From IMG/VR virus record IMGVR_UViG_3300028833_000109, positions 1 to 64,000 of that record: a DNA stretch of 64,000 nt. One strand, written 5' to 3'. Within the stretch, counting starts at the first letter, position 1. Each line of letters opens with the position of its first letter. This DNA is from a virus (lineage: Duplodnaviria > Caudoviricetes). Positions 1 through 64,000 of this stretch are shown one piece after another. The notes under the pieces were generated by a model, which was not told where the DNA came from, ran no database searches, and was given only the letters and a program-made list of their open reading frames with translations. Position numbers and translations under genes: made by a program.

Positions 1-334
1 TACACCTGCACCACGACCCATCGGTTTCCCAAAATGGAGAAACCTTGTGAGGCTCACCGCTTTGGTCGAGATAAACTGGAATGTCAGCCCACGACCCCAT
101 AACCCAGCCAAGCACGTCAATGCCGGGCGAAGCCTCGACAGCGTTAATATGAAACTCGTCATAACTCTTATCGCTGGTGATGCAGACAGGGATGTATAAC
201 ACCCTATCCCAGTCGCTCATGCTGATGCGTACCTGGCCAGCGGGGTAGCCCCTCTCGATTAACTTGAATGAACTCTCGGCCATTGCCGACATTGCGGTCA
301 TTGCGACCAGTGCGATCAATAAAATCTTCTTCAT
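1..334 (-). CDS. Secreted/exported hypothetical protein (partial, runs off window)
   Basis: ATG at 334; MKKILLIALVAMTAMSAMA is a signal-peptide-like N-terminus; frame open to the window edge. Confidence 0.6.
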   Translation of the reverse strand, partial: MKKILLIALVAMTAMSAMAESSFKLIERGYPAGQVRISMSDWDRVLYIPVCITSDKSYDEFHINAVEASPGIDVLGWVMGSWADIPVYLDQSGEPHKVSPFWETDGSWCRC

Positions 335-544
335 AATTGCTTGTATTTAAAGTTAGTAAATCTCTCTAAAAGCCAGTCATCGCCTCACGACAGGACTGGC
401 ATGGCTCAGTTACTTTTCCTCGTACTCTGTACAGGGAATCATAACAATTAATAATTCACCTTTACCCATCAATTTAACCCCGTCCTTTTCGGGGATTCTA
501 AGTTAATAATGATGAATAAAAAGCTGCACCGATTATCGGTTGCG

Positions 545-670
545 TGGGCAGCGGTGGAATCGAACCACCGTGACAAATAAATGTATGCAAAAAGAATCCG
601 TTACTAATTAAACTTGCCACTCCTTTACTGCCCTTTCGCCGATGGTTTGCCCCGATAAGGCATCTGCCCC
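545..670 (-). other. tRNA-like element (T-arm + acceptor-like stem, no canonical anticodon arm)
   Basis: Minus strand ends CGGTGG-TTCGATT-CCACCG-CTGCCCA; GGGCAG partners upstream; middle not cloverleaf. Confidence 0.3.
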
Positions 671-736
671 ATAACCACGGATTCACATCCATCGGCACGT
701 TATGAAAAAACTTCGCACTTCCTAGGCCAGTAGCCT

Positions 737-1111
737 CTATGGTTGCTCAAATTCAAAGTATTCCTCAGTCCACCCTTGAGCAGACTCTTTCATCAGTTCC
801 AACTCGCGCCTGCGCTCTTTGCTGATGTCGCCGAGCAACTCGCCGTCAATGTACTTGACCAGTTCGGCAAGCATATCGGGGATGGGCTTGTACGTTTCCT
901 TGTACGCGCCCTCGACATCGGCATCGTCGCACAAGCACCAGTCGCCATCGTAGTTGTACACTTGGTCGGTTGTGATCACGCACTCTTTCTCAAGCGTGAT
1001 GCCGACCTTGATGGTGAAGTCAATCTCTGGCGGGTCGACTTGGTTCCACGGTGCGTTTTCGTCGAACTCCGCTCCTGGGGGATAATATCCCGATTCTCTC
1101 AAATGTCCCAT
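737..1111 (-). CDS. Hypothetical phage protein
   Basis: 124-aa acidic ORF directly after the ATPase; YYPPGAE..APWNQ motif. Confidence 0.7.
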   Translation of the reverse strand: MGHLRESGYYPPGAEFDENAPWNQVDPPEIDFTIKVGITLEKECVITTDQVYNYDGDWCLCDDADVEGAYKETYKPIPDMLAELVKYIDGELLGDISKERRRELELMKESAQGWTEEYFEFEQP

Positions 1112-1114
1112 ATC

Positions 1115-1825
1115 TCAAAAATTTTGTTGCCGTTTAGATTTTCCGCTCCACTCGATGATGTTGAACATCTCGATAAAGCGGTCGCTGATATAGTCGCCGT
1201 ACATCGGAGTGATGTCTGACAGCATCAGGTTGCTCGTGATGTGCGTTATGTTCTCTTTCCTGCGGTCGTATCTCAACTGCAAGAGAAACTGAATCACATT
1301 CAACTCCGTGCCGTAGTGTTTGGCGGGAAGCGGCTCTCGACCCAATTCGTCGATTAGCAGGTTGCACTCATCGCACCATTGCAGCAGTTTCTCTTGGCCG
1401 TGTCCCGCATAACTGTTAGCGAGTTCGCTGGCAGATTTCCAAAAGAAGCCGATGCGGTAGTCTTTGGAATAGTATCGCCGCTTGATGCTGTTCATGTAGC
1501 ATTGCAGTCCTCTGAGCACGGTTGACTTGCCTGTGCCTATAGGCCCGTAAAGGAACAGCCCTTTGTTGTAGTCAAGGCCGATTTTGTTCCATGCGTCGTA
1601 TTTCCACACCCAGGCGAATATCGAGTTTATCAAATCCCTTTTCTCAGGCTCGATGATGAAACCCGGCTCGCACAGCCTGTCGAGTTCGGACTTGAATATC
1701 CTCGCTTCTTGGTACAAGTCTATCTTAGGCGTGGAAGATTTTTGCGCCAGCGAGGGGATCTTCCGCTTGAGCCCATCCAGATACTTGTCCAGACTGCCTG
1801 TTTTGTTGTTGTGAGTTATTTCCAT
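1115..1825 (-). CDS. DnaC/IstB-like AAA+ ATPase (helicase loader)
   Basis: Walker A GPIGTGKS, Walker B LLIDELG, THITSN and DRF motifs; follows the replication initiator. Confidence 0.8.
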   Translation of the reverse strand: MEITHNNKTGSLDKYLDGLKRKIPSLAQKSSTPKIDLYQEARIFKSELDRLCEPGFIIEPEKRDLINSIFAWVWKYDAWNKIGLDYNKGLFLYGPIGTGKSTVLRGLQCYMNSIKRRYYSKDYRIGFFWKSASELANSYAGHGQEKLLQWCDECNLLIDELGREPLPAKHYGTELNVIQFLLQLRYDRRKENITHITSNLMLSDITPMYGDYISDRFIEMFNIIEWSGKSKRQQNF

Positions 1826-2552
1826 TTTTGTTGTCTTTGAGTTCAAATATTCCCGACCAGTTGTTTGCCATTGATTGCTTGACTATCGCCATCGCAGTGT
1901 CTGGGTTGTTGCCGGACAACTCTACGAGTTTGTTGTAGCATACCTTGAGCGACTTCTCTCCCTTGTAAGTTTGACCCTTTTGTTTTTTATATTCCAGCCA
2001 CAAGGAAAATACTTCCTCAAAAGCGGGATCAACAGAGAAACTCGGTTTGTTCTTTTCTTTACCACCTTTAGGTGGTTTATTTTTAGTTCTTTCTTTCTTT
2101 ATATATTCTTTAATTGTGTCCGTTGGGATGTCCGCTAAGATGTCCGCTAAGTCATCCATAGAGGTGTCCGCTGCAAGCCTATTTGTTCCTTGGTAAGTAT
2201 CATAATTAGTGATAGTTATGATAGCCCTTACCCCGTCCTTTACTTCTCGTTTTATCATTCCATCTTCTTCAAGAAGTGACAAAAAACGCATTACGGTTTT
2301 ACGGTCAAGTGTCTTCCTGTTGAGCATCCATCTTTTGACCAAAAAAGCGACGCTTGCTTCAATTTGCCCCCGTCTTAAAACAACGATGGTGTCATCTTTT
2401 GGATTTCCTTCATTATCCGGTGAATGGACTGTCTTGGTTTTGTCGCTATACGATGCGAGAAAAAGCAAGTCGCACCACCAATGGAAATAATCATTGTTCT
2501 CTGCAATCCAATGATTCTCAAGTTTACGGTATAATTTAATCCAACCTTCCAT
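1725..2552 (-). CDS. Phage replication initiator / replisome organiser
   Basis: MEGWIKLYRK N-terminus, RGQ, ITITNYDTYQ, C-terminal W.EYKK..QSMANNWSGIF; initiator-loader gene pair. Confidence 0.75.
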   Translation of the reverse strand: MEGWIKLYRKLENHWIAENNDYFHWWCDLLFLASYSDKTKTVHSPDNEGNPKDDTIVVLRRGQIEASVAFLVKRWMLNRKTLDRKTVMRFLSLLEEDGMIKREVKDGVRAIITITNYDTYQGTNRLAADTSMDDLADILADIPTDTIKEYIKKERTKNKPPKGGKEKNKPSFSVDPAFEEVFSLWLEYKKQKGQTYKGEKSLKVCYNKLVELSGNNPDTAMAIVKQSMANNWSGIFELKDNKNGNNSQQQNRQSGQVSGWAQAEDPLAGAKIFHA

Positions 2553-2572
2553 TTGTCGTGTTTTTTTAGTTA

Positions 2573-2643
2573 GGGAGCAAGGCGGGAGTCGAACCCGCTT
2601 TCAACCCGTTAAGGGTCTAAGTCCGATTTGTCTATCTTGCCCT
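2573..2643 (-). tRNA. Degenerate tRNA-like element
   Basis: Acceptor GGGCAAG/CTTGCTC, T-arm GCGGG-TTCGACT-CCCGC; D and anticodon arms irregular. Confidence 0.35.
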
Positions 2644-3176
2644 CAAGAGATAATCAGCAAAAGTTTAAATAGCGTCCACATCCACGGGTTTCACAACTGA
2701 TGAATACGGCGGCTGCGTTTTCCACCGCAGCGGATGGTATAAAGGTCAAGTACCGTCCTCACGGACACCTTGACGATGCTACTAAGTATTGATTAAAAAC
2801 CTTATAAAAACCAAACAAAAAGAGTGGCATCGCGGGCGGCGAAACCTAACCCCGACAAGCGTCGCGGATTCCCTTTTGGGGCGATGCCTATGATTACCTA
2901 TGCCGCAAGTATGTCGTACCGATGCGGCAGGGTTTGTTGCCAATAACTTATCATCGTCCTTCATGCAGCGATGATTTCTGCACCCTCACTGTCGGCGGTG
3001 TGTGAGGGGAACACCATAGCCTCCACAATGTCAAAGAACTCTTTTTTTTGTCCGCAGGGAGGACTCGCACTCTCCATACTGCCATGACGGGTTGCTCTTC
3101 TCTTGAGCTACTGCGGCGGTCAAAATTGACCACAACCAAAACTAAGATTATGAAAAAGAACTACTCGTAGCTGCTC

Positions 3177-3503
3177 TTATCCGTTGATGATCTCATCTAT
3201 GTCCTCCATGTTGATGCCCGCCTCCTGGAGTTTTGGAGCCCACCTGATGATGGTGTTCGCCCTCTCGTCGGTCGTGTGGCAGAAGAACAGTTCGTTCGCC
3301 AGTCTCAGGCAGAGCATCGAGCCTTCGTGGGTCTTTTCCGCTTCTGCCGCGATGCTGTCCGCTTCCTTGGACATCTCGGTCGCTTTGTCAAGTGCCTTGT
3401 TTGCGTGGTGCTTGAGTATCAGTGTCGATATGAACGCCGACAACTGCAAAGCCGTTCCTATGATGAGCGATATAGCCAGTGCTATGTCAATCGTGCATGT
3501 CAT
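3177..3503 (-). CDS. Hypothetical membrane-anchored protein
   Basis: N-terminal hydrophobic helix then coiled segment. Confidence 0.55.
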   Translation of the reverse strand: MTCTIDIALAISLIIGTALQLSAFISTLILKHHANKALDKATEMSKEADSIAAEAEKTHEGSMLCLRLANELFFCHTTDERANTIIRWAPKLQEAGINMEDIDEIING

Positions 3504-3604
3504 TGTCTTCTTCTTTTATTTCCTCGAACTCGGCGTCGGTGATGTTGCGCTCAAGTCCGATGAACATTCGTATTGATTCGTATGTGTCGATGGCTTTTCC
3601 CATA

Positions 3605-3889
3605 TCACGCGGGTGTGTTTACGATGGCTTTCTCAAGTGCCGTCATCACCTGGAACACGCTCTTGTTGTAGATGCGTCTCCCCATAAGCACCTTGCCGCC
3701 TCCTGTCACGATGAGTTTAACGCCGTCTTTCACGTTCAGCCGCTCTGGTTTGTAGAACCTGCCCTTGAAGACAGTGTTTACCATCCGTCTGATGTAACCG
3801 CCCGTGCATCGCACGTCGAACATCTTTCTCTCCTTGCCCCTTGTCAGGGTTATGCGATAGGTTTCTGCCATATCTCTCTTAAAGTTCAA
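3605..3889 (-). CDS. Hypothetical basic protein
   Basis: 94-aa ORF in leftward operon. Confidence 0.5.
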   Translation of the reverse strand: MNFKRDMAETYRITLTRGKERKMFDVRCTGGYIRRMVNTVFKGRFYKPERLNVKDGVKLIVTGGGKVLMGRRIYNKSVFQVMTALEKAIVNTPA

Positions 3890-4190
3890 AAGGAGAAAAG
3901 AGTCCGTATCCTGATGGGCTGTTGGACACTTTCTCTAATCTCCTTGTGTGATGTCTCTCTACACCGAAACAGCCCTAACGATGTTTGCGATGCAAAGTAA
4001 AACCTAAATTTTGAGCCTTGCAAACCGATGTGTTTCAACGTGTTAACTCAAAATTTTTTCTTATTTGTTGTCTTTTGTTCGCTTTTGTTGGTATTAAAAA
4101 TAAGTTATGAAAGTTTTACAAAACGAAATATAATTTAACTTTTAAGGCAGTAAAAACAAAAAGACCAGAGCGAACACCCTGGCCTATACA

Positions 4191-5369
4191 TTATTTATTG
4201 ATGAACTCGGCAAAAGCGGCTATGACTGTCTTGTCGAGTATCTTTGCGTATGCTTTCTCGGTGGTCTTCACTGACGTGTGTCCCAGGCACTTTGCGACAA
4301 CCTCTATCGGTATGCCGCCGTTGAGCCAAATATACCCTGCCGTCCTGCGACCGACATGGGATGTCAGTTCGGTTTCAACACCTGCCGCATCAGCGACAAT
4401 CTTCAGTTTGATGTTGTACTTCTGGTTTGATATGGTGGGCAACTGGTAGTTGTACCGCTCAAGTATCTCAACCGCTTCGGGAACGAGCACGAAAGTGAAC
4501 TCGACCCCTGTCTTCTTTCTTGCGGCCGTATAGACCTTGTGTTGCCCGCTGAACTGCACATTTGAGAAGTCGAACTCAATGAGGTCGGAGTAGGAGAGGC
4601 CGGTCAAGCACTGGAACACGAACAAATCCCTCGCTTCGGCAACCGCTCCAGTCGGCATCTTCGCCGTCTTGATCCTATTGAACTCGTCATCGTCAAGGTA
4701 CTTGTCTATCCTCGTTTCGCCCTTGTCTATCCTTATGCGCCTTGAGAGGTACGGATTTTCTTTGAGGTATCCGTCAACGACCGCATCGTTTATGAATATC
4801 TTCATGCGCTTATGTATGCCGCCGATGGTGGACTGTGTGTACTTGTGTTCCGTCCATCTCCCGTAGCGGTCACGTTTCTTCCACGAGAAAGCGTGGAGCC
4901 ATTCGTCAAAGTCGCGTATGCTTTTCTCGCTGATGTCGGAGAACGACACTATCTTCCCATATTTGGTGAGTATGCCGATAAATGCCTTGTAGTGCTTTTT
5001 TGTGTCTTTAGACACATTGCGCTTCTCTCCGCGCTCGGCAATGTATCGGATAAACGACACCGTTGCTGACGGCCTGCGGACGAGGTTAGGGATGGCGCAC
5101 AAGTCAACCATTCCATTGTCAACCATATCGGCGATGGCTTTCATGGCCTTCTTCTTCATCTCAAGCAGCACCTGGTTGCAGCGCACCGCGTCGGTTGAGT
5201 TGACAACGCACTCCCTTGTCTGCGACCACTGCGAGGGGAAACACCTGATGCCGGTGGTCATGTACTTTCTTTTCCGCAGGTATGTGATGCGCATCTCAAC
5301 AATGCCTTTCTTTGTCTTTGTCGCCGTCTTCTTGCGGTCGAAGACGAACTGGATGGTGGGTATCTTCAT
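4191..5369 (-). CDS. int: Tyrosine integrase (Bacteroidota type, arm-binding + SAM-like + catalytic domains)
   Basis: FQCLTGLSYSD, RKKT, SHVGRRT, LGHTSVKTTEKAY catalytic motifs; likely start MKIPTIQF at 5369. Confidence 0.9.
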   Translation of the reverse strand: MKIPTIQFVFDRKKTATKTKKGIVEMRITYLRKRKYMTTGIRCFPSQWSQTRECVVNSTDAVRCNQVLLEMKKKAMKAIADMVDNGMVDLCAIPNLVRRPSATVSFIRYIAERGEKRNVSKDTKKHYKAFIGILTKYGKIVSFSDISEKSIRDFDEWLHAFSWKKRDRYGRWTEHKYTQSTIGGIHKRMKIFINDAVVDGYLKENPYLSRRIRIDKGETRIDKYLDDDEFNRIKTAKMPTGAVAEARDLFVFQCLTGLSYSDLIEFDFSNVQFSGQHKVYTAARKKTGVEFTFVLVPEAVEILERYNYQLPTISNQKYNIKLKIVADAAGVETELTSHVGRRTAGYIWLNGGIPIEVVAKCLGHTSVKTTEKAYAKILDKTVIAAFAEFINK

Positions 5370-5425
5370 ATCATGTTTTGTTAATGGGGTCATGGGTTCT
5401 GACCCAGGGTGGATTTGAACTTTTT

Positions 5426-5725
5426 GTGTTACCGCTGAGAGTAACACGGTAAATTTTCAGGTAACACCATACACAAAAATACCAACAAAAGTAAACAAAA
5501 ATCAACAAAAGGAATAATATATGATGGATTCTTTTTGAGGTTACTTGTTATTGCTTTGGCTGTCAGCGGGATAGATGCCGATGTTTTATAAGAAAAAGGT
5601 GTCTTTTTGCGGACACCTTTACCAAAATATACCACTAAAAAGTGATCCTGTTGGGATTTGGTGCAGGTGTTGATAGTCAATGGGTTAGGTGTCGTTTTCA
5701 GCAATCGGTAACACGGAAGTAACAC
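5426..5725. other. Candidate attP: GTAACAC arm-type repeats flanking a tRNA-3'-end-like core
   Basis: GTAACAC at 5441, 5461, 5708, 5719, inverted at 5426; core GTGATCCTGTTGGGATT (5642-5658) is the reverse complement of a tRNA T-stem/acceptor end. Confidence 0.55.
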
Positions 5726-5902
5726 ACGGTTTTTGAAAACGAACCCATGACCCCGTTTACTGAACGATTTTGTCCAGTAAATCATCTTCGTCGATAGACT
5801 CGCCAACGATGCGGGTTTTCTCCGCTACGGAGAGTCTCTTCCAGTCCTCGTTGCCCCATTTCTCGTCAAGGATGGCAACGACCTTTTTAATCAGTTCCTC
5901 GT

Positions 5903-6292
5903 TCATAGCCTGTTGTCTAATTGGATGTATAAAGTTGTTAACTGGTTCATGATGTCCTGGTTCTCCCGCTTGAGGTTCTCGATGCGCTCCTGGTTCTGCG
6001 TGAGCCTGCGGGCGAGGTTGACGATGATGTTGCGCACACTTGGCGTTGGCTCGTTGTCGTCGGTGATGTACTTGTCGCCCCTGCCGTGCTTCAGCCAGTC
6101 GGGCGACACGTTTATCGTCTCGCAGATGTGCTTGATGTCGCGCTGGGTGAGTTTCTGCTGCCCCCGCAGCTTCTTGTGCAGGTTGCTTGGGCCTAATCTC
6201 ACCTTTGTAGCGAAGGCCGCTTCCGTTAGGAGGGAGTCGTCTATCAGTTCCCTTATCCTCGGAATGATCTCGTTCGGTTTTAGTGTTTCCAT
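5903..6292 (-). CDS. CI-like HTH repressor
   Basis: XRE-type HTH (EAAFATKVRLGPSNLHK...VSPDWLKHGRG); divergent from the rightward operon. Confidence 0.75.
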   Translation of the reverse strand: METLKPNEIIPRIRELIDDSLLTEAAFATKVRLGPSNLHKKLRGQQKLTQRDIKHICETINVSPDWLKHGRGDKYITDDNEPTPSVRNIIVNLARRLTQNQERIENLKRENQDIMNQLTTLYIQLDNRL

Positions 6293-6357
6293 AATCTTGC
6301 GTCTTTGGTTAGGTACAATTAAAAATTGTTAAAATCAACACTTTTTGCTTTGTATTT

Positions 6358-6388
6358 TTTGGTAATACAAATTTTTACCATACCTTTG
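6358..6388 (+). promoter_or_regulatory. Bacteroidota sigma-A promoter (rightward)
   Basis: TTTG (6358) - 19 nt - TACCTTTG (6381) fits the -33/-7 consensus. Confidence 0.6.
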
Positions 6389-6520
6389 TCTGCTGAAAAG
6401 TAAAAACAAAGGCTAGGCGGTTCACGGTAAAAGACCGCAAACAGTGGTAAGCGTCACAAATTTACGGCAAATTAGCCAAACCGCCAAGTCTTTAAGGTGA
6501 ATTTTAGTAAAAAATAATAT

Positions 6521-6745
6521 ATGGTAGCGAATAAAATAGGCGTGGACGACGTGAGGAGAATCGGGAAAGACGGTTCGCTTTCCGTGTGCCTGCCCAGTTA
6601 TGCTGCCTGTGTGTCGGCAAAGAACATCGTGTCTTACGTCAAAAGGGCGTATCCGCGAGAGGACGGGCTGACATACACTTGCAGTATTGATGTCGAGACC
6701 AACACAATCGTCATCAAGACTATCGAGAAGAAAGACAACAACTAA
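6521..6745 (+). CDS. Hypothetical protein (first gene of rightward operon)
   Basis: 74-aa ORF, A-rich start context. Confidence 0.6.
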   Translation: MVANKIGVDDVRRIGKDGSLSVCLPSYAACVSAKNIVSYVKRAYPREDGLTYTCSIDVETNTIVIKTIEKKDNN

Positions 6746-6754
6746 AAGCGTGAT

Positions 6755-7060
6755 ATGATGAGCACCGAAGAACTGGACATCCTTGCCGCAAAGATTGCGG
6801 AGCATCTTATGAGTGACGACAGGTTCGTGGAGAAGATGGCGAAAGCCATGAGCCACAAACAGGTCAAGAGGCTCGTGTCAACCAAGGAGGCCGCAGCGAT
6901 GCTCGGCATATCGGCGATGCAGTTGTACCACATCAAGGACGACGAGAACGGTGTGCCGAGGTTCTCCTATATCAAGACTGGGAGCGCGAAGCAGGCCACG
7001 CTGAAGTTCGATTCATCTAAGCTGATGAGGGAATACGAGCGTTACATAGCGACACGCTAA
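6755..7060 (+). CDS. Excisionase-like HTH protein
   Basis: LVSTKEAAAMLGIS..LY MerR/Xis-like HTH. Confidence 0.7.
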   Translation: MMSTEELDILAAKIAEHLMSDDRFVEKMAKAMSHKQVKRLVSTKEAAAMLGISAMQLYHIKDDENGVPRFSYIKTGSAKQATLKFDSSKLMREYERYIATR

Positions 7061-7346
7061 GTATTGCTCAAAGACATAGCGGCAGGCTTGTCGGGGCAAC
7101 GTGATTGTCCCAGTTGCGAGGAAGAACCTTACGCATAGCCGTCAGACCGCACCCCGTGACGAGCGGGTTGACGTAGCCCTTGCGTCCCGGTGAAATGAGT
7201 AGCCGAAGGGGTTGGCGGGAGAAAGCCGCCTATACTGAAAGTGGAGTGATCCACCGTGAAGAAAAGTTGAAGGCTAAGTAATTCTTCTTGATAGCCGTGG
7301 AGTAGGTCTCCTGTAAAAGAAGTCGGTAGCGCGGCTCGCGGCACTT

Positions 7347-7421
7347 AGGGAGTTAGCTCGCTTGGAAAGAGCGCTTGCTATGATTTGCAAGAGGTTGGCG
7401 GTTCGAGTCCGTCACTCCCTA
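7347..7421 (+). tRNA. tRNA with non-canonical 8-nt anticodon loop (identity undetermined)
   Basis: Acceptor AGGGAGT/ACTCCCT, D GCTC/GAGC, AC stem CTTGC/GCAAG with loop TATGATTT, T-arm GGCGG-TTCGAGT-CCGTC. Confidence 0.65.
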
Positions 7422-7590
7422 CACAATGTTACTATCCATTCTACACAGCACTTACTTTTTTCCCATAGATTTTTAGGCTAATAGGGTTTTCCATCCCCGT
7501 TGTGAAATGCGGATGGTTTTTTCGATTACAACAACACAATATAAAGACGTTCGTTTTAGGGCGTTTTCAGGTTCATTTTTCATTTCTTAT

Positions 7591-7616
7591 AGCCGTTTCG
7601 CAAGAGGCGGCTTTTT
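7591..7616 (+). terminator. Rho-independent terminator
   Basis: AGCCG..CGGCT stem followed by TTTT. Confidence 0.5.
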
Positions 7617-7630
7617 AACTTGACAAAACA

Positions 7631-8110
7631 ATGAGAGCATATTATATCGGCTTTGATCCCGGCAAGAAGGGTTTCTGCTGTATCTTAGCGACAGGGTTCA
7701 ACAATTTCAGCCACTACCCGCTCTTTGAAGGACAGCGGCTCAATCCAGAACTCGTTGATGCGATAAGTGGGATGGGTGGCCAGAATGTGATGGCGATTGT
7801 CGAGCAGGTGCATAGTATGCCGCATCAGGGCGTTGCCAGCACGTTCTCTTTCGGAACGAGTTACGGCAAGATTCTCGGTATGCTTGAGGCGTTAGGCATC
7901 CCTTACGTCACCTGCACCCCAGGCAAGTGGCAGAAAGCGATGTGGGAATCCTGCGACAAGGCAGCGAACACCAAGCTGACATCGTACAATGCGGCAAGGC
8001 GTTTGTTGCCGAATATGGATTTCCGCAGGAGTGAGCGGTGCAAGAATTTCGACGACAATCTCGTCGATAGCACACTCATTTGCTTGTATGCGCAGAGAAA
8101 GCAACTGTGA
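7631..8110 (+). CDS. RuvC-like Holliday junction resolvase
   Basis: IGFDPG, IVEQV, FSFG, P.KW, DNLVDS motifs. Confidence 0.8.
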   Translation: MRAYYIGFDPGKKGFCCILATGFNNFSHYPLFEGQRLNPELVDAISGMGGQNVMAIVEQVHSMPHQGVASTFSFGTSYGKILGMLEALGIPYVTCTPGKWQKAMWESCDKAANTKLTSYNAARRLLPNMDFRRSERCKNFDDNLVDSTLICLYAQRKQL

Positions 8111-8175
8111 TTTCTGTTTGTTTACTATAGCTTTATCTCTCCGCTGAGTCGTGAGATTGTGGCGGGGTTTTCAAC

Positions 8176-8246
8176 TGGCCTATATGGTAGAGCGAGGCGT
8201 TTCGCATCCCCGCCTTGTTCCTCGGTTCAAGTCCGGGCATGGCCAC
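8176..8246 (+). other. tRNA-like element
   Basis: TGGCC..GGCCA closure and T-arm CTCGG-TTCAAGT-CCGGG; D arm absent, enlarged central loop. Confidence 0.35.
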
Positions 8247-8448
8247 TAAGCATAATGGTTTACTATTTTGGAATAAATATTGGTTAAACAGTTTTTGCCC
8301 CGCTCCCCTGTGAAGGCATAGCGGGCAGTCACACGCGACCCGCGTAGGGTAAGACTAATTTTCTCATAATTCATATTTTTTTGGATGTAAAAACGTGTTT
8401 ATTCCCCGCCTGCTCGTGAGGGTCGGCGGGTTTTTAATTTTGACAAAT

Positions 8449-10254
8449 ATGAAATACGATAAAAGTAATCCGCTGAGAGTTTTTGAGGCCTTTGGTGGCT
8501 ATGGTTCGCAATCGCTTGCCTTGCAACGTCTCAAAAACGACTATCCGCAGTTCGATTTTAAGGTCGTCGGATATTCCGATATTGAACCAGCAGCAATCAA
8601 GGCATACATGGCTTTACACGAAGGAGAGGGTGTTAAAAATTACGGAGACATTTGCGAAATAGACTGGTCGCAAACGCCTGATTTTGACTTGTTCACCTAC
8701 TCATTTCCATGTTTTTGTGCCGACACACTCGTTTTAACAAGTACTGGATATAAGAAGATTCAGGATGTTGAAATTGGGGATGAGGTTATGACTCACCAAA
8801 ACAGGTATCGCGCAGTGACCACAACGATGCAACGCGACTATAGCGGAATCATGGTTCGGTTGCGGGGTATGGGTATGGATGAAATATACTGCACCGCAGA
8901 ACATCCGTTTTACATAAGAAGGCGGTATCGAAAAGGTCACAAACAAGTGCGTTGTTTCACGACTCCAGAATGGGTTAAGGCAAAAGACATCAACAAGAAT
9001 TGCTTCCTTGGATATGCGATAAACACAAAATCCGAACTCCCAAAATGGGGCGGCTCTATTGACAACCGATGGGGTCACGGACGAAATGTCAACCACCTTG
9101 ATTGTCTTTTTAAAAACAGGTGGTTCTGGTATGTCATGGGAAGATATGTAGGCGACGGATGGAAAGTCGCAAGCAAGACAGGTAATCGCATCGTTATCTG
9201 CTGTAGTGAGCGCAATAAATCCTCCTTGGAAAACGCTCTTCAAGAGTGTGGTTTTCATTTTGTGACAAGTGAGGAAAGAACGGTTACGAAAATCCATATC
9301 TGCATGAACGAGTTGTATGACTTTGTTGAGCGATATGGATATACCGCAAAAGGGAAACATATTGATGCTGAAACACTAAACTTGCCAGTTGATTTGCTTG
9401 GTGGTTTTCTTGATGGTTATGTTGATAGCGATGGTTGCAATATAGATAAGTATTACAAAGTAACATCGATCAGCAGAGGATTATGTTACGGCATCGCACA
9501 ATGCGTTGCGAAGGTACACCATCGTCCATTTGCCCTGTATCACACACCAAGAAGACCGAAAACCACCATAGAGGGTCGAGAGGTAAACCAGCACGATTCT
9601 TATGAGGTGGTATGGAAATTGTCAAACGACAAGCAGGACAAGGCTTTTTATGAAGATGGATATATTTGGTACCCACTAAACAAAGAACCAGAACTCATTG
9701 AAGATAATCTTCCAGTATTTAACTTGTCGGTCGATGAGGACGAGAGTTACACAGCAAACGGAGCAATAGCGCATAATTGCCAAGACATCAGCAATGCTGG
9801 TGTCCAGCGAGGTTTTGAGAAAGGTTCAAACACAAGATCATCCTTGCTTTGGGAGTGTGAAAGAGCCATTGAGTACAAGCGCCCGAAATATCTCCTAATG
9901 GAGAATGTCAAGGCTTTAACCCAAAAGAAATTCATGCCCGATTTTAATAAATGGCTGCAACTGTTAGAATCTTACGGCTATGTGAACTCTTGGTCAGTGC
10001 TCAACTCAAAGAATTTCGGAGTTCCGCAGAACAGAGAGAGAGTATTCTGCGTGTCTATCCGTGATGATGGAGATAATCCGAAATATCATTTTCCAAACCC
10101 ATTCCCACTTGAAATCTGCCTTGCTGACATATTAGAGGAAGAGGTTGACGAAAAGTATTTCCTTCGTGATGAAATGCTTGCAAGGTTTTGTGAGAAATCT
10201 CAAGACAATGATCCAGAGCAAAAAGAAATCGACTTTGAGGAGTGGCTCGTGTAG
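8449..10254 (+). CDS. C5-cytosine DNA methyltransferase, N-terminal part (motifs I-VIII), intein-containing
   Basis: FEAFGGYG (I), GDI, SFP|CQD (IV), ENV (VI), QNRER (VIII); motifs IX-X absent. Confidence 0.9.
   Translation: MKYDKSNPLRVFEAFGGYGSQSLALQRLKNDYPQFDFKVVGYSDIEPAAIKAYMALHEGEGVKNYGDICEIDWSQTPDFDLFTYSFPCFCADTLVLTSTGYKKIQDVEIGDEVMTHQNRYRAVTTTMQRDYSGIMVRLRGMGMDEIYCTAEHPFYIRRRYRKGHKQVRCFTTPEWVKAKDINKNCFLGYAINTKSELPKWGGSIDNRWGHGRNVNHLDCLFKNRWFWYVMGRYVGDGWKVASKTGNRIVICCSERNKSSLENALQECGFHFVTSEERTVTKIHICMNELYDFVERYGYTAKGKHIDAETLNLPVDLLGGFLDGYVDSDGCNIDKYYKVTSISRGLCYGIAQCVAKVHHRPFALYHTPRRPKTTIEGREVNQHDSYEVVWKLSNDKQDKAFYEDGYIWYPLNKEPELIEDNLPVFNLSVDEDESYTANGAIAHNCQDISNAGVQRGFEKGSNTRSSLLWECERAIEYKRPKYLLMENVKALTQKKFMPDFNKWLQLLESYGYVNSWSVLNSKNFGVPQNRERVFCVSIRDDGDNPKYHFPNPFPLEICLADILEEEVDEKYFLRDEMLARFCEKSQDNDPEQKEIDFEEWLV
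8710..9777 (+). mobile_element. Intein with LAGLIDADG homing endonuclease in the MTase PC motif
   Basis: CFCADT start, TAEHPF block B, GRYVGDG and GFLDGYVDSDG, AHN end followed by the catalytic Cys; 356 aa. Confidence 0.9.
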
Positions 10255-10379
10255 AGATTGTCGGAAAAGTTTCATCGTCGCAGGATGCGGTAGTCGTTAG
10301 TCGGGGGGGGGTGTCGCCATGCCATACAGCAGGACACGGCAACTGTCCGAAAGTGCTCGTGGTATGCGAAACCGCATAA
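10242..10379 (+). CDS. TRD-like mini-ORF 1 (45 aa, G9 tract 10303-10311, in frame)
   Basis: VARVEIVGKVSSSQDAVVVSRGGVSPCHTAGHGNCPKVLVVCETA; GTG start overlaps the MTase-N stop. Confidence 0.55.
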   Translation: MARVEIVGKVSSSQDAVVVSRGGVSPCHTAGHGNCPKVLVVCETA

Positions 10380-10497
10380 CACCGACAAAGACGGATGCTG
10401 TTACACATTAAACACCAGATACGAATTTGCCGCAATCAGTGACTACACTCATGGCAAGCACTGCAAAACCTGCGTTATGCTGATAAATGAAACATAG
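10364..10497 (+). pseudogene. TRD-like mini-ORF 2 (1-nt frameshift near start)
   Basis: One extra A in ATAAC gives MRNRINTDKDGCCYTLNTRYEFAAISDYTHGKHCKTCVMLINET. Confidence 0.45.
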
Positions 10498-10689
10498 CGA
10501 AGTGACCATTCACATCCCGCAAGCGACAAAACTTGGTTATATAGAATGTCCGGTTTGGGGCGTGTTCGACTGGAATTATCCGACAAGCAAACTGCGAAGG
10601 GGCAGAGTGCAAGACGGGGGGGTACGACACCTGCCTTGACTTGCGCGTCAAACGAGATTTATTACATAACCGCTTATGAAACAAAGTGA
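10487..10689 (+). pseudogene. TRD-like mini-ORF 3 (G7 tract 10616-10622, currently out of frame)
   Basis: QATKLGYIEC...YPTSKLRRGRVQDGG stops at 10639; G8 restores GTTPALTCASNEIYYITAYETK. Confidence 0.6.
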
Positions 10690-10834
10690 GCGACAAATCG
10701 CTCTTCCGACCGCAGGTGACGGCTGTTCTTTCGCCATCACCGCATCTTACGGGGGGGGTCACGGGCCGCAGAACTACCAAAGCGGTGGTCATTATCCAAA
10801 ACAAGGGATTGGAGTGATATATGAAACGAGTTGA
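10676..10834 (+). CDS. TRD-like mini-ORF 4 (52 aa, G8 tract 10751-10758, in frame)
   Basis: MKQSERQIALPTAGDGCSFAITASYGGGHGPQNYQSGGHYPKQGIGVIYETS. Confidence 0.6.
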   Translation: MKQSERQIALPTAGDGCSFAITASYGGGHGPQNYQSGGHYPKQGIGVIYETS

Positions 10835-11015
10835 TGTCCGTGCTGTCGGCAGAGAGCGCACAAGAGCAGAGAAACTGCGAAGACGGAAATTCGGAGACAA
10901 AGGCGCAAAATTCTCCATTGGAAAGCGTGGCGTATTGTTAGGGGGGGTAATCGGATGTATCACAACCATCGCAACAAAAGATAACAGAGTGGCTGAAATT
11001 TATGAAACGGATTAA
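10821..11015 (+). CDS. TRD-like mini-ORF 5 (64 aa, G7 tract 10941-10947, in frame)
   Basis: ORF track; ends IGCITTIATKDNRVAEIYETD. Confidence 0.6.
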   Translation: MKRVDVRAVGRERTRAEKLRRRKFGDKGAKFSIGKRGVLLGGVIGCITTIATKDNRVAEIYETD

Positions 11016-11145
11016 AGTCCTTGCGGATTTCAACGGATATTTACCCCCCGAACGGCAATTTTACATCGGTACGATTACCGAGCAGTTCGGCAACATCGCA
11101 TTAAGGTATGGCTGGAAAATCATAGAGGTTTATGAAAGAGATTAG
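11002..11145 (+). CDS. TRD-like mini-ORF 6 (47 aa, C6 tract 11044-11049, in frame)
   Basis: MKRIKVLADFNGYLPPERQFYIGTITEQFGNIALRYGWKIIEVYERD. Confidence 0.6.
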   Translation: MKRIKVLADFNGYLPPERQFYIGTITEQFGNIALRYGWKIIEVYERD

Positions 11146-11320
11146 ACTAAGATGTACAAATGGAATAAATCTTAGCAAGACATATTCCGCAAGTATAAGA
11201 GGGGGGGGGCGAGGTTTCCCTGATGCTATGGCTCTTGAACCGCACAGCAACGAGGTTACACCGACAATAAAGACAATAACTGGATTTATCGTAATAGTAC
11301 AAATATATGAGCAAGATTAA
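11132..11320 (+). CDS. TRD-like mini-ORF 7 (62 aa, G9 tract 11201-11209, in frame)
   Basis: ORF track; ends VTPTIKTITGFIVIVQIYEQD. Confidence 0.6.
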   Translation: MKEIRLRCTNGINLSKTYSASIRGGGRGFPDAMALEPHSNEVTPTIKTITGFIVIVQIYEQD

Positions 11321-11849
11321 ACGAGATTTCCATACCGAGGTTCGTGTCGTGTATAGGGCATATCGGAAACTATTCGGCATAGAGAGAACTCAGGATGAAT
11401 GCTTGAAATTGTTCAAGATCATCTTCCCCGAACAATACAAGGCAAAGAACAGCGGCAGTCCTACCCGATTAATTCCTGTCGAAAGAATGGAACAAATCAA
11501 ACGGCTTTTCCGTTCGTGGAAGCCAGAAGGTAGGCTTCGTGAAATGTGCGAGCATGTCGTTGGTCAGTTGGCACAGCCGATGGAGAGAAAGAAATTCATC
11601 GAGTTTTGCGATGACATTCTGCCAGTGGCAATGCGCATCAGGAAACTAACACCGAAAGAATGTTTCCGATTGCAGGATGTCGATGATGCGGACATTGCCA
11701 CTATCCAGTCGTGCGGTGTGAGCAATTCGGCTCAATACAAACTTGCCGGGAACAGCATTACCGTTGCGCCGTTGTATTTCATTTTTAAGAATCTTTTCAT
11801 TGAGACCGAGCAGAAACCCGCTCCTGGAACCCAACTAACACTATTCTAA
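11307..11849 (+). CDS. C5 DNA methyltransferase, C-terminal part (motifs IX-X)
   Basis: IRKLTPKECFRLQ (IX) and QYKLAGNSITV (X). Confidence 0.85.
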   Translation: MSKIKRDFHTEVRVVYRAYRKLFGIERTQDECLKLFKIIFPEQYKAKNSGSPTRLIPVERMEQIKRLFRSWKPEGRLREMCEHVVGQLAQPMERKKFIEFCDDILPVAMRIRKLTPKECFRLQDVDDADIATIQSCGVSNSAQYKLAGNSITVAPLYFIFKNLFIETEQKPAPGTQLTLF

Positions 11850-11860
11850 ATTCACATATT

Positions 11861-12178
11861 ATGGCAAACTTATTGGAAGAAACTTTTGATAATCTCACTA
11901 TTGATGAGGTTTACGAAAAAGTGGAGTGGCTTAGAATATCCTTTGATGATTGGGAGAAGCCAATAAAAATCGAACTCCCTCCAGGGTACGAGAAGCATCA
12001 ACTTGATGCAGCCATGAAGTCAATGGACTTTACATACGATGAAGGTTATGGTCATCAGATGGTGACAGGATGTGTCAAGTTTAGGGATGGCTCTTGGTTA
12101 GAAAGGTGTGAATATGACGGCGCTGAATGGTGGGAACACCGCTCCGTGCCGACATGGGATTGCAACGAACAACAATAA
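11861..12178 (+). CDS. Hypothetical phage protein
   Basis: YDEGYG..G...F.DGSWLERCEYDGAEWWE. Confidence 0.7.
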   Translation: MANLLEETFDNLTIDEVYEKVEWLRISFDDWEKPIKIELPPGYEKHQLDAAMKSMDFTYDEGYGHQMVTGCVKFRDGSWLERCEYDGAEWWEHRSVPTWDCNEQQ

Positions 12179-12187
12179 ACTGACATT

Positions 12188-12916
12188 ATGGCAACAAAAG
12201 AAAAAGAGCAAGACAATCTCGCCATCTACGAGAAAGCGAGGGAAGTGCCTAAGACAGCCTTGAAGCAAATCTACGGCGGTAGGCTGAAAGGCATGAGCGA
12301 CATCAATCCGATGTTCCGAATCAAGCGCATTACCGAGATCTTCGGGCCGTGCGGTTTCGGTTGGAAGTACGAAATCGTTGAAAAGCGGTTTGAAACGCAA
12401 GGTCAAGAGGTGAAGTGTTTCATCCAAATCAATCTCTACGTCAAGTGGAACGGCGAATGGTCAGAACCCATTCCTGGTGTCGGTGGCGCGGGCTTCGTTG
12501 ATAGGGAAAAGAATGGATTATTCGTCAATGACGAAGCGGAGAAGATGGCGCTCACGGATGCGCTTGGTGTCGCAATGAAGGCACTTGGTGTCGCAGCCGA
12601 TGTCTATTGGGATAAGGACGGCAAGGCGATTAATACCGACTCCAAGTACGCATACGACACCATTCAGCAGCAACCCGCACAACAGCAACCAAAACCCTCT
12701 CAACCACAGCCCGCAAAGCAGCCGCAGAGTCAGTCCATCTTCAACGACGAGACCGAACTTGTCGCAGAACAGGAGATGCTCGCCTGCAACTCATACGAAG
12801 AACTGACGGCCGTGTGGAGCAAATACAACAAACTCAACCCGCAGTACTGCCGCAAGGACGGCATTCTCGCAAGGGCGTTCATCACGAGGAACAACCAACT
12901 CAAACAGCCTAAGTGA
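12188..12916 (+). CDS. Rad52/Sak-like ssDNA annealing protein
   Basis: EIFGPCGFGW, KMALTDAL..A...GVAADVY, Q/P-rich linker. Confidence 0.75.
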   Translation: MATKEKEQDNLAIYEKAREVPKTALKQIYGGRLKGMSDINPMFRIKRITEIFGPCGFGWKYEIVEKRFETQGQEVKCFIQINLYVKWNGEWSEPIPGVGGAGFVDREKNGLFVNDEAEKMALTDALGVAMKALGVAADVYWDKDGKAINTDSKYAYDTIQQQPAQQQPKPSQPQPAKQPQSQSIFNDETELVAEQEMLACNSYEELTAVWSKYNKLNPQYCRKDGILARAFITRNNQLKQPK

Positions 12917-13953
12917 TGGAGCAAGGAACAATGCTTAACATGAGTGATGTCGTCTTCAACGAAGAAGAGCACTCATACACCCGTGGAGAAGAGCGGTTGA
13001 GCGGCATCACATCGCTCATTCATGATGTCTTGCGCCTTGGTGTCTATCCCGATGCCGATGCAAGGACTGAGCAGATATTCATTCCAAGGGCTGGCTATCA
13101 CGGCTCTTGTGTACACCATGCCATCCAGACCCTTGAAACGCTAGGCATTGAGGAAACGCAGTTCCCTGCCATCGAACACGAGACGCAGGACTTCGGAGTC
13201 GTGACATTCCCTGCACAGGATGTGCAGCAGGAACTCGATGGCTATAAGCAGTTTGTCGAGCAATACGGACTGCACTGCATCGCAAGCGAGTACACCGTTG
13301 ACTACGGACAGTACGCGTCGCAACTCGACAACGTGAGCGAAAACGATGCGAGCGACATCTACATCGTTGACTACAAGACCAACAATGTCGATGCCTATCC
13401 AGGCGGCAAAGAAGGCTTGAAAGCGTACCTGTCGTGGCAGTTATCGTCTTATGCGTTCATGTTTGAGCGTAAGAACCCAGACAAGAAGGTCAAGGGTTTG
13501 ATCGGTTTGTGGCTCAAGGGCGACAAGTGGGAAGCATGGGTTATCGAACGCCAGCCAGACGAAAGGGTCAAGTGTTTGCTTGAGACCACCGCTTTGCCCG
13601 CTGACAATGGCTTCATCTACATCAATCCCGAAATGCAGGTAGAGGAAACGGCAGTGGTTGAAGTCGTCGCTACACCCGATGACCTTGCCATTGAGCAGGA
13701 CTTCATTGGTGCGGTTGTCGAGATACTGAAAGCCGAAGAGAGGGCAAAGACATTGAAAGAGCAGTTGCGGTCGATGATGGAGGAGAACGGTGTGACAAAG
13801 TTTGAGTGCGACCAGTTCACCGCCAGCATCGGCAAGGCGAGCGTGCAGGAGCGTTTCGACTCCAAGGCTTTCAAGGAAGCAGACCCAGAATTGTACAAGC
13901 AGTACGTCAAGAAGTCACAAGTAAAAGGAAAATTCACGGTAAAACTTAAATAA
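12913..13953 (+). CDS. PD-(D/E)XK recombination exonuclease
   Basis: GSCVH, SEY, LD, IVDYKT, WQLSSY; paired with the annealing protein. Confidence 0.75.
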   Translation: MMEQGTMLNMSDVVFNEEEHSYTRGEERLSGITSLIHDVLRLGVYPDADARTEQIFIPRAGYHGSCVHHAIQTLETLGIEETQFPAIEHETQDFGVVTFPAQDVQQELDGYKQFVEQYGLHCIASEYTVDYGQYASQLDNVSENDASDIYIVDYKTNNVDAYPGGKEGLKAYLSWQLSSYAFMFERKNPDKKVKGLIGLWLKGDKWEAWVIERQPDERVKCLLETTALPADNGFIYINPEMQVEETAVVEVVATPDDLAIEQDFIGAVVEILKAEERAKTLKEQLRSMMEENGVTKFECDQFTASIGKASVQERFDSKAFKEADPELYKQYVKKSQVKGKFTVKLK

Positions 13954-13955
13954 TC

Positions 13956-14408
13956 ATGAATAAGATGATGAGTGAAACGCAATTAGACCGATTAGTAAGA
14001 AATGGTTGTTACGAAACCACGAGCCTTGATTGTGTGGGTTATTGCAGGGTTTCAACCAAAAAACAAAATTATGACTTACAAATTGCCGCAATAAAAAAGT
14101 TCTGCGATGAGCATGGATTGAATATCGTGCGATGGTACACGGAAACAATTAGTGGCGCGGCACCCTTTGAAAATCGTACTGCAATACTGGATGCTGCAAA
14201 GTATTGCCAAGAAAACGGGTTTGCACTTGTGGCGTATTCCTATGACCGTGTTTCAAGGAGCAACGATTTTACCTACAAATTTTTTAAGAGTTTTGAGATT
14301 GACACAATTATTGTATCAAACCCACAAATCAAAAAAGAAATCTATACTCTCGCTGATTACTGGAGTGGGCTTTATCTGCGACAAGGAACAAGTCAAGTGA
14401 TGGATTAA
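13956..14408 (+). CDS. Serine recombinase/resolvase (catalytic domain only)
   Basis: GYCRVST..Q, ETISG, DRVSR. Confidence 0.85.
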   Translation: MNKMMSETQLDRLVRNGCYETTSLDCVGYCRVSTKKQNYDLQIAAIKKFCDEHGLNIVRWYTETISGAAPFENRTAILDAAKYCQENGFALVAYSYDRVSRSNDFTYKFFKSFEIDTIIVSNPQIKKEIYTLADYWSGLYLRQGTSQVMD

Positions 14409-14443
14409 CAAACGTACAAATTCACGGTAAAATTAAAATAGAT

Positions 14444-14671
14444 ATGGAGCGATTTGAATTAGACACAAAGATTAAAGGAGTTAATGCCATGCAGTACATG
14501 GCAGACCTTATTGAAAAAAACGAGGCATTGCAGATTGACATCGAGCGCAGCAAGCAAATCAATTCGGTATTGAAGCAGATGAACAATCGCAGCAGATTGT
14601 TGCTTGATGCTGCAAAGTTTGAGTTAAAGGAGAAAGAGTTCGCCATGAAACAAAATGAGGCGGCTCAGTAA
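14444..14671 (+). CDS. Hypothetical coiled-coil protein
   Basis: 75-aa ORF preceding the CRISPR module. Confidence 0.6.
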   Translation: MERFELDTKIKGVNAMQYMADLIEKNEALQIDIERSKQINSVLKQMNNRSRLLLDAAKFELKEKEFAMKQNEAAQ

Positions 14672-14682
14672 AAAAAATGATA

Positions 14683-14772
14683 TTCGGGGCGGTTGTACGT
14701 CCTTAATTCGTGGGAAATTTCCACACGAAAACAACCTTAATTTATTGTTTTTTAATGGTTTATTCGGAATCG
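14683..14772 (+). ncRNA. Putative tracrRNA/scaffold for array 1
   Basis: GGTTGTAC, hairpin 14707-14729, CAACCTT and GTTTTTTAATG complementary to repeat 1. Confidence 0.65.
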
Positions 14773-15113
14773 GTTGTAATTACATTAAAAACCGAAGGTT
14801 GATACAACTGTAATCATCGCGCCGTAGTTTTTAAAGAGTTGTAATTACATTAAAAACCGAAGGTTGATACAACTACTATGGTGACATTACAGTGACAATG
14901 GTCGTTGTAATTACATTAAAAACCGAAGGTTGATACAACCCTGGCCGTTATTCGTGTGTGTGTCGTCAGTTGTAATTACCTTAAAAACCGAAGGTTGATA
15001 CAACGCTGCTTTGTCTCTCTCGGCCTGCTGTTGCGTTGTAATTACATTAAAAACCAAAGGTTGATGCAACAAGGCCATCTTGCTAAAAGTTGTGATTACA
15101 TTAAAAACCGAAG
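14773..15113 (+). CRISPR. CRISPR mini-array 1: 5 full + 1 degenerate 36-nt repeats, 5 spacers
   Basis: GTTGTAATTACATTAAAAACCGAAGGTTGATACAAC at 14773, 14838, 14904, 14969, 15035, partial 15089; spacers 29, 30, 29, 30, 18 nt. Confidence 0.95.
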
Positions 15114-15119
15114 TAACAA

Positions 15120-16253
15120 ATGATTATTACGAGAAAAATCGAGGTCTTTGTATGCGAAGACGATAAAGACCTGCGTAGGGCATACTACGAAAAACTTTAT
15201 GCCAATAGGGATATAGCAGTAAAGGCCGCAAATATGGCAATGAGTCACTTGTTCGCTCTCGACAACACGATGCCATACTTGAGCGACACCGACAAGGAAA
15301 AGATTGAGTTCCTTGGAGTGAAAGGCCAAAAAGCGACAAAACAAAACGCACCTTACGTTGCCGCAAGCGAGGCATTCAAAGGCCAAGCAGACATGGGAAT
15401 GATAAGCTGTGTCTTGCAGAATGCGCAAAAGATGTATCAAGAAGACAAGAAGAAAGGAATGTGGAACAAATCATTGCGATCGTACAAAAGCAATATGCCA
15501 GTGCCATATAAAAGAGAACGATTCCTTAATCTTCGTTTTGATGACTACATCAATGGAAACGGCGAAAAGCGAAACGGATGCTTTTTCACGTTGATAGGCG
15601 TGCCTTTTCAAATGCGATTTGGGAGGGACAGGAGCGGCAATAGGCTGATTGTTGAGCGAGTGGTTAGCGGAGAATACAAGATGTGTACTTCGTCACTGCA
15701 ATTCGATGGAAAGAAAATCTTTTTGCTCCTTTGTGTCGACATCCCGCAAAAAAACATCGAGTTGGATGCGAAAAAGACGCTTTATGCTTTTCTTGGTGTA
15801 ATGAATCCGATTATATGCACATGCGACGTAAAAGCGGCAAAAGAATATGATAGCGGAATGAAATCGTTTGAAATCGGCACAAAGGAAGAGTTCAACTACA
15901 GGAGAAGACAAATCCAAGAAGCCGTAAGGCGATGCCAAATCAACAATACTTACTCAACAGGAGGCAAGGGTCGCAAAAAGAAAACCAAGGCGATAGAACG
16001 CTATCACGACAAGGAGAGGAACTACGTTGACACAAAGTTGCACACTTATAGCAGGATGCTTGTTGATATTGCAATAAAGCACAAGTGTGCCAATATCGTG
16101 TTAATGAATCAGACACATAGAGAAAACTATGCGAAGGAAGATAACAAAAACGGCGAGCCGTTTGTTCTGCGTAATTGGTCTTACTATGGTCTTAAAGAAA
16201 AGATTGAGTACAAGTGCAAGATTGCAGGAATCAAGTTGAAAGAAGAAAAATAA
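15120..16253 (+). CDS. cas12f: Nuclease-dead TnpB/Cas12f-like RNA-guided DNA-binding protein
   Basis: TRKI N-terminus, SLRSYK..MP, GGKGRKKK bridge, LH.YSR.LVD.A, RNWSYY.L..KIEYK...AGI; RuvC-I D is F (YAFLG), RuvC-II E is M (IVLMNQ), Zn finger/RuvC-III missing. Confidence 0.8.
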   Translation: MIITRKIEVFVCEDDKDLRRAYYEKLYANRDIAVKAANMAMSHLFALDNTMPYLSDTDKEKIEFLGVKGQKATKQNAPYVAASEAFKGQADMGMISCVLQNAQKMYQEDKKKGMWNKSLRSYKSNMPVPYKRERFLNLRFDDYINGNGEKRNGCFFTLIGVPFQMRFGRDRSGNRLIVERVVSGEYKMCTSSLQFDGKKIFLLLCVDIPQKNIELDAKKTLYAFLGVMNPIICTCDVKAAKEYDSGMKSFEIGTKEEFNYRRRQIQEAVRRCQINNTYSTGGKGRKKKTKAIERYHDKERNYVDTKLHTYSRMLVDIAIKHKCANIVLMNQTHRENYAKEDNKNGEPFVLRNWSYYGLKEKIEYKCKIAGIKLKEEK

Positions 16254-16260
16254 AAAGAAT

Positions 16261-16348
16261 ATCGGGTTGGTTGTACAGCCTTATGTTGAGATTTTTTACT
16301 CGACAAGTTACCTTAATATATTAACAATAAGGAGATTTGTGCGCTTAG
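16261..16348 (+). ncRNA. Putative tracrRNA/scaffold for array 2
   Basis: GGTTGTAC, hairpin 16284-16305, GTTACCT and AACAATAAGGAGATTT complementary to repeat 2. Confidence 0.65.
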
Positions 16349-16646
16349 GTTGTAAATCACTTTATTGTTTAGGTGACATACAACTCAAGCTGCTGGATAT
16401 ATTCCTCAACATTAAGTTGTAAATCACTTTATTGTTTAGGTGACATACAACTGATACCAGGTCTTGTGTTGCTGCTTTGTGTTGTGAATCACTTTATTAT
16501 TTAGGCAACATACAACGTGTATGCCATAATGTTTATTCTGTAATTGTTGTGAATCACTTTATTATTTAGGTAACATACAACATTATGGCAACAATAGTAA
16601 TTGAACGAGAGTTGTAAATCACTTTATTATTTAGGTAGCATATAAT
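16349..16646 (+). CRISPR. CRISPR mini-array 2: 4 full + 1 degenerate 36-nt repeats, 4 spacers
   Basis: GTTGTAAATCACTTTATTGTTTAGGTGACATACAAC (variants) at 16349, 16416, 16481, 16546, 16611; spacers 31, 29, 29, 29 nt. Confidence 0.95.
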
Positions 16647-16660
16647 AACAACAATAAATC

Positions 16661-17149
16661 ATGTCAGTAAACAAAGCGATTATTCTTGGCCGAGTAGGTC
16701 AAGACCCGAAAATCATGGATGGGAGAAACGGCAAATTCGCCACGTTCTCCATTGCGACTACCGACCGAGCCTACACCAAGCAGGATGGCACGGTTGTCCC
16801 AGAACGCACCGAGTGGCACAACATCGTAGCCAATGGAAAACTGGTGCAGGTTATTGAATCTTTCGTCAAGAAGGGCACGATGCTCTACATCGAAGGCCAA
16901 ATCAGGACACGGAAGTACACCGACAACAGCAATATCGAGCGTTCGTCAACCGAGATTCACATCGGTGGCATGGACAGCAAGATGGAACTGCTTTCTCCCA
17001 AGAGCGATAACCAGCAGAACTACCCTGCGCCGCCCGCTCCCGCCCGTGACCCGTTGCAGGACTTCGCACCCGCACCTCCCGCACCAACGGCAAAGGAAAT
17101 CCCAGGCTACAATCCCCCTGGCAACCTTTGGGATGACCCCCTGCCATGA
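16661..17149 (+). CDS. ssb: Single-stranded DNA-binding protein
   Basis: SVNKAIILGRVGQDP, TEWHNIV, KKG..LYIEGQIRTRKY, acidic tail. Confidence 0.92.
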   Translation: MSVNKAIILGRVGQDPKIMDGRNGKFATFSIATTDRAYTKQDGTVVPERTEWHNIVANGKLVQVIESFVKKGTMLYIEGQIRTRKYTDNSNIERSSTEIHIGGMDSKMELLSPKSDNQQNYPAPPAPARDPLQDFAPAPPAPTAKEIPGYNPPGNLWDDPLP

Positions 17150-17592
17150 TCATCCATCTGCTTAAACAAGAAGGGCATATCACTGACAAGAGGACACTCG
17201 ACCAGTGCTGTGCCTTTCTTCCCAACGGGGAATACGTCGCCACCATCGAGCCGAAAGCGCAGTGGCTGAAACGCCAGCCGCGCACGCTCTCGCAGAACGC
17301 ACTGCTGCATGTGTGGTTCAAACATATCGGCATCGCCCTTAACTCGCAATATGGCGACGACTACTGGACTGCCGATAAGGTCAAGGACTATTTCGCCGTG
17401 ATGTTCGCAACCGACGAGATAAAGCCAGACGGAGCGATTTGGCGCAAGCCAGTGTCAACGTCGAAGCTCAACAAGACGGCGATGCGCGAGTACATGGACA
17501 AGATACAGGCATATATGCTGCGGGAGCACGGCATCCGTGTGCCGTTGCCCGATGATGCGAAATTCAAGGATTTTCAGGACATATATCAATGA
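17146..17592 (+). CDS. NinB-like recombination accessory protein
   Basis: RTLSQNALLH and STSKLNK..M.EY motifs. Confidence 0.65.
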   Translation: MIIHLLKQEGHITDKRTLDQCCAFLPNGEYVATIEPKAQWLKRQPRTLSQNALLHVWFKHIGIALNSQYGDDYWTADKVKDYFAVMFATDEIKPDGAIWRKPVSTSKLNKTAMREYMDKIQAYMLREHGIRVPLPDDAKFKDFQDIYQ

Positions 17593-17930
17593 AACCGAGC
17601 GGTTATTTCATCACAATAACAACGCCGAAAGGCACAAAAGAGAAGCGTTTCGTCAAACGTCTTGGCGAGATGCTTGTCATCCTTACCGTCACCAAATGGA
17701 CGGAAGCGATTATTGTGCCGTTGAGGGAGAAATGCGAGCCGCAAGAGGAGGAGCATGGCAGGGCGACCCGTCCCGTCGTGTGTGTCGAGACTGGCAAGCG
17801 TTTCAATTCCATCCGTGAGTGCAGTGAGCATTTCGGCATATCATACAAGGCGGTATGGAACAGCATTGTGTTCGGAAAGCCGAGGAACGGTTATCATTTC
17901 AAGGACGCAAACGAAGAGGACAATGAGTGA
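17589..17930 (+). CDS. NUMOD1-type DNA-binding protein
   Basis: PVVCVETGKRFNSIREC...GYHF. Confidence 0.55.
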   Translation: MKPSGYFITITTPKGTKEKRFVKRLGEMLVILTVTKWTEAIIVPLREKCEPQEEEHGRATRPVVCVETGKRFNSIRECSEHFGISYKAVWNSIVFGKPRNGYHFKDANEEDNE

Positions 17931-18177
17931 CATTTCGGGAATGCAGGTCGGTGGCGACCATTATCAGACGAAGATTCAGCCTGTGGAGTACATCCACGCG
18001 AACGGCTTGCCTTTCATTGAGGGCAATGTCGTCAAGTACATTTCCCGCCACAAGGCGAAGGAAGGTGCGAAGGATGTGGAGAAGGCCGTCAGTTATTGTC
18101 TGATGCTTTTGAAGATGGATTACGGGTACACCGATGAACAAATCGGCAAACTATTTGAGAAAGATGGAAACAAATAA
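17923..18177 (+). CDS. DUF3310/SaV-like protein
   Basis: QVGGDHY..IQP.EYI..N.L.F.EGNVVKYI.R...K. Confidence 0.75.
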   Translation: MSDISGMQVGGDHYQTKIQPVEYIHANGLPFIEGNVVKYISRHKAKEGAKDVEKAVSYCLMLLKMDYGYTDEQIGKLFEKDGNK

Positions 18178-18385
18178 ACAGCAAGAAAAGCGAAACGAGT
18201 TGTTAGGTCACATAAGTGTCCTTAAATACAACAACACTATGCTCAACAACTTGCTTGAAAGAGGGAAAACATCGTTGTTGGACGGCATCATTGATGCAGC
18301 GCTCGGACACGATGTGATTGTTGAGCAAATACACCGCAACAACAAAGCGATAATAGAACTTGAAAAAGAGTTTGACGAACTATGA
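18134..18385 (+). CDS. Hypothetical protein
   Basis: ORF in operon. Confidence 0.5.
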   Translation: MNKSANYLRKMETNKQQEKRNELLGHISVLKYNNTMLNNLLERGKTSLLDGIIDAALGHDVIVEQIHRNNKAIIELEKEFDEL

Positions 18386-18557
18386 AAGTTAGCGAAGATG
18401 AAAGGTGGATAGCCGTGTTTTTCTTGTCCGTGTTGATGATATTCGGCGAGATCTTCAGGCTTGTATTTTTTAGGCATTACGCACAAGACGGCTTGTTGTT
18501 GGTTATCTATGTGCTGTTCGCTTGCTACTTTAATAGCAAAATCAAAAAGAAAGGTAA

Positions 18558-18911
18558 ATGAATAAAGAGAATGTAACGAGCATTGAGCAGTCGAAAAGGC
18601 TCGCTGAACTGATTGGCACCGCCACCGCTGATATGGTGTACATCGGTGGCAACGAGGAGTATCTCTATACCGCCAAAAACGGCGCTGACTGGTACAGTAA
18701 ACTCGATGTGCTCGCATGGTCATTCGGTGCGTTGTGCGACCTGCTGCCCGAAGACCAGCTTGAAGTCTGGCACATCAATTCGCTCACCATGTATGAGGGT
18801 TACAGTTGTTGGACAAACAGCCCCGCCGGTCGCCATAGTTGGAACGGCAAGACCAAACTTGAGGCGGTGTTTAACGCAGTCATTGACATCTACGGAAGGA
18901 GGCAAGGATGA
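18558..18911 (+). CDS. Hypothetical phage protein
   Basis: TSIEQSKRL..TADM..AWS..AL..LLP. Confidence 0.65.
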   Translation: MNKENVTSIEQSKRLAELIGTATADMVYIGGNEEYLYTAKNGADWYSKLDVLAWSFGALCDLLPEDQLEVWHINSLTMYEGYSCWTNSPAGRHSWNGKTKLEAVFNAVIDIYGRRQG

Positions 18912-19195
18912 TTGAGCAAGAGATTATGAGCGATGTCGCCGACATCTACGGCATCACCGTGAGCGACATTTTGTCGAGGAGGAGGCTCAGGCGCTTTGCC
19001 GATGCGAGGGCGGTCATCTGCTATCTGCTCTGCTTCACGCAGGGTTACAGTACGACCGAAGTGGGCAGGGTGCTTGGCCGTGACCATTCGTCGGTCGTCT
19101 ATTTCAACAAGAAGACGATGGACTGGCTTCGCACTCCGTTTCTCAACAAGCGCGGCGCATGTGCAATAAAGGAACTTGAGAAGCGGTATGGATGA
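18908..19195 (+). CDS. DnaA C-terminal-like HTH protein
   Basis: DIYGI...DILS..R....ARA..CYL....STTEVGRVLGRDHSSV. Confidence 0.7.
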   Translation: MIEQEIMSDVADIYGITVSDILSRRRLRRFADARAVICYLLCFTQGYSTTEVGRVLGRDHSSVVYFNKKTMDWLRTPFLNKRGACAIKELEKRYG

Positions 19196-19493
19196 AGAAC
19201 TGATTGCTATTCCATTAAGCGAGTACGAGCATTTGAAGCAATGCGAAGATGCTTTGTTGCGTGGTCTTGAGCAACGGATTCAGGAGTGCAACGCAAAGAT
19301 GCAGATGATGCAATTTGACACAATAATAAAACAGGCAACACCGCCTGGAAGCAAACATATATGACAAACAAGGATAAGCACATCAAAAGGCTGATGCGCA
19401 TCTATAAGCACGGCTGCAAGAAAAAGGATATTGTTGACTTGCTTGCAGAAGGTATAACCGACATATTCAAAACAAGAAAAGAAAGGTAAAATC

Positions 19494-20444
19494 ATGTACA
19501 AGACTATCCAAACTGATTCGCTTGAGATTTTCAAGCACAACAACTACATCAAGACAGACATCGGAATGGTGTCTGACAACGCTTATTTGAGTGTCATTGC
19601 AACGAATAACTGCCAGCGCAACTGTCCTTACTGCATCAATTCAGAGACCGACAGGCGACTTGATTTGCCGCTTGGCAAAGCAGTCACCAACATCAGGAAG
19701 CTGGTCAGCAAGTATCATGTCAAAGAAGCAATCATCCTTGGCGGCGAACCGCTATTGTACCCCAATATTCTTGAACTTATTGATTGTTTGAAGGTGAAAT
19801 GTGGACTGGAAAAAGTTCGCTTGACCACGAATGGTATTCGTTTCATAAAAACAGATGTAACCATTGATTGTGATTTTATTTCTAGACTTTGCGATGCTGG
19901 ATTAGATGGTATTAACATCTCTTTCCACAACGAAGATTTCATTACATGGGAACAACTTGCACTTGTGTATGACCAATTTTATGCTCGTGGAATCAAGGTA
20001 AGGATAAATACCAACATCTGGCGAGGCAACCATGATAGAACTGGCAGCATACTTGAGTTCTTGTGGCGACTTATGCCTTGTTGTGATGAAATCCGTGTAA
20101 GCAACATCATCCCAAAGGACAGTTTTTCAGTCAATCCAGTCAACCGCGAGGACAACGACTTGATTTTGCCTGATGATAAGTATATCGGCATTTTCAATGG
20201 GATTCTCTCCCACTATGCCAATGAAGGTTATGCCATCTTTGAGAACACCAAGACCTTGGGTTTTGTCCGCTACCTGCTGATTCCTACAGAGGAACCCATT
20301 ATCATCAACTGGAACATCGGCAGCACCGTCAGTGAGCAGGTGTGCGAGAATGACATCGAACATCGCCAAATCAACACATTCAAGTGCCTTGTCAATGGCG
20401 AGATTTCGTTGAGTTGGAACACGAACAACATCATCAAGTTATGA
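19494..20444 (+). CDS. Radical SAM enzyme
   Basis: CQRNCPYC, GGEPLL, LTTNG, INIS. Confidence 0.85.
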   Translation: MYKTIQTDSLEIFKHNNYIKTDIGMVSDNAYLSVIATNNCQRNCPYCINSETDRRLDLPLGKAVTNIRKLVSKYHVKEAIILGGEPLLYPNILELIDCLKVKCGLEKVRLTTNGIRFIKTDVTIDCDFISRLCDAGLDGINISFHNEDFITWEQLALVYDQFYARGIKVRINTNIWRGNHDRTGSILEFLWRLMPCCDEIRVSNIIPKDSFSVNPVNREDNDLILPDDKYIGIFNGILSHYANEGYAIFENTKTLGFVRYLLIPTEEPIIINWNIGSTVSEQVCENDIEHRQINTFKCLVNGEISLSWNTNNIIKL

Positions 20445-20585
20445 CAAACAAAGCAATAAGAGAAATCAAACTATGGTGGAAGAAGCATGAAGAAAAGTTG
20501 TTTTCGATTGTTTGTGTGTTAACTATCATTGTTTGGCTCATTAACTTATTGATTATGTGTTTCAACTATATACAATTAAAGTATT

Positions 20586-20921
20586 ATGGGTGACTTTGAG
20601 GATGTATTCGGGGAAATAAGCAAGTGTTTTATTGCAGACAAGCCGATTGACTCAGATGGCGTGACCTGCTTGTCTCCCGCCGACTGGAACCCGCTTGAGA
20701 GAAGACCAGAGGACAAGGACTGGATCGAACACGACATCAATGTGGAGATACCGCAGTTCCATCCGCTTGAAACCGTCTTCCCGCAGGAAGAGAGTGAGAG
20801 CGTTTGGGAATGGACATCAGAGCCGTTCACGTTGAACGTTACGATTGACGCAAAGTCGGCGAAAGGACTGCGCAAGTTAGTGCGTTGTCCTAAACTGCCC
20901 GTTTGTCACGGCTGCGCTTGA
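20586..20921 (+). CDS. Hypothetical protein
   Basis: ORF in operon. Confidence 0.45.
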   Translation: MGDFEDVFGEISKCFIADKPIDSDGVTCLSPADWNPLERRPEDKDWIEHDINVEIPQFHPLETVFPQEESESVWEWTSEPFTLNVTIDAKSAKGLRKLVRCPKLPVCHGCA

Positions 20922-21092
20922 GCGGTTGAGGAATATGGACGAACTATTAGTCAACCTTGACGACACAAGCCAAAAAGAGAGCGTTCTTGCCAGCACTTCA
21001 ATGTTGTGCATCACGCAGGTACTTGGTGATATAGCAAAAGAATATGAGCAAAACTAAATTCACAATATTAATGCCCAATAATTCAGAAGAAA

Positions 21093-21410
21093 ATGGAAGA
21101 AACAAAGAAATGCAAATGCTGCGGCAGGGAACTGCCGTTGAGTGAGTTTAACAGGTCTGGTGGCGGTTTTCTTAACACCTGCAAGGAGTGCGTGGCGATA
21201 AAGAAAAAAGAAGGACGCGAGAAAAAGAGACAGGAGCGCGACTTTGAGCAGGAAATCGCCAACGCGAAGAAGATGCGGCTTTCAGATTTCACTCCAATGG
21301 ATCTGATGGAAGAACTCGCCCGCAGGGGAATTGAAGGCACTATGCGCATTCCCGAAACGATCTACAAAGAGGTCAACCTCAAAACTTTCTTATACACTGG
21401 CAAACAATAA
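21093..21410 (+). CDS. Zn-finger hypothetical protein
   Basis: CKCC..LPLSEF..CKEC; ELARRG. Confidence 0.65.
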   Translation: MEETKKCKCCGRELPLSEFNRSGGGFLNTCKECVAIKKKEGREKKRQERDFEQEIANAKKMRLSDFTPMDLMEELARRGIEGTMRIPETIYKEVNLKTFLYTGKQ

Positions 21411-21626
21411 AAAAAAGATGGTACTTTCTGAAGAGCAAGCAGATGTGTGGTTTGATAAATATCAAAGGTTAATCTATGACATATATGGTATTTATGACAA
21501 TACAAAAACGCTGTCTTTGCTAATTCATAGAATTGCAAAACACGCGACAGGAATGGCTGAAAGGCTTGACGAAAAATTGAAAGCGATTGGAGAACTATAA
21601 AGTTAAACTTTTAATACTAAGATACA

Positions 21627-22064
21627 ATGGAGAAAAACTGGTTTGAATGTCGTGTAAGTTACGACAAGACACAAGAGAACGGAGTAATCAAGCGCATCAC
21701 CGAGGCTTATCTCGTCGATGCAGTGAACTTCACCGAGGCAGAGAAGCGCATCACGGAAGCCATGCAGCCGTATATCAGCGGTGAGTTCACTGTAAGCGCG
21801 GTAAGACGCAGGAACTACGAAAGCGTCCTTGTAGGCACGGAAGGCGACTACTACTACCGTGTGAAACTCGTCATCATCACCATCGACGAGAAGACCGCAG
21901 CAGAGAAGAAGTCCAACTTATTCCTTCTCGTTCAGGCAGACAGCCTTGAGAAAGCCGTCGGCATCACGCAGGATTCCATGCGGAACTCTATGGCTGACTG
22001 GTACTTCCACACCGTTACCGAAACCCAAATCGTTGACGTGTTCAAGTATGAGTTGGGTGTATGA
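21627..22064 (+). CDS. DUF4494-like protein
   Basis: WFECRVSYDKT.ENG..K..TEAYLVDA..FTEAE.RI. Confidence 0.7.
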   Translation: MEKNWFECRVSYDKTQENGVIKRITEAYLVDAVNFTEAEKRITEAMQPYISGEFTVSAVRRRNYESVLVGTEGDYYYRVKLVIITIDEKTAAEKKSNLFLLVQADSLEKAVGITQDSMRNSMADWYFHTVTETQIVDVFKYELGV

Positions 22065-22550
22065 CGTCAAGTTCTTCAACGAGGACAAGCCGAGGCGGTT
22101 CACCGCAGAGAAGCAACTTACCGTGAGCGAGATTCGTGAGCGGTGCGGCAACGACGCATTGGAATGGTCTAACGCAAAACGCATTGACAATGACGATTAA
22201 GAGAGCGATTGAAGTACTCACCGAGTACAACAAGTGGCGCAGGCACAACGGAGAGCCTTGCCCGTTCAAGTACAGCAGCCTTGAACTTGGTGCAGCCATC
22301 GACGTGGCGACCCACTGCATGTGGAAACTGGACAAGATGAGTGAAATCTTCTATTTCGGAACAGGGGTAGGCGATGAAAGAAATCAAAGCGAAGTGGGGG
22401 TCTCACATCGTTGAGGCTTATCATCAGGTTCTGCTCAGTGACGAACCTTGTTATACCGAGTTCAACGGAGTGTACATCACCAATGTCGCTCCGTTTGTCG
22501 GTATGAATGAGATTGTATCCTCTGAAGAAATTACTGAATAACAACAGATT

Positions 22551-23102
22551 ATGGCAACAAAATCAGCACCAATCATCTATCTCGCCCAGTTAGAGGGAAC
22601 GAAACTCGCCCAGAAGCGCGAGATACTGCGGCTCAAACTTGAGAATCTCAAGGAGTTGCCGCACGACAAGCAGGAGTTCAAGCGCAAGAAGAAGGAAATC
22701 GTCGCCGAGATGAACTCATTGACGTTTGAGATCGACGGCAAGTACGCTGAAATCTTCAAGCAGAACTTCAAGGTAGTGCAGTACATGCTCATGATGTTCG
22801 TGGGCATGGACTTCGTGACGAGGCTCTATGACGAGGCCGCAGACATGTTCAAGGCGGTTACTGTGGGCATCAAGCGAGACGAGCTGTTGGATTTCGTCAA
22901 GTTGTGCCGAGAGGTGGCGACGAGGGCGAACAATGTCGTGCGCATCATTGACGGCGCGGGAAAGGACACGATGTCTATGGCTTACGCTGGTATGGAGGAG
23001 GGCATCGGCGAGGGTCTGCTTGACGAGTTGAGGGAGAAGGTTGAAGCCTACGGCAAGACGCCGGAGGGCAGGAAGTATTTTTATGGAGACCACAAAATAT
23101 GA
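22551..23102 (+). CDS. Hypothetical protein
   Basis: 183-aa ORF, good start context. Confidence 0.65.
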   Translation: MATKSAPIIYLAQLEGTKLAQKREILRLKLENLKELPHDKQEFKRKKKEIVAEMNSLTFEIDGKYAEIFKQNFKVVQYMLMMFVGMDFVTRLYDEAADMFKAVTVGIKRDELLDFVKLCREVATRANNVVRIIDGAGKDTMSMAYAGMEEGIGEGLLDELREKVEAYGKTPEGRKYFYGDHKI

Positions 23103-23437
23103 TTGAAAAAGGAAAGATATACCTGTGTTTGGTTTGTCCTTACGACAACTTTACCGAGGGCAAGGAATATTATGCGATTGACGCAAATATGTTTTTTGAC
23201 GACTATGGTGTGCGGGTTATGATTGACGATGATGCCTGCAAGTTCACCGAAGTCAAGTCTGCCCAGTTGCCCGCAAAACTGATTCAGAAAGCAAAAGATG
23301 TCTGCAATCAAAAAATCAACGATGCCATTCGTGAGTTTGAGAAAGAGACTGGCTTGTGGGTCAGCGACATCGAGTATAACAAGCGCACGGTTTTCAACTG
23401 TACTGAAACAAGTGTATCAATCATAATATCGCTATGA
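23099..23437 (+). CDS. Hypothetical protein
   Basis: ATGA-coupled ORF. Confidence 0.6.
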   Translation: MIEKGKIYLCLVCPYDNFTEGKEYYAIDANMFFDDYGVRVMIDDDACKFTEVKSAQLPAKLIQKAKDVCNQKINDAIREFEKETGLWVSDIEYNKRTVFNCTETSVSIIISL

Positions 23438-23847
23438 AACGAGAAATCGAGTTTAGGGCAAAGAGCATTGACGGATATTGGGTATCAGGAGACCTGCATT
23501 TGCAGTGCAAATACCCGCACATCCACACCGCAGAAAGGCGGTCAGTTCCCATTGATCCAAAGACTATCGGTCAGTTTACTGGACTTGCTGACAGGAAGGG
23601 CATCGCAATCTACGAGGGCGATGTGCTTAATTGTTATGATGGCTATCCAGAGCCTTGGGTTCGCGTTGTGAGGTATTCCGCTGATTTGGTTGAGGAAACT
23701 CCGACTCCAGGCTTTGTCTTGGCGAACGTGAAGGGAGTTTCAGTAATTGACACGTTTGATGATTACGATGAATTTGAGGTCATCGGAAACGAGTTTGACA
23801 ATTCGAGCCTTGTTCAAAGACCATGCCAAAAACCGACGTTGCTATGA
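23434..23847 (+). CDS. YopX family protein
   Basis: REIEFRAK..TIGQFTGL.D..G..IYEGD..EVIGN. Confidence 0.8.
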   Translation: MKREIEFRAKSIDGYWVSGDLHLQCKYPHIHTAERRSVPIDPKTIGQFTGLADRKGIAIYEGDVLNCYDGYPEPWVRVVRYSADLVEETPTPGFVLANVKGVSVIDTFDDYDEFEVIGNEFDNSSLVQRPCQKPTLL

Positions 23848-24011
23848 AACGGACAATGTATGTGATTCAGAGGAATGACGGCGCTTTCTATTGGAAGCAC
23901 CCAAGCATTTCGTCTTTCAACGGCTTTGACATTGACTTTGGCAAAGCGGCGTTGTACAAGACCGAGAAACAGGCGAAAATTATTTCAACATCAAACTTGA
24001 CATATAGGTAA

Positions 24012-24254
24012 ATGGCTAACGATGTTTTTGTGAATCCGAATATTCCACCTGTGTCGTTTGACATGAACGACCCGCAACAGGTAAAGGAACTCTTGTGCAA
24101 ATGTGTTGACAATATGGTAAAAGACGGGTATGGGCTGAGAGAAATCAGCAGTAATCCGATATTGCTGATGCCAGAGTATTGCAATCCAATAAATATGGAG
24201 GAGTGGAAACCTCGTGTTGAAGGATTTGAAATTCACTTAAAATTTGGAAGATAA
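24012..24254 (+). CDS. Hypothetical protein
   Basis: 80-aa ORF in operon. Confidence 0.45.
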   Translation: MANDVFVNPNIPPVSFDMNDPQQVKELLCKCVDNMVKDGYGLREISSNPILLMPEYCNPINMEEWKPRVEGFEIHLKFGR

Positions 24255-24255
24255 T

Positions 24256-24810
24256 ATGTACATAGACATCAAACTAATTGAATTGTCGGGCTTTGTATCG
24301 GCACTGCAAGCCCTGCGTTTGCCTTACGGACTGGAGTGTAGGTCAATCACATGGTCTCGGATGATTCATCCAGACGCAGGTGCAACTGATGTGTGTCTTC
24401 AAACAGGCTTCAACATCAACGACAAGGACGAAGATCTGCTCAAGTCACTCATCAGGCGAGGCGACGAACACGCAAAGGTTGTCCGTGGCATTGTTGCCTA
24501 CGTTGAAATCAACGCACCAAGAATGTGGTGGGCTGAATTTGTAACGTATCGCATTGGCTGTGAAATACTTGCAAGTGAAAGCACGATGCACATGCAGGAC
24601 AAAGGACTGAGCGAGGAAGAACTTGTCAAGATGAAGGACGAGTTAAAGGAAGGAACGATGCAGAAGCGCATCGTCATGCTGAGTTACCAAACATTAAGGC
24701 GCATCTACATACAACGCAGGAAACACCGCTTACCGCATTGGCGCGAGTTCTGCGCATGGATTGAGACTTTGCCGTATAGTTGGATGATAACGGAAGGGGT
24801 TGAGCCATGA
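24256..24810 (+). CDS. Conserved phage protein, possibly ThyX-like fold
   Basis: GDEHAK..R, APR.WWAEF.TYR, SESTMH, R..HRLP.W..FC. Confidence 0.5.
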   Translation: MYIDIKLIELSGFVSALQALRLPYGLECRSITWSRMIHPDAGATDVCLQTGFNINDKDEDLLKSLIRRGDEHAKVVRGIVAYVEINAPRMWWAEFVTYRIGCEILASESTMHMQDKGLSEEELVKMKDELKEGTMQKRIVMLSYQTLRRIYIQRRKHRLPHWREFCAWIETLPYSWMITEGVEP

Positions 24811-25163
24811 TACCGCTAAACATCAGACTGAGAAAGAGTGAGTTCGATGCCGTCGTAAAAGGCAAGACCGAGATTGTCAAGTACGCATCGAACAAGCGCA
24901 TCCACTACATGTGCTTCGCCCGATGCACGAAAGAGTGCAACGAAAAGCAGAGCAAGTGCAGGGAGTGCTTTGAGAACGCAAGGGCTTGTGACGGCTACAT
25001 GTGCTATCCGTTTGACCGAGCGGTCATCCGCAGGGGTCAGACCGACAGGCGCATCACGAAGCCGATTAAGGACATCCGCTGGGAAGAGCGTGACGGAAAG
25101 ATTTGTTTTGTTGTTAAACTGAAAGAAAATGAAAGAGACAAGCAAGAAACGAAAGACATTTGA
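24807..25163 (+). CDS. ASCH-like/Cys-rich hypothetical protein
   Basis: L....FDAVVKGK.E N-terminus. Confidence 0.45.
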   Translation: MIPLNIRLRKSEFDAVVKGKTEIVKYASNKRIHYMCFARCTKECNEKQSKCRECFENARACDGYMCYPFDRAVIRRGQTDRRITKPIKDIRWEERDGKICFVVKLKENERDKQETKDI

Positions 25164-25515
25164 GTATTATCGCTACAAAGTAGCGGAATGGCTGCACAAG
25201 GCAGTAAACATCATCATGTTTACACGGAAGACCGACTTTGGGTGGCGAAGTATTATTGACGAGGACGACATCAAACGAATCCATGAAGTCGCAAAAATCC
25301 AAGACAGGGATTTTGATGATTGTCTTGAAGATGTGGTCGATGACCGAATAGCGGAACAAAACGTATCAATCCTCCATACGCTTGAAATGGACGGATATTT
25401 GGAGAGGACTTGTGAGCAAAACTCAGACGGAACGGTAATAGTCGGTTTCAGACTGAAAATGCTTGGACTGAAAGCAATATCAATACTTAACGACAATGAG
25501 GATAAACCTGTTTGA
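25129..25515 (+). CDS. Hypothetical protein
   Basis: ORF in operon. Confidence 0.55.
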   Translation: MKETSKKRKTFEYYRYKVAEWLHKAVNIIMFTRKTDFGWRSIIDEDDIKRIHEVAKIQDRDFDDCLEDVVDDRIAEQNVSILHTLEMDGYLERTCEQNSDGTVIVGFRLKMLGLKAISILNDNEDKPV

Positions 25516-25696
25516 CATAAAAGACGGAGAGTTTGCCGCAAGCCTGAGTTGGGATTTGCCGCTACCGCAAAAAGGCGATAGGATCATGCTTCATCACTCT
25601 GGCGGCGCTTATGGAGTAGAAGTGGTTAACCGCGTCTTTGACGACGAAAGACAGGACGCGGTTTCAATTATGGTAAAATATTTATAACGAAGGAAC

Positions 25697-26473
25697 ATGA
25701 ATAAGATTATCTATTTCACGGAAGGTACTGTTGCGCAACCGATGCGCTTCATAAGGGCTTACCGCAAAAAGAGCCTGTTTAAACGAGAGGAAATCCAGTT
25801 CTCGTACTTCGCGCACGAACTGGACATCGACGACGAGACGGCGCAACGCATCATCGAACTCGTCAAGAAACACTACCCCAAGGCAGAAGTCGGCTACGAC
25901 ACCGTTGAGAACTTCGGGGAAACGATGGCGAAGTACCGCTATTTCGCCGTGTCTATGTATGTCGATAACGGCAGTTTCTACGGATTCGACACCGGCATCA
26001 CATGGAAAGGCGAGAACGAGTGGACGACCGTAATCGAGGACGCGCAGTTGTACTACGACCACAAGAGCGCGGGAGAGAACGCGTCCATGATCGCCATGAA
26101 GACGGGTGCGAAAGTCACCGTGAGCGAGGTGTATGTGAATGAGGTCAACCCGCTCAGTGAGCAGGAGTTCGTCATCACATGCAAGAGCAGGAAGTCGGGC
26201 AGGACGCAGTTCTACGCGAGAACCGAGGGGACGAGAATCAGGCTCGTCAGGACATCGGACGCAGCCGCGAGGTTCCTGTTCGCCGACTCGCTCTCGATGT
26301 TCGATGAGCTCAAGGCCAAGAACAAGGCTTTCTTCTACACCGTGATGCCCTACATCCCCAACGTGAACTGCAACGAGTTGGAGCGGATGTACGAGGAGAA
26401 GAAGATTCCCGTCGCCATCAACGTGACGGATAAAATCAAGTGGATGGGAAGTGAGCGAAAAGGAAAGGATTGA
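25697..26473 (+). CDS. Hypothetical protein
   Basis: 258-aa ORF, strong codon bias. Confidence 0.7.
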   Translation: MNKIIYFTEGTVAQPMRFIRAYRKKSLFKREEIQFSYFAHELDIDDETAQRIIELVKKHYPKAEVGYDTVENFGETMAKYRYFAVSMYVDNGSFYGFDTGITWKGENEWTTVIEDAQLYYDHKSAGENASMIAMKTGAKVTVSEVYVNEVNPLSEQEFVITCKSRKSGRTQFYARTEGTRIRLVRTSDAAARFLFADSLSMFDELKAKNKAFFYTVMPYIPNVNCNELERMYEEKKIPVAINVTDKIKWMGSERKGKD

Positions 26474-27350
26474 GAAAATCCTCAATTTCAGGCAGCGCAA
26501 AGCCATCCGCAAAAAGAACAAAATCCTGTATTTCCACTGGATAGCAGACAAGTACCATTTGCCGTGGGTACGCTCGATGGTCGCCGCGTTCAAGGAAAAG
26601 GGCGAATATCCGTTCATCGCTTGCCGTGAACTCGCTTTGCGCTACACCGACAGCCGAGACAGGGAGATTGCCGCTTTCATGGGTTATGCCATCAGTCCGT
26701 GCGATGACTATTCGGTCATTGTCGATGCGATGGGCGAGATTGGTGAGCGTCCTTGGGAGTGGTTTGTCAACCGAGGGTTTGTGCGCTTGTCGGTGGGTGA
26801 CATGCAGGATGGAAAGACCTGCGGGCAAAGGAACTGGAAGATTGCGCAGATGTTCCATTCGCTGCACAAGTTGTTCAGTAACTCGGAGTGCGCAACGCTT
26901 GGTGAAGCGGTGTTGCTGACCTGCAAGCAGACCTTGACACCGCTTGACCAGCTCCTTGAAAAGATGTTTGAGGACTGTGGATTCAACAAGCACACCGACG
27001 ACGAACTGCACCAACTGATATTGGTTTTAAGCCACGCTGACGGCATCGGCTTGTCGTTGTGGGCGGTTAGTCAACCCGACGTGAGATGTCCTCTCACAAG
27101 GGACGTGAAGGCTTTTTTGGGGTATTGGTGGCCGAAGTGGAGGCCGACATTCACGCTTCAAGAGGTAATCGCGCAGTTCGGGATGCCAGAGAGCGACTTT
27201 TTCATCGCCTGCATCGCTTATGCGCGGTTAAGGGTTCAATTCCTGGGCGGTTGTTCTCGATATGAGCAGATATACAGCGGATGGTTTAACCGCGGCATCA
27301 CTCCGTGTCGAGAAATGATAATCAAGTATCAGCCAAAGATTGAGTTTTGA
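26451..27350 (+). CDS. Hypothetical protein
   Basis: 299-aa ORF, last gene of the rightward operon. Confidence 0.7.
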   Translation: MSEKERIEKILNFRQRKAIRKKNKILYFHWIADKYHLPWVRSMVAAFKEKGEYPFIACRELALRYTDSRDREIAAFMGYAISPCDDYSVIVDAMGEIGERPWEWFVNRGFVRLSVGDMQDGKTCGQRNWKIAQMFHSLHKLFSNSECATLGEAVLLTCKQTLTPLDQLLEKMFEDCGFNKHTDDELHQLILVLSHADGIGLSLWAVSQPDVRCPLTRDVKAFLGYWWPKWRPTFTLQEVIAQFGMPESDFFIACIAYARLRVQFLGGCSRYEQIYSGWFNRGITPCREMIIKYQPKIEF

Positions 27351-27373
27351 TTTTGTTTTGAGCCATAATTTGT

Positions 27374-27410
27374 GCGAGGGGTGGGCGTTGGCCTGTCCCT
27401 CGCTTTTTTT
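27374..27410 (+). terminator. Rho-independent terminator at convergent junction
   Basis: GCGAGGG..CCCTCGC stem + T7. Confidence 0.7.
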
Positions 27411-27414
27411 GCGT

Positions 27415-28251
27415 TTAGTCGCCGTTGAAGAAAGCCATTGCGTTGTCGCCGACATTCCTTGCGTCAATGCACAAATATCTACTCGTGGTGTTAACGCTTT
27501 GGTGGCCGACGATCTTTGAGATGACCGCAATGGGAACGTCACGGAGCGCAAGGTTTGACACCAGTGACCTCCTCGATGTGTGCAGCCCCACGAATTGCCA
27601 CTTGGGGCCTTTGCGCAACTTGCCGCCGACATACAACTGCGCCTCATCGTCAATGCCGATTTCTCGGCAAATGCGCTGTATTGCGGCGTTGAGCGCATTG
27701 GACTGGTGCGGTTTGCTCGGCTGCACGACAAGGTACTTGATGAGTTTGCGGTGCAACGGCTGGACTACCTCGGTCTTGGTCTTGACCGACACATAGGAGA
27801 TGTGGTCGCCGTGGATGATGTCGGGCGTGAACAGCTTGCAGTCGCTCGACCTCGCGCCAGTATAACAGCCGCGCATGAACAGGATTTTAGCGTCACGCTC
27901 GCAGTCGGTCTTTGGCTCGTACTGGTCGAAACGCTCGATTTCCTCCTCGGTCAGCGCGATGTGCTGTGACGGCACTTTCTTAGCCTTCAACTGGGCGGCA
28001 GGGTTCTTGCACGGCACGATGCCCTCATCGGCGTATTTGCCGAGGAAAGCCTTGATCACGGCGAGATACCAGCAGGCCGTGTTGGGGCTTACCTGAGAGC
28101 AGATGTGCTCTTTGACGCGGTTAAGGTTAAGCGTCGTGAGGTCTTGCCACTTCACTTCGGTCACGTTAAGCGCGTCGCGCATAGGTTTGAGGATAAACAC
28201 CTTTGTCGGATGTTCGCTCAAAAACTCGGTTTCAAATGATTTCACTTCCAT
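27415..28251 (-). CDS. Second tyrosine recombinase (no arm-binding domain)
   Basis: YTGARSSD, SVKT, HTSRRS, VGHQS..TTSRY. Confidence 0.88.
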   Translation of the reverse strand: MEVKSFETEFLSEHPTKVFILKPMRDALNVTEVKWQDLTTLNLNRVKEHICSQVSPNTACWYLAVIKAFLGKYADEGIVPCKNPAAQLKAKKVPSQHIALTEEEIERFDQYEPKTDCERDAKILFMRGCYTGARSSDCKLFTPDIIHGDHISYVSVKTKTEVVQPLHRKLIKYLVVQPSKPHQSNALNAAIQRICREIGIDDEAQLYVGGKLRKGPKWQFVGLHTSRRSLVSNLALRDVPIAVISKIVGHQSVNTTSRYLCIDARNVGDNAMAFFNGD

Positions 28252-28473
28252 AATCGTACTTATTAGATGTCCATTTTGTGAATTGTGACGCACCGATGAG
28301 CACCACCGTGTGCGCCGAAAAATTAACCAATAAAATCCAATTATGTTAGGATTTAGAAAGGGCGGCGCGGTTTCCCGATACCGCCCTCATTAACATTTTA
28401 AATAATTTGATTATGATTCACCCTCACGGGCTTCTTTTGTGTCCACAACCACTATTCGCGGTCATGGATTCCC

Positions 28474-28671
28474 TTAGATAAGTTCAATCTTAACATCAAG
28501 GGCTTTGGCAATCCTGTTAAGCACGTTAATGCTTATTGCATGTTTGCCACTCTCGATGCGAGATATGACCGACTGGTGCATCCCTGTTTCTTTTGCAAGT
28601 CGCACTTGGCTAATACCCTTTTCTTTTCTGATTTCGGCAATACGTTTGCCGATTCTTTCGTTTTCCGTCAT
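28474..28671 (-). CDS. XRE-family HTH regulator
   Basis: IRKEKGISQ..LA..TG......ISRIESG. Confidence 0.85.
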   Translation of the reverse strand: MTENERIGKRIAEIRKEKGISQVRLAKETGMHQSVISRIESGKHAISINVLNRIAKALDVKIELI

Positions 28672-28692
28672 GTGAATTTATTTTTTGATGCG

Positions 28693-28724
28693 CAAAAATA
28701 TATACAATATTTGATATTTCCAAA
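28693..28724 (-). promoter_or_regulatory. Bacteroidota promoter for the XRE gene
   Basis: Minus strand TTTG - 20 nt - TATTTTTG. Confidence 0.5.
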
Positions 28725-28745
28725 CACTGCATGTTAATAAATGTT

Positions 28746-28994
28746 TCAGTCGCAGCACCAGTCGGCGCATGGGATGCCGTACTTGTCGAGGTTCTCGACG
28801 AGTTTTCTCGACTCGATGAAAGCATCGGCGACTTTTTGCGGCTGGCCGAGGCCGTTGAGCCGATTAACCGCACCGCTAACGGATTCCTGCGAAATCCTCT
28901 TGTCCATAGCGAGCCGCAGGTAGAAACAGTCTTCCGTGACGCTATCGACATCAATGCGCAGGTCGTTGATTTTGTTCGCTTCTTGTTTTGTCAT
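28746..28994 (-). CDS. Hypothetical early protein
   Basis: ORF with conserved leader. Confidence 0.6.
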   Translation of the reverse strand: MTKQEANKINDLRIDVDSVTEDCFYLRLAMDKRISQESVSGAVNRLNGLGQPQKVADAFIESRKLVENLDKYGIPCADWCCD

Positions 28995-29053
28995 AATTGT
29001 TTTCGGTTAAAGTTAGTAGCGGTATGCCGAGCCGTTTGGCTCGACATGCCATT

Positions 29054-30400
29054 TCAAGAAGGGATGTAGGGAACGACATAGGGCATGATGATGTCGTCGA
29101 GTTCTTCCTTGTCGTGGACTTTGACGATGAACTTCTTCCTGCCGTACTGGTCGGTCTCCAGTTCCCAAACCCCAAGTTCCTGCAACACGACTTTCATTTT
29201 GTCCAATGCGTCAGTCTCAGGGATGTCGTACTCCGCGAACTCGCTGTACCTTGACATCTCGATAGCCCAGTGAAGCATGAACTCATGGACGGGATAGGTC
29301 GTCTTGACTTTCTTGCGCTCTGGCACCACCGACACGTTCTCGTAGTCGGAGTAACTGCCAGCGATTTCGTCGCATGTCGCTGCGACATCCTCGATTGACG
29401 TGTAAGCGCACTGCATCCGTGTCGTTTCAGCGCCAGCGAAGAAAAGCATGTCGCCGTTGCCGGTCAGCTTCTCCGCGCCCACCTGGTCGAGCACCACGCG
29501 GCTGTCAGTTCCCGTTGTGCATCTGAAAGCGATGCGTGTCGGGAAATTCGCCTTGATGTTGCCCGTTACGATGGTCGCCGACGGGCGTTGCGTCGAGATA
29601 ATCAAGTGGATGCCCACCGCTCTGGCTTTTTGCGCCAGTCGGCAAATAGCCCGCTCGATTGACTTGCCGCTCTGCATAATCAGGTCGCCGTACTCGTCGA
29701 TTACCACAACGATGTACGGCATCGGTTTGTCGGCGACTTCGTTATACTCCTTGATGTTGCGTTTTCCCGCCGCGCTCACGACGACGTAGCGTTGATCCAT
29801 GACACTGCACAGTTTGTGCAGTACTTTTGACGCTTTCGCTTCTTCCGTCACCACTGGCTCTGCGAGATATGAGCCGTTGAGTTTCTCGTACAGGCTCAGT
29901 TCGACACGTTTCGGGTCGATAAGCACCAGTTTCAGTTCATCGGGTGTTTTCTTGTGCAGCAGTGACATGAGCATCACGTTCAAGCCCACCGACTTACCTT
30001 GGCCAGTCGCGCCAGCCACAAGCAGGTGCGGTGCGTCAGCCAAGTCAGTGATGAATGTCTTGCCCGTGATGGTCTTGCCGATAGCCAGAGGCAGCGTCGC
30101 TTCGGTCGTAAGAAATTCCTGCGAGTTGAGGATTTCTTTCAGTCCGAGGATTTGTTTTACCTTGTGCGGCACTTCGATGCCTACTGTTCCGCGCCCAGGG
30201 ATAGGCGCGATGATGCGCACGCTCTTTGCTTCGAGAGCGATGGCGAACTCGTCCTTGAGGTTGCGGATTTTAGACAGTCTTGTGCCTGCTTTCGGTTTGA
30301 ACTCGTAAAGGCTCACTGTGGGGCCTTCCGTCACCTGCATGTCAGTATAGCCGATTTTGAATGAATCCAGCACTTGTGCAATCAGTTTGATGTTATCCAT
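29054..30400 (-). CDS. FtsK/SpoIIIE-like DNA translocase ATPase (no membrane domain)
   Basis: PHLLVAGATGQGKSV, IDPKRVEL, VVVIDE, AQKARAVGIHLIISTQRP, GAEKL.G.GDML. Confidence 0.92.
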   Translation of the reverse strand: MDNIKLIAQVLDSFKIGYTDMQVTEGPTVSLYEFKPKAGTRLSKIRNLKDEFAIALEAKSVRIIAPIPGRGTVGIEVPHKVKQILGLKEILNSQEFLTTEATLPLAIGKTITGKTFITDLADAPHLLVAGATGQGKSVGLNVMLMSLLHKKTPDELKLVLIDPKRVELSLYEKLNGSYLAEPVVTEEAKASKVLHKLCSVMDQRYVVVSAAGKRNIKEYNEVADKPMPYIVVVIDEYGDLIMQSGKSIERAICRLAQKARAVGIHLIISTQRPSATIVTGNIKANFPTRIAFRCTTGTDSRVVLDQVGAEKLTGNGDMLFFAGAETTRMQCAYTSIEDVAATCDEIAGSYSDYENVSVVPERKKVKTTYPVHEFMLHWAIEMSRYSEFAEYDIPETDALDKMKVVLQELGVWELETDQYGRKKFIVKVHDKEELDDIIMPYVVPYIPS

Positions 30401-30534
30401 AATGTTTTGAATTTAATAGGTTAATAAATGGTTGGCGGCACAGTGTTACCCATACCGCCCGTGTTTAGAACATCAAACCAGCGGGTCTTCGCAGATATGC
30501 TGGCTACTTATTAACAATCAATATATGAGTAGCG

Positions 30535-30566
30535 CAAAGGTACGGATTTCTCCGCACCGATGCAAA
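30535..30566 (-). promoter_or_regulatory. Bacteroidota promoter upstream of the FtsK-like gene
   Basis: Minus strand TTTG - 20 nt - TACCTTTG. Confidence 0.55.
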
Positions 30567-30576
30567 TTTTTCATCA

Positions 30577-30861
30577 TTAGATTTCAAGACCGATGAACCT
30601 GCTGATTTTTGCCAGCATTTGTTTTGTCGTGTACTTCTTTTGGATGTTACCCACGACTTGCCAGTGCTCATCGTCATAGGAGTACTTGACAAAACCCTTT
30701 GAGTGGACTTTGTTCTTGCCGTTGTTGTGGTTGTGCGCCCAAATGTGTACGCAACCGCTATTGATGCTCAAGTCCAGAGTGATGCCCTCGTAGTAGTTTT
30801 CGTACAGGTGCATTTGCGCTCCTTGTATGCGCAGGATTGTTTCTTTTGTCTCTTGTTCCAT
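30577..30861 (-). CDS. Hypothetical early protein
   Basis: ORF with conserved leader. Confidence 0.65.
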   Translation of the reverse strand: MEQETKETILRIQGAQMHLYENYYEGITLDLSINSGCVHIWAHNHNNGKNKVHSKGFVKYSYDDEHWQVVGNIQKKYTTKQMLAKISRFIGLEI

Positions 30862-30931
30862 AATTGTTGTGTTTTAAGTTAGTAATGCGAATTGCAACCC
30901 GCCGCAAGGTTTGTCACGGCAGGCTTTTGGA

Positions 30932-31306
30932 TTAGCATACAATTTCGTTGAGATGTGTTTCTGGATATGCCCACAAAAGGCTGTCAAAGAAAGCCTCGAC
31001 ATCGAGCGGGTCGCCGTCGCAGTCGGTTTCTCCCTCAATAAGCGACTCAAGGTCTTTTCTTGTGTACCCTTTAATCGGCAAAAACTCTTCTCCGTCAATG
31101 CAGAGAATGTTGTCGGGGAACGCCTTTGATGCTTCGACAAATGCGTATTCTGGAATATAGCACACTTCGTCTGGATTTTCCTTGAAAGCCTTTTCGCTCT
31201 TGTAGATAAATCCGTCGGTGCAGCAATCGCAGTTATAGTCTGCCGAATAGTAGTTCTCTCCCTCAATCGTGATTTTCTTACCTACTTGTAAATACTCTTG
31301 TGCCAT
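30932..31306 (-). CDS. Hypothetical early protein
   Basis: Acidic ORF, VCYIPEY..W.YPET. Confidence 0.65.
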   Translation of the reverse strand: MAQEYLQVGKKITIEGENYYSADYNCDCCTDGFIYKSEKAFKENPDEVCYIPEYAFVEASKAFPDNILCIDGEEFLPIKGYTRKDLESLIEGETDCDGDPLDVEAFFDSLLWAYPETHLNEIVC

Positions 31307-31374
31307 AATCTTCAAATTTTAAGTTAGTAAAAGTTAGTAGTCAAGCACAGGCCGTCAAGCCTGCGCCCGATAGA

Positions 31375-31695
31375 TTATGCGACATAGTAGTCGTAAAGAG
31401 CCTGCGCCATGATGTCTGCCGCATTGTTGGGCAGGTCGAAGATGCGCTCATCGTTTCCGTGAACCGAACACACGTCACTCTCAACGCACATTTTTTCCGT
31501 CTCGATAAAATCCTTGCACATGTCACGCACCTCTTCAAGCGTTGTGAATGGTTCGGGTTCATCAAGCGGCTGTCCGTTGGTGTCGGTTTCGTAGCACAGC
31601 GATTCTTCGGGGTCTTCCATTGAGAGCAGGATGTCCCCATCTTTGTTGACCAAGTGCCATTCGTAGTAAGCAGGCACAAATTGATAATTCTCCAT
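31375..31695 (-). CDS. Hypothetical early protein
   Basis: Acidic ORF with leader. Confidence 0.65.
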   Translation of the reverse strand: MENYQFVPAYYEWHLVNKDGDILLSMEDPEESLCYETDTNGQPLDEPEPFTTLEEVRDMCKDFIETEKMCVESDVCSVHGNDERIFDLPNNAADIMAQALYDYYVA

Positions 31696-31766
31696 AATAA
31701 TTGAGTTTTAGGTTAATAAAGTGAATGGTCGCCAGTGGTGCGATTTCGGCACCACAAGCGAAAAGA

Positions 31767-32957
31767 TTAGGCACACTCGGCAAATGCGAGTACTTCGCGC
31801 TTCTCGACATCGAACGTAACGACATCGGACATCTTCGGCATGACTAACAGCCTGTCAAACCCGCTGTCCTCAATGAGCGTTCCGTGGTCTTTGTCAATGA
31901 TGCGGAAACCGATGGGCAGGATTTTCTTCACCGTGTCGGGATCATAACCCACGCCCTCGGTGCGGTCTGCAACCTTCGTCATGCGGAAAGATACCGACAT
32001 GCGGTTGACGCGCTTGTTGTACTCGTGTTTCTCACGATTCCAGTCAAGTTCGGTGATGTCGCAATAATCGAAATAGATGCGGTCAGAGCCTTCGTAAACC
32101 GAAACCGATACATAGTCAAGTTCGTTGCGCTTTTTGAGCTTAGAGAACCACTTCTGCGCGATTTTGCGGTCGTCTGCGTGGATTTCGTAGTAACGCAAAT
32201 CGTTTTGCGCGGGAATAACGATTCGCCAGTTGGGAAATTTCTGGTCAAGCTGGACGCTTTTCACGATTAAGTCGCCGACCTGCAAAGCGAGCGTGTCGAA
32301 TGTCTCGCCCTCGTTGCGGTTGCGTAACGTGAATTTCGCGTCTTGCTTTTTCTTGCGCATGGCGTCGCAGATGCGTTTCCAGTCCTCGGCTGTGACGATG
32401 GCGGTTGCCGTGTCGTTGCCTGACTGCAAAAGACTTGCATCGTCCTCGGTCATAACGGCGAGAACACGGGAGTTTGTCGCCGCAAACGTAACCGCTTGCG
32501 TCACTTTATCGTACTCGACAAGAACGTGGTTGAGTACAGGGTGTCCGTAATCGTCTTTCTTTTGCGTGAACTCGGCGAGACGTTTCGCGTCGAACTGCAT
32601 CGAGAACGATGCGATAATTTCGCGCTCGTCGTTGTCGGGCATCGTGAACGAATAACCCTTGCCGAATTTCTGCATGATGTCGAGTAGGTTTCTCACGTCG
32701 AACGAGCCTTTGAAATTTCCCACCTCGATTTTCTCGATGGGATAATCATCGGTATCGGCGTACATCTCGAACATGATGCGCAGGAACAGCGGATTGCCGT
32801 ACCTTGTCTCGGACTTGTTGAGGTCGTTGAAAGTGAGTGTCGGTTTATTTTCCGTTGCTTTGCGCAGTTCCTCGGTGCCTGATGCGGCGTTGAGATACTT
32901 GTCGGCGATTTCGCACAGTTTGGCATAGATTGCCTGATTCATTTCCTTGTTGTTCAT
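31767..32957 (-). CDS. Sliding-clamp (DnaN beta)-like protein
   Basis: PVLNHVLVE..AATNSRVLA, KFPNWRIVIP, C-terminal LLVMP. Confidence 0.55.
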   Translation of the reverse strand: MNNKEMNQAIYAKLCEIADKYLNAASGTEELRKATENKPTLTFNDLNKSETRYGNPLFLRIMFEMYADTDDYPIEKIEVGNFKGSFDVRNLLDIMQKFGKGYSFTMPDNDEREIIASFSMQFDAKRLAEFTQKKDDYGHPVLNHVLVEYDKVTQAVTFAATNSRVLAVMTEDDASLLQSGNDTATAIVTAEDWKRICDAMRKKKQDAKFTLRNRNEGETFDTLALQVGDLIVKSVQLDQKFPNWRIVIPAQNDLRYYEIHADDRKIAQKWFSKLKKRNELDYVSVSVYEGSDRIYFDYCDITELDWNREKHEYNKRVNRMSVSFRMTKVADRTEGVGYDPDTVKKILPIGFRIIDKDHGTLIEDSGFDRLLVMPKMSDVVTFDVEKREVLAFAECA

Positions 32958-33032
32958 AATTGAATTGGTTTAATTGGTTAATAAAAATTGGTTTGTTCCC
33001 ATGCGCCCGATTTTGAGCGCATGGGATAGTGA

Positions 33033-33485
33033 TTAGTAGTGGTAGTCGAGGATGCCGCCGATGTAGAACTTGTCGCCGGGCTTGTAGTTCTCGTAGATGT
33101 ACTGGCAGAAATAGCCGAAGTCCCAAAATTCCTCGCCGTTCATGCAGATTTTCACCGCCCATTTCTCGTGGGTTTTCTTCATTAAGTCCTTGAGATTATA
33201 GAACGAGAGCCAGTCGCTGAAATCGAGATTGTTTGCCATTTCGACGATTTTCATTTTCCAATCGTCCATAAAACCGCCCATCGGTCTTAGCGTTAATTCC
33301 CTGCCCTTGCGGGTGAAGATTTCCAAATCATCGAACCATGCGATGATTCCTTTTTCCGCTTCCTTTTCGATGTTTTGAATGTAGTCGGCGAAATTGCTGT
33401 ACTCTTCGGGAATGATGCTTTCCTCGTTGATGTAGTCGGCTCGTTTCTTTTTCTCGGTGCCGATTTCGATAATTTTTGCGTGCAT
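33033..33485 (-). CDS. Hypothetical early protein
   Basis: Ends YIGGILDYHY; leader present. Confidence 0.65.
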   Translation of the reverse strand: MHAKIIEIGTEKKKRADYINEESIIPEEYSNFADYIQNIEKEAEKGIIAWFDDLEIFTRKGRELTLRPMGGFMDDWKMKIVEMANNLDFSDWLSFYNLKDLMKKTHEKWAVKICMNGEEFWDFGYFCQYIYENYKPGDKFYIGGILDYHY

Positions 33486-33556
33486 AATTGTTGAATTTAA
33501 TTGGTTTAACAAAGTGAATAGCCAGCGACAACCCGCAAAGGATTGCCGCCGATAGA

Positions 33557-33835
33557 TTAGTCGTTGAACTCAATGCCCATAAATTCATCATCGTAGCCAA
33601 TCTTGACTGCGCCAAGTTCAAGGCTGTAGAGTTCTCCAATATCCATTTTGTACATCTCGCCAGTCGTGTTTTCTGGCCAATGAATGTCACAAACCTGCTT
33701 TCCGTTATAGAAACGCAGGAAACCATCATCGTCAAGAAGAAATTCAAGATGGCTTTTGCGCATCTTATCAATCAATTCTTCCATTTGCTCGATAAGTGCG
33801 TTTTGTTTTTTTGTCGGTTTTAATCTTGAGTCCAT
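33557..33835 (-). CDS. Hypothetical early protein
   Basis: ORF with leader. Confidence 0.6.
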   Translation of the reverse strand: MDSRLKPTKKQNALIEQMEELIDKMRKSHLEFLLDDDGFLRFYNGKQVCDIHWPENTTGEMYKMDIGELYSLELGAVKIGYDDEFMGIEFND

Positions 33836-33907
33836 AATTGTAGAATTAATTGGTTAAACTTGTGAAAATTTGCCAGCCAGCGGTTATTATGCCGCCAGCC
33901 GAAAAAG

Positions 33908-34252
33908 TCACTTGACAAGTTGCTTGTAATCTTCCTCGTCCAAATCCTCGTAGTACATCATGCCCATTTGTACGGCGCAGGCTTCCATTGTTTTCCACCA
34001 AAGGCCGTCAAGTTCCTCGTTGATGTCCTCGATTTCAAAGTTTGCGTCTTTCCAGTACTTTAATGTACCTTCGTAGTCAAATTCCCGACCGATTGCATCG
34101 GCGAGTTTCTGCATCTGGCTGTCAGACCAGTTGAACGCAATCATAGCACATGGGAGTCCTTCGTAAAGCGAACGCTCGATAGTGTGCCAGCGGCAATTTT
34201 CGGGAGTTCCAGGAATGATAAACTCTTTCTCAAGGTCGAATTTCTTGCTCAT
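33908..34252 (-). CDS. Hypothetical early protein
   Basis: ORF with leader. Confidence 0.65.
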   Translation of the reverse strand: MSKKFDLEKEFIIPGTPENCRWHTIERSLYEGLPCAMIAFNWSDSQMQKLADAIGREFDYEGTLKYWKDANFEIEDINEELDGLWWKTMEACAVQMGMMYYEDLDEEDYKQLVK

Positions 34253-34323
34253 AATCTAAAATTTTATTGGTTGATAAAAGTGAAAATTGCCAGCGGACAG
34301 GTATTGTCCTGCCCGCCGATAGA

Positions 34324-34554
34324 TTAGCCGAAAAGTTTCAGCAGGTCATAAGCGAGGAACCTTTTTGCGCTTTCTTCGCTTTGCCATTCTTTTTTCAGTT
34401 CTTCAAGAATGGGCTTGTAGTGCTGGTCGTAGTATGCGAAAAAATTCTGCCAGTCGGTAAAGCCACCAGGCTTGATGTCGCTGAAGTCGATAAATTCGCG
34501 CTCGTTTGTGATAACGGTCGGATTTTCCTCTGCAAGTTGTCTTAAAGTAGCCAT
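34324..34554 (-). CDS. Hypothetical early protein
   Basis: ORF in array. Confidence 0.6.
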   Translation of the reverse strand: MATLRQLAEENPTVITNEREFIDFSDIKPGGFTDWQNFFAYYDQHYKPILEELKKEWQSEESAKRFLAYDLLKLFG

Positions 34555-34566
34555 TGTCGTAAAGTT

Positions 34567-34830
34567 TTATAGTTCAACAAAAATTCCTTCGGTGATAACC
34601 TCGTCGCATGGATCGTCATTGTCAATCACTCGGACTGAAAGATTGTGCCACACTGGAACGCCGTTGCTCGGCTCGCCGTAGATGTCGTAAAGAAACCTCT
34701 CGTTATCACTGGTGCCTAAATCGCCAATCCAGTAGTCGTAACCGATTTCGATGATGCCGACAAGTTCGCGCGTGATTGTTTGCCCTTTGTAGGGAAATCG
34801 TACTTTTGTGCCGATGTTTGCTCTAATCAT
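34567..34830 (-). CDS. Hypothetical early protein
   Basis: ORF with leader. Confidence 0.6.
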   Translation of the reverse strand: MIRANIGTKVRFPYKGQTITRELVGIIEIGYDYWIGDLGTSDNERFLYDIYGEPSNGVPVWHNLSVRVIDNDDPCDEVITEGIFVEL

Positions 34831-34896
34831 AATCGTAAGTTTTTAGTTAGTAAAGTGAATAGTAAGCGGCAACCGATTGAGATTGCCGCCCAAAAA

Positions 34897-35178
34897 TTAG
34901 GACTCCTCGAAATAACATTGCTTGCACCATGTAGGCTTGTTCGCGCCGCTGCTCTCATAGTAAGCGATGTATCCGCGCATGTCCATAACTCGCTCGCCGT
35001 TTTCGTTGATGTGCCACATCATGTTGATTTCAAAATACGCTTCGCTGTCGCTGTCTTTTTCCTCGACAAGCCAGTAAGAGTAATTTTCATCTTCATAATT
35101 GCGGGCGAAATTGTCGGTATCAAGTTCGGTGAAAATTGTCAGTTTTCCGTTAATCGTTGTTGCGGTTTGTAGTTCCAT
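34897..35178 (-). CDS. Hypothetical early protein
   Basis: ORF with leader. Confidence 0.6.
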   Translation of the reverse strand: MELQTATTINGKLTIFTELDTDNFARNYEDENYSYWLVEEKDSDSEAYFEINMMWHINENGERVMDMRGYIAYYESSGANKPTWCKQCYFEES

Positions 35179-35245
35179 AATCTTGAAATTTTAATTGGTT
35201 AATAACTCGCGGACTGGCGACTGCAATAGTCGCCCGCCCAAAAAA

Positions 35246-35839
35246 TCAGTCCTCGAAATCGAGATTCACGCCAGCTTTCTCGCCGCACTGCAACAGGAAA
35301 TTTTCATCGTGACGCTCGACCTGAATGTCGTAGCCGATGTCACAATAACGCTTCGTGAAGTAGGGAAGTTCGGTTTTTGCTGTTTCTTCGCTGAACGAAT
35401 AGCCGTAACAGCGATACGCGCCCTTGCCAAAACGCCCGATGATGAAATACACCGCATCGTTTTTGTCGGGATCATAGTCGCGCAGGTTTTCCCAGTTGTC
35501 AACGATTTGACGACCGAGACATGCGATTTTCTCACCATCGGCAATTTCCTCGCTGATAAGTTTGCGGCCGTAAAATTTCGTGTCGCAATACTTCGTCGGC
35601 TTGTTGAGCGGATTGAGAGCGAGAACAGGATAACTGCCGCTTCGCAAAACGGAATTGCCGTACTTTGCCATTTTTTCGACTTCTTCTTTGAAGTAGTCGG
35701 GCGTGTTGTCCTGATAGTAGGTAATTTCGCGCGTCGGCTGAATGTGTGCCTGGAAATCTGGTTCAGGTTTGCGACCGCACTCAGTCCAAACACACAGCCC
35801 GTTGCCACGATAACCGAAATAGATTTTTTGCTTTTCCAT
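35246..35839 (-). CDS. Hypothetical early protein
   Basis: FGYRGNGLCVW..AHI...REITYY; leader present. Confidence 0.65.
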   Translation of the reverse strand: MEKQKIYFGYRGNGLCVWTECGRKPEPDFQAHIQPTREITYYQDNTPDYFKEEVEKMAKYGNSVLRSGSYPVLALNPLNKPTKYCDTKFYGRKLISEEIADGEKIACLGRQIVDNWENLRDYDPDKNDAVYFIIGRFGKGAYRCYGYSFSEETAKTELPYFTKRYCDIGYDIQVERHDENFLLQCGEKAGVNLDFED

Positions 35840-35912
35840 AATTCTGAATTTTATTAGTTAAACTTGTGTGAATAGCGCCACAATCCAGAGTTTTCCAGAT
35901 TGCAGCAATAGG

Positions 35913-36395
35913 TCAGGCGATTTTCCGTACTGATTCAATCAGCTTGTCCATTTTGGGGACGTTGAAACGATTTTCCCAAAACGTCTCGCGGAACGGCGCG
36001 GGTAGGATTTTCTGAATGATGAAATTCACCAGTTCAACCCACGTTTTGCTGGATTTTGTTGACCAGTCCTTGACGTAATAGCCGCGCTCGTCGGTGATTT
36101 TCTCGGCGAGAAGAATCGGTTTCGTGAGTTCATAAACTCGCTCGTTATCTTCATCGGACAACAGGAACATTTCTTTTTCATCGGTGATCCTGTCGCCGAC
36201 TTTGATGCCGATGCGCTCGTAAGCATCTTCAGCGAAAAACTCGTTTTCACGCAAAACGCGGTTATAGACTTCATTAACCTGCTGGTCTTGCAACTTGCGG
36301 CCAGCCTCGGCCTCGTCGTAGGTCGCTAACAGTTCCCTCAGTTTTTCGACGTTCTCCGTGCGGTTGCGAATCAATTCATTTAATAATTTTTCCAT
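35913..36395 (-). CDS. Hypothetical early protein
   Basis: ORF with leader. Confidence 0.65.
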   Translation of the reverse strand: MEKLLNELIRNRTENVEKLRELLATYDEAEAGRKLQDQQVNEVYNRVLRENEFFAEDAYERIGIKVGDRITDEKEMFLLSDEDNERVYELTKPILLAEKITDERGYYVKDWSTKSSKTWVELVNFIIQKILPAPFRETFWENRFNVPKMDKLIESVRKIA

Positions 36396-36467
36396 AATTG
36401 CAAAATTTTATTGGTTAAACAAAAGTTAGTGACCAGCGGGATATTGTTCCCGCCGGCCTCGTGAGAG

Positions 36468-37367
36468 TTAAACGCCCATAGGATTGTCGCAATACTTGAT
36501 GTATTCCTCGCGTTCGCGCTTGTATTCCTCAGAGTTGAAATCTACAGGCTTGTAAATTCCATCGCTGATGTTGGGCGACCATGTGACGATTTCGTTTTGC
36601 TCGTTTACGACAAAACCATCGACGATTTTGCCGTTGAAAAGCACCTTAATCGGTTTTCCGTTCTTGGGCGCATCTTCTTCGCGTGTGTAACACTTGTGTA
36701 CAATCTTCTGGTAACTCGCGTCTTTGAGCTCGTTAAACGTGTGGGTTTCGTAACCGACGTATTTCGCCCAGGCTTTGAAAGCCTTCTCGGATTTGAAACT
36801 CATGGCGTTAAAACCATAATCGCCAGTGTTCTCGATCCATACAGCGTAACGCGGTGGCTCGCCGTTGCTTCTCGGCAACTCGTCAGAGCGATAAACGAAC
36901 GAGCGAGTAACCTTGTCGGTGTCGTAGGGAATAATCCATTTGCGGACTTTCAGCGGGAAATAAATTCCCTGGTGAGCGCCCGCGCCGTGACAGCCCCAAG
37001 TCCACACGACGTTGAAATCTTCGCCAGCGGGTTGAAGTTCCGAAGCGTCTTTGCTGACGAACGCACCGCCAGAGGTGGAAAAATATTTTCCATCGGTGTG
37101 CGATGTGCCAGCTTCGCAGATGCAAAGTTTTCCGTTGTGGTACATGTTCTCGACGATTTTTCCATGCTTGTAAACATGGAAGCCATCGGAAAACTCAACG
37201 ATGTCGCCGATTTTCGGCCCGTTGATGTGTCCGTATGTCTCGTTGTAGGTTTTCTCGACCTTGAGCGCGATGTCGTAACAGCGTTGCATTTCTTTCTCGT
37301 GATAATCGGGAAATTGATAACTACCAAAAGCTGCGTTTCTCTGCTTGAAATTCTCAAAAGTTTCCAT
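36468..37367 (-). CDS. DUF4121-like protein
   Basis: P.IGD.VEF, ICE, STSGGAF, W.WG..GA.A..G..F. Confidence 0.55.
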   Translation of the reverse strand: METFENFKQRNAAFGSYQFPDYHEKEMQRCYDIALKVEKTYNETYGHINGPKIGDIVEFSDGFHVYKHGKIVENMYHNGKLCICEAGTSHTDGKYFSTSGGAFVSKDASELQPAGEDFNVVWTWGCHGAGAHQGIYFPLKVRKWIIPYDTDKVTRSFVYRSDELPRSNGEPPRYAVWIENTGDYGFNAMSFKSEKAFKAWAKYVGYETHTFNELKDASYQKIVHKCYTREEDAPKNGKPIKVLFNGKIVDGFVVNEQNEIVTWSPNISDGIYKPVDFNSEEYKREREEYIKYCDNPMGV

Positions 37368-37437
37368 AATATTGAAAATTATTGGTTAATAAAGTGAGTA
37401 AGCGAAACAGGCGGGATTTCTCGCCGCCTGAATCATG

Positions 37438-37941
37438 TTAGCCCCATTTTGCCGCGCTGTATTCGGCATCGTAACTGACGATGTGGGAAAGAAGTACAAA
37501 AATCATTTCGTGCAGGATTTTGTGAAATTTCTCGTACTGTTCTTTTCTCGGCCATGTGTTGTAAAATTCTGGCCGCATCCAGCCTTTTGCGTCGGTGTTG
37601 TACTCGATGCACTGCAAAGTTTTCACAAGCTGGCAAATTCCGATGCACTTTTGTTTCGTGATGTCGATAGCGTGAAGCGCACAGCCCCAGTCGATAGGCT
37701 CGAAATCGGTGAACTCTCCGCGATGATACGCCACAGCGTTGAAAATCCATGCGAGGTGAACAAATTCGTTTGCTTTTTCTCTCACGTTTTTTTCATCGTG
37801 TTTGTAGTAACCTGTCGGTCCCATGAAAGATTCGCAGAACCACAGCGGCGTTTCTTTTGTGTGTTCACGCCAGAAAGTTGCGCTGCACATTGTTTCGCGT
37901 ACTTGTGCGAGAGTGTCGATTGATAACGGAAGTGTACTCAT
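37438..37941 (-). CDS. Hypothetical early protein
   Basis: ORF with leader. Confidence 0.65.
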   Translation of the reverse strand: MSTLPLSIDTLAQVRETMCSATFWREHTKETPLWFCESFMGPTGYYKHDEKNVREKANEFVHLAWIFNAVAYHRGEFTDFEPIDWGCALHAIDITKQKCIGICQLVKTLQCIEYNTDAKGWMRPEFYNTWPRKEQYEKFHKILHEMIFVLLSHIVSYDAEYSAAKWG

Positions 37942-38009
37942 AATCGTAGAATTTAATTGGTTAAATACTCAGCCGACCGACGCGCGGCAAAGCGCACCAG
38001 CCGATAGGG

Positions 38010-38594
38010 TCATTCGCCAAGAATGTAGTCAGCGAAATTGTTCGGGCGCATCAAATCGTCGTTCCAATCCACTGTGTCGGCAAAATCCTCAAGCACGCTG
38101 CTGGCCTCAATCCTTGTGATACCGAGGTCGTTCTCATAATCCGAGAGATAGATAGAACCGATGCCGCACTGATTGAACAGCCTGCAAAGTTCCTCGCGGT
38201 CGAGGTCGTAAACGTCGCGGTATTCTTGCACATCATCATCGTAGCGCACCATGAAGTCGTCGCAGTCTTGCAGTACAACCCTGCCGAGTTCATCGTTTTT
38301 GCCGATGCACTTGTAAAGCTGTCCGCAGTAAACGACATCCTTATCGCACGGCTCGATGGGGAACAAGTCCTCCAGCCTGATTTGGCTCTCGCCGTGAATA
38401 TTCTCGACGATTTCAACACGGCACCACTCGCAATATTGTTCAGGTGTCGGGTCTGGCGAACCGTCGGTGTAATACGGGCGATATTCGCTGATTGTCACGA
38501 CCTGCGGATCAACGTCAAGGTTGTTGTCCCACTCAAAACTCATGGGGTAGAAGATAACCTTGTTTCCAGGTTTGATAAAATCTTTGTAGTCCAT
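38010..38594 (-). CDS. Hypothetical early protein
   Basis: Acidic ORF; start placed by leader. Confidence 0.65.
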   Translation of the reverse strand: MDYKDFIKPGNKVIFYPMSFEWDNNLDVDPQVVTISEYRPYYTDGSPDPTPEQYCEWCRVEIVENIHGESQIRLEDLFPIEPCDKDVVYCGQLYKCIGKNDELGRVVLQDCDDFMVRYDDDVQEYRDVYDLDREELCRLFNQCGIGSIYLSDYENDLGITRIEASSVLEDFADTVDWNDDLMRPNNFADYILGE

Positions 38595-38671
38595 AATCAA
38601 ATCAAATTTAGTGGTTAATAACTTGGTGAGCGAGCGACCGCAACAGCCGCCCGCCCTGAGTAAAGCAAAAA

Positions 38672-39016
38672 TCAATTTTCGTACTTTGGAAACTCAGCGA
38701 GGAATCCATCGACCTTCAGGTCGTGCAGTTCATCGTCGGTCAAATCTTCTTTGCGCTTGTAATACATAAGCACTTCGGGATTTTTCGTACTGAACACAGG
38801 ATAAAAACCAAGTTCCGAAAAACTTTGCGCGAAACATTCAAGACCGAAGCGCAGGTAAATTCCGTACTGGTGGTCTTGTTGGTCGGTTATTGGTCCCCAG
38901 TTCCAATTTGATGAATGGTCAGAGGGTGACAAACCGCCGAAATATTTTTCCTTTAATGCGTAGAGCGCAATATTTTTCAGTTCCAAATCCGTGTAATAAC
39001 TTTTTTTCTTTGCCAT
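38672..39016 (-). CDS. Hypothetical early protein
   Basis: ORF with leader. Confidence 0.6.
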   Translation of the reverse strand: MAKKKSYYTDLELKNIALYALKEKYFGGLSPSDHSSNWNWGPITDQQDHQYGIYLRFGLECFAQSFSELGFYPVFSTKNPEVLMYYKRKEDLTDDELHDLKVDGFLAEFPKYEN

Positions 39017-39080
39017 AATCGTGAATTTTTAAAAGTGAATAATCGTACTCCCGCCAGCCGCACGGCCAGCGAGAACAATT

Positions 39081-39611
39081 TTAGGCGACAATAGCGCAGG
39101 GCTTGTAATACTTGTTGTTTTCCTCGTCGAGCAAATACTCGCTGAGATTGTAGAAAAACGGCTCGATGTAGCCCACAACTTCAGCGTCGTTAAAATCTTC
39201 GCTGTAAATTTTGTAGCAAACATTCTCGGTGTAGTTTACAATCATCACGAGTTCCTGCTGGTAGAACATTTCGACCAGCCTTTTTGCGTGATACTCGAAA
39301 AGATTTGAGCAACGGTCGCGCAATTTCTTGCACATAGCGAGAAGTTTTTCAAGTTCAGGCGTTGAGCCGAAACTGTAAACGGATTTGTCGATACCATCAA
39401 TAATTCCATCGTAATCTTTTACGCGGATAAAATTGTGGTTATAGAATCCGAGGCTCCAGTCGGACAAATACGGCGTGATGCAGTGTAATTTATCCGTGAG
39501 CCAGTCCATTTCGCAGTCCTGAACGTAATTGTCAAATTTCTCGCGCAGTTTTTTGTCGCGCTTGAGCAATTCGATTTGCTTTTCTACTGTGAGTTCTGAA
39601 AACTTTTTCAT
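39081..39611 (-). CDS. Hypothetical early protein
   Basis: ORF with leader. Confidence 0.65.
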   Translation of the reverse strand: MKKFSELTVEKQIELLKRDKKLREKFDNYVQDCEMDWLTDKLHCITPYLSDWSLGFYNHNFIRVKDYDGIIDGIDKSVYSFGSTPELEKLLAMCKKLRDRCSNLFEYHAKRLVEMFYQQELVMIVNYTENVCYKIYSEDFNDAEVVGYIEPFFYNLSEYLLDEENNKYYKPCAIVA

Positions 39612-39681
39612 AATTGATAAAATTTATTGGTTAATAACTTGGTGAGCGCGGCAATTATCGTACTGTCGCGCCCAAATTTCA

Positions 39682-39966
39682 TCATCTGCCGATGCTCACA
39701 ATCTTTGCGCTTGTTGTCACGTTCACGCGCAAAATCGTGTCGTAAACTTCATCGCCGCCGGTCACTTCAATTTCTTTGCAAAAATCATAGTGCGCTGCCG
39801 TGAACACGCCAAATTTTATGTACGGCAAATCATGATACAAACCGCGGAAATACGCGGCTTTTTTCTCGCACTCGTGACGTGAGCCACTGCAAACTGATAC
39901 GGCGTACTTTTCTTCGTCGTGAAACTTCACAACGACGAATTTTTCTTTGCTTGAAAAGTCAATCAT
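39682..39966 (-). CDS. Hypothetical early protein
   Basis: ORF with leader. Confidence 0.6.
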   Translation of the reverse strand: MIDFSSKEKFVVVKFHDEEKYAVSVCSGSRHECEKKAAYFRGLYHDLPYIKFGVFTAAHYDFCKEIEVTGGDEVYDTILRVNVTTSAKIVSIGR

Positions 39967-39991
39967 AACTGAAAAAATTTATTAGTGAAAT

Positions 39992-40080
39992 AATTATCGT
40001 ACTGTCGGCCAGTGGAACACACCAGCCGACAATTTTCGTACTCTCGGACAATTATCGTACTACTCAATAATTATCGTACT
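39992..40080. repeat. AATTWTCGTACT direct repeats with 19-bp period
   Basis: Copies at 39992, 40031, 40050, 40069; further copy at 39653. Confidence 0.8.
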
Positions 40081-40306
40081 ACATGCCCCAGGTAGCGAGA
40101 TTATTCTGCAAGCCAGACTTTTCAACCTGCCACTGCAAAAAATCATTCTCGCGTTTCAGTTCCTCGACCTGGTTTAACGCGGCGTTTCTCTCCATGCACA
40201 CGCGGCTGTAGCCATCGCAAGCGCACAAATAGAGACACACAAGCGTGAAACAAGCGATAGCGAGAATCACGCACAAAACACTCAGGGAATAGACAATCTT
40301 TTTCAT
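40079..40306 (-). CDS. Small membrane-anchored coiled-coil protein
   Basis: Hydrophobic N-terminal helix. Confidence 0.6.
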   Translation of the reverse strand: MKKIVYSLSVLCVILAIACFTLVCLYLCACDGYSRVCMERNAALNQVEELKRENDFLQWQVEKSGLQNNLATWGM

Positions 40307-40350
40307 AGTCGTATCATTTTTTGGTTAATAGCTTTGCGCTTCACAGCGGG

Positions 40351-40734
40351 TCAAACCGCTGCAAAGTAAAATTTGCGGCACTCAGCCCAATCAATACCGT
40401 ATTGCGCCAGAGTGTTTTTGTCGATCCGAAAATTTTGCATCGCGTTTCTCAGGTGTGACCACCAGTTTTCGCGCTTTTGCAGAAAAATATCGGATTTTTT
40501 GTTCTTTATATCTTGAAGCTCAAGATATTTGGCGCGGGAAACCCGCAGCACTCTGGCCACGGGCTCCATTTCGTCGAGTTCCTCTAAAAAAGTTTTCTTT
40601 TCCTTTTTTATCGGCTCGTCGTCGCACCACAAATTTTGCATCGCGCTAAATTGTTCGGGCGTGAGACGTTGAATGTCGTAACCCTGGGCATTTGCGAGCG
40701 CGAGCACCATTAATTTGCGAGAATAACCGTTCAT
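40351..40734 (-). CDS. Hypothetical early protein
   Basis: 127-aa ORF. Confidence 0.6.
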   Translation of the reverse strand: MNGYSRKLMVLALANAQGYDIQRLTPEQFSAMQNLWCDDEPIKKEKKTFLEELDEMEPVARVLRVSRAKYLELQDIKNKKSDIFLQKRENWWSHLRNAMQNFRIDKNTLAQYGIDWAECRKFYFAAV

Positions 40735-40892
40735 GCCGTTACAGGTTTTACGCCGATAGTCTTGAATCTCACGCCGCCGATTTTATTTCCCGCGGCTGCA
40801 AGTTTCGCTAACTTCCTGGCGATTGTTCCTAACTTTTCGGCTGTTTCCTCGCGTTGTTCACCGTTAACGGTGTAAATGAATGTGTTCTGCAT
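40731..40892 (-). CDS. Small hypothetical protein (53 aa)
   Basis: MQNTFIYTVNGEQREE...; conserved leader; overlaps the next start. Confidence 0.55.
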   Translation of the reverse strand: MQNTFIYTVNGEQREETAEKLGTIARKLAKLAAAGNKIGGVRFKTIGVKPVTA

Positions 40893-41920
40893 AACTTAAT
40901 TGATTTTATTGGTTAATAAAAAGTTTGTGAACGGTGTGGATATTGCGCCACACCGCCCAGGAATTTGTGCGTATCATGAATTAAATCTAAGAAATTCACT
41001 AACCAAAAAATTCAATTATGGTACGGGCTGTCAAGCGGAAAATTTTCCACCGAAATAAATCGGGTAATCTTTTTTCACGCTTTCAGGCGCTGGCTTCCTT
41101 ATCACGCAGCGCCCGCAAAATTCTGTCGTCGCTCGGACTGTCAAACGGCGTCACCCTTTGGCGATCCCGATAACACGTTATCACGGTCGCCTGGGCTGTC
41201 TCACACGGAAATTTATCGACACGTCGAAATTTTTCCGTTTAACCGGCCTCGGTTTTAACTCGGTTTTACCGTTTGAATTTCCGTTAAGTTCTTCATCAAA
41301 AAATCTCGACTGAAAAACAGTCGAAAAATTTCGATGAAAAACAAGCTGCAATTTATTGCGGCCCGGCCTGCAAATTGCCCCAAGCCCTGGGGCCTGGGTA
41401 CATGTGGACTAATAGACCACATCAAAGATCGCATTTAATACCATGGGCGCGGCTTGCATCGCTAGCAAGCTGTCAAGTCGTGAAACTGTCAAGTTAGACA
41501 GGATCACAAGCCAGACAACCGGCCCCGCGTCGCTTTAACCGCGTCGAGGGTATTATATTTGCCCCTGGGCCACATCATAACCCGCTGTTAGGATATTGCA
41601 CCCGCGGCGGGTAATAATGTTATCCAGATAGACCAAACAGGCAGCACACGACACACACGACACACACGACCGGCCCCGCGTCGATGAGAAGCGAGACAGG
41701 CCCCAGGCCGTTATATTTCGGTGTACCTGAATAGTCCAGCAGGGACCAAAGAAAAACAGCCTACATTTTGAATGTAAGCTATTATTTTGTGCCTAACATA
41801 TATCCGATACAGTAACAAAGTTACACGGCCCCACGGCCGTTATTAGGCGAAATTTTAAGTATTAAAAAATTTGGGGCCCGAAAAATTTTCAAGCCCCAAA
41901 AATTTGTGAAGGGAAAAATT

Positions 41921-42130
41921 TTAGTCGTTATCAAAAACTTTTTTCACAAAGCAATACCAAGTATATAACCAGGCACACGAAACAGCGAGGAAAAGAAAAA
42001 TATTTAACCAGCCGTGATAATTAATAAGGTCTGCAATATAACCGGTAATTAAACCGATAACAACCATATTATACAGGCAAATGAAAAACACATGAATTAA
42101 CGCACATGTATTGTTAATTAACTTTTTCAT
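41921..42130 (-). CDS. Small two-helix membrane protein
   Basis: Two hydrophobic segments. Confidence 0.5.
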   Translation of the reverse strand: MKKLINNTCALIHVFFICLYNMVVIGLITGYIADLINYHGWLNIFLFLAVSCAWLYTWYCFVKKVFDND

Positions 42131-42186
42131 AGTCTCTAATATTGTGGCCTGGGCCGCGTCGATGCAAGCCCAGGCCGGGTAAATAA

Positions 42187-42966
42187 TTACAATCTTTCAA
42201 CGCTGTTGAAGGTACATAAACCGCGAATATTATCCGAAACAACTTGAATAATTTCGGACTCGGTGTAAAATCCAGTGAGGGCAATAGCTTTTGCCATGGT
42301 ACCAAGTGAAGTCAAAGAAAATTTTGCTTCACCTTTAAAATTAATCATTTTGCCAATTGCATTGCGTTTCATTGAATAGCTTGCAACCGACTTAATAAGA
42401 TTGCTAACTGTGACGCTGGCAGGCTCAATAAAGTAGCTTATTTCGTCGCTCAATGTTTGGCGGGTGTAACCGCTGTTTTCGTCGTCGCTACTGTGATAGA
42501 TATTCACAGAATTACCAGTAACTAAATTGTCACGATCTAAACAGGCATTACCGCAATAGTTAAGAATATCATTCTTTAACTCGACATTGCTGTTAATGTG
42601 GTTAATAAACTCATCGACTGTGATAGTGTTTGCAGCATCCTTTTTCGCTTGCTTGATAGTCACTTTAATAACCGACTCATTGAGGCCGGCGGCCTTGAGG
42701 GCGTTACGCGTCGCAACTTCATCAAAAGCGACGCCCGCGGGAGTAAACGACTCAAAATGTTTTCTCAGGGCCTGAATTGTTTTAGCTTTATTCATTTCGG
42801 CCAACTCGGCGTTATCAACCTGGGCAGCAGTCCCGGCGCCCTTTGCATCGCTTTTTGTAGTCGTATTGTCGTCGATCTCGACTACTGGCAAATTATTTGC
42901 CGGGTTAATCACTTGAGGATCGGCGCTACTTTGCACCGCGTCACTCGTTTTAGTTAATTTACTCAT
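42187..42966 (-). CDS. Hypothetical protein, first gene of the leftward unit
   Basis: 259-aa ORF behind a consensus promoter. Confidence 0.7.
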   Translation of the reverse strand: MSKLTKTSDAVQSSADPQVINPANNLPVVEIDDNTTTKSDAKGAGTAAQVDNAELAEMNKAKTIQALRKHFESFTPAGVAFDEVATRNALKAAGLNESVIKVTIKQAKKDAANTITVDEFINHINSNVELKNDILNYCGNACLDRDNLVTGNSVNIYHSSDDENSGYTRQTLSDEISYFIEPASVTVSNLIKSVASYSMKRNAIGKMINFKGEAKFSLTSLGTMAKAIALTGFYTESEIIQVVSDNIRGLCTFNSVERL

Positions 42967-43015
42967 AATCAATACTTTATTTAAAATGTTAATAATATAT
43001 GTATCTAAACATCTA

Positions 43016-43046
43016 CAAAGTTATAACAAATAATTAATATAACAAA
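43016..43046 (-). promoter_or_regulatory. Bacteroidota promoter (leftward early)
   Basis: Minus strand TTTG - 19 nt - TAACTTTG. Confidence 0.6.
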
Positions 43047-43080
43047 TTATTTATATCTTTTTTTTGTGATTATTGTAAAA

Positions 43081-43119
43081 ACTACTGTTTTCGGTAGTAA
43101 CTACCTTTTTCGGTAGTAG
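43081..43119. repeat. Tandem pair of palindromic 19-mers (operator-like)
   Basis: ACTACTGTTTTCGGTAGTA / ACTACCTTTTTCGGTAGTA. Confidence 0.6.
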
Positions 43120-44184
43120 TCGCAAATTAGACCTCAGGACAACAAGAACACACAACACGACACAGTTACACCCAGGGACATTTTAAAAGCGTCTCAGGCC
43201 GTAATATAAGGTAGTAGGCACAACAGGACACGACAGGCCTGGCACAGATCCAGAGACAACCGGCCCAACAGTTAAACGGGATATATAACAACCTGGGCGA
43301 CGTCTCACAGGATCAGACCGGCGGCACCTGTATAGCTGTGACCCCTCAAGACCTGAAACAAGGTAAACGGACTATTTCTATATGATGAGTAAATGAAGGG
43401 ACAGCCAGACCGACAACGGCGGCGGCACGTCTCGACAGATCCAGACCGATAACAAGACAACACACACGGCGCCCGGCCTGGGCTATTTCTCGAAATAAAC
43501 AAGGTAGTATAATAGTCGATGATTAAAACACGACAGAAGACAGGAGAACAAGCTACATTATATAATGATTAAACAAGGTAAAACAAGCGAGAAAACAGGA
43601 GTAAATAACAAGTGAGTAAATAAGGAAAAAAGGGAGTAAACAGACGAAATTTGGTGCATCATTGCAGCCTGGGCGACGTGACGCGGGACACATATTTATA
43701 TAGGTATATAAATCACTGCAATACTGAAAAACCGCTGAATTATTGACTATTACACCACCGGCCCCCCAAATCGGGGAAATTGCCCGACAATGTGACCCCT
43801 CGTCGAGATTTTTTAATTTTTTCGATTTTCAATTTTCCGTTTTCCGTTTTCGGCAATCCCTTTATTCATCGGCATTCGTGACTGGAAATGTACCAAATTC
43901 CGCAAAAGTGCAAAAAACACGGAAAGTGGCGTTTTTCCTAGTGAAAATTCGTTAAATTACTGTTAACAATGTACTAAAACGGGGTTTTTGGGGTCAAAAA
44001 TGTACCTTTCCAGTGAATGAAATTTGATTTCCACTTTTAATGTTTATTGTTTGTTTTCAATAGTTTACCTTTGTGCCGATGTACCAAATGAACAAAATGT
44101 ACCTTATTTTGGACATTGGTAAATATGATTTTATATTATTGTTTTTAGGTCGGTTTCAAAAAATTGAGGGATTCCGTGTCAAAT

Positions 44185-45621
44185 ATGGCTGATTTGGGTG
44201 TCATAGAGCGTTTAGGCGGTGAGATTCACTCGTCGTTGAACAAGCGTTCGTTGCGTAACGCCTATCAGCAGCCGAGGTTCGGTGACAGGCTGTACGGTTA
44301 CCAGGAGTTGGTTATGGAGGCTTGTTCCAAGGTGTTGCGTTACCGTTTGGGTGACGTGTACTATTTTGACGGCGTGGTATGGAGGGAGTTGCCCGACATT
44401 GTTTTGGAGTCCGCTTTGAACAGGGCTTTGGTCAAGGGTGGCGTGTCTAAGAGCGATTTGGTCAATGCCAGGTCTAGGCTTATGCACAGTGCCAAGGGTG
44501 GTGCTTCTATGAGTCCTTTGATGCTGAGTGCTTCTGTGACTGCTTTCCGCAATGGTGTTTGGGATTTCAGTGACATAGACAATCCCGTGAGGCATGAGTT
44601 CTTTGACAGGATGCCTGTCGTTAGGGTGTTGCCTTACGATTATGACCCCGATGCCGTGTGTCCGATGTGGCGCGGTTTTCTCGGTTCGATACTCCCTTCG
44701 GGTGATGTCGTCAAGTTGCAGAAGTTCCTGGGCTTGGGTTGTGTTGACCGCACGAAGATGTCGAGCAAGGTCGAGACTGCGTTGTGGCTCATCGGTTCTG
44801 GTGCCAATGGCAAGTCAACGATATTCGATGTCGTGCGCGGTGTGTACGGTGCGGACAACTTGTCGTATGCTGGTTTGGACACGTTGATTGGCGGCAGTCC
44901 AGAGGCTCGTGCGAGGTTCATCGGCGGCATCGCTGGCAAGCTGTTCAACTATTGCTCCGAGGTGCAGGCCGATGACATGACGAAGTACGCCGACACGTTC
45001 AAGGCTTTGTGTTCTGGTGAGCCGCAGACGATACGCAAACTGGGCTGCAATCCTGAGACGGCTTTCGACATCCCGTTTTTGATATTCAACATGAACCGCA
45101 GACCCGTCAACCGCAAAATCGACAATGCGCTGATGCGCAGGCTGCTCATCATCCCGTTCCGCACTACCGTGAGCGCCGAGGACATGAACGCCGAGTTGGG
45201 TAGCCAGTTGCAGGGCGAGTTGAGCGGTATCCGCAACTGGATGCTTGAAGGGTATAGGATGCTTGTGCGCGACAACTTCAAATTCACGACATCGAAAGTC
45301 TCCGATGAGCAGATGACTGACTACTTGCTTGAGAACGGCCAGACGGTCCAGGTGTTCTTACAGAGGTCTGGTTTCTCGCCTAACCGCAGGTCGGGTCACT
45401 GGGAGGATAGGATGCAGTGGGTTAGCGCGTCTGAACTGTACGCCGATTATGTTAGTTTCTGCGAGCGCTGGGCTCAGGAGCCTGACAACCAGAGGGCGTT
45501 CGGCGGCGAGATGACCCGATTGGGCTGGAACGACATGTCTGGTAACCGCAAAAGGACATCGGCGGGTTATTTATACGGAATGTTTTGTGATGACAAAATC
45601 AGTTATGCGTTAGATATATGA
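44185..45621 (+). CDS. D5/P4-type SF3 helicase (primase-associated)
   Basis: AFRNGV, YDPDAVCP.W..FL, GSGANGKST, K.L.SGE, RRLLIIPF. Confidence 0.85.
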   Translation: MADLGVIERLGGEIHSSLNKRSLRNAYQQPRFGDRLYGYQELVMEACSKVLRYRLGDVYYFDGVVWRELPDIVLESALNRALVKGGVSKSDLVNARSRLMHSAKGGASMSPLMLSASVTAFRNGVWDFSDIDNPVRHEFFDRMPVVRVLPYDYDPDAVCPMWRGFLGSILPSGDVVKLQKFLGLGCVDRTKMSSKVETALWLIGSGANGKSTIFDVVRGVYGADNLSYAGLDTLIGGSPEARARFIGGIAGKLFNYCSEVQADDMTKYADTFKALCSGEPQTIRKLGCNPETAFDIPFLIFNMNRRPVNRKIDNALMRRLLIIPFRTTVSAEDMNAELGSQLQGELSGIRNWMLEGYRMLVRDNFKFTTSKVSDEQMTDYLLENGQTVQVFLQRSGFSPNRRSGHWEDRMQWVSASELYADYVSFCERWAQEPDNQRAFGGEMTRLGWNDMSGNRKRTSAGYLYGMFCDDKISYALDI

Positions 45622-46079
45622 TAGTTAAGATTAAGAAATTGAGTGACGCGGCGATCATGCCTACAAAAGCGACGCGAGGCAGTGCCGCATACGACCTTTA
45701 TGCCCCTTGCGACATGCGCGTCAAGCCTGGGAGACAAATCATCGACATGATGTTCGCCATCGAGTTGCCGTTGGGTTATGAAGCGAAGATTGAGCCGCGC
45801 AGCGGATATTCGTCAAAGGGTTTCGCGGGTTCTGCGGCATCCGACATGGAACCCGACATGCGTTTCGACTGCGACGTGCTTTTAGGCAAGATTGACAGCG
45901 ACTACAGGGGACCTATCGGTGTTATTGTCAACAACAGGGATAACGCTTTCTTCATCAAGCGCGGTCAGCGCATCGCGCAAATGACGATATACAAATCCGA
46001 AGACGCCGATTTGCGCGAAGTAGATGAACTGTCGGACACCGAGCGAGGCACCGGCGGTTTCGGCCACACGGGCAAGTAA
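45618..46079 (+). CDS. dut: dUTPase
   Basis: AAYDL, PRSG, GKIDSDYRG, RIAQ, RGTGGFGHTG. Confidence 0.95.
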   Translation: MIVKIKKLSDAAIMPTKATRGSAAYDLYAPCDMRVKPGRQIIDMMFAIELPLGYEAKIEPRSGYSSKGFAGSAASDMEPDMRFDCDVLLGKIDSDYRGPIGVIVNNRDNAFFIKRGQRIAQMTIYKSEDADLREVDELSDTERGTGGFGHTGK

Positions 46080-46098
46080 CTTTAAACAATATACGACT

Positions 46099-46506
46099 AT
46101 GAGCGAAAAAGAGAACGACAAGAGGGCGAAATGCCCAGTTTGCGGAAGGTTCTGCAAACAAGAGGCCGTTGACAAGTACAATGGCTTGCTGAACGAGCGA
46201 GTGCGCATCGCGAAAGAACTCGACGGCGTTGCCGAAGAGTTGGGGGCTGTGCGCAAGAGCCTCGTTGAAGCGCAAAACGAGATGGTCAAGGCCAAAAAGA
46301 CGGCGAAAGACTACGAAGACCTGTACGTCGACACGCGCGGAAGGCTCGACCAAGCCTGCGCCGATGTGGACAAACTCCAGGAGAAGCTGGCCAAGTCGGG
46401 TGCAGACCTTGTTTCCATGCAGAGCGAGTGCCTGCGTCTGAGCGCCGAGAACGAGAGGCTGTACAACCGCAACCTCTTGGAGAGGATTCTGAACAAACGA
46501 GTATGA
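46099..46506 (+). CDS. Coiled-coil hypothetical protein
   Basis: CPVCGRF then heptads. Confidence 0.6.
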   Translation: MSEKENDKRAKCPVCGRFCKQEAVDKYNGLLNERVRIAKELDGVAEELGAVRKSLVEAQNEMVKAKKTAKDYEDLYVDTRGRLDQACADVDKLQEKLAKSGADLVSMQSECLRLSAENERLYNRNLLERILNKRV

Positions 46507-46527
46507 ACCATAAACATCAATTTTATT

Positions 46528-46755
46528 ATGAGCAAGATTTTAGTTGGGCGCAACGCCCCGAAGGAAGTTGAGGTGGGCAATTCGCTCACGAGAGCCGCCA
46601 AAAAAGAAGACGCAGATGCCGAAGAGAAGGAAGAACTGGCTCAAGCGCCTGTCGAAGTTGAGCAAGTGGACGCTGCTGAAGAGGGTGATGCCGATTCATC
46701 CGAAGAGAAGGCGCCCTCTGTTAAGGGACGAGGCAAGAAACGTGGCAAAGCGTAA
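46528..46755 (+). CDS. Small acidic/basic protein
   Basis: 75-aa ORF in operon. Confidence 0.55.
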   Translation: MSKILVGRNAPKEVEVGNSLTRAAKKEDADAEEKEELAQAPVEVEQVDAAEEGDADSSEEKAPSVKGRGKKRGKA

Positions 46756-46769
46756 GACGAGATACCGCT

Positions 46770-47144
46770 ATGAGTGACCAGATCAGTGTTTGCGTAAGCG
46801 TTGACATTCCAGTCGGTTTCGTCGAGAAGGCCGTAAAGGACTTGTCCCATGCGGCTCAAGAGAGCGAAGAAGCCTTAGATCGCGAAAAGGAGGTCTTCCA
46901 GAGTCTTGATGCCAGCATCCTTGAATCGGGCATCCTTGAGTACTTGAGGCAGAATTACAGGCAAGGAAAGAGGTTTGCCGTCGGCGATGATGTGTACTTC
47001 ATCCGTGACGGGGCAGCTTGCCACGACAGGATTTCCGACGCCATCTTCTTCTTTGAGGGTGGTGGTGTCGGCAAGAACGAGAGCGAGTTATTCCGTTCGA
47101 TGGATGAACTTGTCGAACACCTGAAAAAGAACGTGCATGGATAA
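46770..47144 (+). CDS. Hypothetical protein
   Basis: ORF in operon. Confidence 0.6.
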   Translation: MSDQISVCVSVDIPVGFVEKAVKDLSHAAQESEEALDREKEVFQSLDASILESGILEYLRQNYRQGKRFAVGDDVYFIRDGAACHDRISDAIFFFEGGGVGKNESELFRSMDELVEHLKKNVHG

Positions 47145-47637
47145 CAGGAGAAAAATTCCGTTCATTAAGCCCGCAAGGGTGGGGAACTACAAGGTCTGGC
47201 GCACGAAAGTCACCGCAGGCAAAGGCAAGGACAAGCTCGACATCGAGCAAATCTGCGTCAGTGACCTTGAGGGGCTTTGGCAGACCAAGGTGCCGCAGAC
47301 AAGCGAGTGTTTCGCCATGCTGACCGAACTTTACGCTGACGAGCGCAACAACGGCGCGTTGTCGAGCATATTCACCAACATGCTCGCCATGTCGTCCATC
47401 TACAACGGTTATTTCCACCGTGCCGTGCAGATGTGCATGTCAGTGTACTTCAACCCAGATTTGCTGCGCAAGAAGAAAGAGCGCAAAGACCTCATAAAAG
47501 AGGCAAAGAGGCTCGCTGACGACTTTTTGCAGTGGCGGGAAGCATACGATGCCCAAGCCAAAGAAAACGCCCCTACGGAAGAGCAGGAGCGTTCTGATGA
47601 GGTCTTGGAGGAGATGCTTAATGAAGTCGAAGAATGA
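47137..47637 (+). CDS. Hypothetical protein
   Basis: ORF in operon. Confidence 0.65.
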   Translation: MDNRRKIPFIKPARVGNYKVWRTKVTAGKGKDKLDIEQICVSDLEGLWQTKVPQTSECFAMLTELYADERNNGALSSIFTNMLAMSSIYNGYFHRAVQMCMSVYFNPDLLRKKKERKDLIKEAKRLADDFLQWREAYDAQAKENAPTEEQERSDEVLEEMLNEVEE

Positions 47638-47675
47638 TGTTGCTTTTTTTCCCATTTGGCTGAGAGTGTCGGAGT

Positions 47676-48257
47676 TTAGGCTTCGGCGCTCTTTTTCTTG
47701 GCCTTTTTGATGATGGGTTGAGCCATTTCGATGATGCGCCCCATCTCGACTGGCCGTACCTGGTCTTTCTTTGATGCCGTTTCGTTGTATGCGAACAAGA
47801 AGGGGCATTGGTTGCATTTCAAAGGGAAGAAGAAACTGATGCTCTCCGTCGCATCCGCTTCCTCGACATCTTTCTTATATCCCATGATGTCGGCATATTT
47901 CATCAGTCCTTCTATGCGCTCTTTGCTGTCGTTGGGCTGTTTCAAGGCGGCTGTCATAATGAGTTTCGCCGTCTTGCGCTTGTCGATGAGTTCATCTTCT
48001 CCGTCAACGGGCAAATGGTCGCTCATTCCCTGCTGTTCAAGCCTTGCCGACAGCGCACGTTTATATCCCGCTTTCTTCAGCGTCTTTTCCCTTGCGTCAC
48101 GCATCTGGAAAGTGCTCATGGGCATCATCCCGTTGTATGCGATAGCGTATGCGTCGTTTTCCGAGTAGCCGATGCCAACGAGGTCGGCCATAATCATGTC
48201 GCGCACCGATGCGCCGTATTTTTTCGCTTTATCTTCTAAATTCTTTGATACGTCCAT
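47676..48257 (-). CDS. Hypothetical protein, possible terminase small subunit
   Basis: N-terminal AYAIAY HTH-like region, C-terminal PLKCNQCP; in the packaging operon. Confidence 0.4.
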   Translation of the reverse strand: MDVSKNLEDKAKKYGASVRDMIMADLVGIGYSENDAYAIAYNGMMPMSTFQMRDAREKTLKKAGYKRALSARLEQQGMSDHLPVDGEDELIDKRKTAKLIMTAALKQPNDSKERIEGLMKYADIMGYKKDVEEADATESISFFFPLKCNQCPFLFAYNETASKKDQVRPVEMGRIIEMAQPIIKKAKKKSAEA

Positions 48258-48261
48258 ATAG

Positions 48262-49137
48262 TCAAATAATTACATCGTTAATACTGTAAACGGGTATGGC
48301 TACGCATTGGCAGTGATAATGTCTTGGGGGCAGTGCATCAAACTCGTCAAGCGTGTGAAAGCCGCAATAACTGTCGCATAAATCGCACAAATAATTGCTG
48401 CCCCTCATCACTATGAAACCCGTTATGCCGTCATCTTCCTCGAAGTCGAGTTGCTGGTTGTGTTTCCAGGCCAGTTGCAACGTATGTTTCGCCATATTCA
48501 CCACGTTTGTGCTGCCGTTGTTCGATATGCCGACCGCTCCGTACTGGATTCCCCTGCTGCGGATGTATGTCGCCGTGAACTCCTGCCACTTCTTGAACGC
48601 TGAACGTACTTCGGGCATGTTGTAGATTTGATGCAGGTAAGTCTTGATGCGTGTTGATGCCTGTGCCACGTTAAGCCCCGCATAGCGCATCGCTGCGATA
48701 GCCGCTTCCCAGTCCTTCATCATCTTGTACATGTAGTTCTCAAGCGTGTCTTGCAGGTTGCGGTCACCTTTTCCGAGCAACGCTATCCATGCCGCGAGTA
48801 TACTCATGCGGTCGCGGTCATCGGTGACGCGGGTGGAGTATTCGTAGATGAGGTTGAGTATTGTTTCCTCAAGTTCGTCCATCACATCGGAAATCTCGCT
48901 CATCATGTCCTGGTTGAAACCGCTTGAGAAATAGAGCAGTTTGGGATCAACATCGTATTTGTAGCAGATTTCAACGACGCGCACCGCACCAACGGCGATA
49001 ACATCGTCTATGCGCTGTTGCAGCACTCCTGCGTATTGCTCACGTTGCAGGATGAACTGCTTTGCCGCTTTGATGTCATCGTCGGTCGGAATGCGGTATT
49101 TCGTTGTGTCGAGTTTGATGTTAATCGGTTGTGCCAT
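48262..49137 (-). CDS. Minor head protein (SPP1 gp7/MuF-like)
   Basis: C-terminal CDLC..PP.HYHCQC. Confidence 0.65.
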   Translation of the reverse strand: MAQPINIKLDTTKYRIPTDDDIKAAKQFILQREQYAGVLQQRIDDVIAVGAVRVVEICYKYDVDPKLLYFSSGFNQDMMSEISDVMDELEETILNLIYEYSTRVTDDRDRMSILAAWIALLGKGDRNLQDTLENYMYKMMKDWEAAIAAMRYAGLNVAQASTRIKTYLHQIYNMPEVRSAFKKWQEFTATYIRSRGIQYGAVGISNNGSTNVVNMAKHTLQLAWKHNQQLDFEEDDGITGFIVMRGSNYLCDLCDSYCGFHTLDEFDALPPRHYHCQCVAIPVYSINDVII

Positions 49138-49762
49138 TATATCCAGTCTAATGTTGTTTGGTTGTAGTCGGATTTACGCCAACAAAACCATGCGTAACTG
49201 ACTGCACTCCCGCCGTGTTTACGCATATAGTCGAAGTCAGCGTTTTTTGCGCATAAGACCCTCTCGATGCACTGTAAAACCTTGACGGGGGGGTAGTTAC
49301 GAATATCTTGTCATACCTTCCCTTGCTCTCAAGGAACGTCGTTTTGAGGAAAAGGCAGACCAGCGAGCCTTCGGGAACGAGTTCGAGCGAGTGCAAGACC
49401 CAAGGAGTAACCACGGAATATGGCGGGTTTGTCACGATGGCGAAGTCGCCCTCAAACGGCGGTTCGGTCATCGCAAAGAAGTCCTGCACATCGCCGTAGC
49501 CTCGGTCGATGAGGTCGTAGGACTTCACCTCATGACCGAGTTCGGTCAATCGTTTGGATAGGCAGCCAGTGCCGCAGGCAGGTTCAAGTATCTGCTTCGG
49601 CAGGTCGATTTTCTTCTTCAAGAGGTCGATGGCAGACCAGTGGGTAGCGTAGAAATCGTGTTTCTCACGTTCTTTGTCGGTGTGGTTGCTTGCGCCGAGC
49701 ATCTTGAAGATGCTGTTACCATTGCCAGTCCAGTCTTTGTTTTTTGTCATTGATTTCGTCAT
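49137..49762 (-). pseudogene. Amino (likely N6-adenine) DNA methyltransferase, frameshifted at a C7 tract
   Basis: DFYAT, EPACGTG, TNPPY; C8 at 49287-49293 restores ..PPVKVLQCIERVLCAKNADF..GSAVSYAWFCW..DWI ending TAATG at 49137. Confidence 0.8.
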
Positions 49763-50510
49763 TTATGCGTTTCTTTGCGATTTCGTGATATTCTGGCTCC
49801 TTTTCTATTCCGATGAAGTGTCGGTTTTCCCTTATTGCTGCGACCAGAGTGGAGCCAGAGCCAGCGCAGAAGTCGAGTATTACCCCCCCCGCATCGGTGT
49901 AAGTCCTTATTAACCAACTCATTAGGTTGATTGGTTTTTCGGTTGGATGGAACGATTTGCCAGTCGGATGGAGTTTAGCGACGCTTATGATGCTTGTCGG
50001 GTATTTCTCGTCACTGATGATTGTCGGCGTTTCGATGAAATTTCCGTAGCATCGGTTCTGCGTCGGTTTCTCCATGTTGCCCTTTGAGTGGTTGCGCCTG
50101 TGCGGTTCGCACTTGACCATCTGCGGGTTGTATGTCGGTTGCTTGCGGTAGAACACAGCAATATCCTCATGTTGCCGCAAAGGTGCGCGTTTAGCGTTTA
50201 GAAAACCTGTTTTCAGTTTCTTGTCCCACACAAGCGAGTAGCGGTAGTGTTTCTCGTTTGAGAGGATGAGTTTAGCGGTGAACACTCCTTGACCAAACAA
50301 CACGATTGCCCCGTTGTCCTTGATGATGCGCTCTAACTGCTTCCACATTGAAGCAAGCGGGATAACGCTATCCCACTTTGCGCTTGTGTTGCCTTTATTC
50401 AAGCATCCAAATGGCGGATCGCAGATGATTGCGTCAATGCTCTTGTCGGGTATTGACGGCATGATGTCGAGGCAATCGCCGAGGATTATTTGGTCAAGTT
50501 CAATTTGCAT
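49716..50510 (-). CDS. N4/N6 DNA methyltransferase (beta class) with in-frame G8 tract
   Basis: GDCL, DPPF, HPTEKP, ILDFCAGSGST; tract 49883-49890. Confidence 0.9.
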   Translation of the reverse strand: MQIELDQIILGDCLDIMPSIPDKSIDAIICDPPFGCLNKGNTSAKWDSVIPLASMWKQLERIIKDNGAIVLFGQGVFTAKLILSNEKHYRYSLVWDKKLKTGFLNAKRAPLRQHEDIAVFYRKQPTYNPQMVKCEPHRRNHSKGNMEKPTQNRCYGNFIETPTIISDEKYPTSIISVAKLHPTGKSFHPTEKPINLMSWLIRTYTDAGGVILDFCAGSGSTLVAAIRENRHFIGIEKEPEYHEIAKKRINDEINDKKQRLDWQW

Positions 50511-51687
50511 ATTTCCAAACGTAGCCATAAGCGGAATGTGTTCTGCCAGCAAGATTATTCCCGATGCAGGTCGTAACACCTTTTCCGAGTGTGCGGATTG
50601 CATCTTTAATAGAGTTGTGTGTTGCCACATATTCACCATCAAAGGTAAATTGATTTATCTTTCGGGTTGCATCGGTTTTGAATGGTTCGGGTGCTGTTTC
50701 GCCCTTGTATCTCCAAATAAAACCATAGGCCGTCTTGAGGTTACCTTTGCAGCAATTTGTTATATCTGAGCATAGTTTTTTACCAAAAGAAATTGCCGCA
50801 TCTGTTGCACTTGGAAATTCCTTGACAAACTCACCGTCTTTTGTGTATTGGCATACAGGTTTTGCCCCTTTCCCTTTGAGGTCTGGTCTTGGCCCCTTGC
50901 GTCCCTTTGGGATATACTCATTCTCCTTTTGTTCAACAATAAACCTAAGTCCATTAACCGTTACTACTCCGTCAATCTTTGGTATTCTGGATAACATGTG
51001 CCTATCAAAACCGTTTTCGCGCCCTGCTTCTGATACGCTCTTGTATCGCTTTACCTCGTTGTTGTTGTCGTCAAGAAGTATGACATATTTTTGGTGGGAC
51101 TTCGGTTTGTCTTCTTCGTATTTGAAGATGCTGTTGTAGCTAAACACATAACCATGCGCTGTTTTACTTTTACCATTTAAGCAGTCACCAATATCATAGC
51201 CAATCGACTCTTCAAGTTGCTTGACCCCACATTGATGAGCACAAACAAGGCTACCATCCATATTGAATTGGAAAATAGTCTTATGCTTGCCTTCAAGGTT
51301 CTTTCGCAAAGTTGCCTTTCGTTTTGCGTTTGCACTTCCGTATGAGTTATTGTACGAGTAATCACAACGCTCCAGATTAGAAAGTACAGAGTTTGATCTA
51401 TCCTCATCAATGTGGTTTACACAGGGTAAGCCGTATGGATTTGGAATAAACGCATCTGCAATCAGTTTATGAACGCAGATGGTTTTCACAACTCCATTTT
51501 TTGAAAGATTTATATCAGGATAACCAGTTTGCTTGGAAATTCTGTTCTTCAAAATCCTTTCTTCGTAGAGCCTTTTTCTTCCCTTTGAGTCTGTGCTAAT
51601 GCGTGACAATCTTTTAACCCTGCCAAGCGAACTAATCTCGTACAAACCTTCATAGCCAACAACAGGCTTCCAAATTTCGTTTTCCAT
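50500..51687 (-). CDS. NUMOD4-HNH homing endonuclease with NUMOD1 repeats
   Basis: EIWKPVVGYEGLYEISSLGRV, VNHIDE.R.N....NLE, repeated KTAYG..W. Confidence 0.88.
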   Translation of the reverse strand: MENEIWKPVVGYEGLYEISSLGRVKRLSRISTDSKGRKRLYEERILKNRISKQTGYPDINLSKNGVVKTICVHKLIADAFIPNPYGLPCVNHIDEDRSNSVLSNLERCDYSYNNSYGSANAKRKATLRKNLEGKHKTIFQFNMDGSLVCAHQCGVKQLEESIGYDIGDCLNGKSKTAHGYVFSYNSIFKYEEDKPKSHQKYVILLDDNNNEVKRYKSVSEAGRENGFDRHMLSRIPKIDGVVTVNGLRFIVEQKENEYIPKGRKGPRPDLKGKGAKPVCQYTKDGEFVKEFPSATDAAISFGKKLCSDITNCCKGNLKTAYGFIWRYKGETAPEPFKTDATRKINQFTFDGEYVATHNSIKDAIRTLGKGVTTCIGNNLAGRTHSAYGYVWKYAN

Positions 51688-51796
51688 ATAATAAAAGAAT
51701 TATTGTTGGCTACAAAAGTATATACAAAAGTTCCGTATTTTATGATATGTGACTGGAAACAAATTGAAACAAGTGGAAACGATAGAATTATGATAA

Positions 51797-53557
51797 CTAA
51801 TGTGAGTTATTCCACCTATCCCAGTTGTTTTCAGAGCCATCCGTCCTATTGCCCCATCGGTCAGTGTGCAAGAGATTAGGGCGACCTGGCTTACGTCCAG
51901 TGGCTACAGAGCCAGCCTTTTTCTTCGATTGCTTGGCTTTCTTGTCACCATTATCTTCTTGATTCTCGTTTTGAGCCTTTATTACATCTACTTGTTGCTT
52001 AGTCTGGATTTCTGCAACCTCTTCTTGCATCTCAACAGCGTGTTCGTTTTGGATTTCGATACGTTGTTCCTCAACGAGCAACTGGTGCATATCTGCATCA
52101 TGCTTTTCTTGCTGGATGCGCTCCCACTCTTGAGGTGTAGCGTAAGGAAGTTTTTCCGAAGCGGTCTGCTTTGACAAGAATCCACCAAGTACTGCTGTGT
52201 TGAGATTTTGAGTTAACTCGCTGAGGTTGAGGTGGATATATGGCTCAATGTAGTGTCTAATGTTGGTGTTCATAAACTCCAGCCTGCTCTCACTCTCGAT
52301 GCCGTAACCCCAGTTGAAGATGTCGATAATCTTGTCCAAACAACCATCGTATTCGTGCGCATCGTTCATCGCTTTCTCAAACGCATCCGAATACATGATT
52401 TTCAGCGCAACGCCAGGAGTGTCGCCCGATTTCAGTTCTGGAGTCTTGACTGCAAAGGACTGCTTGTAGATGCTCTCTTCCAGTTTGTCAAGTTCACCCT
52501 TGTAGGCGTTGCTCGCATCCTGTCGGTTAAGGAAGCCAGCCTCGCCGTCCGACGGCAGGAACATGATTTTTGAGGCATAGGACATATCCTTGCTCTCGAT
52601 GACCTCGCTGCCTTCACCCTTGACATACATAATCGGCAATCCGAAATCGTGATTGCTGTGCGCAAGGTTGGAGAATGCGTGTTCGTAGTTCTCGATGGCT
52701 TCCTGCGAGAATGTCCAGCATGGGCCGTTATCGTCACGCATGTAAGACACGGGAATACTGTCGAACTGGTGCGGTGTCTTCTCCTCAAGTTTGTAGCCAT
52801 CTGCTGAGAATGCCTTAACAATGGCTTGAACAATTTTGCCAGTGATGGTTGAAGGGTCGCCGTCTGCAACGAATCGGTAGTAGTACTGATCGTCCCAAAC
52901 GTCAATATACCGCTTAGACACATTGCCTTTCTCATCAATGGCTGTGTATGTCCTTGCAAACGTGTCGAGTTTGCCAGTGCGCAGGTTATAGTGCGGATAG
53001 AGTTTGTCGCCGTCAAGGAACGAAAGCACCTTCCATCCGAATTTGCCTTTGTCCATAAAACCGACAAAAGCACCGTCGCCAGTCGCCTTGACCGACTTGA
53101 CAAGCTGATACCAGCCGATTTCCATGTTTTTGTTCGCCCATCCGTTGCGGTGTTCGGTGTAGGTCTTTGTCGCCTTGTCGGTGGCCTTCTTGTCGGAAAG
53201 CTCAAACTGCACGTCATTACCGCAAAGGTGCGTCAAGTGCTTGACGAGGATAATCTGCTGGAACGAGAAAGCGTAGCGCGGAATCTCCTGCACATACCAC
53301 CTGCCGTCATCTTCGTTCTTTACCCAAATGTCGGGATAGAGTTCCTTGTCGTTGATGAGGTGACCGGCAGGGTCGAGTTCACGCAAGAAATCCTCCTGCG
53401 TGACGATTTTCCTGCGGATAGTGTCGTGCGGGATGATAATCTCCTTGTTGTCGCCGTCAATGTAGCCGTGGTCGTACTGACCACCAGGCATGATTCTCGT
53501 GAAGGGTCTCTTTGTCAAGAGCTCCCTGAGTTTCGGTTGAGTGATGTTTTCTGCCAT
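51797..53557 (-). CDS. Portal protein
   Basis: 586 aa, directly after TerL; S..TA.E..PY and G.ALK motifs of SPP1-like portals. Confidence 0.7.
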   Translation of the reverse strand: MAENITQPKLRELLTKRPFTRIMPGGQYDHGYIDGDNKEIIIPHDTIRRKIVTQEDFLRELDPAGHLINDKELYPDIWVKNEDDGRWYVQEIPRYAFSFQQIILVKHLTHLCGNDVQFELSDKKATDKATKTYTEHRNGWANKNMEIGWYQLVKSVKATGDGAFVGFMDKGKFGWKVLSFLDGDKLYPHYNLRTGKLDTFARTYTAIDEKGNVSKRYIDVWDDQYYYRFVADGDPSTITGKIVQAIVKAFSADGYKLEEKTPHQFDSIPVSYMRDDNGPCWTFSQEAIENYEHAFSNLAHSNHDFGLPIMYVKGEGSEVIESKDMSYASKIMFLPSDGEAGFLNRQDASNAYKGELDKLEESIYKQSFAVKTPELKSGDTPGVALKIMYSDAFEKAMNDAHEYDGCLDKIIDIFNWGYGIESESRLEFMNTNIRHYIEPYIHLNLSELTQNLNTAVLGGFLSKQTASEKLPYATPQEWERIQQEKHDADMHQLLVEEQRIEIQNEHAVEMQEEVAEIQTKQQVDVIKAQNENQEDNGDKKAKQSKKKAGSVATGRKPGRPNLLHTDRWGNRTDGSENNWDRWNNSH

Positions 53558-53566
53558 AGTATTTGT

Positions 53567-56314
53567 TTATCTTCTAATGAGTCTTCGGTGTACGAATTTG
53601 TTGTGTGATGACCTCGCCCATTCGGGAACGACCGCCTGCGTCTTCTTGACATCGAAGATTTCGCGCATGAACAACGCCTCAAAGAAGTCGGGCGAGTGGC
53701 CGACAAGCGACTTGTGTTTCATCTGTTCCTTGTGGATAAGGCACCAGCCCTTGTCGCTTTTCGACATGTCCTGACGGACGCATTTGCGCTCGGTTTGCAG
53801 GATGTCGTACAATGTGCGCGTTTCCTTGCCTATCTGATACTTGCGGTTAAGCAAGGTGTGCTCGATGCTCCATTCGCACTGCTGTGTGCGCTCTGCGAAC
53901 TTGTACGCGCACTGCGACTTGATGTTGTCGTATAGGTTCTTGTCCTTTTTTGCGACAGCTTCAAGGTTGTTGAACGGAACGGCGTTCGGAAAAGCGCCTT
54001 TAAGCACCTGCCCCATGCCGTTAAGGTCATAGGTGAAGTTTTGCTCAAGCACGCCCCATTCCTGCAACTTGGCTTTGAGGAGTGAAGCCGTGTTGAACGG
54101 GTCTCTTCGGCACACGAACACATCAGCCACATGCCATCCTATCCATAGCCACGTCACGCAGTTGTCGCCGCCAGTACCTGCAACGTCACACGATGCCCTA
54201 CGCACGCCATCGTCAGTCTTTTGCGCGTTACGGAACACGCTGTCAAGGTGGCTGGCTTGTATCATGTCGCTGCTTGTCTTGATGATGTCCCAGTTGCCGT
54301 CGAACTCCCTTGCCCTGATTTCGGGTGGTTGGTTAAGCAGGTTTGCGACATACGACGGGTCGTTCTTCAAGAGCGCCTTGTTGTCTTTCAGCGAAGCCTT
54401 GATGAACGTGACCGACTTGACGAAAAACGATGTTTTCGTGTAGCCGTATTTCTCCCATTCGGGGTCCCATGCGTCATCAATGAGTTCCCTGCATTGCTCA
54501 TACACTTCTTCGGGTGTGTTGCCCCAAACGATGTTATCAACCGAGTCGTCGGGCATGTAGCAGTACCTTACCACTCCGTCACGTTCGGGGATGGCGAACC
54601 CTTTCAGTTCGGGATGGGTCTGACCATCAGAGTATATGGTATCTTCTTTCCCTATCCACCAGTCAACGAACTTTCTCAGCCAACTCAGCGGGTCTGGATT
54701 GCAGGTGCCGAGGATGCGGGAATGCACGCCGAACGTGTTTCGGTTACAAGTCATCAGGAACTTGAACATCTCAAACGGAATCTGCGGCAACTCGTCGATG
54801 CCGATGTATGCGAACTGCTGACCACGGAACTTGATGTCGAAGTCCACCATCGGCATGTCGTAATACCAAAAACCAAGTTTCGCGCCAGAGCGGAAATTCC
54901 ACGTCATATCGTCTTTCGACTTGTTGTATTTGCCGAGTTTATCAAACCACCTGTTGCTCTCGTTGATGATGTTCTCGAAGTCATCCTTGTTCTTACGGAA
55001 GATGATGCCATTGAAGTGCCTGTTGCTGATGTCGTACAGCGGCTCCATGAGCATAGTCACAGTGTTGTGGTTGATGTTGTAGCCTTCAGTGAGATACAAG
55101 TGGTCTTTGCCAGTGACCGTAATGCAGCGGAACTGGCGCTTGACGTTATCCTTTTTGATTTGCAGGATTTTCTTCGTCAATATACCCTTTGAGTAAGGGC
55201 TTGTCGCTTTGTTGGCATTCACTTTAGCGCTTTTGCTGTAATTGACCTTACAAGACGGATACAGTTCTGCGTCGTTCGGTGCTTTGAGTGACACGTTCCA
55301 CCAGCCCCACTTTTCCTGGTCTTCGGTTTCCTCGTAAACCGTCGCATAGATTCCGAGCGAACGGGCGAGGTCTGCGATTTCCTCGATGAACTTCTTGTTC
55401 TTTAGGCAAATGTAAGGGCCAGGGTTTTTCTTTCCCCTTCTTGCGCGGACGCTTATCGAAATCACACCCCACAGGTATTCCCATCTCGACTGCACGGATG
55501 CGGTTTTGTACATGTCGGGGATATGCGCGTCCTGCCTTGTCCTGCGTGTCGTGATTTGGTTGCAGACATCCAGCGGTATGCCGCGTATCTGCCAAATGTG
55601 CCTTGATCTCGGCTTGAGTGTCACTTTATAGCCCAACAAAGACAAATGATATGATGTGTAGTGGTTGCCGCCGCGCAGAGTAATGCCGTCTTTCCCGAAT
55701 GTCCATGTGCCGTCGCCGCTGATATGACCGAGCGCGAACGGATGGATGGGCAGTTTGTCTGGTGTCATATCCTCGTTCATCGCCACTTCTCCGCATAAAG
55801 GTATTTCGGCGTATTCAAACACATCTTGGCGCAACGATACTGGATATTTCGCATTGATGACATACCTGTCGAAAATTTCCCTTGCGGTCATTTCCCTGAA
55901 ATCCTCGCCTTCGCCGAGCCTTGCCCAAAAGCGGTGGTCATCCATACACACGACCTTAGTGCCGTCATCGAGGCAGACCGTATATGCGGCTTGCCAGCCT
56001 TGGTCGTAGATACCGCTCACCTTCTGAACGCCGTCGTATGGAGTGCAGATTTCATCGCCGATTTCAAGTGCGCCCATTTTCTTATAGCCGTTTGGTGTTG
56101 CGACAAGCGTGTTTACGCTGTTCGCTTTGCCGCCGCCTCGGTTGCCTCCGAACACAACAATGTCAGCGGTGTTGCTCAATCCGAGTTCCTGTGCGCCGCT
56201 TTGGGCGATGAACGATGCCTTGTCTTCCTTCTCACGAAGACCGACAATGTACTCAAGAGGGTAGATGGGCTTGCCATCTCTGGTATGAAAATCCGATAAA
56301 TCCTTTGTTGTCAT
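53567..56314 (-). CDS. terL: Terminase large subunit, intein-containing
   Basis: GGNRGGGK|T Walker A, IGIDEL Walker B, TCNP, CDVA nuclease, SPDFFEA. Confidence 0.9.
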   Translation of the reverse strand: MTTKDLSDFHTRDGKPIYPLEYIVGLREKEDKASFIAQSGAQELGLSNTADIVVFGGNRGGGKANSVNTLVATPNGYKKMGALEIGDEICTPYDGVQKVSGIYDQGWQAAYTVCLDDGTKVVCMDDHRFWARLGEGEDFREMTAREIFDRYVINAKYPVSLRQDVFEYAEIPLCGEVAMNEDMTPDKLPIHPFALGHISGDGTWTFGKDGITLRGGNHYTSYHLSLLGYKVTLKPRSRHIWQIRGIPLDVCNQITTRRTRQDAHIPDMYKTASVQSRWEYLWGVISISVRARRGKKNPGPYICLKNKKFIEEIADLARSLGIYATVYEETEDQEKWGWWNVSLKAPNDAELYPSCKVNYSKSAKVNANKATSPYSKGILTKKILQIKKDNVKRQFRCITVTGKDHLYLTEGYNINHNTVTMLMEPLYDISNRHFNGIIFRKNKDDFENIINESNRWFDKLGKYNKSKDDMTWNFRSGAKLGFWYYDMPMVDFDIKFRGQQFAYIGIDELPQIPFEMFKFLMTCNRNTFGVHSRILGTCNPDPLSWLRKFVDWWIGKEDTIYSDGQTHPELKGFAIPERDGVVRYCYMPDDSVDNIVWGNTPEEVYEQCRELIDDAWDPEWEKYGYTKTSFFVKSVTFIKASLKDNKALLKNDPSYVANLLNQPPEIRAREFDGNWDIIKTSSDMIQASHLDSVFRNAQKTDDGVRRASCDVAGTGGDNCVTWLWIGWHVADVFVCRRDPFNTASLLKAKLQEWGVLEQNFTYDLNGMGQVLKGAFPNAVPFNNLEAVAKKDKNLYDNIKSQCAYKFAERTQQCEWSIEHTLLNRKYQIGKETRTLYDILQTERKCVRQDMSKSDKGWCLIHKEQMKHKSLVGHSPDFFEALFMREIFDVKKTQAVVPEWARSSHNKFVHRRLIRR
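55064..56125 (-). mobile_element. Ala-initiated intein in the TerL Walker A
   Basis: ANSVNT.VATPNG start, DHRFW, FRCITV, INHN|T end; 354 aa. Confidence 0.85.
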
Positions 56315-56499
56315 TTGATTGCATTTATTTAGGTAACAAATTTAGTATGAATATTTTCGATAGATTTAGGCATTTTGGAAACGAGCGGATTGTTTCCACA
56401 AATTTGTATAAAAATACTCTTTTGTTTGCATATCTTTGCACCAAAGTATCTGCTTGCGAGAAACGCAGGTTAAAAAAAAGAAATCAATTCAAATCAACT

Positions 56500-57321
56500 A
56501 TGGAGAGAGACATTCTCATTCAAAATCTCAGGACTAAGGTTGGAGAAGACAACTGCAAGTCCATCAGTGACAAGACGTTTGAGGGTATCGCTGACGTGTA
56601 CCTTCCCATGTTTGCCGATGATTCGGCAATTACCGACGAGACGTGGAAATTCCCCGTTGCCGCTCTTAACGAGTTCGCAGGGCAGAAGCGCCACGACGAG
56701 AAGGCATTCGCAGAGAAGTTCAAGGCCGACTACGCCAAGCAGTACGATGAACAGCACAAGAAAGATGTTGAAGACCGTATCGCAAAGGCCGTAGAGAAGG
56801 CCGTTGAAGAGTACAAGAGCCAGCACCCCGACAAGAAGACCGGCGAAGACGGAAGCAAAGAGCCAGAGAACCTGGACGAGCGAATCGGCAACGCAGTCGC
56901 CAATGCTCTCGCAAAGCTCACGGGCGAAGAGGGAGAAATCGGCAAGTTGTCGAAGACCGTCACCGATTTCATGAAGTCACAGGCCGACAGGGAGAAGACC
57001 GAGGCCAAAAACCGTGTCAAGGCGCAACTCCGCAAGCACCTCATTGACCTCAAGGCCAACAACGAGGCTTGCGTTGACGATGCTTTGGGTGACATCGAAT
57101 ATGGAGAGAAACCCACGTTCGACGAACTCAAGCAGTCGGCGATTGACGCCTATGAGAAGCGTTACAAGCGCTACTACGGCGACGGAGGAAAACCCTTCGG
57201 CGGTGATAGTGGCGGCACGGGTGGCAGCGCGGATTTCGTGAAAGAGCGCATTGAAAAACTCAAAGAGGAAAACAAGCGCAACGCGAACTATGCTGCCGAA
57301 ATTAGCAAAGACTTTAAGTAA
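56500..57321 (+). CDS. Capsid scaffolding protein (putative)
   Basis: Charged helical protein upstream of the capsid genes. Confidence 0.55.
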   Translation: MERDILIQNLRTKVGEDNCKSISDKTFEGIADVYLPMFADDSAITDETWKFPVAALNEFAGQKRHDEKAFAEKFKADYAKQYDEQHKKDVEDRIAKAVEKAVEEYKSQHPDKKTGEDGSKEPENLDERIGNAVANALAKLTGEEGEIGKLSKTVTDFMKSQADREKTEAKNRVKAQLRKHLIDLKANNEACVDDALGDIEYGEKPTFDELKQSAIDAYEKRYKRYYGDGGKPFGGDSGGTGGSADFVKERIEKLKEENKRNANYAAEISKDFK

Positions 57322-57345
57322 CACACAACAAGTAAACAAGTTAAC

Positions 57346-58011
57346 ATGAGAGGAACAATCAACAATTATGTGAAGTGGAGCTCGAACTTCGGCGGTGTCC
57401 GCAAGTGTTTCGAGGGTCACACTATCGTTGCCGTTGGCGGTTTCAGCATCGACCTCGATGACATGCCCACTTATGGCAACGCACTGGCCGCAGGTACTCC
57501 CGTGTACGCTGACGAGCAAGCCCGCACCATCGTGCCTCTTTACACCTTTAAGGTTGTGGCTGTTGACGGCACTTCTGCCACGAAGACCATCACCGTTGAG
57601 AAGCACGAGAACGGCACGACCGCAAAGGTCGGCATGAAACTCGGTGTTGTAGGCTCAAACCTCGGCACTGCCGTTTCAAACGTGGCTACCGTTACCGCAA
57701 TCGACAGCAGCAATGCTGGCTACGATGTTCTTTCCGTTGATGCCGTTGCGTCTGGCGGTACCGCCTTCATCGCAGCGAACGACATCCTTGCCGAGTTCAA
57801 CGGAACCACCAAGAAGGTCAAGGTCGTTCCCAACGGCTTGACTTATCGTGACAACGTGCTTGACCCCGACGCTACGGCGATGGACGTTGACTACATCTGG
57901 AACTGCATGGAGAAGCCCGTGCTTGAGCGCCGTATGCCGCCTCTGACTGACAGTCTCAAGGCCGCGTTGCTCGCCAATGGCTGCTTCTTCCGTTTCTCTA
58001 ACCGCAAGTAA
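57346..58011 (+). CDS. Head decoration/stabilising protein (putative)
   Basis: Position; AGTP motif; high-expression codon bias. Confidence 0.55.
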   Translation: MRGTINNYVKWSSNFGGVRKCFEGHTIVAVGGFSIDLDDMPTYGNALAAGTPVYADEQARTIVPLYTFKVVAVDGTSATKTITVEKHENGTTAKVGMKLGVVGSNLGTAVSNVATVTAIDSSNAGYDVLSVDAVASGGTAFIAANDILAEFNGTTKKVKVVPNGLTYRDNVLDPDATAMDVDYIWNCMEKPVLERRMPPLTDSLKAALLANGCFFRFSNRK

Positions 58012-58029
58012 AGAAAGGAGGACTAAAAG

Positions 58030-59166
58030 ATGATCGACAAGAATCTTTTCACCATTGGTGGTCTGTACAACTACCTTAACGCAGAGAGTTTCGGTGTTGT
58101 TCTGGACAACGTGAACGCAAAGTACAACGATGCCATCTGGCGTCGCTACGCAGACTGGGGTGTTCCCAGCAATGAGCGCGAGTGGAAGCAGGGAGTGAAG
58201 AAGACTCCTATCCTCGTTCGTGCAAGCGTTTTGGGTACTCATTCCGAGAAGCCCCAGCGCAGCACCCAGGGTTGGGAAATCTACGGAGGTACCTTGCCCA
58301 AGATTGGTCACGGCTTCAGCATCACTGAGGATGATATGATTGAGTTGCGCCGTATCGCAAAGCTCAACGACCTCACTTTCGGCGAGTCGCTTATCGACGC
58401 ATTCATCAACAACTCAGGCAACATGCTTGGTGGCGTACACAACGAGTTGTCGTACATGACCTTGCAGGCGCTTTCGACTGGTGGTATCCACGATGTTGCC
58501 ATTGATGGTTTCCGCTACGATTTCGACTTCCAGATTCCCGATGCCAACTTCACCGCGCCCGCTTCTGGCTCCGAGTGGTTCAACACCAACGGCACTGCCA
58601 ACACCAGCGCAGACCCCATCGAGGACTTTATGACCTTCCAGTCTTATTTCACCGACACTCTTTCGCTCGGTGTTGACCACTGGAAGATTTCAAAGACCTT
58701 GCTGGACAACATCCTCAAGCATCCCGCTGTGACTGCCGCTTACAAGGCTGGCAAGAACTTCTATGCTCCCGACAACGTGAAGGTTGTCAAGAGCGACCTG
58801 CTTGCATGGATGCACGACGAGATGGGCATCTGGCCTTTCGACGTGATTGACTTCAAGACCCGCCATGAGGAAGACGGCAAGCCCGTCAACGACGCACCCG
58901 CGTTCGATGTACACAACATGGCCGCTTGCAGCCGCTCCTACAAGCCCTTTGAGATGAAGTGTATGCGCAGCATCCTCGCTGACCGCGCATCCCTCGGCGC
59001 ACACAACGACAGCGTGCGCACCACTCTGGTTGAGGGTCGCATCGCCGTGCAGGATGTATGGCATGACCGTCCCATGATGAACATCGTGGACTGCGAACTC
59101 TACGCTGGCCCCGTGTTCAACAACGTGAACGATTACGGTATTGTTACCGTATGGTCTGAGTCGTAA
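58030..59166 (+). CDS. Major capsid protein
   Basis: 378 aa; lambda gpE-like features (LQALSTG, DF.IP.AN, W....ADPI.D); position. Confidence 0.75.
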   Translation: MIDKNLFTIGGLYNYLNAESFGVVLDNVNAKYNDAIWRRYADWGVPSNEREWKQGVKKTPILVRASVLGTHSEKPQRSTQGWEIYGGTLPKIGHGFSITEDDMIELRRIAKLNDLTFGESLIDAFINNSGNMLGGVHNELSYMTLQALSTGGIHDVAIDGFRYDFDFQIPDANFTAPASGSEWFNTNGTANTSADPIEDFMTFQSYFTDTLSLGVDHWKISKTLLDNILKHPAVTAAYKAGKNFYAPDNVKVVKSDLLAWMHDEMGIWPFDVIDFKTRHEEDGKPVNDAPAFDVHNMAACSRSYKPFEMKCMRSILADRASLGAHNDSVRTTLVEGRIAVQDVWHDRPMMNIVDCELYAGPVFNNVNDYGIVTVWSES

Positions 59167-59197
59167 ATTTACGCAAACGTGACCTGAGACAACAACT

Positions 59198-59599
59198 ATG
59201 GCAACGGAAAACAGGACTGTGATTGATTACATCAACGGATTTTTCCCTGGTGCTAACGTCACTGAAACCATCATCGCCAACATCCTTTTCAAGACAGGCG
59301 TTGACCCCGAAGCCTCGCAGTGGGATTTGGATGAGCGTCAGCGTGACTTGATTTACGCTTACCTCATCCTCTATCTCGCCCCAGGTGCGGGGTCGTCGCA
59401 GAGGGTCACCGACAGGGATGGCGACTGGGAACACTCGGAGAGTACGAGCGCATGGACTTACTCCGACAGGAGCAATCTCTTGCGCTTGGCTCGCGCCTTG
59501 CTCGCAAAGTGGGGTATCGAGGATGAACTCGCAGATGTCGCAGGCGGCAAATGGGGTTTTAAGGGTACTGGTTTCCGTAAAATCCGCAGACATCCGTAA
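59198..59599 (+). CDS. Head-tail adaptor (putative)
   Basis: Position and size. Confidence 0.5.
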   Translation: MATENRTVIDYINGFFPGANVTETIIANILFKTGVDPEASQWDLDERQRDLIYAYLILYLAPGAGSSQRVTDRDGDWEHSESTSAWTYSDRSNLLRLARALLAKWGIEDELADVAGGKWGFKGTGFRKIRRHP

Positions 59600-59603
59600 C
59601 GTC

Positions 59604-60032
59604 ATGGCAGTTGACAATCCCCGCTTTCCGCACTTCTGTAGAATCATCCGATTCGCGGAGGTAAGTCCGATGGAAGACCAGACCATCGTGTCGGATGCTA
59701 TGTCCGACGAGGTAGGTCAGTGTTGCATCGGATGCGCCTGTTCGGACTGCGATTGCCCTTGTGCCAGTGCTGGCGAAGGGGCGACGGTAATCTACAGAGG
59801 TGTTTGCAGGGGTTACAGCCGTGACACCGTTTCCGACAATGGCGATGTTAACGCATCGTACCGCTGGCTCTCTTTGCCGACAAAGCAGGACGAGTGGACG
59901 GAAGAAACCATTCCGTTGGAAGGTGACAAGGTGATACTGCAACGCTACGGGTATAGGGAATACGGGCTTGTCGTTGACAAGCGACCGAGCAACTTGGGTA
60001 CTCACATCCTTTGGAAGTATGTCCGCAACTAA
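59604..60032 (+). CDS. Head closure protein (putative)
   Basis: NPRFPH start; position. Confidence 0.5.
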   Translation: MAVDNPRFPHFCRIIRFAEVSPMEDQTIVSDAMSDEVGQCCIGCACSDCDCPCASAGEGATVIYRGVCRGYSRDTVSDNGDVNASYRWLSLPTKQDEWTEETIPLEGDKVILQRYGYREYGLVVDKRPSNLGTHILWKYVRN

Positions 60033-60576
60033 CAAGCACATACTTGACGCTATCGACGATTACCGCAAGAAGATAATCGACGAGGTGGAGAGGCGGTGCA
60101 GGGATTACTGCCAAGACTTGTGTTGGGCTGCTATCCGTTACAGGAGAGAAAACCCAGACGCGCATGACTTCACGGGAAATCTCCTCAGTTCGATTGTTGT
60201 ATGCTTGTATCGGGAGAGAAAGCCACTTACAGCATACTACGCTTCGGAGCAGTTCATTCCCAAGGCAATCCAAGTCAAGATGTCCGCGAACAACAAGTAT
60301 CGAAAGAGATATTTCTTTAATCCGGACTATTCGGGTGATACGAGCATGTTTCGCGCAGATGTGAAGACGGACAAAGGGTGGGGTGAAAATGATGCAAGGC
60401 TTTTCTTTAACTCTTTTACACCAAAAGGTAATAATCTATTCGATATTGTCGTGGCATACCCTGTTGAGTATGCTGACATCATCGAGAACGAGAGGAGCAC
60501 GACTGGTATCATTGACACTTACACCCACGCAGAGAAGGTTGGAGTATTTTGGCTAAAACTCGTAAGGAAATCATAA
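60019..60576 (+). CDS. Neck/tail completion protein (putative)
   Basis: TGNLLSSI and VEYA..E motifs. Confidence 0.55.
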   Translation: MSATNKHILDAIDDYRKKIIDEVERRCRDYCQDLCWAAIRYRRENPDAHDFTGNLLSSIVVCLYRERKPLTAYYASEQFIPKAIQVKMSANNKYRKRYFFNPDYSGDTSMFRADVKTDKGWGENDARLFFNSFTPKGNNLFDIVVAYPVEYADIIENERSTTGIIDTYTHAEKVGVFWLKLVRKS

Positions 60577-60977
60577 TGGCGAACGACACATTTCTATATA
60601 AGATTTTTAACGACCTCGTAAACGCAGCGGAGAAGACTGGCAAGCCAGTCTATCTTGAGCGTCCGAAATCGTTGAAGTCGGAAGTGACGCAGTTCGTCGT
60701 CGTTTCCTTGCCAGCGCAGATTTACGGAATGGTAAAGGGTGGGCTTGGTTTCCGCTCTGGCTCAAACGGCTTGATTTCCGTTTTCTGCAAAGCCAAGACC
60801 GATGGCACCATGAATGTCAACGCGCAATCCAACCTTGTCCAGCAAGTGCTCGACTTGTTCCCTATTGTCGGCGATGCCGTAGAAGCGTCAAATCCTGCAA
60901 TCTTGATGCAAGGAAGTGACGGTTACGGCTATCAGGTTACGCAAATCACATTCAAATTAAGAACGATCAAATCTTAA
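60576..60977 (+). CDS. Tail terminator (putative)
   Basis: Position before the tail tube. Confidence 0.5.
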   Translation: MANDTFLYKIFNDLVNAAEKTGKPVYLERPKSLKSEVTQFVVVSLPAQIYGMVKGGLGFRSGSNGLISVFCKAKTDGTMNVNAQSNLVQQVLDLFPIVGDAVEASNPAILMQGSDGYGYQVTQITFKLRTIKS

Positions 60978-60992
60978 ATAAACGATTAAACT

Positions 60993-61628
60993 ATGGCAGA
61001 TTCAACTATTGTAAAGAAAGCGTCTTTGCAGCCCAATGTCTTTGAAGGCATTAGCGCAATTTTCGCCGTTGAAGGTGGTTTCACTTTCAGCGGCTCTGCG
61101 GCAAACGGCTTCACTCTGTCTCTTGCAGAGAACAAGACTTTGCTTGAGTTCCCCTGCTCCGAGGATAGCGGTTTCAGTTTCGACACTGGTGCTCCCTCAA
61201 TCGAGCACTTCAAGGTTCATGGTTTGAACGCCGACTGGGTATCCACGTTCACCCCTGGTGACACCGAGTTGAGCATCGAGATTCCCTGCCACGACACGCA
61301 GATTATGCAGTTGTGTTTCGGTTCGGAAGGTGCTGACACGCAGATCACCCTGCCTGTCGGTGCGTTGAAGACCCCAAACATTGTAACCGCTATCGCAAGC
61401 GGCAAGTCATTTGGTGCTGCGCAGAAGTCCGTTGAGCTCGGTCTGCTCATCCTCGATGACACCGAGCAGCGTTTGTTCTACGTCAAGAAGGCAAAACTTA
61501 CCGCACAGGTGACCTTCGACGGCAGCAACAAGCCTCTCTGCGTTGTGCTGAGTGGTTCGCTCTCCGAGTCTGGTGACGGCGCGTTCGGTATCTTGGATAT
61601 TGCAACCACCACCACCTCTAACGGCTAA
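60993..61628 (+). CDS. Major tail tube protein (putative)
   Basis: 211 aa beta-rich; position; followed by a hairpin. Confidence 0.6.
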   Translation: MADSTIVKKASLQPNVFEGISAIFAVEGGFTFSGSAANGFTLSLAENKTLLEFPCSEDSGFSFDTGAPSIEHFKVHGLNADWVSTFTPGDTELSIEIPCHDTQIMQLCFGSEGADTQITLPVGALKTPNIVTAIASGKSFGAAQKSVELGLLILDDTEQRLFYVKKAKLTAQVTFDGSNKPLCVVLSGSLSESGDGAFGILDIATTTTSNG

Positions 61629-61720
61629 TTTGGAAATTCCACAATCGAGTACTTCAAGGTTCACGGCAACAACAAGGGCAGTGGTGGGTTGACTGCCATT
61701 GCCCTTATTAATTTAATCAC

Positions 61721-62272
61721 ATGAAGAAAAAGGAAATTCCAGAGCAAGTGCTTGAGCAACCGACCCTCGATGCACAGCAGGCGTACCTGTCGCTTATAAA
61801 CAATGACCCCACCGAGGTGCAGGTTCTCCGTACGAGCAAGAAATACAAGGTGCGCTGGCTCAAAAACGGGCAGTTGGAGAAACTCACCCGACTGCTGATT
61901 AAGGCAGGCAAAACCGATAATGTCAAGTCGTCGGGCATTGACGCTCTTGACGAGATTTTGCAGGACTGCAAGCTGGCCTGCAAAGCAGCGGCCATCATCA
62001 CGCTCAACGGCTACTGGTCAGTCAAGTTCAAGTACTGGTTCCGTTGGAGATGGTTCTACTACATCCGTCAGTACGACAACATCCAGTTAGACGCTATCCT
62101 CGACATCGGCAAAAAAAAAGTTCCGCTGATGCAGTACTACAGGACTATCATGTCCTTGACCGAGGCGAGGGATTCGCTGATGAGGATGAGAGCGAAGGAA
62201 GTAGACGCTACCCTTCAAGAACTAAGTATGGCGCAGCGTTCGCAGACCGAAAGCAACTCCAGTGGCTCGTGA
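61721..62272 (+). CDS. Tail assembly chaperone (putative)
   Basis: Follows the tail tube; A9G slippery run 62111-62120. Confidence 0.55.
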   Translation: MKKKEIPEQVLEQPTLDAQQAYLSLINNDPTEVQVLRTSKKYKVRWLKNGQLEKLTRLLIKAGKTDNVKSSGIDALDEILQDCKLACKAAAIITLNGYWSVKFKYWFRWRWFYYIRQYDNIQLDAILDIGKKKVPLMQYYRTIMSLTEARDSLMRMRAKEVDATLQELSMAQRSQTESNSSGS

Positions 62273-62565
62273 TGCCGAGGGATTACTTCGGCTTTTGGAG
62301 AGTGCCTATGTACGAGTACTATTGGGGTTGCACTGCGGCTCAAATACAGTTAATGATGGCAGATTGCCCGTTAACGCTCTACAAGAGGCACGACCCTAAC
62401 GAAGGCAAGAAGCCAGGCGACCCAGGCTGGGTTTCCGACCCGAAGAAACTTGACGCGGCTGTCGAGAAGTGGAAGAAGCGCAAGAAGGCGAGAGAAGAGC
62501 GGGGTTTCGACCTCAACAAGTTATTGAACACTGGCGAGAAAGTTCCTGTCGAAAAAGAACAATGA
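62272..62565 (+). CDS. Tail assembly chaperone extension (gpT-like)
   Basis: -1 frame open from 62044; TGATG overlap at 62270-62274. Confidence 0.5.
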   Translation: MPRDYFGFWRVPMYEYYWGCTAAQIQLMMADCPLTLYKRHDPNEGKKPGDPGWVSDPKKLDAAVEKWKKRKKAREERGFDLNKLLNTGEKVPVEKEQ

Positions 62566-62807
62566 CCGTCTATGATATTGTGTCGCTTAACCGCGAACTG
62601 CTGAAAAGACTGCACAAAAACGGCATTAAGACCGATGACTACAAATGGCTTGATTTATACAACGATTACATGCAGATGAAAGCCGAAGGCAATAAGACAA
62701 GTTACATTGTCGCAAAACTTTCTTGCAGGTATAAAGTGTGTGAGCGTCAAGTGTTTAAAGTGGTCAAAAAGATGGGTCAAAACTGCCAAAAACGTGCAGT
62801 GAAATGA
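62562..62807 (+). CDS. Small HTH-like protein
   Basis: K.SYIVA.LS..Y.V.ER.V..V. Confidence 0.55.
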   Translation: MTVYDIVSLNRELLKRLHKNGIKTDDYKWLDLYNDYMQMKAEGNKTSYIVAKLSCRYKVCERQVFKVVKKMGQNCQKRAVK

Positions 62808-62907
62808 CAAAGGATTATGTTACGATATAGGGTTTGGTGTGGTAATTTTGCCATGTCGATGCGCATAGACAAATTAACTAACACAAACTTTAAATCTAAC
62901 ACAAACA

Positions 62908-63792
62908 ATGGCTGAAATTTATCAGTTGCCTGACAACGGCAGCAACAATGGTAGCAACATTCCTTTTTCAATTCCTATCGGTGGTTTCAATGGTGGCGGT
63001 TTCGGTTTCGGAAACGGCATGAACGGCATCGCTGATTTGTTCGGTCTCGCAATCATCGCCTCGATGTTCGGTTGGGGCAACGGAGGCTGGGGCAACGGTT
63101 TCATGGGCGGCGGCAATGCAGGCACTGCATACCTCGGCAACATGATTTCCAACGACAGCGGTCGTGAACTGGTCATGAACGCCATCACCTCGCAGGGTGA
63201 GGCAAGCCGCAGCGCAATCCAGAACCTCGCAACCACCATCGGCCAGGACTTCAACCTCGTGAATGCCGGTGTCACCAACGTGCAGAACGCGCTCAACACC
63301 CTCGCATTGCAGAATGCAGTGAGTGTTCCTCAGATCATCAACGCCATCCAGAGTGGTGATGCAAGCCTTGCAAGCCAGTTGTGCAAGTGCTGCTGCGACA
63401 ACCAGTTGGCCATGTGTCAGCAGACGAATGCCCTACAAACGCAGGCTGACCGCAACGCCAATGCTTTGATGCAGGCCATCAACGCTCAGACCGTTGCGAT
63501 GAACGACCAGTTCTGCGCCTTGAAGGAGCGTGAGTTGCAGTCGAAGATTGACACGCAGGCCGACATCATCACCCAGTTGCGCGGACAGATTGACAACGCC
63601 AACCAGACCGCAGCCATCACGGGTTATGTCAACGGACTCGTTGCTCCCTTGCAGGCCAAGGTGACCGAGATTGCTGATAAGATGCCTTCGACTGTGCCGG
63701 TTCAATGGCCTCAGTTGACCGCAGTCAACACCACACCCTATGTGAATGGCGGTTTTTACGGCAATGGCTTTGGCAACAACGTAATGTTTTAA
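62908..63792 (+). CDS. Gly-rich membrane/coiled-coil phage protein
   Basis: GFGFG/GWG N-terminus, CCC motif, Gln-rich coil. Confidence 0.7.
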   Translation: MAEIYQLPDNGSNNGSNIPFSIPIGGFNGGGFGFGNGMNGIADLFGLAIIASMFGWGNGGWGNGFMGGGNAGTAYLGNMISNDSGRELVMNAITSQGEASRSAIQNLATTIGQDFNLVNAGVTNVQNALNTLALQNAVSVPQIINAIQSGDASLASQLCKCCCDNQLAMCQQTNALQTQADRNANALMQAINAQTVAMNDQFCALKERELQSKIDTQADIITQLRGQIDNANQTAAITGYVNGLVAPLQAKVTEIADKMPSTVPVQWPQLTAVNTTPYVNGGFYGNGFGNNVMF

Positions 63793-63795
63793 GTC

Positions 63796-64000
63796 ATGGG
63801 ATGTTTCAATGTAATAACTAACGTCAACGGAGCGCCTTACATCGCCACTACCAATGTGACGGTCGGAACGGATGCAGTGGACTTTGCGCTGGGTTTCCAT
63901 CGCTTGCAGCCTGTCGGCTATTTCACCGTCAGGATTGCCAATGCGATTCCAACGGGAACAACGGCGACACTGCCCATCACGTTGACCATGAACGGCACGA
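63796..64000 (+). CDS. Hypothetical protein (partial)
   Basis: MGCFNVITNVNGAPYI..., open to the window end. Confidence 0.6.
   Translation, partial: MGCFNVITNVNGAPYIATTNVTVGTDAVDFALGFHRLQPVGYFTVRIANAIPTGTTATLPITLTMNGT

Follow-up and report, generated by a model that had tools for sequence, protein, structure and literature searches.

Our data indicate that the locus at positions 8449 to 11849 probably encodes an orphan multispecific cytosine-5 (C5) DNA methyltransferase as a kit of parts, with switchable TRD mini-genes placed between the two halves of its core. The locus lies in a window of 64,000 nt, the whole stretch of DNA analysed, from a phage of the gut or rumen that probably infects Prevotella or another Bacteroidota. 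We directly observed the anatomy of the locus, selection on its reading frames and start codons, and polymorphism of its homopolymer tracts in relatives. Slippery G/C runs probably enable the phage population to vary which sequences escape host restriction enzymes. We found no published description of such a locus in the literature.

Membership of the C5 family was judged by motifs I (FxGxG), IV (PCQ), VI (ENV), VIII (QxRxR), IX and X (GNS), all of which are present: FGGYGS, FP/CQDIS after removal of an intein, LMENVKAL, QNRERVF, RKLTPKECFRLQ and AGNSITV. The N core, with motifs I-VIII, occupies 8449..10254 on the plus strand (PF00145, E 6e-45; own-genome search); its likely start is ATG 8449, the longest ORF begins at GTG 8395, and it aligns to PF00145 profile positions 2-233. 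The C core, with motifs IX-X, is a 180-aa ORF at 11307..11849 on the plus strand that aligns to profile positions 269-322, and PF00145 scores exceed the Pfam cut-off in both halves. This split had been proposed in the original prediction, and we confirmed all of its coordinates. The layout of a single-chain C5 methyltransferase, with a TRD between motifs VIII and IX, is absent: the two cores occupy separate ORFs with 1053 nt between them, and neither is in frame with a TRD of the window. Several tandem TRDs with T-[LIV]-type cores lie between motifs VIII and IX, the arrangement that defines a multispecific methyltransferase.

Within the N core, we identified a 356-aa insert (8710..9777, plus strand) that fits an intein with a Hint domain and a LAGLIDADG-like region, and for which splicing is predicted. 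The insert is located in motif IV, between the proline and the catalytic cysteine (FP/CQ), and this cysteine is the +1 residue of the intein. Its borders read CFCADTLV...AIAHN/C, comprising Cys1, a block-A CxxxDT motif and a C-terminal HN before Cys+1. Several Hint-type Pfam models match weakly, with only Hint_2 above its curated cut-off, and the LAGLIDADG_3 match (E 0.094) is below cut-off. The close relative L122 encodes an intein-less N core of 245 aa (containing ...YSFPCQSISNAG...) that reads FPCQSIS with no insert at the same site, confirming the intein borders. The intein was absent from the original prediction, as were the M1/M2 frame toggle and the C-core helical domain described below.

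The C core begins with a conserved N-terminal five-helix domain (aa 1-~108; the 95-aa helical domain), followed by motifs IX (RKLTPKEC) and X (GNSITV). Its structure model has a pLDDT of about 90, and its first 42 aa contain invariant residues. The two chains are divided as in M.AquI (N chain, I-VIII; C chain, IX-X), yet the C chain bears the helical domain instead of a TRD. Stand-alone C cores of about 180 aa form a family of 183 clusters, and the helical domain was found only in loci with the mini-ORF layout.

Neither assembly error nor chance accounts for the locus. Three assemblies from other samples, L113 (3950 nt), L114 and L115, match the window sequence at 100% identity, base for base and with all six tracts. 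Four more records, available without DNA, show the same gene spacing. The same layout is found in the close relatives L101, L116, L122 and L125, and in the diverged phages L022, L023 and L034 (43-68% N-core identity). Close relatives hold 11-20 modules. Comparing module content and order across relatives, a check put forward with the original prediction, revealed gains and losses of whole modules at junctions with the order kept: the module string is A B C K F L in the window and A B C D E F G H I J K F L in L122.

Between the cores lies about 1 kb of TRD mini-ORFs of 42-67 aa, amounting to six or seven modules, all on the plus strand. The array had originally been described as seven modules of 44-67 aa; its nature as a series of TRD mini-ORFs stands, while the size range is 42-67 aa and M2 is not a separate module. 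M1 (10242..10379) starts with GTG, is 45 aa long and ends in ...VSPCHTAGHGNCPKVLVVCETA in its present G9 state, which is also found in L125. M2 (10312..10497; frame 0, ...DGCCYTLNTRYE...VMLINET-stop) lacks a start codon and is read solely when tract 1 is G8. Rather than a free-standing module one base out of frame, as first supposed, it is an alternative TRD C-half reached from the M1 N-half; the 40 nt past the tract are 93% identical to L023, compared with about 60% in the flanks. M3 (10487..10689; G7 at 10616-10622) is OFF, as predicted: its N-half runs in frame 1 up to the tract, its C-half, TTPALTCASNEIYYITAYETK, is in frame 0, and G8 would join the two. The four remaining modules are ON: M4 (10676..10834, 52 aa, G8 at 10751-10758), M5 (10821..11015, 64 aa, G7 at 10941-10947), M6 (11002..11145, 47 aa, C6 at 11044-11049) and M7 (11132..11320, 62 aa, G9 at 11201-11209). 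The state of the window is therefore M1 ON with M2 hidden, M3 OFF and M4-M7 ON.

That the modules are TRDs is borne out by single-chain relatives, in which homologues of M3, M4, M5 and M7 lie between motifs VIII and IX or just before IX. M3- and M4-type homologues are in frame as TRDs in L021 and L027, in-frame homologues of modules also occur in L032, the M5 type precedes motif IX in frame in P0153, and the M7 type does so in P0151, P0153 and P0155. For M7, about 20 diverged clusters (52-84-aa proteins) align end to end, with the ends kept at 36-66% identity. We found pN/pS to be 0.10 in the module frames and 1.7-1.9 in the wrong frames, with purifying selection on both sides of the tracts, OFF alleles included. 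The C-half of the OFF module M3 is likewise under purifying selection (6 synonymous changes versus 1 non-synonymous).

The six central tracts were confirmed at the predicted positions and lengths (starting at 10303, 10616, 10751, 10941, 11044 and 11201). Only three other G/C runs of at least 6 nt occur in the remaining 63 kb, and by arithmetic from run counts the chance of six such runs within the array's 1.07 kb is about 2e-11. Two of those three, at 49287 and 49883, are inside two other DNA methyltransferase genes of the phage. GGG is rare, at 10% of Gly codons; of 54 Gly-Gly pairs in long ORFs of the window (at least 200 codons), only 1 is GGG-GGG, versus all five G-tract sites of the array; L023 has GGC-GGT at the homologous tract site. 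The G tracts are made by codon choice.

All six tracts lie inside modules and set their reading frame, and their role as switches, part of the original prediction, is supported by near-identical sister genomes in which changes in tract length are nearly the sole differences, as in simple-sequence contingency loci. L116 and L118 differ over 1847 nt by one SNP and three tract indels, L122 and L123 over 2877 nt by one tract indel and no SNPs, and L101 and L121 by one tract indel. These haplotypes recur in different samples, that of L116 exactly in L117 and L120, and that of L118 exactly in L119. Tract 1 (G9, 10303..10311, plus strand) is a frame switch with three outcomes, namely the M1 end, the M2 end or a nonsense frame: the window and L125 have G9, L122 and L023 have G8, which gives an 84-aa M1N-M2 fusion, and L116 has G7, the third frame. 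OFF alleles were found for M4 in L116, L122 and L101 (G7 or G9), for M5 in L122 (G9) and L101/L121, and for M7 in L116, L118, L122, L123 and L125 (G8 or G7). M6 is C8 and OFF in L116/L118, and C9 in L101/L121, which is ON with one extra Pro. Thus every tract-bearing module shared with close relatives has both ON and OFF alleles, and M1 three states, with the exception of M3, which is OFF (G7 or G9) in 5 of 5 relatives compared. We detected no tract-length variation in the window's own clone among three further assemblies with DNA, so tract mutability is seen in sister lineages only.

The junctions between modules share a common design. In five of them (ATG 10676, 10821, 11002, 11132 and 11307) the new ORF overlaps the end of the previous one by exactly 14 nt through T-ATG-A, as the original prediction had it, and always lies in the +1 frame with its own ATG and stop. 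The M2/M3 junction (ATG 10487, with the upstream module ending ...INET-stop) follows this design too, with an overlap of 11 nt. At the N/M1 junction the overlap is 13 nt, M1 begins with its only start, a GTG, and its frame relative to the N ORF is not conserved.

We found this design at about 55 junctions across 5 loci. In all 74 junctions scored, Glu is preceded by a NAT codon (TAT 59, AAT 9, GAT 4, CAT 2; TAC 0 and NAC never), and TAT makes up 42% of Tyr codons genome-wide. The residue before Glu thus varies (Y/N/D/H) whereas the ATG is invariant, and NAT before Glu at every junction keeps this ATG (NAT-GAR giving ATG-A); start codons at the junctions are selected. A stop in the next module's frame lies shortly upstream of the ATG at 24 of 38 junctions, compared with 10.7 expected when synonymous codons are resampled (0 of 200,000 simulations gave as many), and frame closure is likewise selected. 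The upstream frame itself terminates 1-2 codons after the junction ATG, and the third frame meets TGA inside ATGA. Together with the conserved ends in about 20 diverged clusters, these features support the earlier claim that the modules are built as separate translation units.

We put at about even the chance of a specific mechanism, in which free 5-7 kDa TRD peptides serve as exchangeable specificity subunits in a C5 methyltransferase of three parts, each docking on the C-core helical domain and each with its own heritable homopolymer switch. The N core would become active only once the intein had been spliced out from before the catalytic Cys. With stops in all three frames at the junctions, a ribosome in any frame would terminate there, and the next module would initiate afresh; because the junctions reset the reading frame, free-peptide switches would act independently. 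We infer that each 42-67-aa peptide joins the N and C cores in trans and supplies one target sequence, with docking perhaps through the conserved TRD ends (N-terminal M-K/R-x-I/V..., C-terminal hydrophobic-x-hydrophobic-Y-E). Slippage that alters the length of a G/C homopolymer would turn a single TRD ON or OFF, and at tract 1 would exchange one TRD end for another, giving a combinatorial and evolvable methylome of 2^n states. The purpose may be bet-hedging between protection from restriction and exposure to methylation-dependent nucleases. Assembly in trans is possible for pieces of C5 methyltransferases cut ahead of the TRD, as shown for M.AquI and for M.SssI fragments, while M.SssI fragments split after the TRD ([1-304]+[304-386]) are inactive (PMC3404938), so cutting on both sides of the TRD lacks precedent.

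That failure of M.SssI fragments cut after the TRD to complement one another (PMC3404938) would fit a different and, in our judgement, unlikely explanation: that the array is mainly a cassette reservoir whose TRDs work only when covalently joined to a core, with junction repeats and tracts repositioning cassettes by deletion, recombination or frame change, for example so that the last module becomes fused in frame with the C core, or the first with the N core. In nature the last TRD does occur fused in frame to the C core (P0004, P0018, P0019), suggesting that covalent linkage may be required in some lineages. TRD-TRD-IX-X chains occur as well (P0153), and the gain and loss of whole modules at junctions is also compatible with a reservoir. 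However, the window has no TRD in frame with either core, and this exact state occurs in at least 4 assemblies. Silent cassettes would have no need of an ATG at 74 of 74 internal junctions or of frame-closing stops, and the internal modules are under purifying selection. We assign a lower probability still to the idea that the tracts act mainly on RNA, with transcriptional or ribosomal slippage at G7-G9 producing a fixed mix of full and truncated TRDs and heritable switching being secondary. The constant tract lengths of the window's clone in three further assemblies, with gene spacing kept in four more records, agree with this idea, and so does M3, whose tract in every relative is a single base off the ON length, as though it had no need of an exact ON state. 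Against it, DNA-level tract length is the main difference between near-identical sisters and forms stable haplotypes across samples, and slippage is less documented on G runs than on A/U runs.

We see only a slight chance that translation joins the modules into a single long polypeptide by +1 recoding at the T-ATG-A junctions. Every junction does involve a +1 shift and has a TATGAAAC-like sequence in common, and a phage tRNA encoded 1 kb upstream (7347-7421), which has an 8-nt anticodon loop and was called with a four-base anticodon, might help. But the varying residue beside an invariant ATG argues against recoding, and the target-frame stops, at most 4 codons upstream of the ATG at those 24 of 38 junctions, leave almost no space for a +1 shift. 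Moreover, the junctions have no shift-prone codon before their stops, and none of the quadruplets that would pair with the tRNA loop (AUCA, UCAU, CAUA) is part of the junction consensus. Finally, a decaying multispecific methyltransferase gene broken by frameshifts, or a homopolymer assembly artefact, is very unlikely, the least probable of the alternatives. Decay could be read into L032, which has one continuous multi-TRD ORF, L028, where the same gene is broken at G9 instead of G8, and L002, which has lost the whole locus. Identical sequence in independent assemblies, the low pN/pS, the recurrent junction design, the many clusters of stand-alone C cores, and the signs of selection on start codons and hidden stops all speak against it.

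Should a shared core indeed be programmed by free TRD peptides, the enzyme would be the first of the C5 methyltransferases known to have specificity subunits that detach, and a natural modular system to retarget cytosine methylation. It would also be a case of contingency loci carried by a virus instead of a bacterium, and give the phage a library of anti-restriction specificities, to be shuffled or toggled, in about 1-3 kb. The family is abundant, with its many clusters of separate C cores and phage contigs numbering in the dozens, and may for that reason influence the host range of phages in gut and rumen communities as well as metagenomic 5mC signals. Most of the 42-67-aa ORFs of the array are missed by gene callers, making the system invisible in routine annotation.

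The closest known counterparts are the Bacillus phage multispecific C5 methyltransferases studied by the Trautner laboratory (M.SPRI, M.Phi3TI, M.Rho11sI, M.H2I), which carry tandem TRDs in one polypeptide, each thought to give one target. Like them, the present locus is phage-borne and orphan, with one core and several TRDs (about 40-60 aa) between motifs VIII and IX. In those enzymes all TRDs share one polypeptide and no switches are known, whereas here each TRD is its own mini-ORF with an ATG and stop, the core is two chains, relatives have arrays of up to 20 modules, and a homopolymer is present in most modules. As in M.AquI, M.EcoHK31I and M.SssI fragments, whose pieces assemble in trans, the split falls in or near the variable region and leaves an N piece with motifs I-VIII (PMC3404938). 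Those enzymes consist of two pieces with one specificity and the TRD attached to one of them, whereas here it is attached to neither, and the C piece has the extra 95-aa helical domain. Bacterial phasevarion methyltransferases, including the Campylobacter Type IIG enzyme (PMC5149525, PMC4889913), likewise have a coding homopolymer that sets the frame and variants among near-identical genomes; the cases known are bacterial, and in them one tract per gene turns the whole enzyme on or off. Here the locus is in a phage, there is a tract for each specificity module, and one tract swaps TRD ends. An analogy, and no closer relation, can be drawn to Type I HsdS, where a separate, exchangeable and phase-variable specificity subunit reprograms a common methylase core (PMC7672463). 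HsdS belongs to an unrelated enzyme class and fold, has no sequence relation to the modules, and varies by inversion or recombination, or by a single repeat.

In a virus record of 96 kb, whose first 64 kb make up the window, the cytosine-5 (C5) DNA methyltransferase (MTase) locus is encoded in pieces. Motifs I, IV, VI and VIII lie in the N ORF (8449-10254; the longest possible ORF begins with a GTG at 8395), whose PF00145 match extends to profile position 233. The C ORF (11307-11849) matches PF00145 positions 269-322, which represent motifs IX and X. The 1053 nt separating the two are filled by a chain of small ORFs, the modules M1-M7. The six homopolymers and five 14-nt T-ATG-A overlaps of the original prediction were reproduced exactly in position, and its observation of the locus as a whole is borne out. 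Its interpretation, that separate DNA-recognition (TRD) peptides, each with its own switch, plug into a two-chain core, gains support from relatives for the TRD-type character of the modules, the translation of their frames and the mutability of their tracts, but it had missed an intein in the N core. The interval from M1 to M3 also contains two very short ORFs (10364-10411 and 10451-10486). One (MRNRITPTKTDAVTH) has a 16-nt overlap with the M1 stop, and the other (MASTAKPALC) ends TGA-TAA directly 5' of the M3 ATG. They could serve as a ribosome relay, or be due to chance.

The intein (8710-9777; 356 aa, CFCADTLV...AIAHN) matches Hint models, with a weak LAGLIDADG_3 match, and sits between the proline and the catalytic cysteine of motif IV. 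Its borders are fixed by a 92%-identical relative, L122, whose N ORF of 245 aa lacks the intein and reads ...YSFPCQSISNAG... (FPCQSIS). Given this position, the catalytic cysteine would also be the +1 nucleophile of the intein, and the N core is predicted to become active only through protein splicing. Presence of the intein is polymorphic: L113, an assembly of the window's own clone, and the close relative L116 have it, and L122 does not.

An assembly error as the source of the split and its tracts is countered by the same sequence in assemblies from other samples. The exact C-core protein is also encoded on seven other contigs. The three with retrievable DNA (L113, 3950 nt; L114; L115), which stem from other samples, match the window at 100% identity, also in the tracts, and the four for which ORF positions are available show the same ORF spacing as the window. 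A search of the phage GenBank collection returned no close relative.

The modules occupy the variable-region position of a C5 MTase and have T-[LIV]-type cores (SPCHT, CYTLN, TPALT, FAITA, GCITT, GTITE and TPTIK). In several relatives, sequences of the same types are read in frame with the MTase: M3-type then M4-type sequence precedes motifs IX-X in locus L021, an M3-type TRD lies ahead of motif IX in L027, and M5- and M7-type sequences stand immediately ahead of motif IX in the homologous proteins P0151, P0153 and P0155. One 628-aa ORF in L032 holds four such TRDs in frame, and L028 has this same gene interrupted by G9 where L032 has G8. Pfam and PHROGs searches with single modules gave zero family matches, a PDB sequence search with an in-frame relative aligned motifs IX-X alone and not the TRDs, and a word-based search for longer proteins with an M6-type TRD matched solely the L101 copy. 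On sequence grounds, we assign the mini-ORF modules as TRDs.

The same chain layout recurs with ~13 modules in L022, ~16-20 modules in L101, at least nine junctions in L023 and ~11 junctions in L034. In the window and these four relatives, modules end in hydrophobic-x-hydrophobic-(Y/N/D/H)-E-x(-x)-stop, and the ATG of the next module, in the +1 frame, consists of the last two bases of a NAT codon plus the G of the Glu codon. When module ends were scored blind to the ATG, the pre-Glu codon was TAT in 59 cases, AAT in 9, GAT in 4 and CAT in 2, and never the C-ending synonym; phage-wide, TAT makes up only 42% of Tyr codons. Because the amino acid before Glu varies and the ATG does not, it is the start codon that is under selection. 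The ATGA always supplies a TGA that closes the third frame. At 24 of the 38 junctions, from four independent loci, the frame of the next module has a stop at most four codons 5' of the ATG, versus 10.7 expected when synonymous codons were resampled with amino acids kept (none of 200,000 simulations reached 24). With stops in all frames, a ribosome in any frame would terminate at the junction, leaving the following module to start cleanly; these frame-closing stops would thereby insulate a module from whatever state the one upstream is in.

The modules common to the window and L101 (84-91% nucleotide identity) differ by 56 synonymous and 19 non-synonymous changes, giving a pN/pS of 0.10 in the module frames versus 1.7-1.9 in the other two. 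The low ratio is present 5' and 3' of the tracts alike, even where one of the two genomes is OFF (out of frame across the tract), and this persistence across tracts in OFF alleles argues that OFF states are recent or transient rather than decay. In ~20 clusters, M7-type mini-proteins (52-84 aa) can be aligned with M7 over their whole length, at 36-66% identity.

A Shine-Dalgarno role for the GGAG/GAGG found before some junction ATGs was rejected, as the phage does not use such sites (4/86 ORFs versus 8% background). One C-core homologue comes, by NCBI naming, from a Prevotella MAG; together with the lack of Shine-Dalgarno use, this points to a Bacteroidota host. The anticodon loop of a tRNA at 7347-7421 (+; Rfam, 47.9 bits) is 8 nt long, UAUGAUUU; ARAGORN reads the four-base anticodon 'tgat' in this tRNA, and U33 and purine-37 are out of their usual places. 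A link between this odd tRNA and the +1 junctions was rejected on complementarity.

The tracts are both selected and mutable. G/C runs of at least 6 occur only three times in the other 63 kb of the window versus six times in the ~1.07 kb of the array, a chance of ~2e-11 by our own arithmetic from run counts. Eight of the nine runs within the 64 kb are in MTase genes, which include two further genes on the minus strand: 49148-49762 (phrog_799; run at 49287-49293) and 49716-50642 (PF01555 N6_N4_Mtase; run at 49883-49890). GGG is the rarest Gly codon (10%), and among the 54 Gly-Gly pairs of the long ORFs (at least 200 codons) in the window just one is GGG-GGG, versus all five G-tract sites of the array; in L023 the Gly-Gly homologous to that of M5 is encoded by GGC-GGT. 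Near-identical relatives differ in tract length: L116 and L118 have one mismatch over 1847 aligned nt and three indels, all in tracts (G8/G9, C9/C8 and G7/G9); L122 and L123 have no mismatches over 2877 nt and one indel (G7/G8); and L101 and L121 have five mismatches, clustered at a contig end, over 2085 nt and one indel (G7/G8). L116, L117 and L120 show zero differences over common stretches and L118 equals L119, all from different samples. Because identical versions recur in this way, the tract variants are haplotypes and not random errors.

Tract states vary among the relatives compared. At the M1 tract, the window and L125 both have G9 (short TRD end), L122 and, at greater distance, L023 have G8 (84-aa fusion to M2), and L116 has G7 (third frame). 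Over the 40 nt 3' of this tract the window and L023 share 93% identity, with flanks at ~60%, consistent with reading of this stretch in two frames. M3 (10487-10689) is never ON (G8), each of the five relatives compared having G7 or G9, although its C-terminal half, with six synonymous changes and one non-synonymous, is under purifying selection. M4 is ON with G8 in the window and L125, and OFF with G7 or G9 in L116, L122 and L101; M5 is ON in the window and L125, and OFF in L122 and L101/L121. M6 is ON with C6 and C9 and OFF with C8, and M7 is ON with G9 or G7TG and OFF with G8 or G7. Homopolymers are not obligatory for the layout, since L022 has two in ~13 modules and L034 has no run of 7 nt or longer.

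With modules lettered as clusters by DNA similarity, the window array reads A B C K F L versus A B C D E F G H I J K F L in L122. Those of L116, L125 and L101 are collinear and differ by other whole-module gains and losses. By this comparison of module order, the window array is a short version, its closest relatives having 11-20 modules. In a 91-95%-identical phage, L002 (IMGVR_UViG_3300028888_000323), a deletion with end points in motif I (GGYGS) and motif X (QYKLAGNS) has removed the entire locus, with window position 8507 joined to 11728 at a short GGCTCAAT-like match (L002 5990-6010). Relatives also have unrelated small ORFs inserted within or next to the TRD array: a 70-aa acidic helical ORF (L116 2724-2936; L116/L118) and a 53-aa Cys-rich ORF in the interval between N core and M1 (L125 ~265-425). 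In L017 (IMGVR_UViG_3300014928_000001, 103 kb), one ORF (5941-7254) has motif IX (AIRKLTPFECFRLMG) and, further on, motif I (FSGYDSQ), an order suggestive of a permuted or head-to-tail MTase; mini-ORFs of YE-stop/ATG type lie upstream of it.

The 180-aa form of the C core is found in at least 183 clusters (47-97% identity, full coverage). Conservation across its residues 1-42 equals that of motifs IX and X, with V12, R13, Y16, R17, G24, Q29, D30 and E31 invariant, and AlphaFold models residues 8-108 as five helices (pLDDT ~90). Fold searches with this model gave generic helical-bundle matches only (Csm2, Z 8, below the meaningful level for helical bundles) and no convincing PDB counterpart. 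Among all loci fetched, the helical domain is found only where the mini-ORF layout is, and we infer that it is likely a docking platform for the TRD peptides. Natural in-frame fusions of the last TRD to the helical domain (P0004, P0018 and P0019) fix the order as TRD, helical domain, motif IX. A complex prediction with N exteins 1 and 2, C core and M4 scored 0.02, the partner's own fold being uncertain, a result with no bearing on binding either way, and the TRD part of the natural fusion P0019 has pLDDT <30. C5 MTases tolerate a split before the TRD (M.AquI and M.SssI fragments), and M.SssI does not tolerate one after it (PMC3404938).

No account of TRD mini-genes, or of phage C5 MTases switched by homopolymers, emerged from a literature search covering few subscription journals. 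The locus resembles the multispecific Bacillus-phage MTases in serving one core with many TRDs, but lacks their defining single chain. It shares with M.AquI a core in two chains, but here the TRD is joined to neither chain. In its working mode it is like the bacterial SSR phase-variable methylases, from which it differs in being viral and in having one switch per specificity.

Follow-up and report, generated by a model that had tools for sequence, protein, structure and literature searches.

A predicted nuclease-dead Cas12f between two CRISPR array modules, with a conserved accessory gene, in a temperate Prevotella phage

We analysed a window of 64,000 nucleotides (positions 1 to 64,000) of the IMG/VR virus record IMGVR_UViG_3300028833_000109, which totals 96,349 bp and has a completeness of 91% (CheckV). 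Terminase, portal, major head protein and integrase genes were identified in the record, and the element is a temperate Prevotella phage. Next to recombination genes it carries a cassette whose parts all lie on the same (+) strand, in the order orf75, scaffold A, array A, dcas12f, scaffold B and array B.

14444..14671, + strand: orf75, accessory gene for a conserved, helical protein of 75 aa, with the stop codon 10 nt short of scaffold A
14682..14749, + strand: scaffold A, tracrRNA-like (covariance model R1, 66.4 bits, E 2e-20)
14773..15113, + strand: CRISPR array A, five 36-nt repeats (GTTGTAATTACATT...GATACAAC) and a truncated sixth
14809-14837, 14874-14903, 14940-14968, 15005-15034 and 15071-15088: array A spacers A1, A2, A3, A4 and the short A5
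15120..16253, + strand: dcas12f, encoding a 377-aa Cas12f homologue, predicted to be nuclease-dead and C-terminally truncated
16260..16324, + strand: scaffold B, tracrRNA-like (R1, 65.4 bits, E 5e-20)
16349..16646, + strand: CRISPR array B, five 36-nt repeats (GTTGTAAATCACTT...CATACAAC), the last degenerate
16385-16415, 16452-16480, 16517-16545 and 16582-16610: array B spacers B1, B2, B3 and B4

An earlier note on this DNA had described an array on each side of a 377-aa Cas12f/TnpB-like open reading frame, with 36-nt repeats that differ substantially yet share their ends and an AGGT core, and the arrays were found as described: the two repeats are identical at 20 of 36 ungapped positions and have in common the GTTGTA...TACAAC ends and the AGGT core. 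The full repeats of array A occupy 14773-15070, and the truncated sixth repeat (15089-15113) ends 6 nt before the dcas12f ATG. There are eight full spacers of 29-31 nt, of which B2 and A4 overlap by 10 nt, at the 3′ end of the former and the 5′ end of the latter. A4 and B2-B4 are common to a sister contig (L001), whereas the other array A spacers and the leader-proximal array B spacer differ, and spacers turn over between phages with dCas12f proteins of 99% identity.

The dcas12f product matched 12 Cas12f/TnpB sequences of the PDB by phmmer, among them 9n9c_A, 'Nuclease-deactivated Cas12f' (E 5.2e-59, residues 4-373 of 377), and the nuclease-active Al3Cas12f (9nzo, E 7e-37); its match to the NCBIfam model guided_TnpB (E 4e-21) is below that model's cut-off. 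In the PDB alignment, F224 (YAFLG) takes the place of the RuvC-I Asp of vDLGin and M329 (IVLMNQ) that of the RuvC-II Glu of iqmErl, the zinc finger and RuvC-III are missing, and the protein ends ~90 residues short of the active enzyme. An AlphaFold2 model (pLDDT 82.9) had 9n9c as its best Foldseek match (E 1.5e-28), with dCas12f ranking first and Cas12f next, and the top 30 matches were all dCas12f, Cas12f or TnpB. The substitutions and the missing domains are those that the earlier note had read from the letters, and the alignment that it had proposed as a check, made here on sequence and structure, returned a Cas12f fold with no D-E-D triad. We also checked the catalytic columns on a family alignment of 131 sequences. 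The 28 relatives with D/E at both columns all have 50-121 extra C-terminal residues, and nearly all relatives without D/E have only 0-35, the exceptions being six NE forms and a few others with 54-131. In a phylogenetic tree, a dead/truncated clade, which includes the phage protein, is split from the intact clade with 99% support, and phage and sigmaE proteins form separate clades (99% and 95% support, respectively). On these comparisons, the protein is predicted to belong to the dCas12f lineage of dead, truncated Cas12f homologues, in that it has the WED-REC-RuvC fold of Cas12f/TnpB (type V-F lineage) and lacks the RuvC triad and the zinc finger/RuvC-III of an active nuclease.

Each array is preceded by its own tracrRNA-like scaffold of about 68 nt. 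In scaffold A, a 5-bp stem presents the loop GTTGTA, which base-pairs with the 3′-terminal 6 nt of repeat A, and is accompanied by a GAGG...CACUC-type hairpin and the anti-repeat CAACCTT. Scaffold B, which begins 7 nt past the dcas12f stop, has the loop GTTGTA, and its anti-repeat, GTTACCT, is complementary to AGGTAAC/AGGTGAC within repeat B. The stem-1 loop pairs with the final six bases of the repeat, beside the guide, and the anti-repeat with bases at about -8 to -15. Computed on 24 modules, the loop and anti-repeat of each scaffold co-vary with the repeat of its own array: 97.9% of cells were paired, with compensatory change at 11 of 18 pairs, compared with 0 of 500 shuffles as good and only 31-52% pairing in slid controls. 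The pseudoknot helix was paired in 99.3% of cases and occurs in the forms GTTGTA:TACAAC, GCTGTA:TACAGC, GCTGCA:TGCAGC and GTTGCA:TGCAAC, and the mean energy of the anti-repeat duplex was -8.4 kcal/mol for cognate versus -5.0 kcal/mol for non-cognate combinations (permutation p<1e-4). dcas12f is adjacent to two CRISPR arrays and, judged by this covarying pairing, two putative tracrRNAs. The covariance model R1, built from the scaffolds with locus L052 left out, matched on both sides of the gene in L052 and directly downstream of dcas12f in four sigmaE loci (L036, L039, L035 and L034; E 1e-11 to 1e-4); where sigmaE-linked dCas12f loci have their published guide RNA, the sequence is homologous to the phage scaffold. 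All 45 of 45 scaffold matches were on the strand of the gene, and Rfam has no family for the scaffolds.

The family counts over 1,100 homologues, carried by phages and prophages of Prevotella; one of them is a prophage copy in the cultured isolate Prevotella sp. P2-180. Homologues occur in only 7 of 401 sampled Bacteroidota genomes, and in the lysogen genome G001 the prophage copy is the sole family member. The earlier note had suggested a search for homologues with the same dual-array layout; such homologues were found down to 40% identity, and the cassette layout is kept across unrelated phage backbones. In sister loci, half-repeats adjoin duplicated scaffolds. Models for Cas1, Cas2 and the Y1 transposase found no match anywhere in the 96,349-bp record, which extends to the full record the absence of cas1/cas2 noted earlier for the window, and Cas1 was also not found in the one lysogen genome checked.

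The cassette also contains a conserved gene that the earlier note had missed, orf75. Homologues of orf75 lie beside the cassette in 15 loci (tblastn), always directly upstream of a scaffold/array module, on different phage backbones; one of these loci is in a Mu-like phage (L011), and another represents the 40%-identity clade (L052). At least 510 relatives were found at E<=1e-5, none of them named, and dN/dS was 0.17-0.26 where computable. The protein has no match in Pfam or the PDB and belongs to no known family, and 2 of 12 homologues gave a weak match (E 3e-5) to a PHROG whose members, small proteins, carry the annotation 'RNA polymerase beta subunit'. A complex prediction for dCas12f and orf75 gave a score of 0.02, which speaks neither for nor against an interaction.

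Dead Cas12f has recently been shown to drive RNA-guided transcription with sigmaE in the dCas12f-sigmaE systems of Hoffmann et al. (Nature 2026, PMC13472631; structures 9n9c/9n9m), the dCas12f of which corresponds to the 'Sigma-TnpB' of Altae-Tran et al. (PNAS 2023, PMC10691335). The phage cassette resembles these systems in full-length homology of the effector (E 5e-59), the same truncation after RuvC-II, substitution of both RuvC-I and RuvC-II with LMNQ common at RuvC-II, the placement of a homologous guide scaffold immediately past the stop codon, and the phylum Bacteroidota. It differs from them in having two scaffold-array modules that flank the gene, orf75, phage carriage, a separate clade and no operonic rpoE. 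Furthermore, the guide RNAs of dCas12f-sigmaE systems are single chimeric molecules, with a fixed guide of 14-16 nt directed at sites upstream of susCD-type operons, whereas the phage has true arrays, whose 29-31-nt spacers differ from one sister phage to the next, and no susCD-type target of the phage spacers was found. The same study also mentions CRISPR-associated dCas12f proteins that form a 'distinct cluster' and might repress efflux-pump promoters (PMC13472631, Extended Data Fig. 1a,b). Like the phage protein, these are dead Cas12f without rpoE, beside arrays and with a covarying RNA upstream, for which repression is proposed; compared by description, they come from bacterial MAGs (Chitinophagaceae), with no phage carriage, dual arrays or orf75 reported.

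Type V-F Cas12f systems (Un1Cas12f, AsCas12f, Al3Cas12f) share with the cassette the fold, a GTTG...GAAGG...CAAC-type repeat and a tracrRNA with an anti-repeat and pairing beside the guide, but the cassette lacks their D-E-D triad, zinc finger, RuvC-III, Cas1, Cas2 and Cas4. Cas12m (type V-M) is similar in that mobile elements carry it, without adaptation genes of its own, for interference with mobile elements by binding or silencing, although the effector is unrelated or distant and the RNA architecture different. Plasmid-borne type IV-A CRISPR systems likewise interfere with mobile elements by binding or silencing, without their own adaptation genes; here, too, the effector is unrelated or distant and the RNA architecture is different. 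TldRs are TnpB-like nuclease-dead repressors that include prophage-encoded, fliC-linked forms (10.1101/2023.11.30.569447; 10.1101/2025.07.22.666180). They, too, are phage-borne, nuclease-dead, RNA-guided DNA binders for transcriptional control, and RNA-guided DNA binding for transcriptional control is also the likely mode of action of the phage cassette. In contrast, TldRs arose independently and directly from TnpB and use one fixed omega-RNA guide, without arrays, against a fixed host target; TnpB descent, an omega-RNA and fliC/oppF linkage do not describe the phage locus, the nearest relatives of which are Cas12f/dCas12f and the neighbours of which are recombination genes.

To identify targets, we searched the spacers against several collections. 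Spacer 6 of a sister array (L006_d) matches another phage (L007, 4049-4078) with 3 mismatches, at a site on the sense strand within an exonuclease-like ORF and with the 5′ flank TTTTG. Within the phage's own genome, B4 has a near-match, which is not a perfect target.

12185..12213, + strand: near-match to B4, 23/29 identical, first 13 nt exact

This site spans the start codon of a 242-aa exonuclease/SSAP-like ORF at 12188, and a second 13-nt match to B4 lies at 22548, with G at -1, at the start of an ORF at 22551; B3 and B4 cover start codons. Five exact-match scans of IMG/VR with pieces of B1, B3, B4, A2 and the B2/A4 junction, which together cover six of the eight full spacers, found no true protospacer and returned nothing or only the sister contig's own array. 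In JGI metagenomes, the B2/A4 junction gave six chance 19-mers and no true protospacer. INPHARED yielded no DNA match and, at the protein level, distant TnpB matches only, and four related viral records held no convincing protospacer. BLAST of both window arrays against 401 Prevotella genomes likewise found no true protospacer: matches to array A were at the chance rate, and those array B matches that we examined turned out to be the generic surroundings of start codons in unrelated genes (ferredoxin, GreA). The spacers of the P2-180 prophage had no significant protospacer in their own host genome by BLAST.

We consider it about an even chance (roughly 50%) that the cassette binds rather than cuts the DNA of related phages, resulting in CRISPRi-like silencing or superinfection exclusion. 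In such a mechanism, a long transcript would be processed into guide RNAs made up of the scaffold, the 3′ half of the repeat and the spacer, and dCas12f, whose relatives with solved structures are dimers, would form R-loops with these guides on matching DNA without cleavage. Because no cognate sigmaE is available, binding would most likely block transcription or replication of related phages that enter the lysogen or co-infect the cell. Divergence between the two repeat/scaffold pairs would make the modules orthogonal and would prevent recombination between the flanking arrays from deleting dcas12f. orf75 may be a required partner or regulator, and either it or a host factor could link the complex to RNA polymerase. 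That one effector serves two guide families, as the earlier note had proposed, is plausible: the cognate scaffolds of the two arrays belong to a single RNA family. The note's further proposal, silencing of rival phages, draws slender support from the L006_d spacer match, the B4 near-match and the start-codon geometry; since no true protospacer was found for the window's own spacers, the claim of phage targets rests on this one sister-locus spacer and the near-matches.

Preference for repression over activation had been argued earlier from the lack of an adjacent sigma factor. Sigma-70 family models had zero matches in the window or the rest of the 96,349-bp record, and profiles of CTD-bearing sigmaE and of the CTD alone found nothing in the phage genome, orf75 included. 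In the lysogen Prevotella sp. P2-180 (one host genome), only generic ECF sigmas were found in place of a CTD-bearing sigmaE. We infer repression because the activation partner is absent. The positions of B3 and B4 agree with this: sigmaE-type transcription starts ~46 bp past the TAM (10.1101/2025.06.10.658880), so that guides on start codons would place the start inside the gene or antisense to it, which does not fit activation.

An alternative, which we regard as rather unlikely, is that the cassette is a TldR-like RNA-guided regulator of host genes (receptors, defence, metabolism) or of the timing of its own early genes. The exact match of the first 13 nt of B4 at two of the phage's own gene starts (12185 and 22548) would suit this explanation, given that guides of sigmaE-type dCas12f are only 14-16 nt long (PMC13472631) and that a dead effector makes self-matches tolerable. 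Precedents exist in prophage-encoded TldR repressors (10.1101/2025.07.22.666180) and in CRISPR-linked dCas12f guides that match efflux-pump promoters (PMC13472631). However, neither the P2-180 prophage arrays in their own host nor the window arrays among the 401 Prevotella genomes revealed more than the non-significant or generic start-context matches described above, and differing spacers in near-identical phages suit an arms race better than fixed regulation.

It is distinctly doubtful that the cassette instead activates transcription, with RNA polymerase recruited by way of a host sigma factor or by orf75 standing in for the sigmaE CTD. Points in favour are a truncation point that is the same as in sigmaE-linked dCas12f, where the sigmaE CTD docks onto the exposed surface of the truncated RuvC and caps it, the homologous guide scaffold, and a conserved partner with weak PHROG matches in 2 of 12 homologues. 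Yet a CTD-bearing sigmaE was found in neither the phage nor the lysogen genome, the phage clade is separate from the sigmaE clade, a start ~46 bp downstream of B3 or B4 would be unproductive, and orf75 has no similarity to the CTD profile. The more specific proposal that orf75 is a phage adaptor, replacing the sigmaE CTD on the truncated RuvC and coupling R-loop-bound dCas12f to host RNA polymerase, is unlikely. If it were true, phages would own a spacer-updatable, programmable transcription switch against rival phages or the host, capable of shut-off or promoter-independent activation, in which a CRISPR array feeds a transcription factor and not a nuclease.

Phage-borne mini-arrays and solitary repeats can serve as RNA anti-CRISPRs, and a dead paralogue could be dominant negative; a decoy that sequesters the guides or effector of a host type V-F system is nevertheless very improbable, given that lysogen G001 holds the prophage copy only, that homologues occur in so few Bacteroidota genomes, that the spacers are diverse and turning over, and that strong purifying selection acts over the full protein, including its DNA- and RNA-binding parts. 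Loss of the catalytic residues, the C-terminus and the adaptation module might suggest a decaying, functionless remnant of a captured type V-F system, but this is scarcely credible and at odds with the conservation observed: the >1,100 homologues, with intact frames, share the truncation point, dN is 0.14-0.26 while dS is saturated, compensatory changes maintain the scaffold/repeat pairings, and the layout is conserved over unrelated backbones. Type VI-B (Cas13b) arrays that hijack a host effector, prompted by the GTTG...ACAAC form of the 36-nt repeats, were set aside on account of the Cas12f-type protein and scaffolds.

The published evolutionary scenario for these proteins needs an intermediate that has lost cleavage and kept CRISPR arrays and a tracrRNA. 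The phage cassette fits such a cleavage-dead, array-bearing intermediate, with the sister loci of half-repeats and duplicated scaffolds as the next steps. The cassette is abundant in rumen and gut Prevotella phages, moves between unrelated backbones and brings with it a conserved, unstudied partner gene, and the prophage in the cultured Prevotella sp. P2-180 makes direct testing feasible. At 377 aa, together with a guide of roughly 90-130 nt, it would be a very compact programmable DNA binder. If rival phages are silenced, the cassette would represent a phage-owned CRISPRi whose arrays turn over without Cas1 in the phage or in the one lysogen checked.

The viral record (96,349 bp, IMG/VR; 91% complete by CheckV), of which the window spans the initial 64 kb, encodes a terminase, portal protein, major head protein, primase and integrase, and thus represents a temperate tailed phage. 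The cassette sits within its recombination/replication module, in which every gene is on the + strand.

Features of the cassette and its neighbourhood (window coordinates)
12188, + strand, exonuclease/SSAP-like ORF
12913, + strand, PD-(D/E)XK exonuclease-like ORF
13956-14408, + strand, resolvase ORF with the catalytic domain only (150 aa, N-terminal domain)
14444-14671, + strand, orf75, a 75-aa ORF
14682-14749, + strand, scaffold A, starting 10 nt past the orf75 stop
14773-15113, + strand, array A, 36-nt repeats
15120-16253, + strand, dcas12f, a 377-aa ORF
16260-16324, + strand, scaffold B, starting 7 nt past the dcas12f stop
16349-16646, + strand, array B, 36-nt repeats
downstream of dcas12f, + strand, SSB, NinB-like, DUF3310 and DnaA-C-like genes

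A 23-nt direct repeat (13930-13952 and 14418-14440, 91% identical) brackets the resolvase ORF, and the whole segment (13930-14441) looks like an inserted cassette immediately upstream of orf75.

The earlier note read the 377-aa protein as a nuclease-dead Cas12f with an early C-terminal end, and both points held. Its best PDB match by phmmer was 'Nuclease-deactivated Cas12f' 9n9c (365 aa; E 5.2e-59, residues 4-373), followed by nuclease-active Al3Cas12f (9nzo/9nzr, E 7e-37) and then other Cas12f and TnpB entries. The alignments to these sequences place F224 (YAFLG) at the RuvC-I Asp position and M329 (IVLMNQ) at the RuvC-II Glu position, and the solved dCas12f likewise has LMNQ at RuvC-II. An AlphaFold2 model (pLDDT 82.9) also had dCas12f-gRNA 9n9c as its top PDB structure match (E 1.5e-28), with Cas12f structures next. 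The active enzyme extends ∼90 residues beyond the C-terminus of the window protein. In a 131-sequence family alignment, all 28 relatives with D/E at both catalytic columns had 50-121 extra C-terminal residues, and nearly all relatives lacking D/E had 0-35, the exceptions being six NE forms and a few more with 54-131. Because there are >1,100 homologues (the closest 120 being 79-100% identical), because six aligned sequences from these 120 end within 9 residues of a common point, and because comparisons between phages give a dN of 0.14-0.26 with saturation at synonymous sites, dcas12f is not a pseudogene. The dead/truncated proteins form a single clade in the family tree (99% support), inside which a phage/Prevotella clade (99%) stands apart from a clade with rpoE-linked genes (95%). 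We regard the identity of the window protein as a phage dCas12f as secure.

Two arrays with different 36-nt repeats (20 of 36 positions identical; spacers of 29-31 nt) do flank the gene, as had been noticed from the sequence, and each is preceded by a conserved ∼68-nt element, the scaffold. From an alignment of 24 'scaffold + first repeat' modules from 14 loci, we propose a structure in which three helices would form: a 5-bp stem 1, a pseudoknot between the 6-nt loop of stem 1 and the final six bases of the repeat, and hairpin 2 (GAGG...CACUC). This structure was 97.9% paired across the modules, and 11 of its 18 pairs carry compensatory changes; none of 500 shuffles was as good, and slid controls were 31-52% paired. 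Four co-varying versions of the pseudoknot are present (GTTGTA:TACAAC, GCTGTA:TACAGC, GCTGCA:TGCAGC and GTTGCA:TGCAAC). The segment 3′ of hairpin 2 is the anti-repeat, whose mean duplex energy was −8.4 kcal/mol with cognate versus −5.0 kcal/mol with non-cognate repeats (permutation p<1e-4); for the window's own arrays, the duplex partners are CAACCTT and AAGGTTG (repeat A) and GTTACCT and AGGTAAC/AGGTGAC (repeat B). A covariance model built on the scaffold gave exactly two matches within the window, and matches on either side of the gene in L052 (a phage locus left out of model building). It also matched directly 3′ of dcas12f at four sigmaE-linked loci, L036, L039, L035 and L034 (E 1e-11 to 1e-4), which is where PMC13472631 places the published guide RNAs. 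All 45 scaffold matches (20 loci) lay on the gene's strand, and no Rfam family matched the scaffolds. We consider the RNA architecture of the cassette secure.

Close homologues were found in IMG/VR contigs, rumen assemblies and Prevotella/Prevotellaceae MAGs, but not among INPHARED phages. The dual arrays with two repeat types, for which the earlier note had suggested a search, recur in nearly all loci with enough flank and also in L052, whose phage clade is only 40% identical. A Mu-like rumen phage (L011) carries the cassette with a 79% identical dCas12f; ∼9 kb upstream (L011:710-955) it also encodes a member of the Acb2/Tad1-hairpin family that could serve as an anti-CBASS/Thoeris sponge. 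The isolate Prevotella sp. P2-180 has a homologue (69% identity) in prophage L018, with at least four scaffold/array modules <6 kb from the gene (scaffolds at 7587, 9152, 12055 and 13455); a further scaffold-like copy lies ∼20 kb away (G001:C48:90649-90708). A 414-aa dead relative (L053:5001-6324), with one downstream scaffold and no detected array, comes from a plasmid-like contig of 85 kb that encodes Rep3_C, a YafQ toxin and Dam, and the family therefore also occurs on plasmids.

In 15 loci, homologues of orf75 adjoin the cassette and always immediately precede a scaffold/array module, even on the differing backbones of the Mu-like phage and L052; SSB, exonuclease and SSAP, the remaining neighbours, lack a conserved position across loci. 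At least 510 proteins belong to the family, all unnamed, with no Pfam domain found, viral hypothetical proteins as ESM Atlas neighbours and a dN/dS of 0.17-0.26. No orf75 was found in the sigmaE loci, the flanks of which are short. Both orf75 and one of 11 aligned homologues weakly matched PHROG 2044 (78-aa phage proteins; E 3e-5, window 14444-14668); its annotation, 'RNA polymerase beta subunit', is probably an unreliable label, and the match may hint at a link of orf75 to RNA polymerase.

One alternative for this dCas12f is sigmaE-type activation. In published systems, a special C-terminal domain (CTD) of sigmaE binds the truncated RuvC of dCas12f, and transcription starts ∼46 bp downstream of the TAM (10.1101/2025.06.10.658880). 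Sigma-70 family models had no match in the phage genome, in agreement with the earlier observation that no sigma factor is adjacent. Profiles of CTD-bearing sigmaE (from L034, L036 and L039) and of the CTD alone likewise matched nothing in the phage, and their matches in the P2-180 genome were all generic ECF sigmas that lack the CTD. Spacer B4 of array B reads like a gene start (ATG GCA ACA ...), and a start codon also lies within the reverse complement of B3, so that transcription starting 46 bp beyond the TAM would begin within the gene or head away from it. Together, the missing sigma-70 and CTD matches and this geometry indirectly favour binding/occlusion over activation.

Of the window's spacers, only B4 matched the phage's own genome within 8 mismatches: it agrees at 23 of 29 positions with 12185-12213, a site that spans the SSAP-like gene's start, and its leading 13 nt are also found at the beginning of ORF 22551. 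Spacers B2 and A4 overlap by 10 nt (3′ end of B2, 5′ end of A4), so that the two arrays sample a single uninterrupted target of 49 nt. Exact IMG/VR scans that covered six of the eight full spacers (pieces of A2, B1, B3 and B4, and the B2/A4 junction) found no true protospacer, and neither JGI metagenomes searched with the B2/A4 junction nor four related viral records gave a convincing one. BLAST of the arrays against 401 Prevotella genomes returned generic start-codon contexts and no true protospacer, the B3 and B4 matches being spurious because many Prevotella genes have similar start contexts; in the window phage, several genes have a start context of the kind AACAACAATAAA...ATTATGGCAACAA (12168-12200, 16647-16676, 22540-22560). 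Among 111 spacers from all loci, one (L006_d spacer 6) matches another phage, L007. The match (4049-4078, 3 mismatches) falls on the sense strand within an exonuclease-like ORF, and its 5′ flank is TTTTG. Compared with a sister contig whose dCas12f is 99% identical, array B shares B2-B4 and differs in the leader-proximal spacer, and array A shares A4 and differs in neighbouring spacers. The arrays therefore turn over, even though neither cas1 nor cas2 was found in the phage (the earlier note had stated this for the window), nor Cas1 in the lysogen. We reason that CRISPRi-like silencing of related phages is the most likely function, with a probability of about one half.

Altae-Tran et al. (PMC10691335) describe an inactivated Cas12f-derived clade in Bacteroidota, Prevotellaceae included, and propose that activity was lost together with RuvC-III, that the array was then minimised to a half-repeat beside the tracrRNA and later fused into an omega-RNA-like guide, and that associations with RpoE, relaxases and phage integrases were gained. 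At the Prevotella MAG locus L015:3357-5915, a single scaffold lies upstream and five lie downstream, and no more than one or two half-repeats (e.g. AAGGTATATACAGC) follow each of them, together with guides. This layout agrees with the proposed transition, in which a CRISPR array becomes a set of tandem single guide RNAs. The paper of Hoffmann et al. (PMC13472631) briefly mentions a CRISPR-linked dCas12f cluster as possible repressors of efflux promoters. Phage-borne cassettes with two scaffold-array modules are undescribed in the searchable text of either paper, and so is the orf75 partner. TldR, known prophage-encoded dead TnpB repressors, differ in having an independent origin. We conclude that the cassette is a variant of known dCas12f systems, one that is abundant, testable in a cultured lysogen, and accompanied by a conserved partner gene, orf75.

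Follow-up and report, generated by a model that had tools for sequence, protein, structure and literature searches.

A phage-borne nuclease-dead Cas12f with two scaffold-fused CRISPR arrays and spacers matching tRNA-integrated elements in Bacteroidales

The phage locus and its proteins

The DNA stretch analysed here, 64,000 nucleotides long and called the window below, is the first part of a 96-kb virus record (IMG/VR IMGVR_UViG_3300028833_000109; 91% complete). An integrase gene at 4191–5447 suggests that the phage is probably temperate; its host group is probably Bacteroidales, and related phages were found in MAGs of Prevotella and Prevotellaceae. A 377-aa open reading frame (15120–16253, + strand) lies between two CRISPR arrays of 36-nt repeats, both also on the + strand. 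Array 1 (14773–15124) comprises five repeats plus a degenerate terminal repeat, with spacers of 29, 30, 29, 30 and 18 nt, and array 2 (16349–16646) comprises four repeats plus a degenerate terminal repeat, with spacers of 31, 29, 29 and 29 nt. The degenerate last repeat of array 1 (15089–15124) overlaps the start codon of the 377-aa gene, a similar abutment being seen in several relatives. Directly ahead of the arrays lie two scaffolds on the same strand (scaffold 1, 14684–14772; scaffold 2, 16262–16348), and a gene for a 75-aa helical protein (14444–14671, +) precedes scaffold 1.

The best solved relative of the 377-aa protein is the nuclease-dead Fta Cas12f (PDB 9n9c), matched over the full length (E 5e-59), and the next structural relatives are active Cas12f proteins. 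The RuvC-I Asp is replaced by Phe, a position occupied by F or Y in 118 of the 118 homologues in which the motif was read. Moreover, the RuvC-II Glu and RuvC-III are missing and the chain stops before the zinc finger, leaving the protein without the RuvC D-E-D residues and the TNB/zinc finger of type V-F nucleases. This homology and the residue losses identify the 377-aa product as a nuclease-dead Cas12f (dCas12f). A large protein search returned 1109 dCas12f homologues, and the GenBank phage collection yielded distant Cas12f/TnpB relatives only. The protein tree was made with a quick method and has long branches, and the order of events is not read from it.

The phage genome carries one dCas12f with adjoining arrays; the 96-kb record holds only the two scaffolds described, and relatives of the phage have up to five near dcas12f. 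The 91%-complete phage genome gave no match to cas1, cas2 or a sigma factor, and PF04542 and PF08281, used as the rpoE test, were likewise unmatched in it. Upstream of the scaffolds, no sigma70-type promoter scored above chance and no TAnnTTTG motif was found; between scaffold and repeat, no terminator-like site was seen on the + strand. The 75-aa protein has a homologue at 34 of 46 close-clade loci (duplicates included), either upstream or downstream of dcas12f, and its Atlas look-alikes are phage proteins without names. It weakly matches (E 3e-5) the 78-aa phrog_2044, whose label, RNA polymerase beta subunit, is doubtful. Its linkage makes it a candidate accessory subunit of dCas12f.

Ahead of the system, and close to it, lies a gene for a serine recombinase of the resolvase type (150 aa, 13956–14408), bracketed by a 23-nt direct repeat (13930 and 14418). 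This gene, in the segment 13930–14440, is missing in a 99%-identical sister phage (L001) and looks recently inserted. Elsewhere in the window, a DNA methyltransferase-like open reading frame (8395–10254) contains an apparent intein with a homing endonuclease, as indicated by C...AHN/C junctions in its translation.

A scaffold that folds with the first repeat

A preliminary description of this DNA had proposed that the regions ahead of the two arrays share one architecture, and this architecture is real, with every motif it named in place. The sequence GGTTGTAC occurs at 14691 and 16269, 82 and 80 nt ahead of the repeats starting at 14773 and 16349, and the 15-nt pattern GGTTGTAC-NN-CCTTA occurs only twice in the 96-kb genome, both times at the scaffolds. 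Folding, family alignment and a covariance model (R1) show each scaffold and its first repeat as a single fold composed of two hairpins (P1 and P2), a pseudoknot and P3, an anti-repeat helix of 7 bp, with the first repeat of array 1 completing the single-guide fold of scaffold 1. There, P1 spans 14686–14703, its loop GTTGTA (14692–14697) being the 5' strand of the pseudoknot; P2 spans 14707–14729 (arms starting at 14707 and 14724), the P3 anti-repeat arm 14732–14738, and a variable extended anti-repeat 14747–14757. The corresponding elements of scaffold 2 are P1 at 16264–16281 (loop GTTGTA, 16270–16275), P2 at 16284–16305 (arms starting at 16284 and 16299), the P3 arm at 16307–16313 and the extended anti-repeat at 16323–16338. 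Scaffold plus first repeat folds more stably than shuffled sequences on the + strand (z −3.1 for unit 1 and −5.0 for unit 2) and less so on the − strand (z about −2). Model R1 scores the two units at 103.6 bits (14684–14808) and 93.8 bits (16262–16384), both being members of its training set, and an Rfam search gave no meaningful match.

The earlier suggestion that GTTGTA can pair with the repeat end TACAAC is borne out, although hairpin P1 had been overlooked. The GGTTGTAC motif is the loop plus the 3' arm of this 6-bp hairpin; since GTTGTA is thus the P1 loop, and the nested fold leaves TACAAC free, the two form a pseudoknot when they pair. The P1 arms of the two units differ through compensatory changes, and the hairpin of unit-specific sequence that had been noticed after the motif corresponds to P2.

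The same fold recurs among related phages. A family set of 48 loci yielded about 50 distinct scaffold units, nearly all of which run directly into a repeat. In an alignment of 42 units, 95.8% of the cells that belong to the four helices (P1, pseudoknot, P2, P3) hold a pair, as against 79.8% for shuffled and 34–46% for slid alignments. The compensatory changes that had been postulated are two-sided in 21 of 28 pairs and cover all 8 pairs of P3, and RNAalifold recovers P1, P2 and P3 without prior input. In the pseudoknot, C-G is replaced by U-A in 6 of the 42 units, both window units included: most relatives combine the loop GCTGTA with the repeat end TACAGC, and the window combines GTTGTA with TACAAC. 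Outside this core, the columns of the extended (distal) anti-repeat are not conserved and its register is not fixed across the family. Naturally shorter scaffolds of about 90, 80 and 70 nt also occur; their P3 arm either lies directly against the repeat or is separated from it by just a small loop.

Model R1, the covariance model from homologs that had been called for, was built from phage units and also matches dCas12f guide RNAs elsewhere, namely 68–70-nt RNAs directly 3' of dcas12f (E 7e-8 to 1e-4; L127–L129, L131; three further Bacteroidota genomes). At L127, the one tested, the gene upstream of dcas12f is a sigma factor. In the dCas12f-sigmaE guide RNA, four paired regions are followed by the guide at the 3' end (PMC13472631; bioRxiv 10.1101/2025.06.10.658880). 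Because R1 matches at these loci, the scaffold plus first repeat is, on comparative evidence, homologous to the dCas12f-sigmaE single guide RNA, which fixes the orientation: the guide follows TACAAC. Covariation, together with homology to the compact guide RNAs of rpoE-dcas12f loci, supports the preliminary description both in calling the element tracr-like and in predicting a natural single-guide RNA.

This homology bears on whether the arrays might instead serve a host effector, such as Cas9 or the RNA-targeting Cas13b, with the upstream element being merely a leader. The 36-nt GTTG...CAAC repeats and 29–31-nt spacers do resemble Bacteroidota II-C/VI-B arrays, and VI-B arrays show both an antisense bias and an upstream motif. 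However, repeat sequences differ widely among family members, and they change together with the scaffold, at ends such as TACAGC too; moreover, the scaffold shares its ancestry with the guide RNAs of dCas12f and is always near dcas12f in the loci examined, making a host effector a very improbable user of these arrays.

Two relatives illustrate further arrangements of the scaffold. At L043 (3359–5960), six scaffold-model matches surround one dcas12f, and the arrays have repeats trimmed to the 3' ~14 nt. On a Muribaculaceae chromosome (L047:3834–3902), a compact 69-nt guide scaffold sits upstream of a 42%-identical dCas12f and downstream of a susD-like gene.

Cognate pairing within the two cassettes

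Repeats 1 and 2 are identical at 20 of 36 positions, and the preliminary description had assigned to each scaffold a split anti-repeat matching only its own array. The anti-repeat segments start at 14732 and 14747 in unit 1 and at 16307 and 16323 in unit 2. In the window, cognate anti-repeat/repeat duplexes (−14.3 and −21.5 kcal/mol) beat shuffles (p 0.048 and 0.001), whereas non-cognate duplexes (−7.3 and −5.0 kcal/mol) do not (p 0.42 and 0.90); this preference was measured by duplex tests, as chimera folds are confounded by self-folding repeats. The two halves fare differently, the distal half being strong in unit 2 (p 0.005) and weak in unit 1 (p 0.13). Across the family this distal half is only weakly cognate-specific.

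It had further been proposed that the units are two orthogonal tracr:repeat pairs with compensatory changes. The changes are borne out, orthogonality in the window is so in thermodynamic terms only, and functional orthogonality selected as such, for separate guide pools or effectors, would draw on cognate duplexes that are 7–16 kcal/mol more stable than non-cognate ones and on a like preference in some relatives (L001, L018, L032 and L035). Orthogonality as a functional design is not supported, however: no more than 9 of 46 units pair best with their cognate repeat, and scaffolds of one locus cross-pair equally or better, or are identical, at L003, L004, L007, L026, L027 and L036. The pseudoknot segment is the same in both window units, a single effector is present and both arrays are aimed at the same genes, so that selected orthogonality appears improbable. 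Given the single effector, common pseudoknot and common targets, it is simpler to suppose that two co-transcribed cassettes have drifted independently, which is also the best reading of the cognate preference; the two scaffolds would differ since each co-evolves with its own array, and not through different effectors. Between scaffold 2 and its counterpart in the sister phage, the P3 arms (16307–16313 and L001:4190–4200) differ by one base, and each version pairs perfectly with a different repeat variant still in the array, a picture of co-evolution in progress.

Beyond the first repeat, changes at P3 positions of internal repeats still allow pairing with the scaffold arm in 22 of 33 cases (9.7 expected), and internal repeats hold the pseudoknot ends better than the middles. 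At L043, the part to which repeats have shrunk (~14 nt) is the one that pairs with the scaffold. As internal-repeat changes tend to keep this pairing, the scaffold probably acts as both single guide and tracrRNA; its anti-repeat complementarity to the repeat, visible in P3 and pseudoknot covariation and in internal repeats, is a feature of type V-F tracrRNAs. Alternatively, only the scaffold-proximal spacer could be a live guide, with downstream spacers forming an archive displaced by new acquisitions. Repeat 1 alone is covalently contiguous with the scaffold, each transcript has one scaffold, the conserved P3 is only ~7 bp, acquisition is scaffold-proximal (see below), and part of the 22 of 33 could be historical, older repeats having paired with an earlier scaffold. 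Against this stand the retained pairing of changed internal repeats, the preserved pseudoknot ends and the perfect target matches of the internal spacers A1-S4 and A2-S2. We regard a mere archive as possible, if on the unlikely side, and prefer the dual role.

Spacer turnover and target elements

Spacers common to close phages are distal and unique ones scaffold-proximal (window/L001, L022/L024 and L007/L026), which places the scaffold at the leader position and makes the newest spacer the one fused to it. In-trans acquisition has been shown for II-C/VI-B arrays (PMC8092290), which the repeat and spacer sizes here resemble, and host MAGs contain cas1 genes of several types; the spacers are presumably acquired through host Cas1-Cas2. 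In one relative (L020:3575–3670), adjacent spacers are partly reverse complements, apparently from opposite strands of one site.

The window arrays were searched against 401 genomes, and one element was found that is matched by A1-S1, A2-S1 and, weakly, A1-S3, plus two sister-phage spacers; relatives of this element were added afterwards. In total, four window spacers match target elements at 0–4 mismatches and a fifth weakly, all antisense to the target gene; the two arrays have their target genes in common, within one family of elements. Shuffled spacers gave zero matches at ≤4 mismatches. Spacer A1-S1 (14809–14837, +) matches the start of the element's 126-aa winged-helix gene, with the first 23 nt perfect, two mismatches and the 5' flank TTCG, and A1-S3 (14940–14968, +) corresponds to the DUF3987 gene of that element with six mismatches, near chance level. 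A1-S4 (15005–15034, +) perfectly matches the 61-aa gene of related elements (L116, L117; 5' flank TTCG), which A2-S1 (16385–16415, +) matches in target elements with 3–4 mismatches (TTCC or TTCT). A2-S2 (16452–16480, +) perfectly matches the 63-aa homologue in a related element (L112–L114; ATCG). Additionally, two MAGs with related phages each contain a second contig matched by spacers from both phage arrays; two of these matches are perfect and have an intact flank. Such co-occurrence within a MAG can be a binning artefact.

No target was identified for A1-S2, A2-S3, A2-S4 and most family spacers, nor for the array of L006 among 391 genomes. The GenBank phage collection contained no spacer targets, exact 20-nt scans of IMG/VR with two spacers returned only the sister phage's arrays, and a search of IMG/VR for the proteins of the target elements found none. 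Among the family spacers, one has its match in a Mu-like prophage and another in a related phage. Self-targeting of the phage genome was considered and not accepted, as only short start-codon-context matches appeared (A2-S4, 15/16 at 12185). Spacer A1-S2 (14874–14903) carries spaced GTGACA motifs like the repeats beside target-element integrase genes and may be derived from an att arm.

In the nine good matches whose 5' end is intact, the flank is TTCG, ATCG, TTCC or ATCC (one variant TTCT), giving an inferred TAM of 5'-WTCS. Matched spacers cluster in a ~420-bp stretch over the 61- and 126-aa genes.

The target elements are about 6 kb long and lie at tRNA genes (3' end) in Bacteroidales host chromosomes. 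They encode a tyrosine integrase and an HTH_17 excisionase-like protein and keep a trio of 212-, 61- and 126-aa genes, next to a replication gene that varies between elements (DUF3987 helicase/primase, G2P-like Rep or others). Their annotation shows neither a relaxase nor a capsid gene. With a packaging-hijack gene (terS, capsid morphogenesis or Sid) in mind, fold searches with the 212-aa protein, which has at least 165 homologues, gave generic coiled-coil matches only; the 126-aa protein is winged-helix-like. The tRNA 3' end, tyrosine integrase, excisionase-like HTH protein and primase/helicase or Rep form a PICI-like layout, and, going by gene content, the elements are probably phage satellites that would depend on a helper. 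The family, apparently undescribed, includes L080:2850–8134 (G356:C9), L058, L079 and L102–L121.

Proposed mode of action and known relatives

We consider it likely that the phage dCas12f and its two guide cassettes bind, without cutting, satellite-like elements in the host chromosome and thereby interfere with them. Each cassette joins an ~87-nt scaffold in cis to its own CRISPR array, the pair flanking the single dCas12f; both would be transcribed with the phage operon and presumably trimmed by host RNases. The first repeat would yield a ready-made single guide, and the scaffold could alternatively clamp an internal repeat, by looping-out in cis or in trans, so that older spacers are used. 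A dCas12f dimer with the scaffold-repeat-spacer RNA would then bind the target element uncut and disturb its gene expression or replication. In this way, the phage or prophage may suppress a chromosomal competitor, probably a phage satellite, while the host stays alive; because the element sits in the host chromosome, binding without cleavage would be safe for the host. The spacer matches with a conserved 5' motif provide indirect support for RNA-guided DNA binding and repression.

How binding would act depends on spacer orientation. Nearly all distinct matched spacers (about 12 of 13) run antisense to the gene that they target, and the odd one out is the phage-targeting spacer; these matches are clustered and not independent, and a target-independent composition test of antisense bias was not significant (53 of 94 spacers, p 0.26). 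TldR and dCas12 act as elongation blocks in the orientation that turns the TAM towards the incoming polymerase, which would predict sense spacers, so a simple elongation roadblock fits poorly. The antisense orientation could reflect a replication block, interference with an antisense regulator that is not annotated, biased acquisition or the guided start of antisense transcription. Under the last of these, dCas12f would recruit a host sigma factor or polymerase, possibly via the linked 75-aa protein, start transcription downstream of the TAM as Fta does, and silence the target operon. The closest solved relative starts 45–48 bp downstream of its TAM, so that antisense spacers would direct transcription against the operon; the roughly 12:1 antisense ratio within ~420 bp, the tight linkage of the 75-aa gene and its PHROG match point the same way. 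Yet the phage lacks a sigma factor, its clade lies apart from the sigmaE-linked clade in the quick tree, the PHROG label is doubtful and the strand bias is not significant family-wide, which leaves guided antisense transcription distinctly unlikely. A broader and still unlikely scenario would be an adaptive non-cutting phage CRISPR whose leader is the sgRNA scaffold and whose antisense-oriented binding silences satellites, possibly by antisense transcription with the 75-aa partner; if true, each new spacer inserted at the leader-scaffold would become a single guide at once.

The scaffold class itself has already been noted. Hoffmann et al. (Nature 2026; PMC13472631) depict, in Extended Data Fig. 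1a,b, a CRISPR-array-associated dCas12f cluster without rpoE, with a covariance-derived putative gRNA upstream of the arrays, and propose repression on computational grounds. The phage system shares with that cluster, as depicted, the nuclease-dead, C-terminally truncated Cas12f beside arrays, the covarying scaffold just upstream and the lack of rpoE. It differs from what is described there in its targets, which are coding regions of integrated mobile elements and not efflux-system promoters, and, as far as that description goes, in being phage-borne with two cassettes and spacer turnover. New here are the target class, the putative TAM, the acquisition polarity and the linked small protein, and no paper on phage-borne copies or satellite-like targets was found in the open-access literature. 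A class of dCas12f-CRISPR loci previously confined to a figure thereby gains a concrete target and a putative TAM, pointing to a conflict between phage and satellite in which the phage's effector does not cut.

With the dCas12f-sigmaE system (Fta, PDB 9n9c), the phage system shares full-length protein homology, RuvC loss and a homologous four-helix guide scaffold. In contrast, the phage has no sigmaE or HTH cassette, its P3 loops out ~55 nt including the full 36-nt repeat, and it combines variable acquired spacers and the putative TAM WTCS where dCas12f-sigmaE has a fixed 14-nt guide and the TAM G. The dCas12f-sigmaE gRNA is also compact (85–89 nt) and has no array, whereas the phage has ~123 nt of scaffold plus repeat followed by arrays. 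Bacteroidota type V-F Cas12f proteins (PDB 9nzo, 9nzr; L130, L048) are of the same family and have tracr-type scaffold-repeat pairing, and at L130 this P2 motif recurs in the stretch from cas12f to the array; these nucleases differ in their intact RuvC and TNB domain, and a separate tracrRNA is canonical for V-F, the phage scaffold being fused to repeat 1.

Cas12m is not known to need a tracrRNA. This type V-M protein suppresses mobile elements by non-cutting DNA binding (PMC10691335), and TldR occurs in prophages (10.1101/2023.11.30.569447). Both resemble the phage system in the DNA binding without cleavage proposed for it and belong to different lineages; TldR moreover has no array, and the phage spacers are oriented opposite to the TldR roadblock. 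Compared with these, an analogy in biological role comes from phage ICP1. Its CRISPR-Cas, reportedly aimed at the PLE satellite of Vibrio cholerae (Seed et al. 2013), is of type I-F, cuts its target and comes with cas1/cas2-3 of its own. Both phages would direct an adaptive CRISPR against a chromosomal parasite, the present one with a single dead class 2 protein and no adaptation genes.

Altae-Tran et al. (2023; PMC10691335) proposed a fusion of tracrRNA with a half repeat, a stage that the phage scaffold-repeat fusion resembles, and the cassette likewise resembles the proposed intermediate on the path from dual tracr/crRNA guides to compact single guides. The natural length variants (about 125, 90, 80 and 70 nt) make this dual-to-single guide route testable, and the 377-aa protein, a predicted natural DNA binder whose natural sgRNA is short, could be developed into a small CRISPRi tool for use in Bacteroidales.
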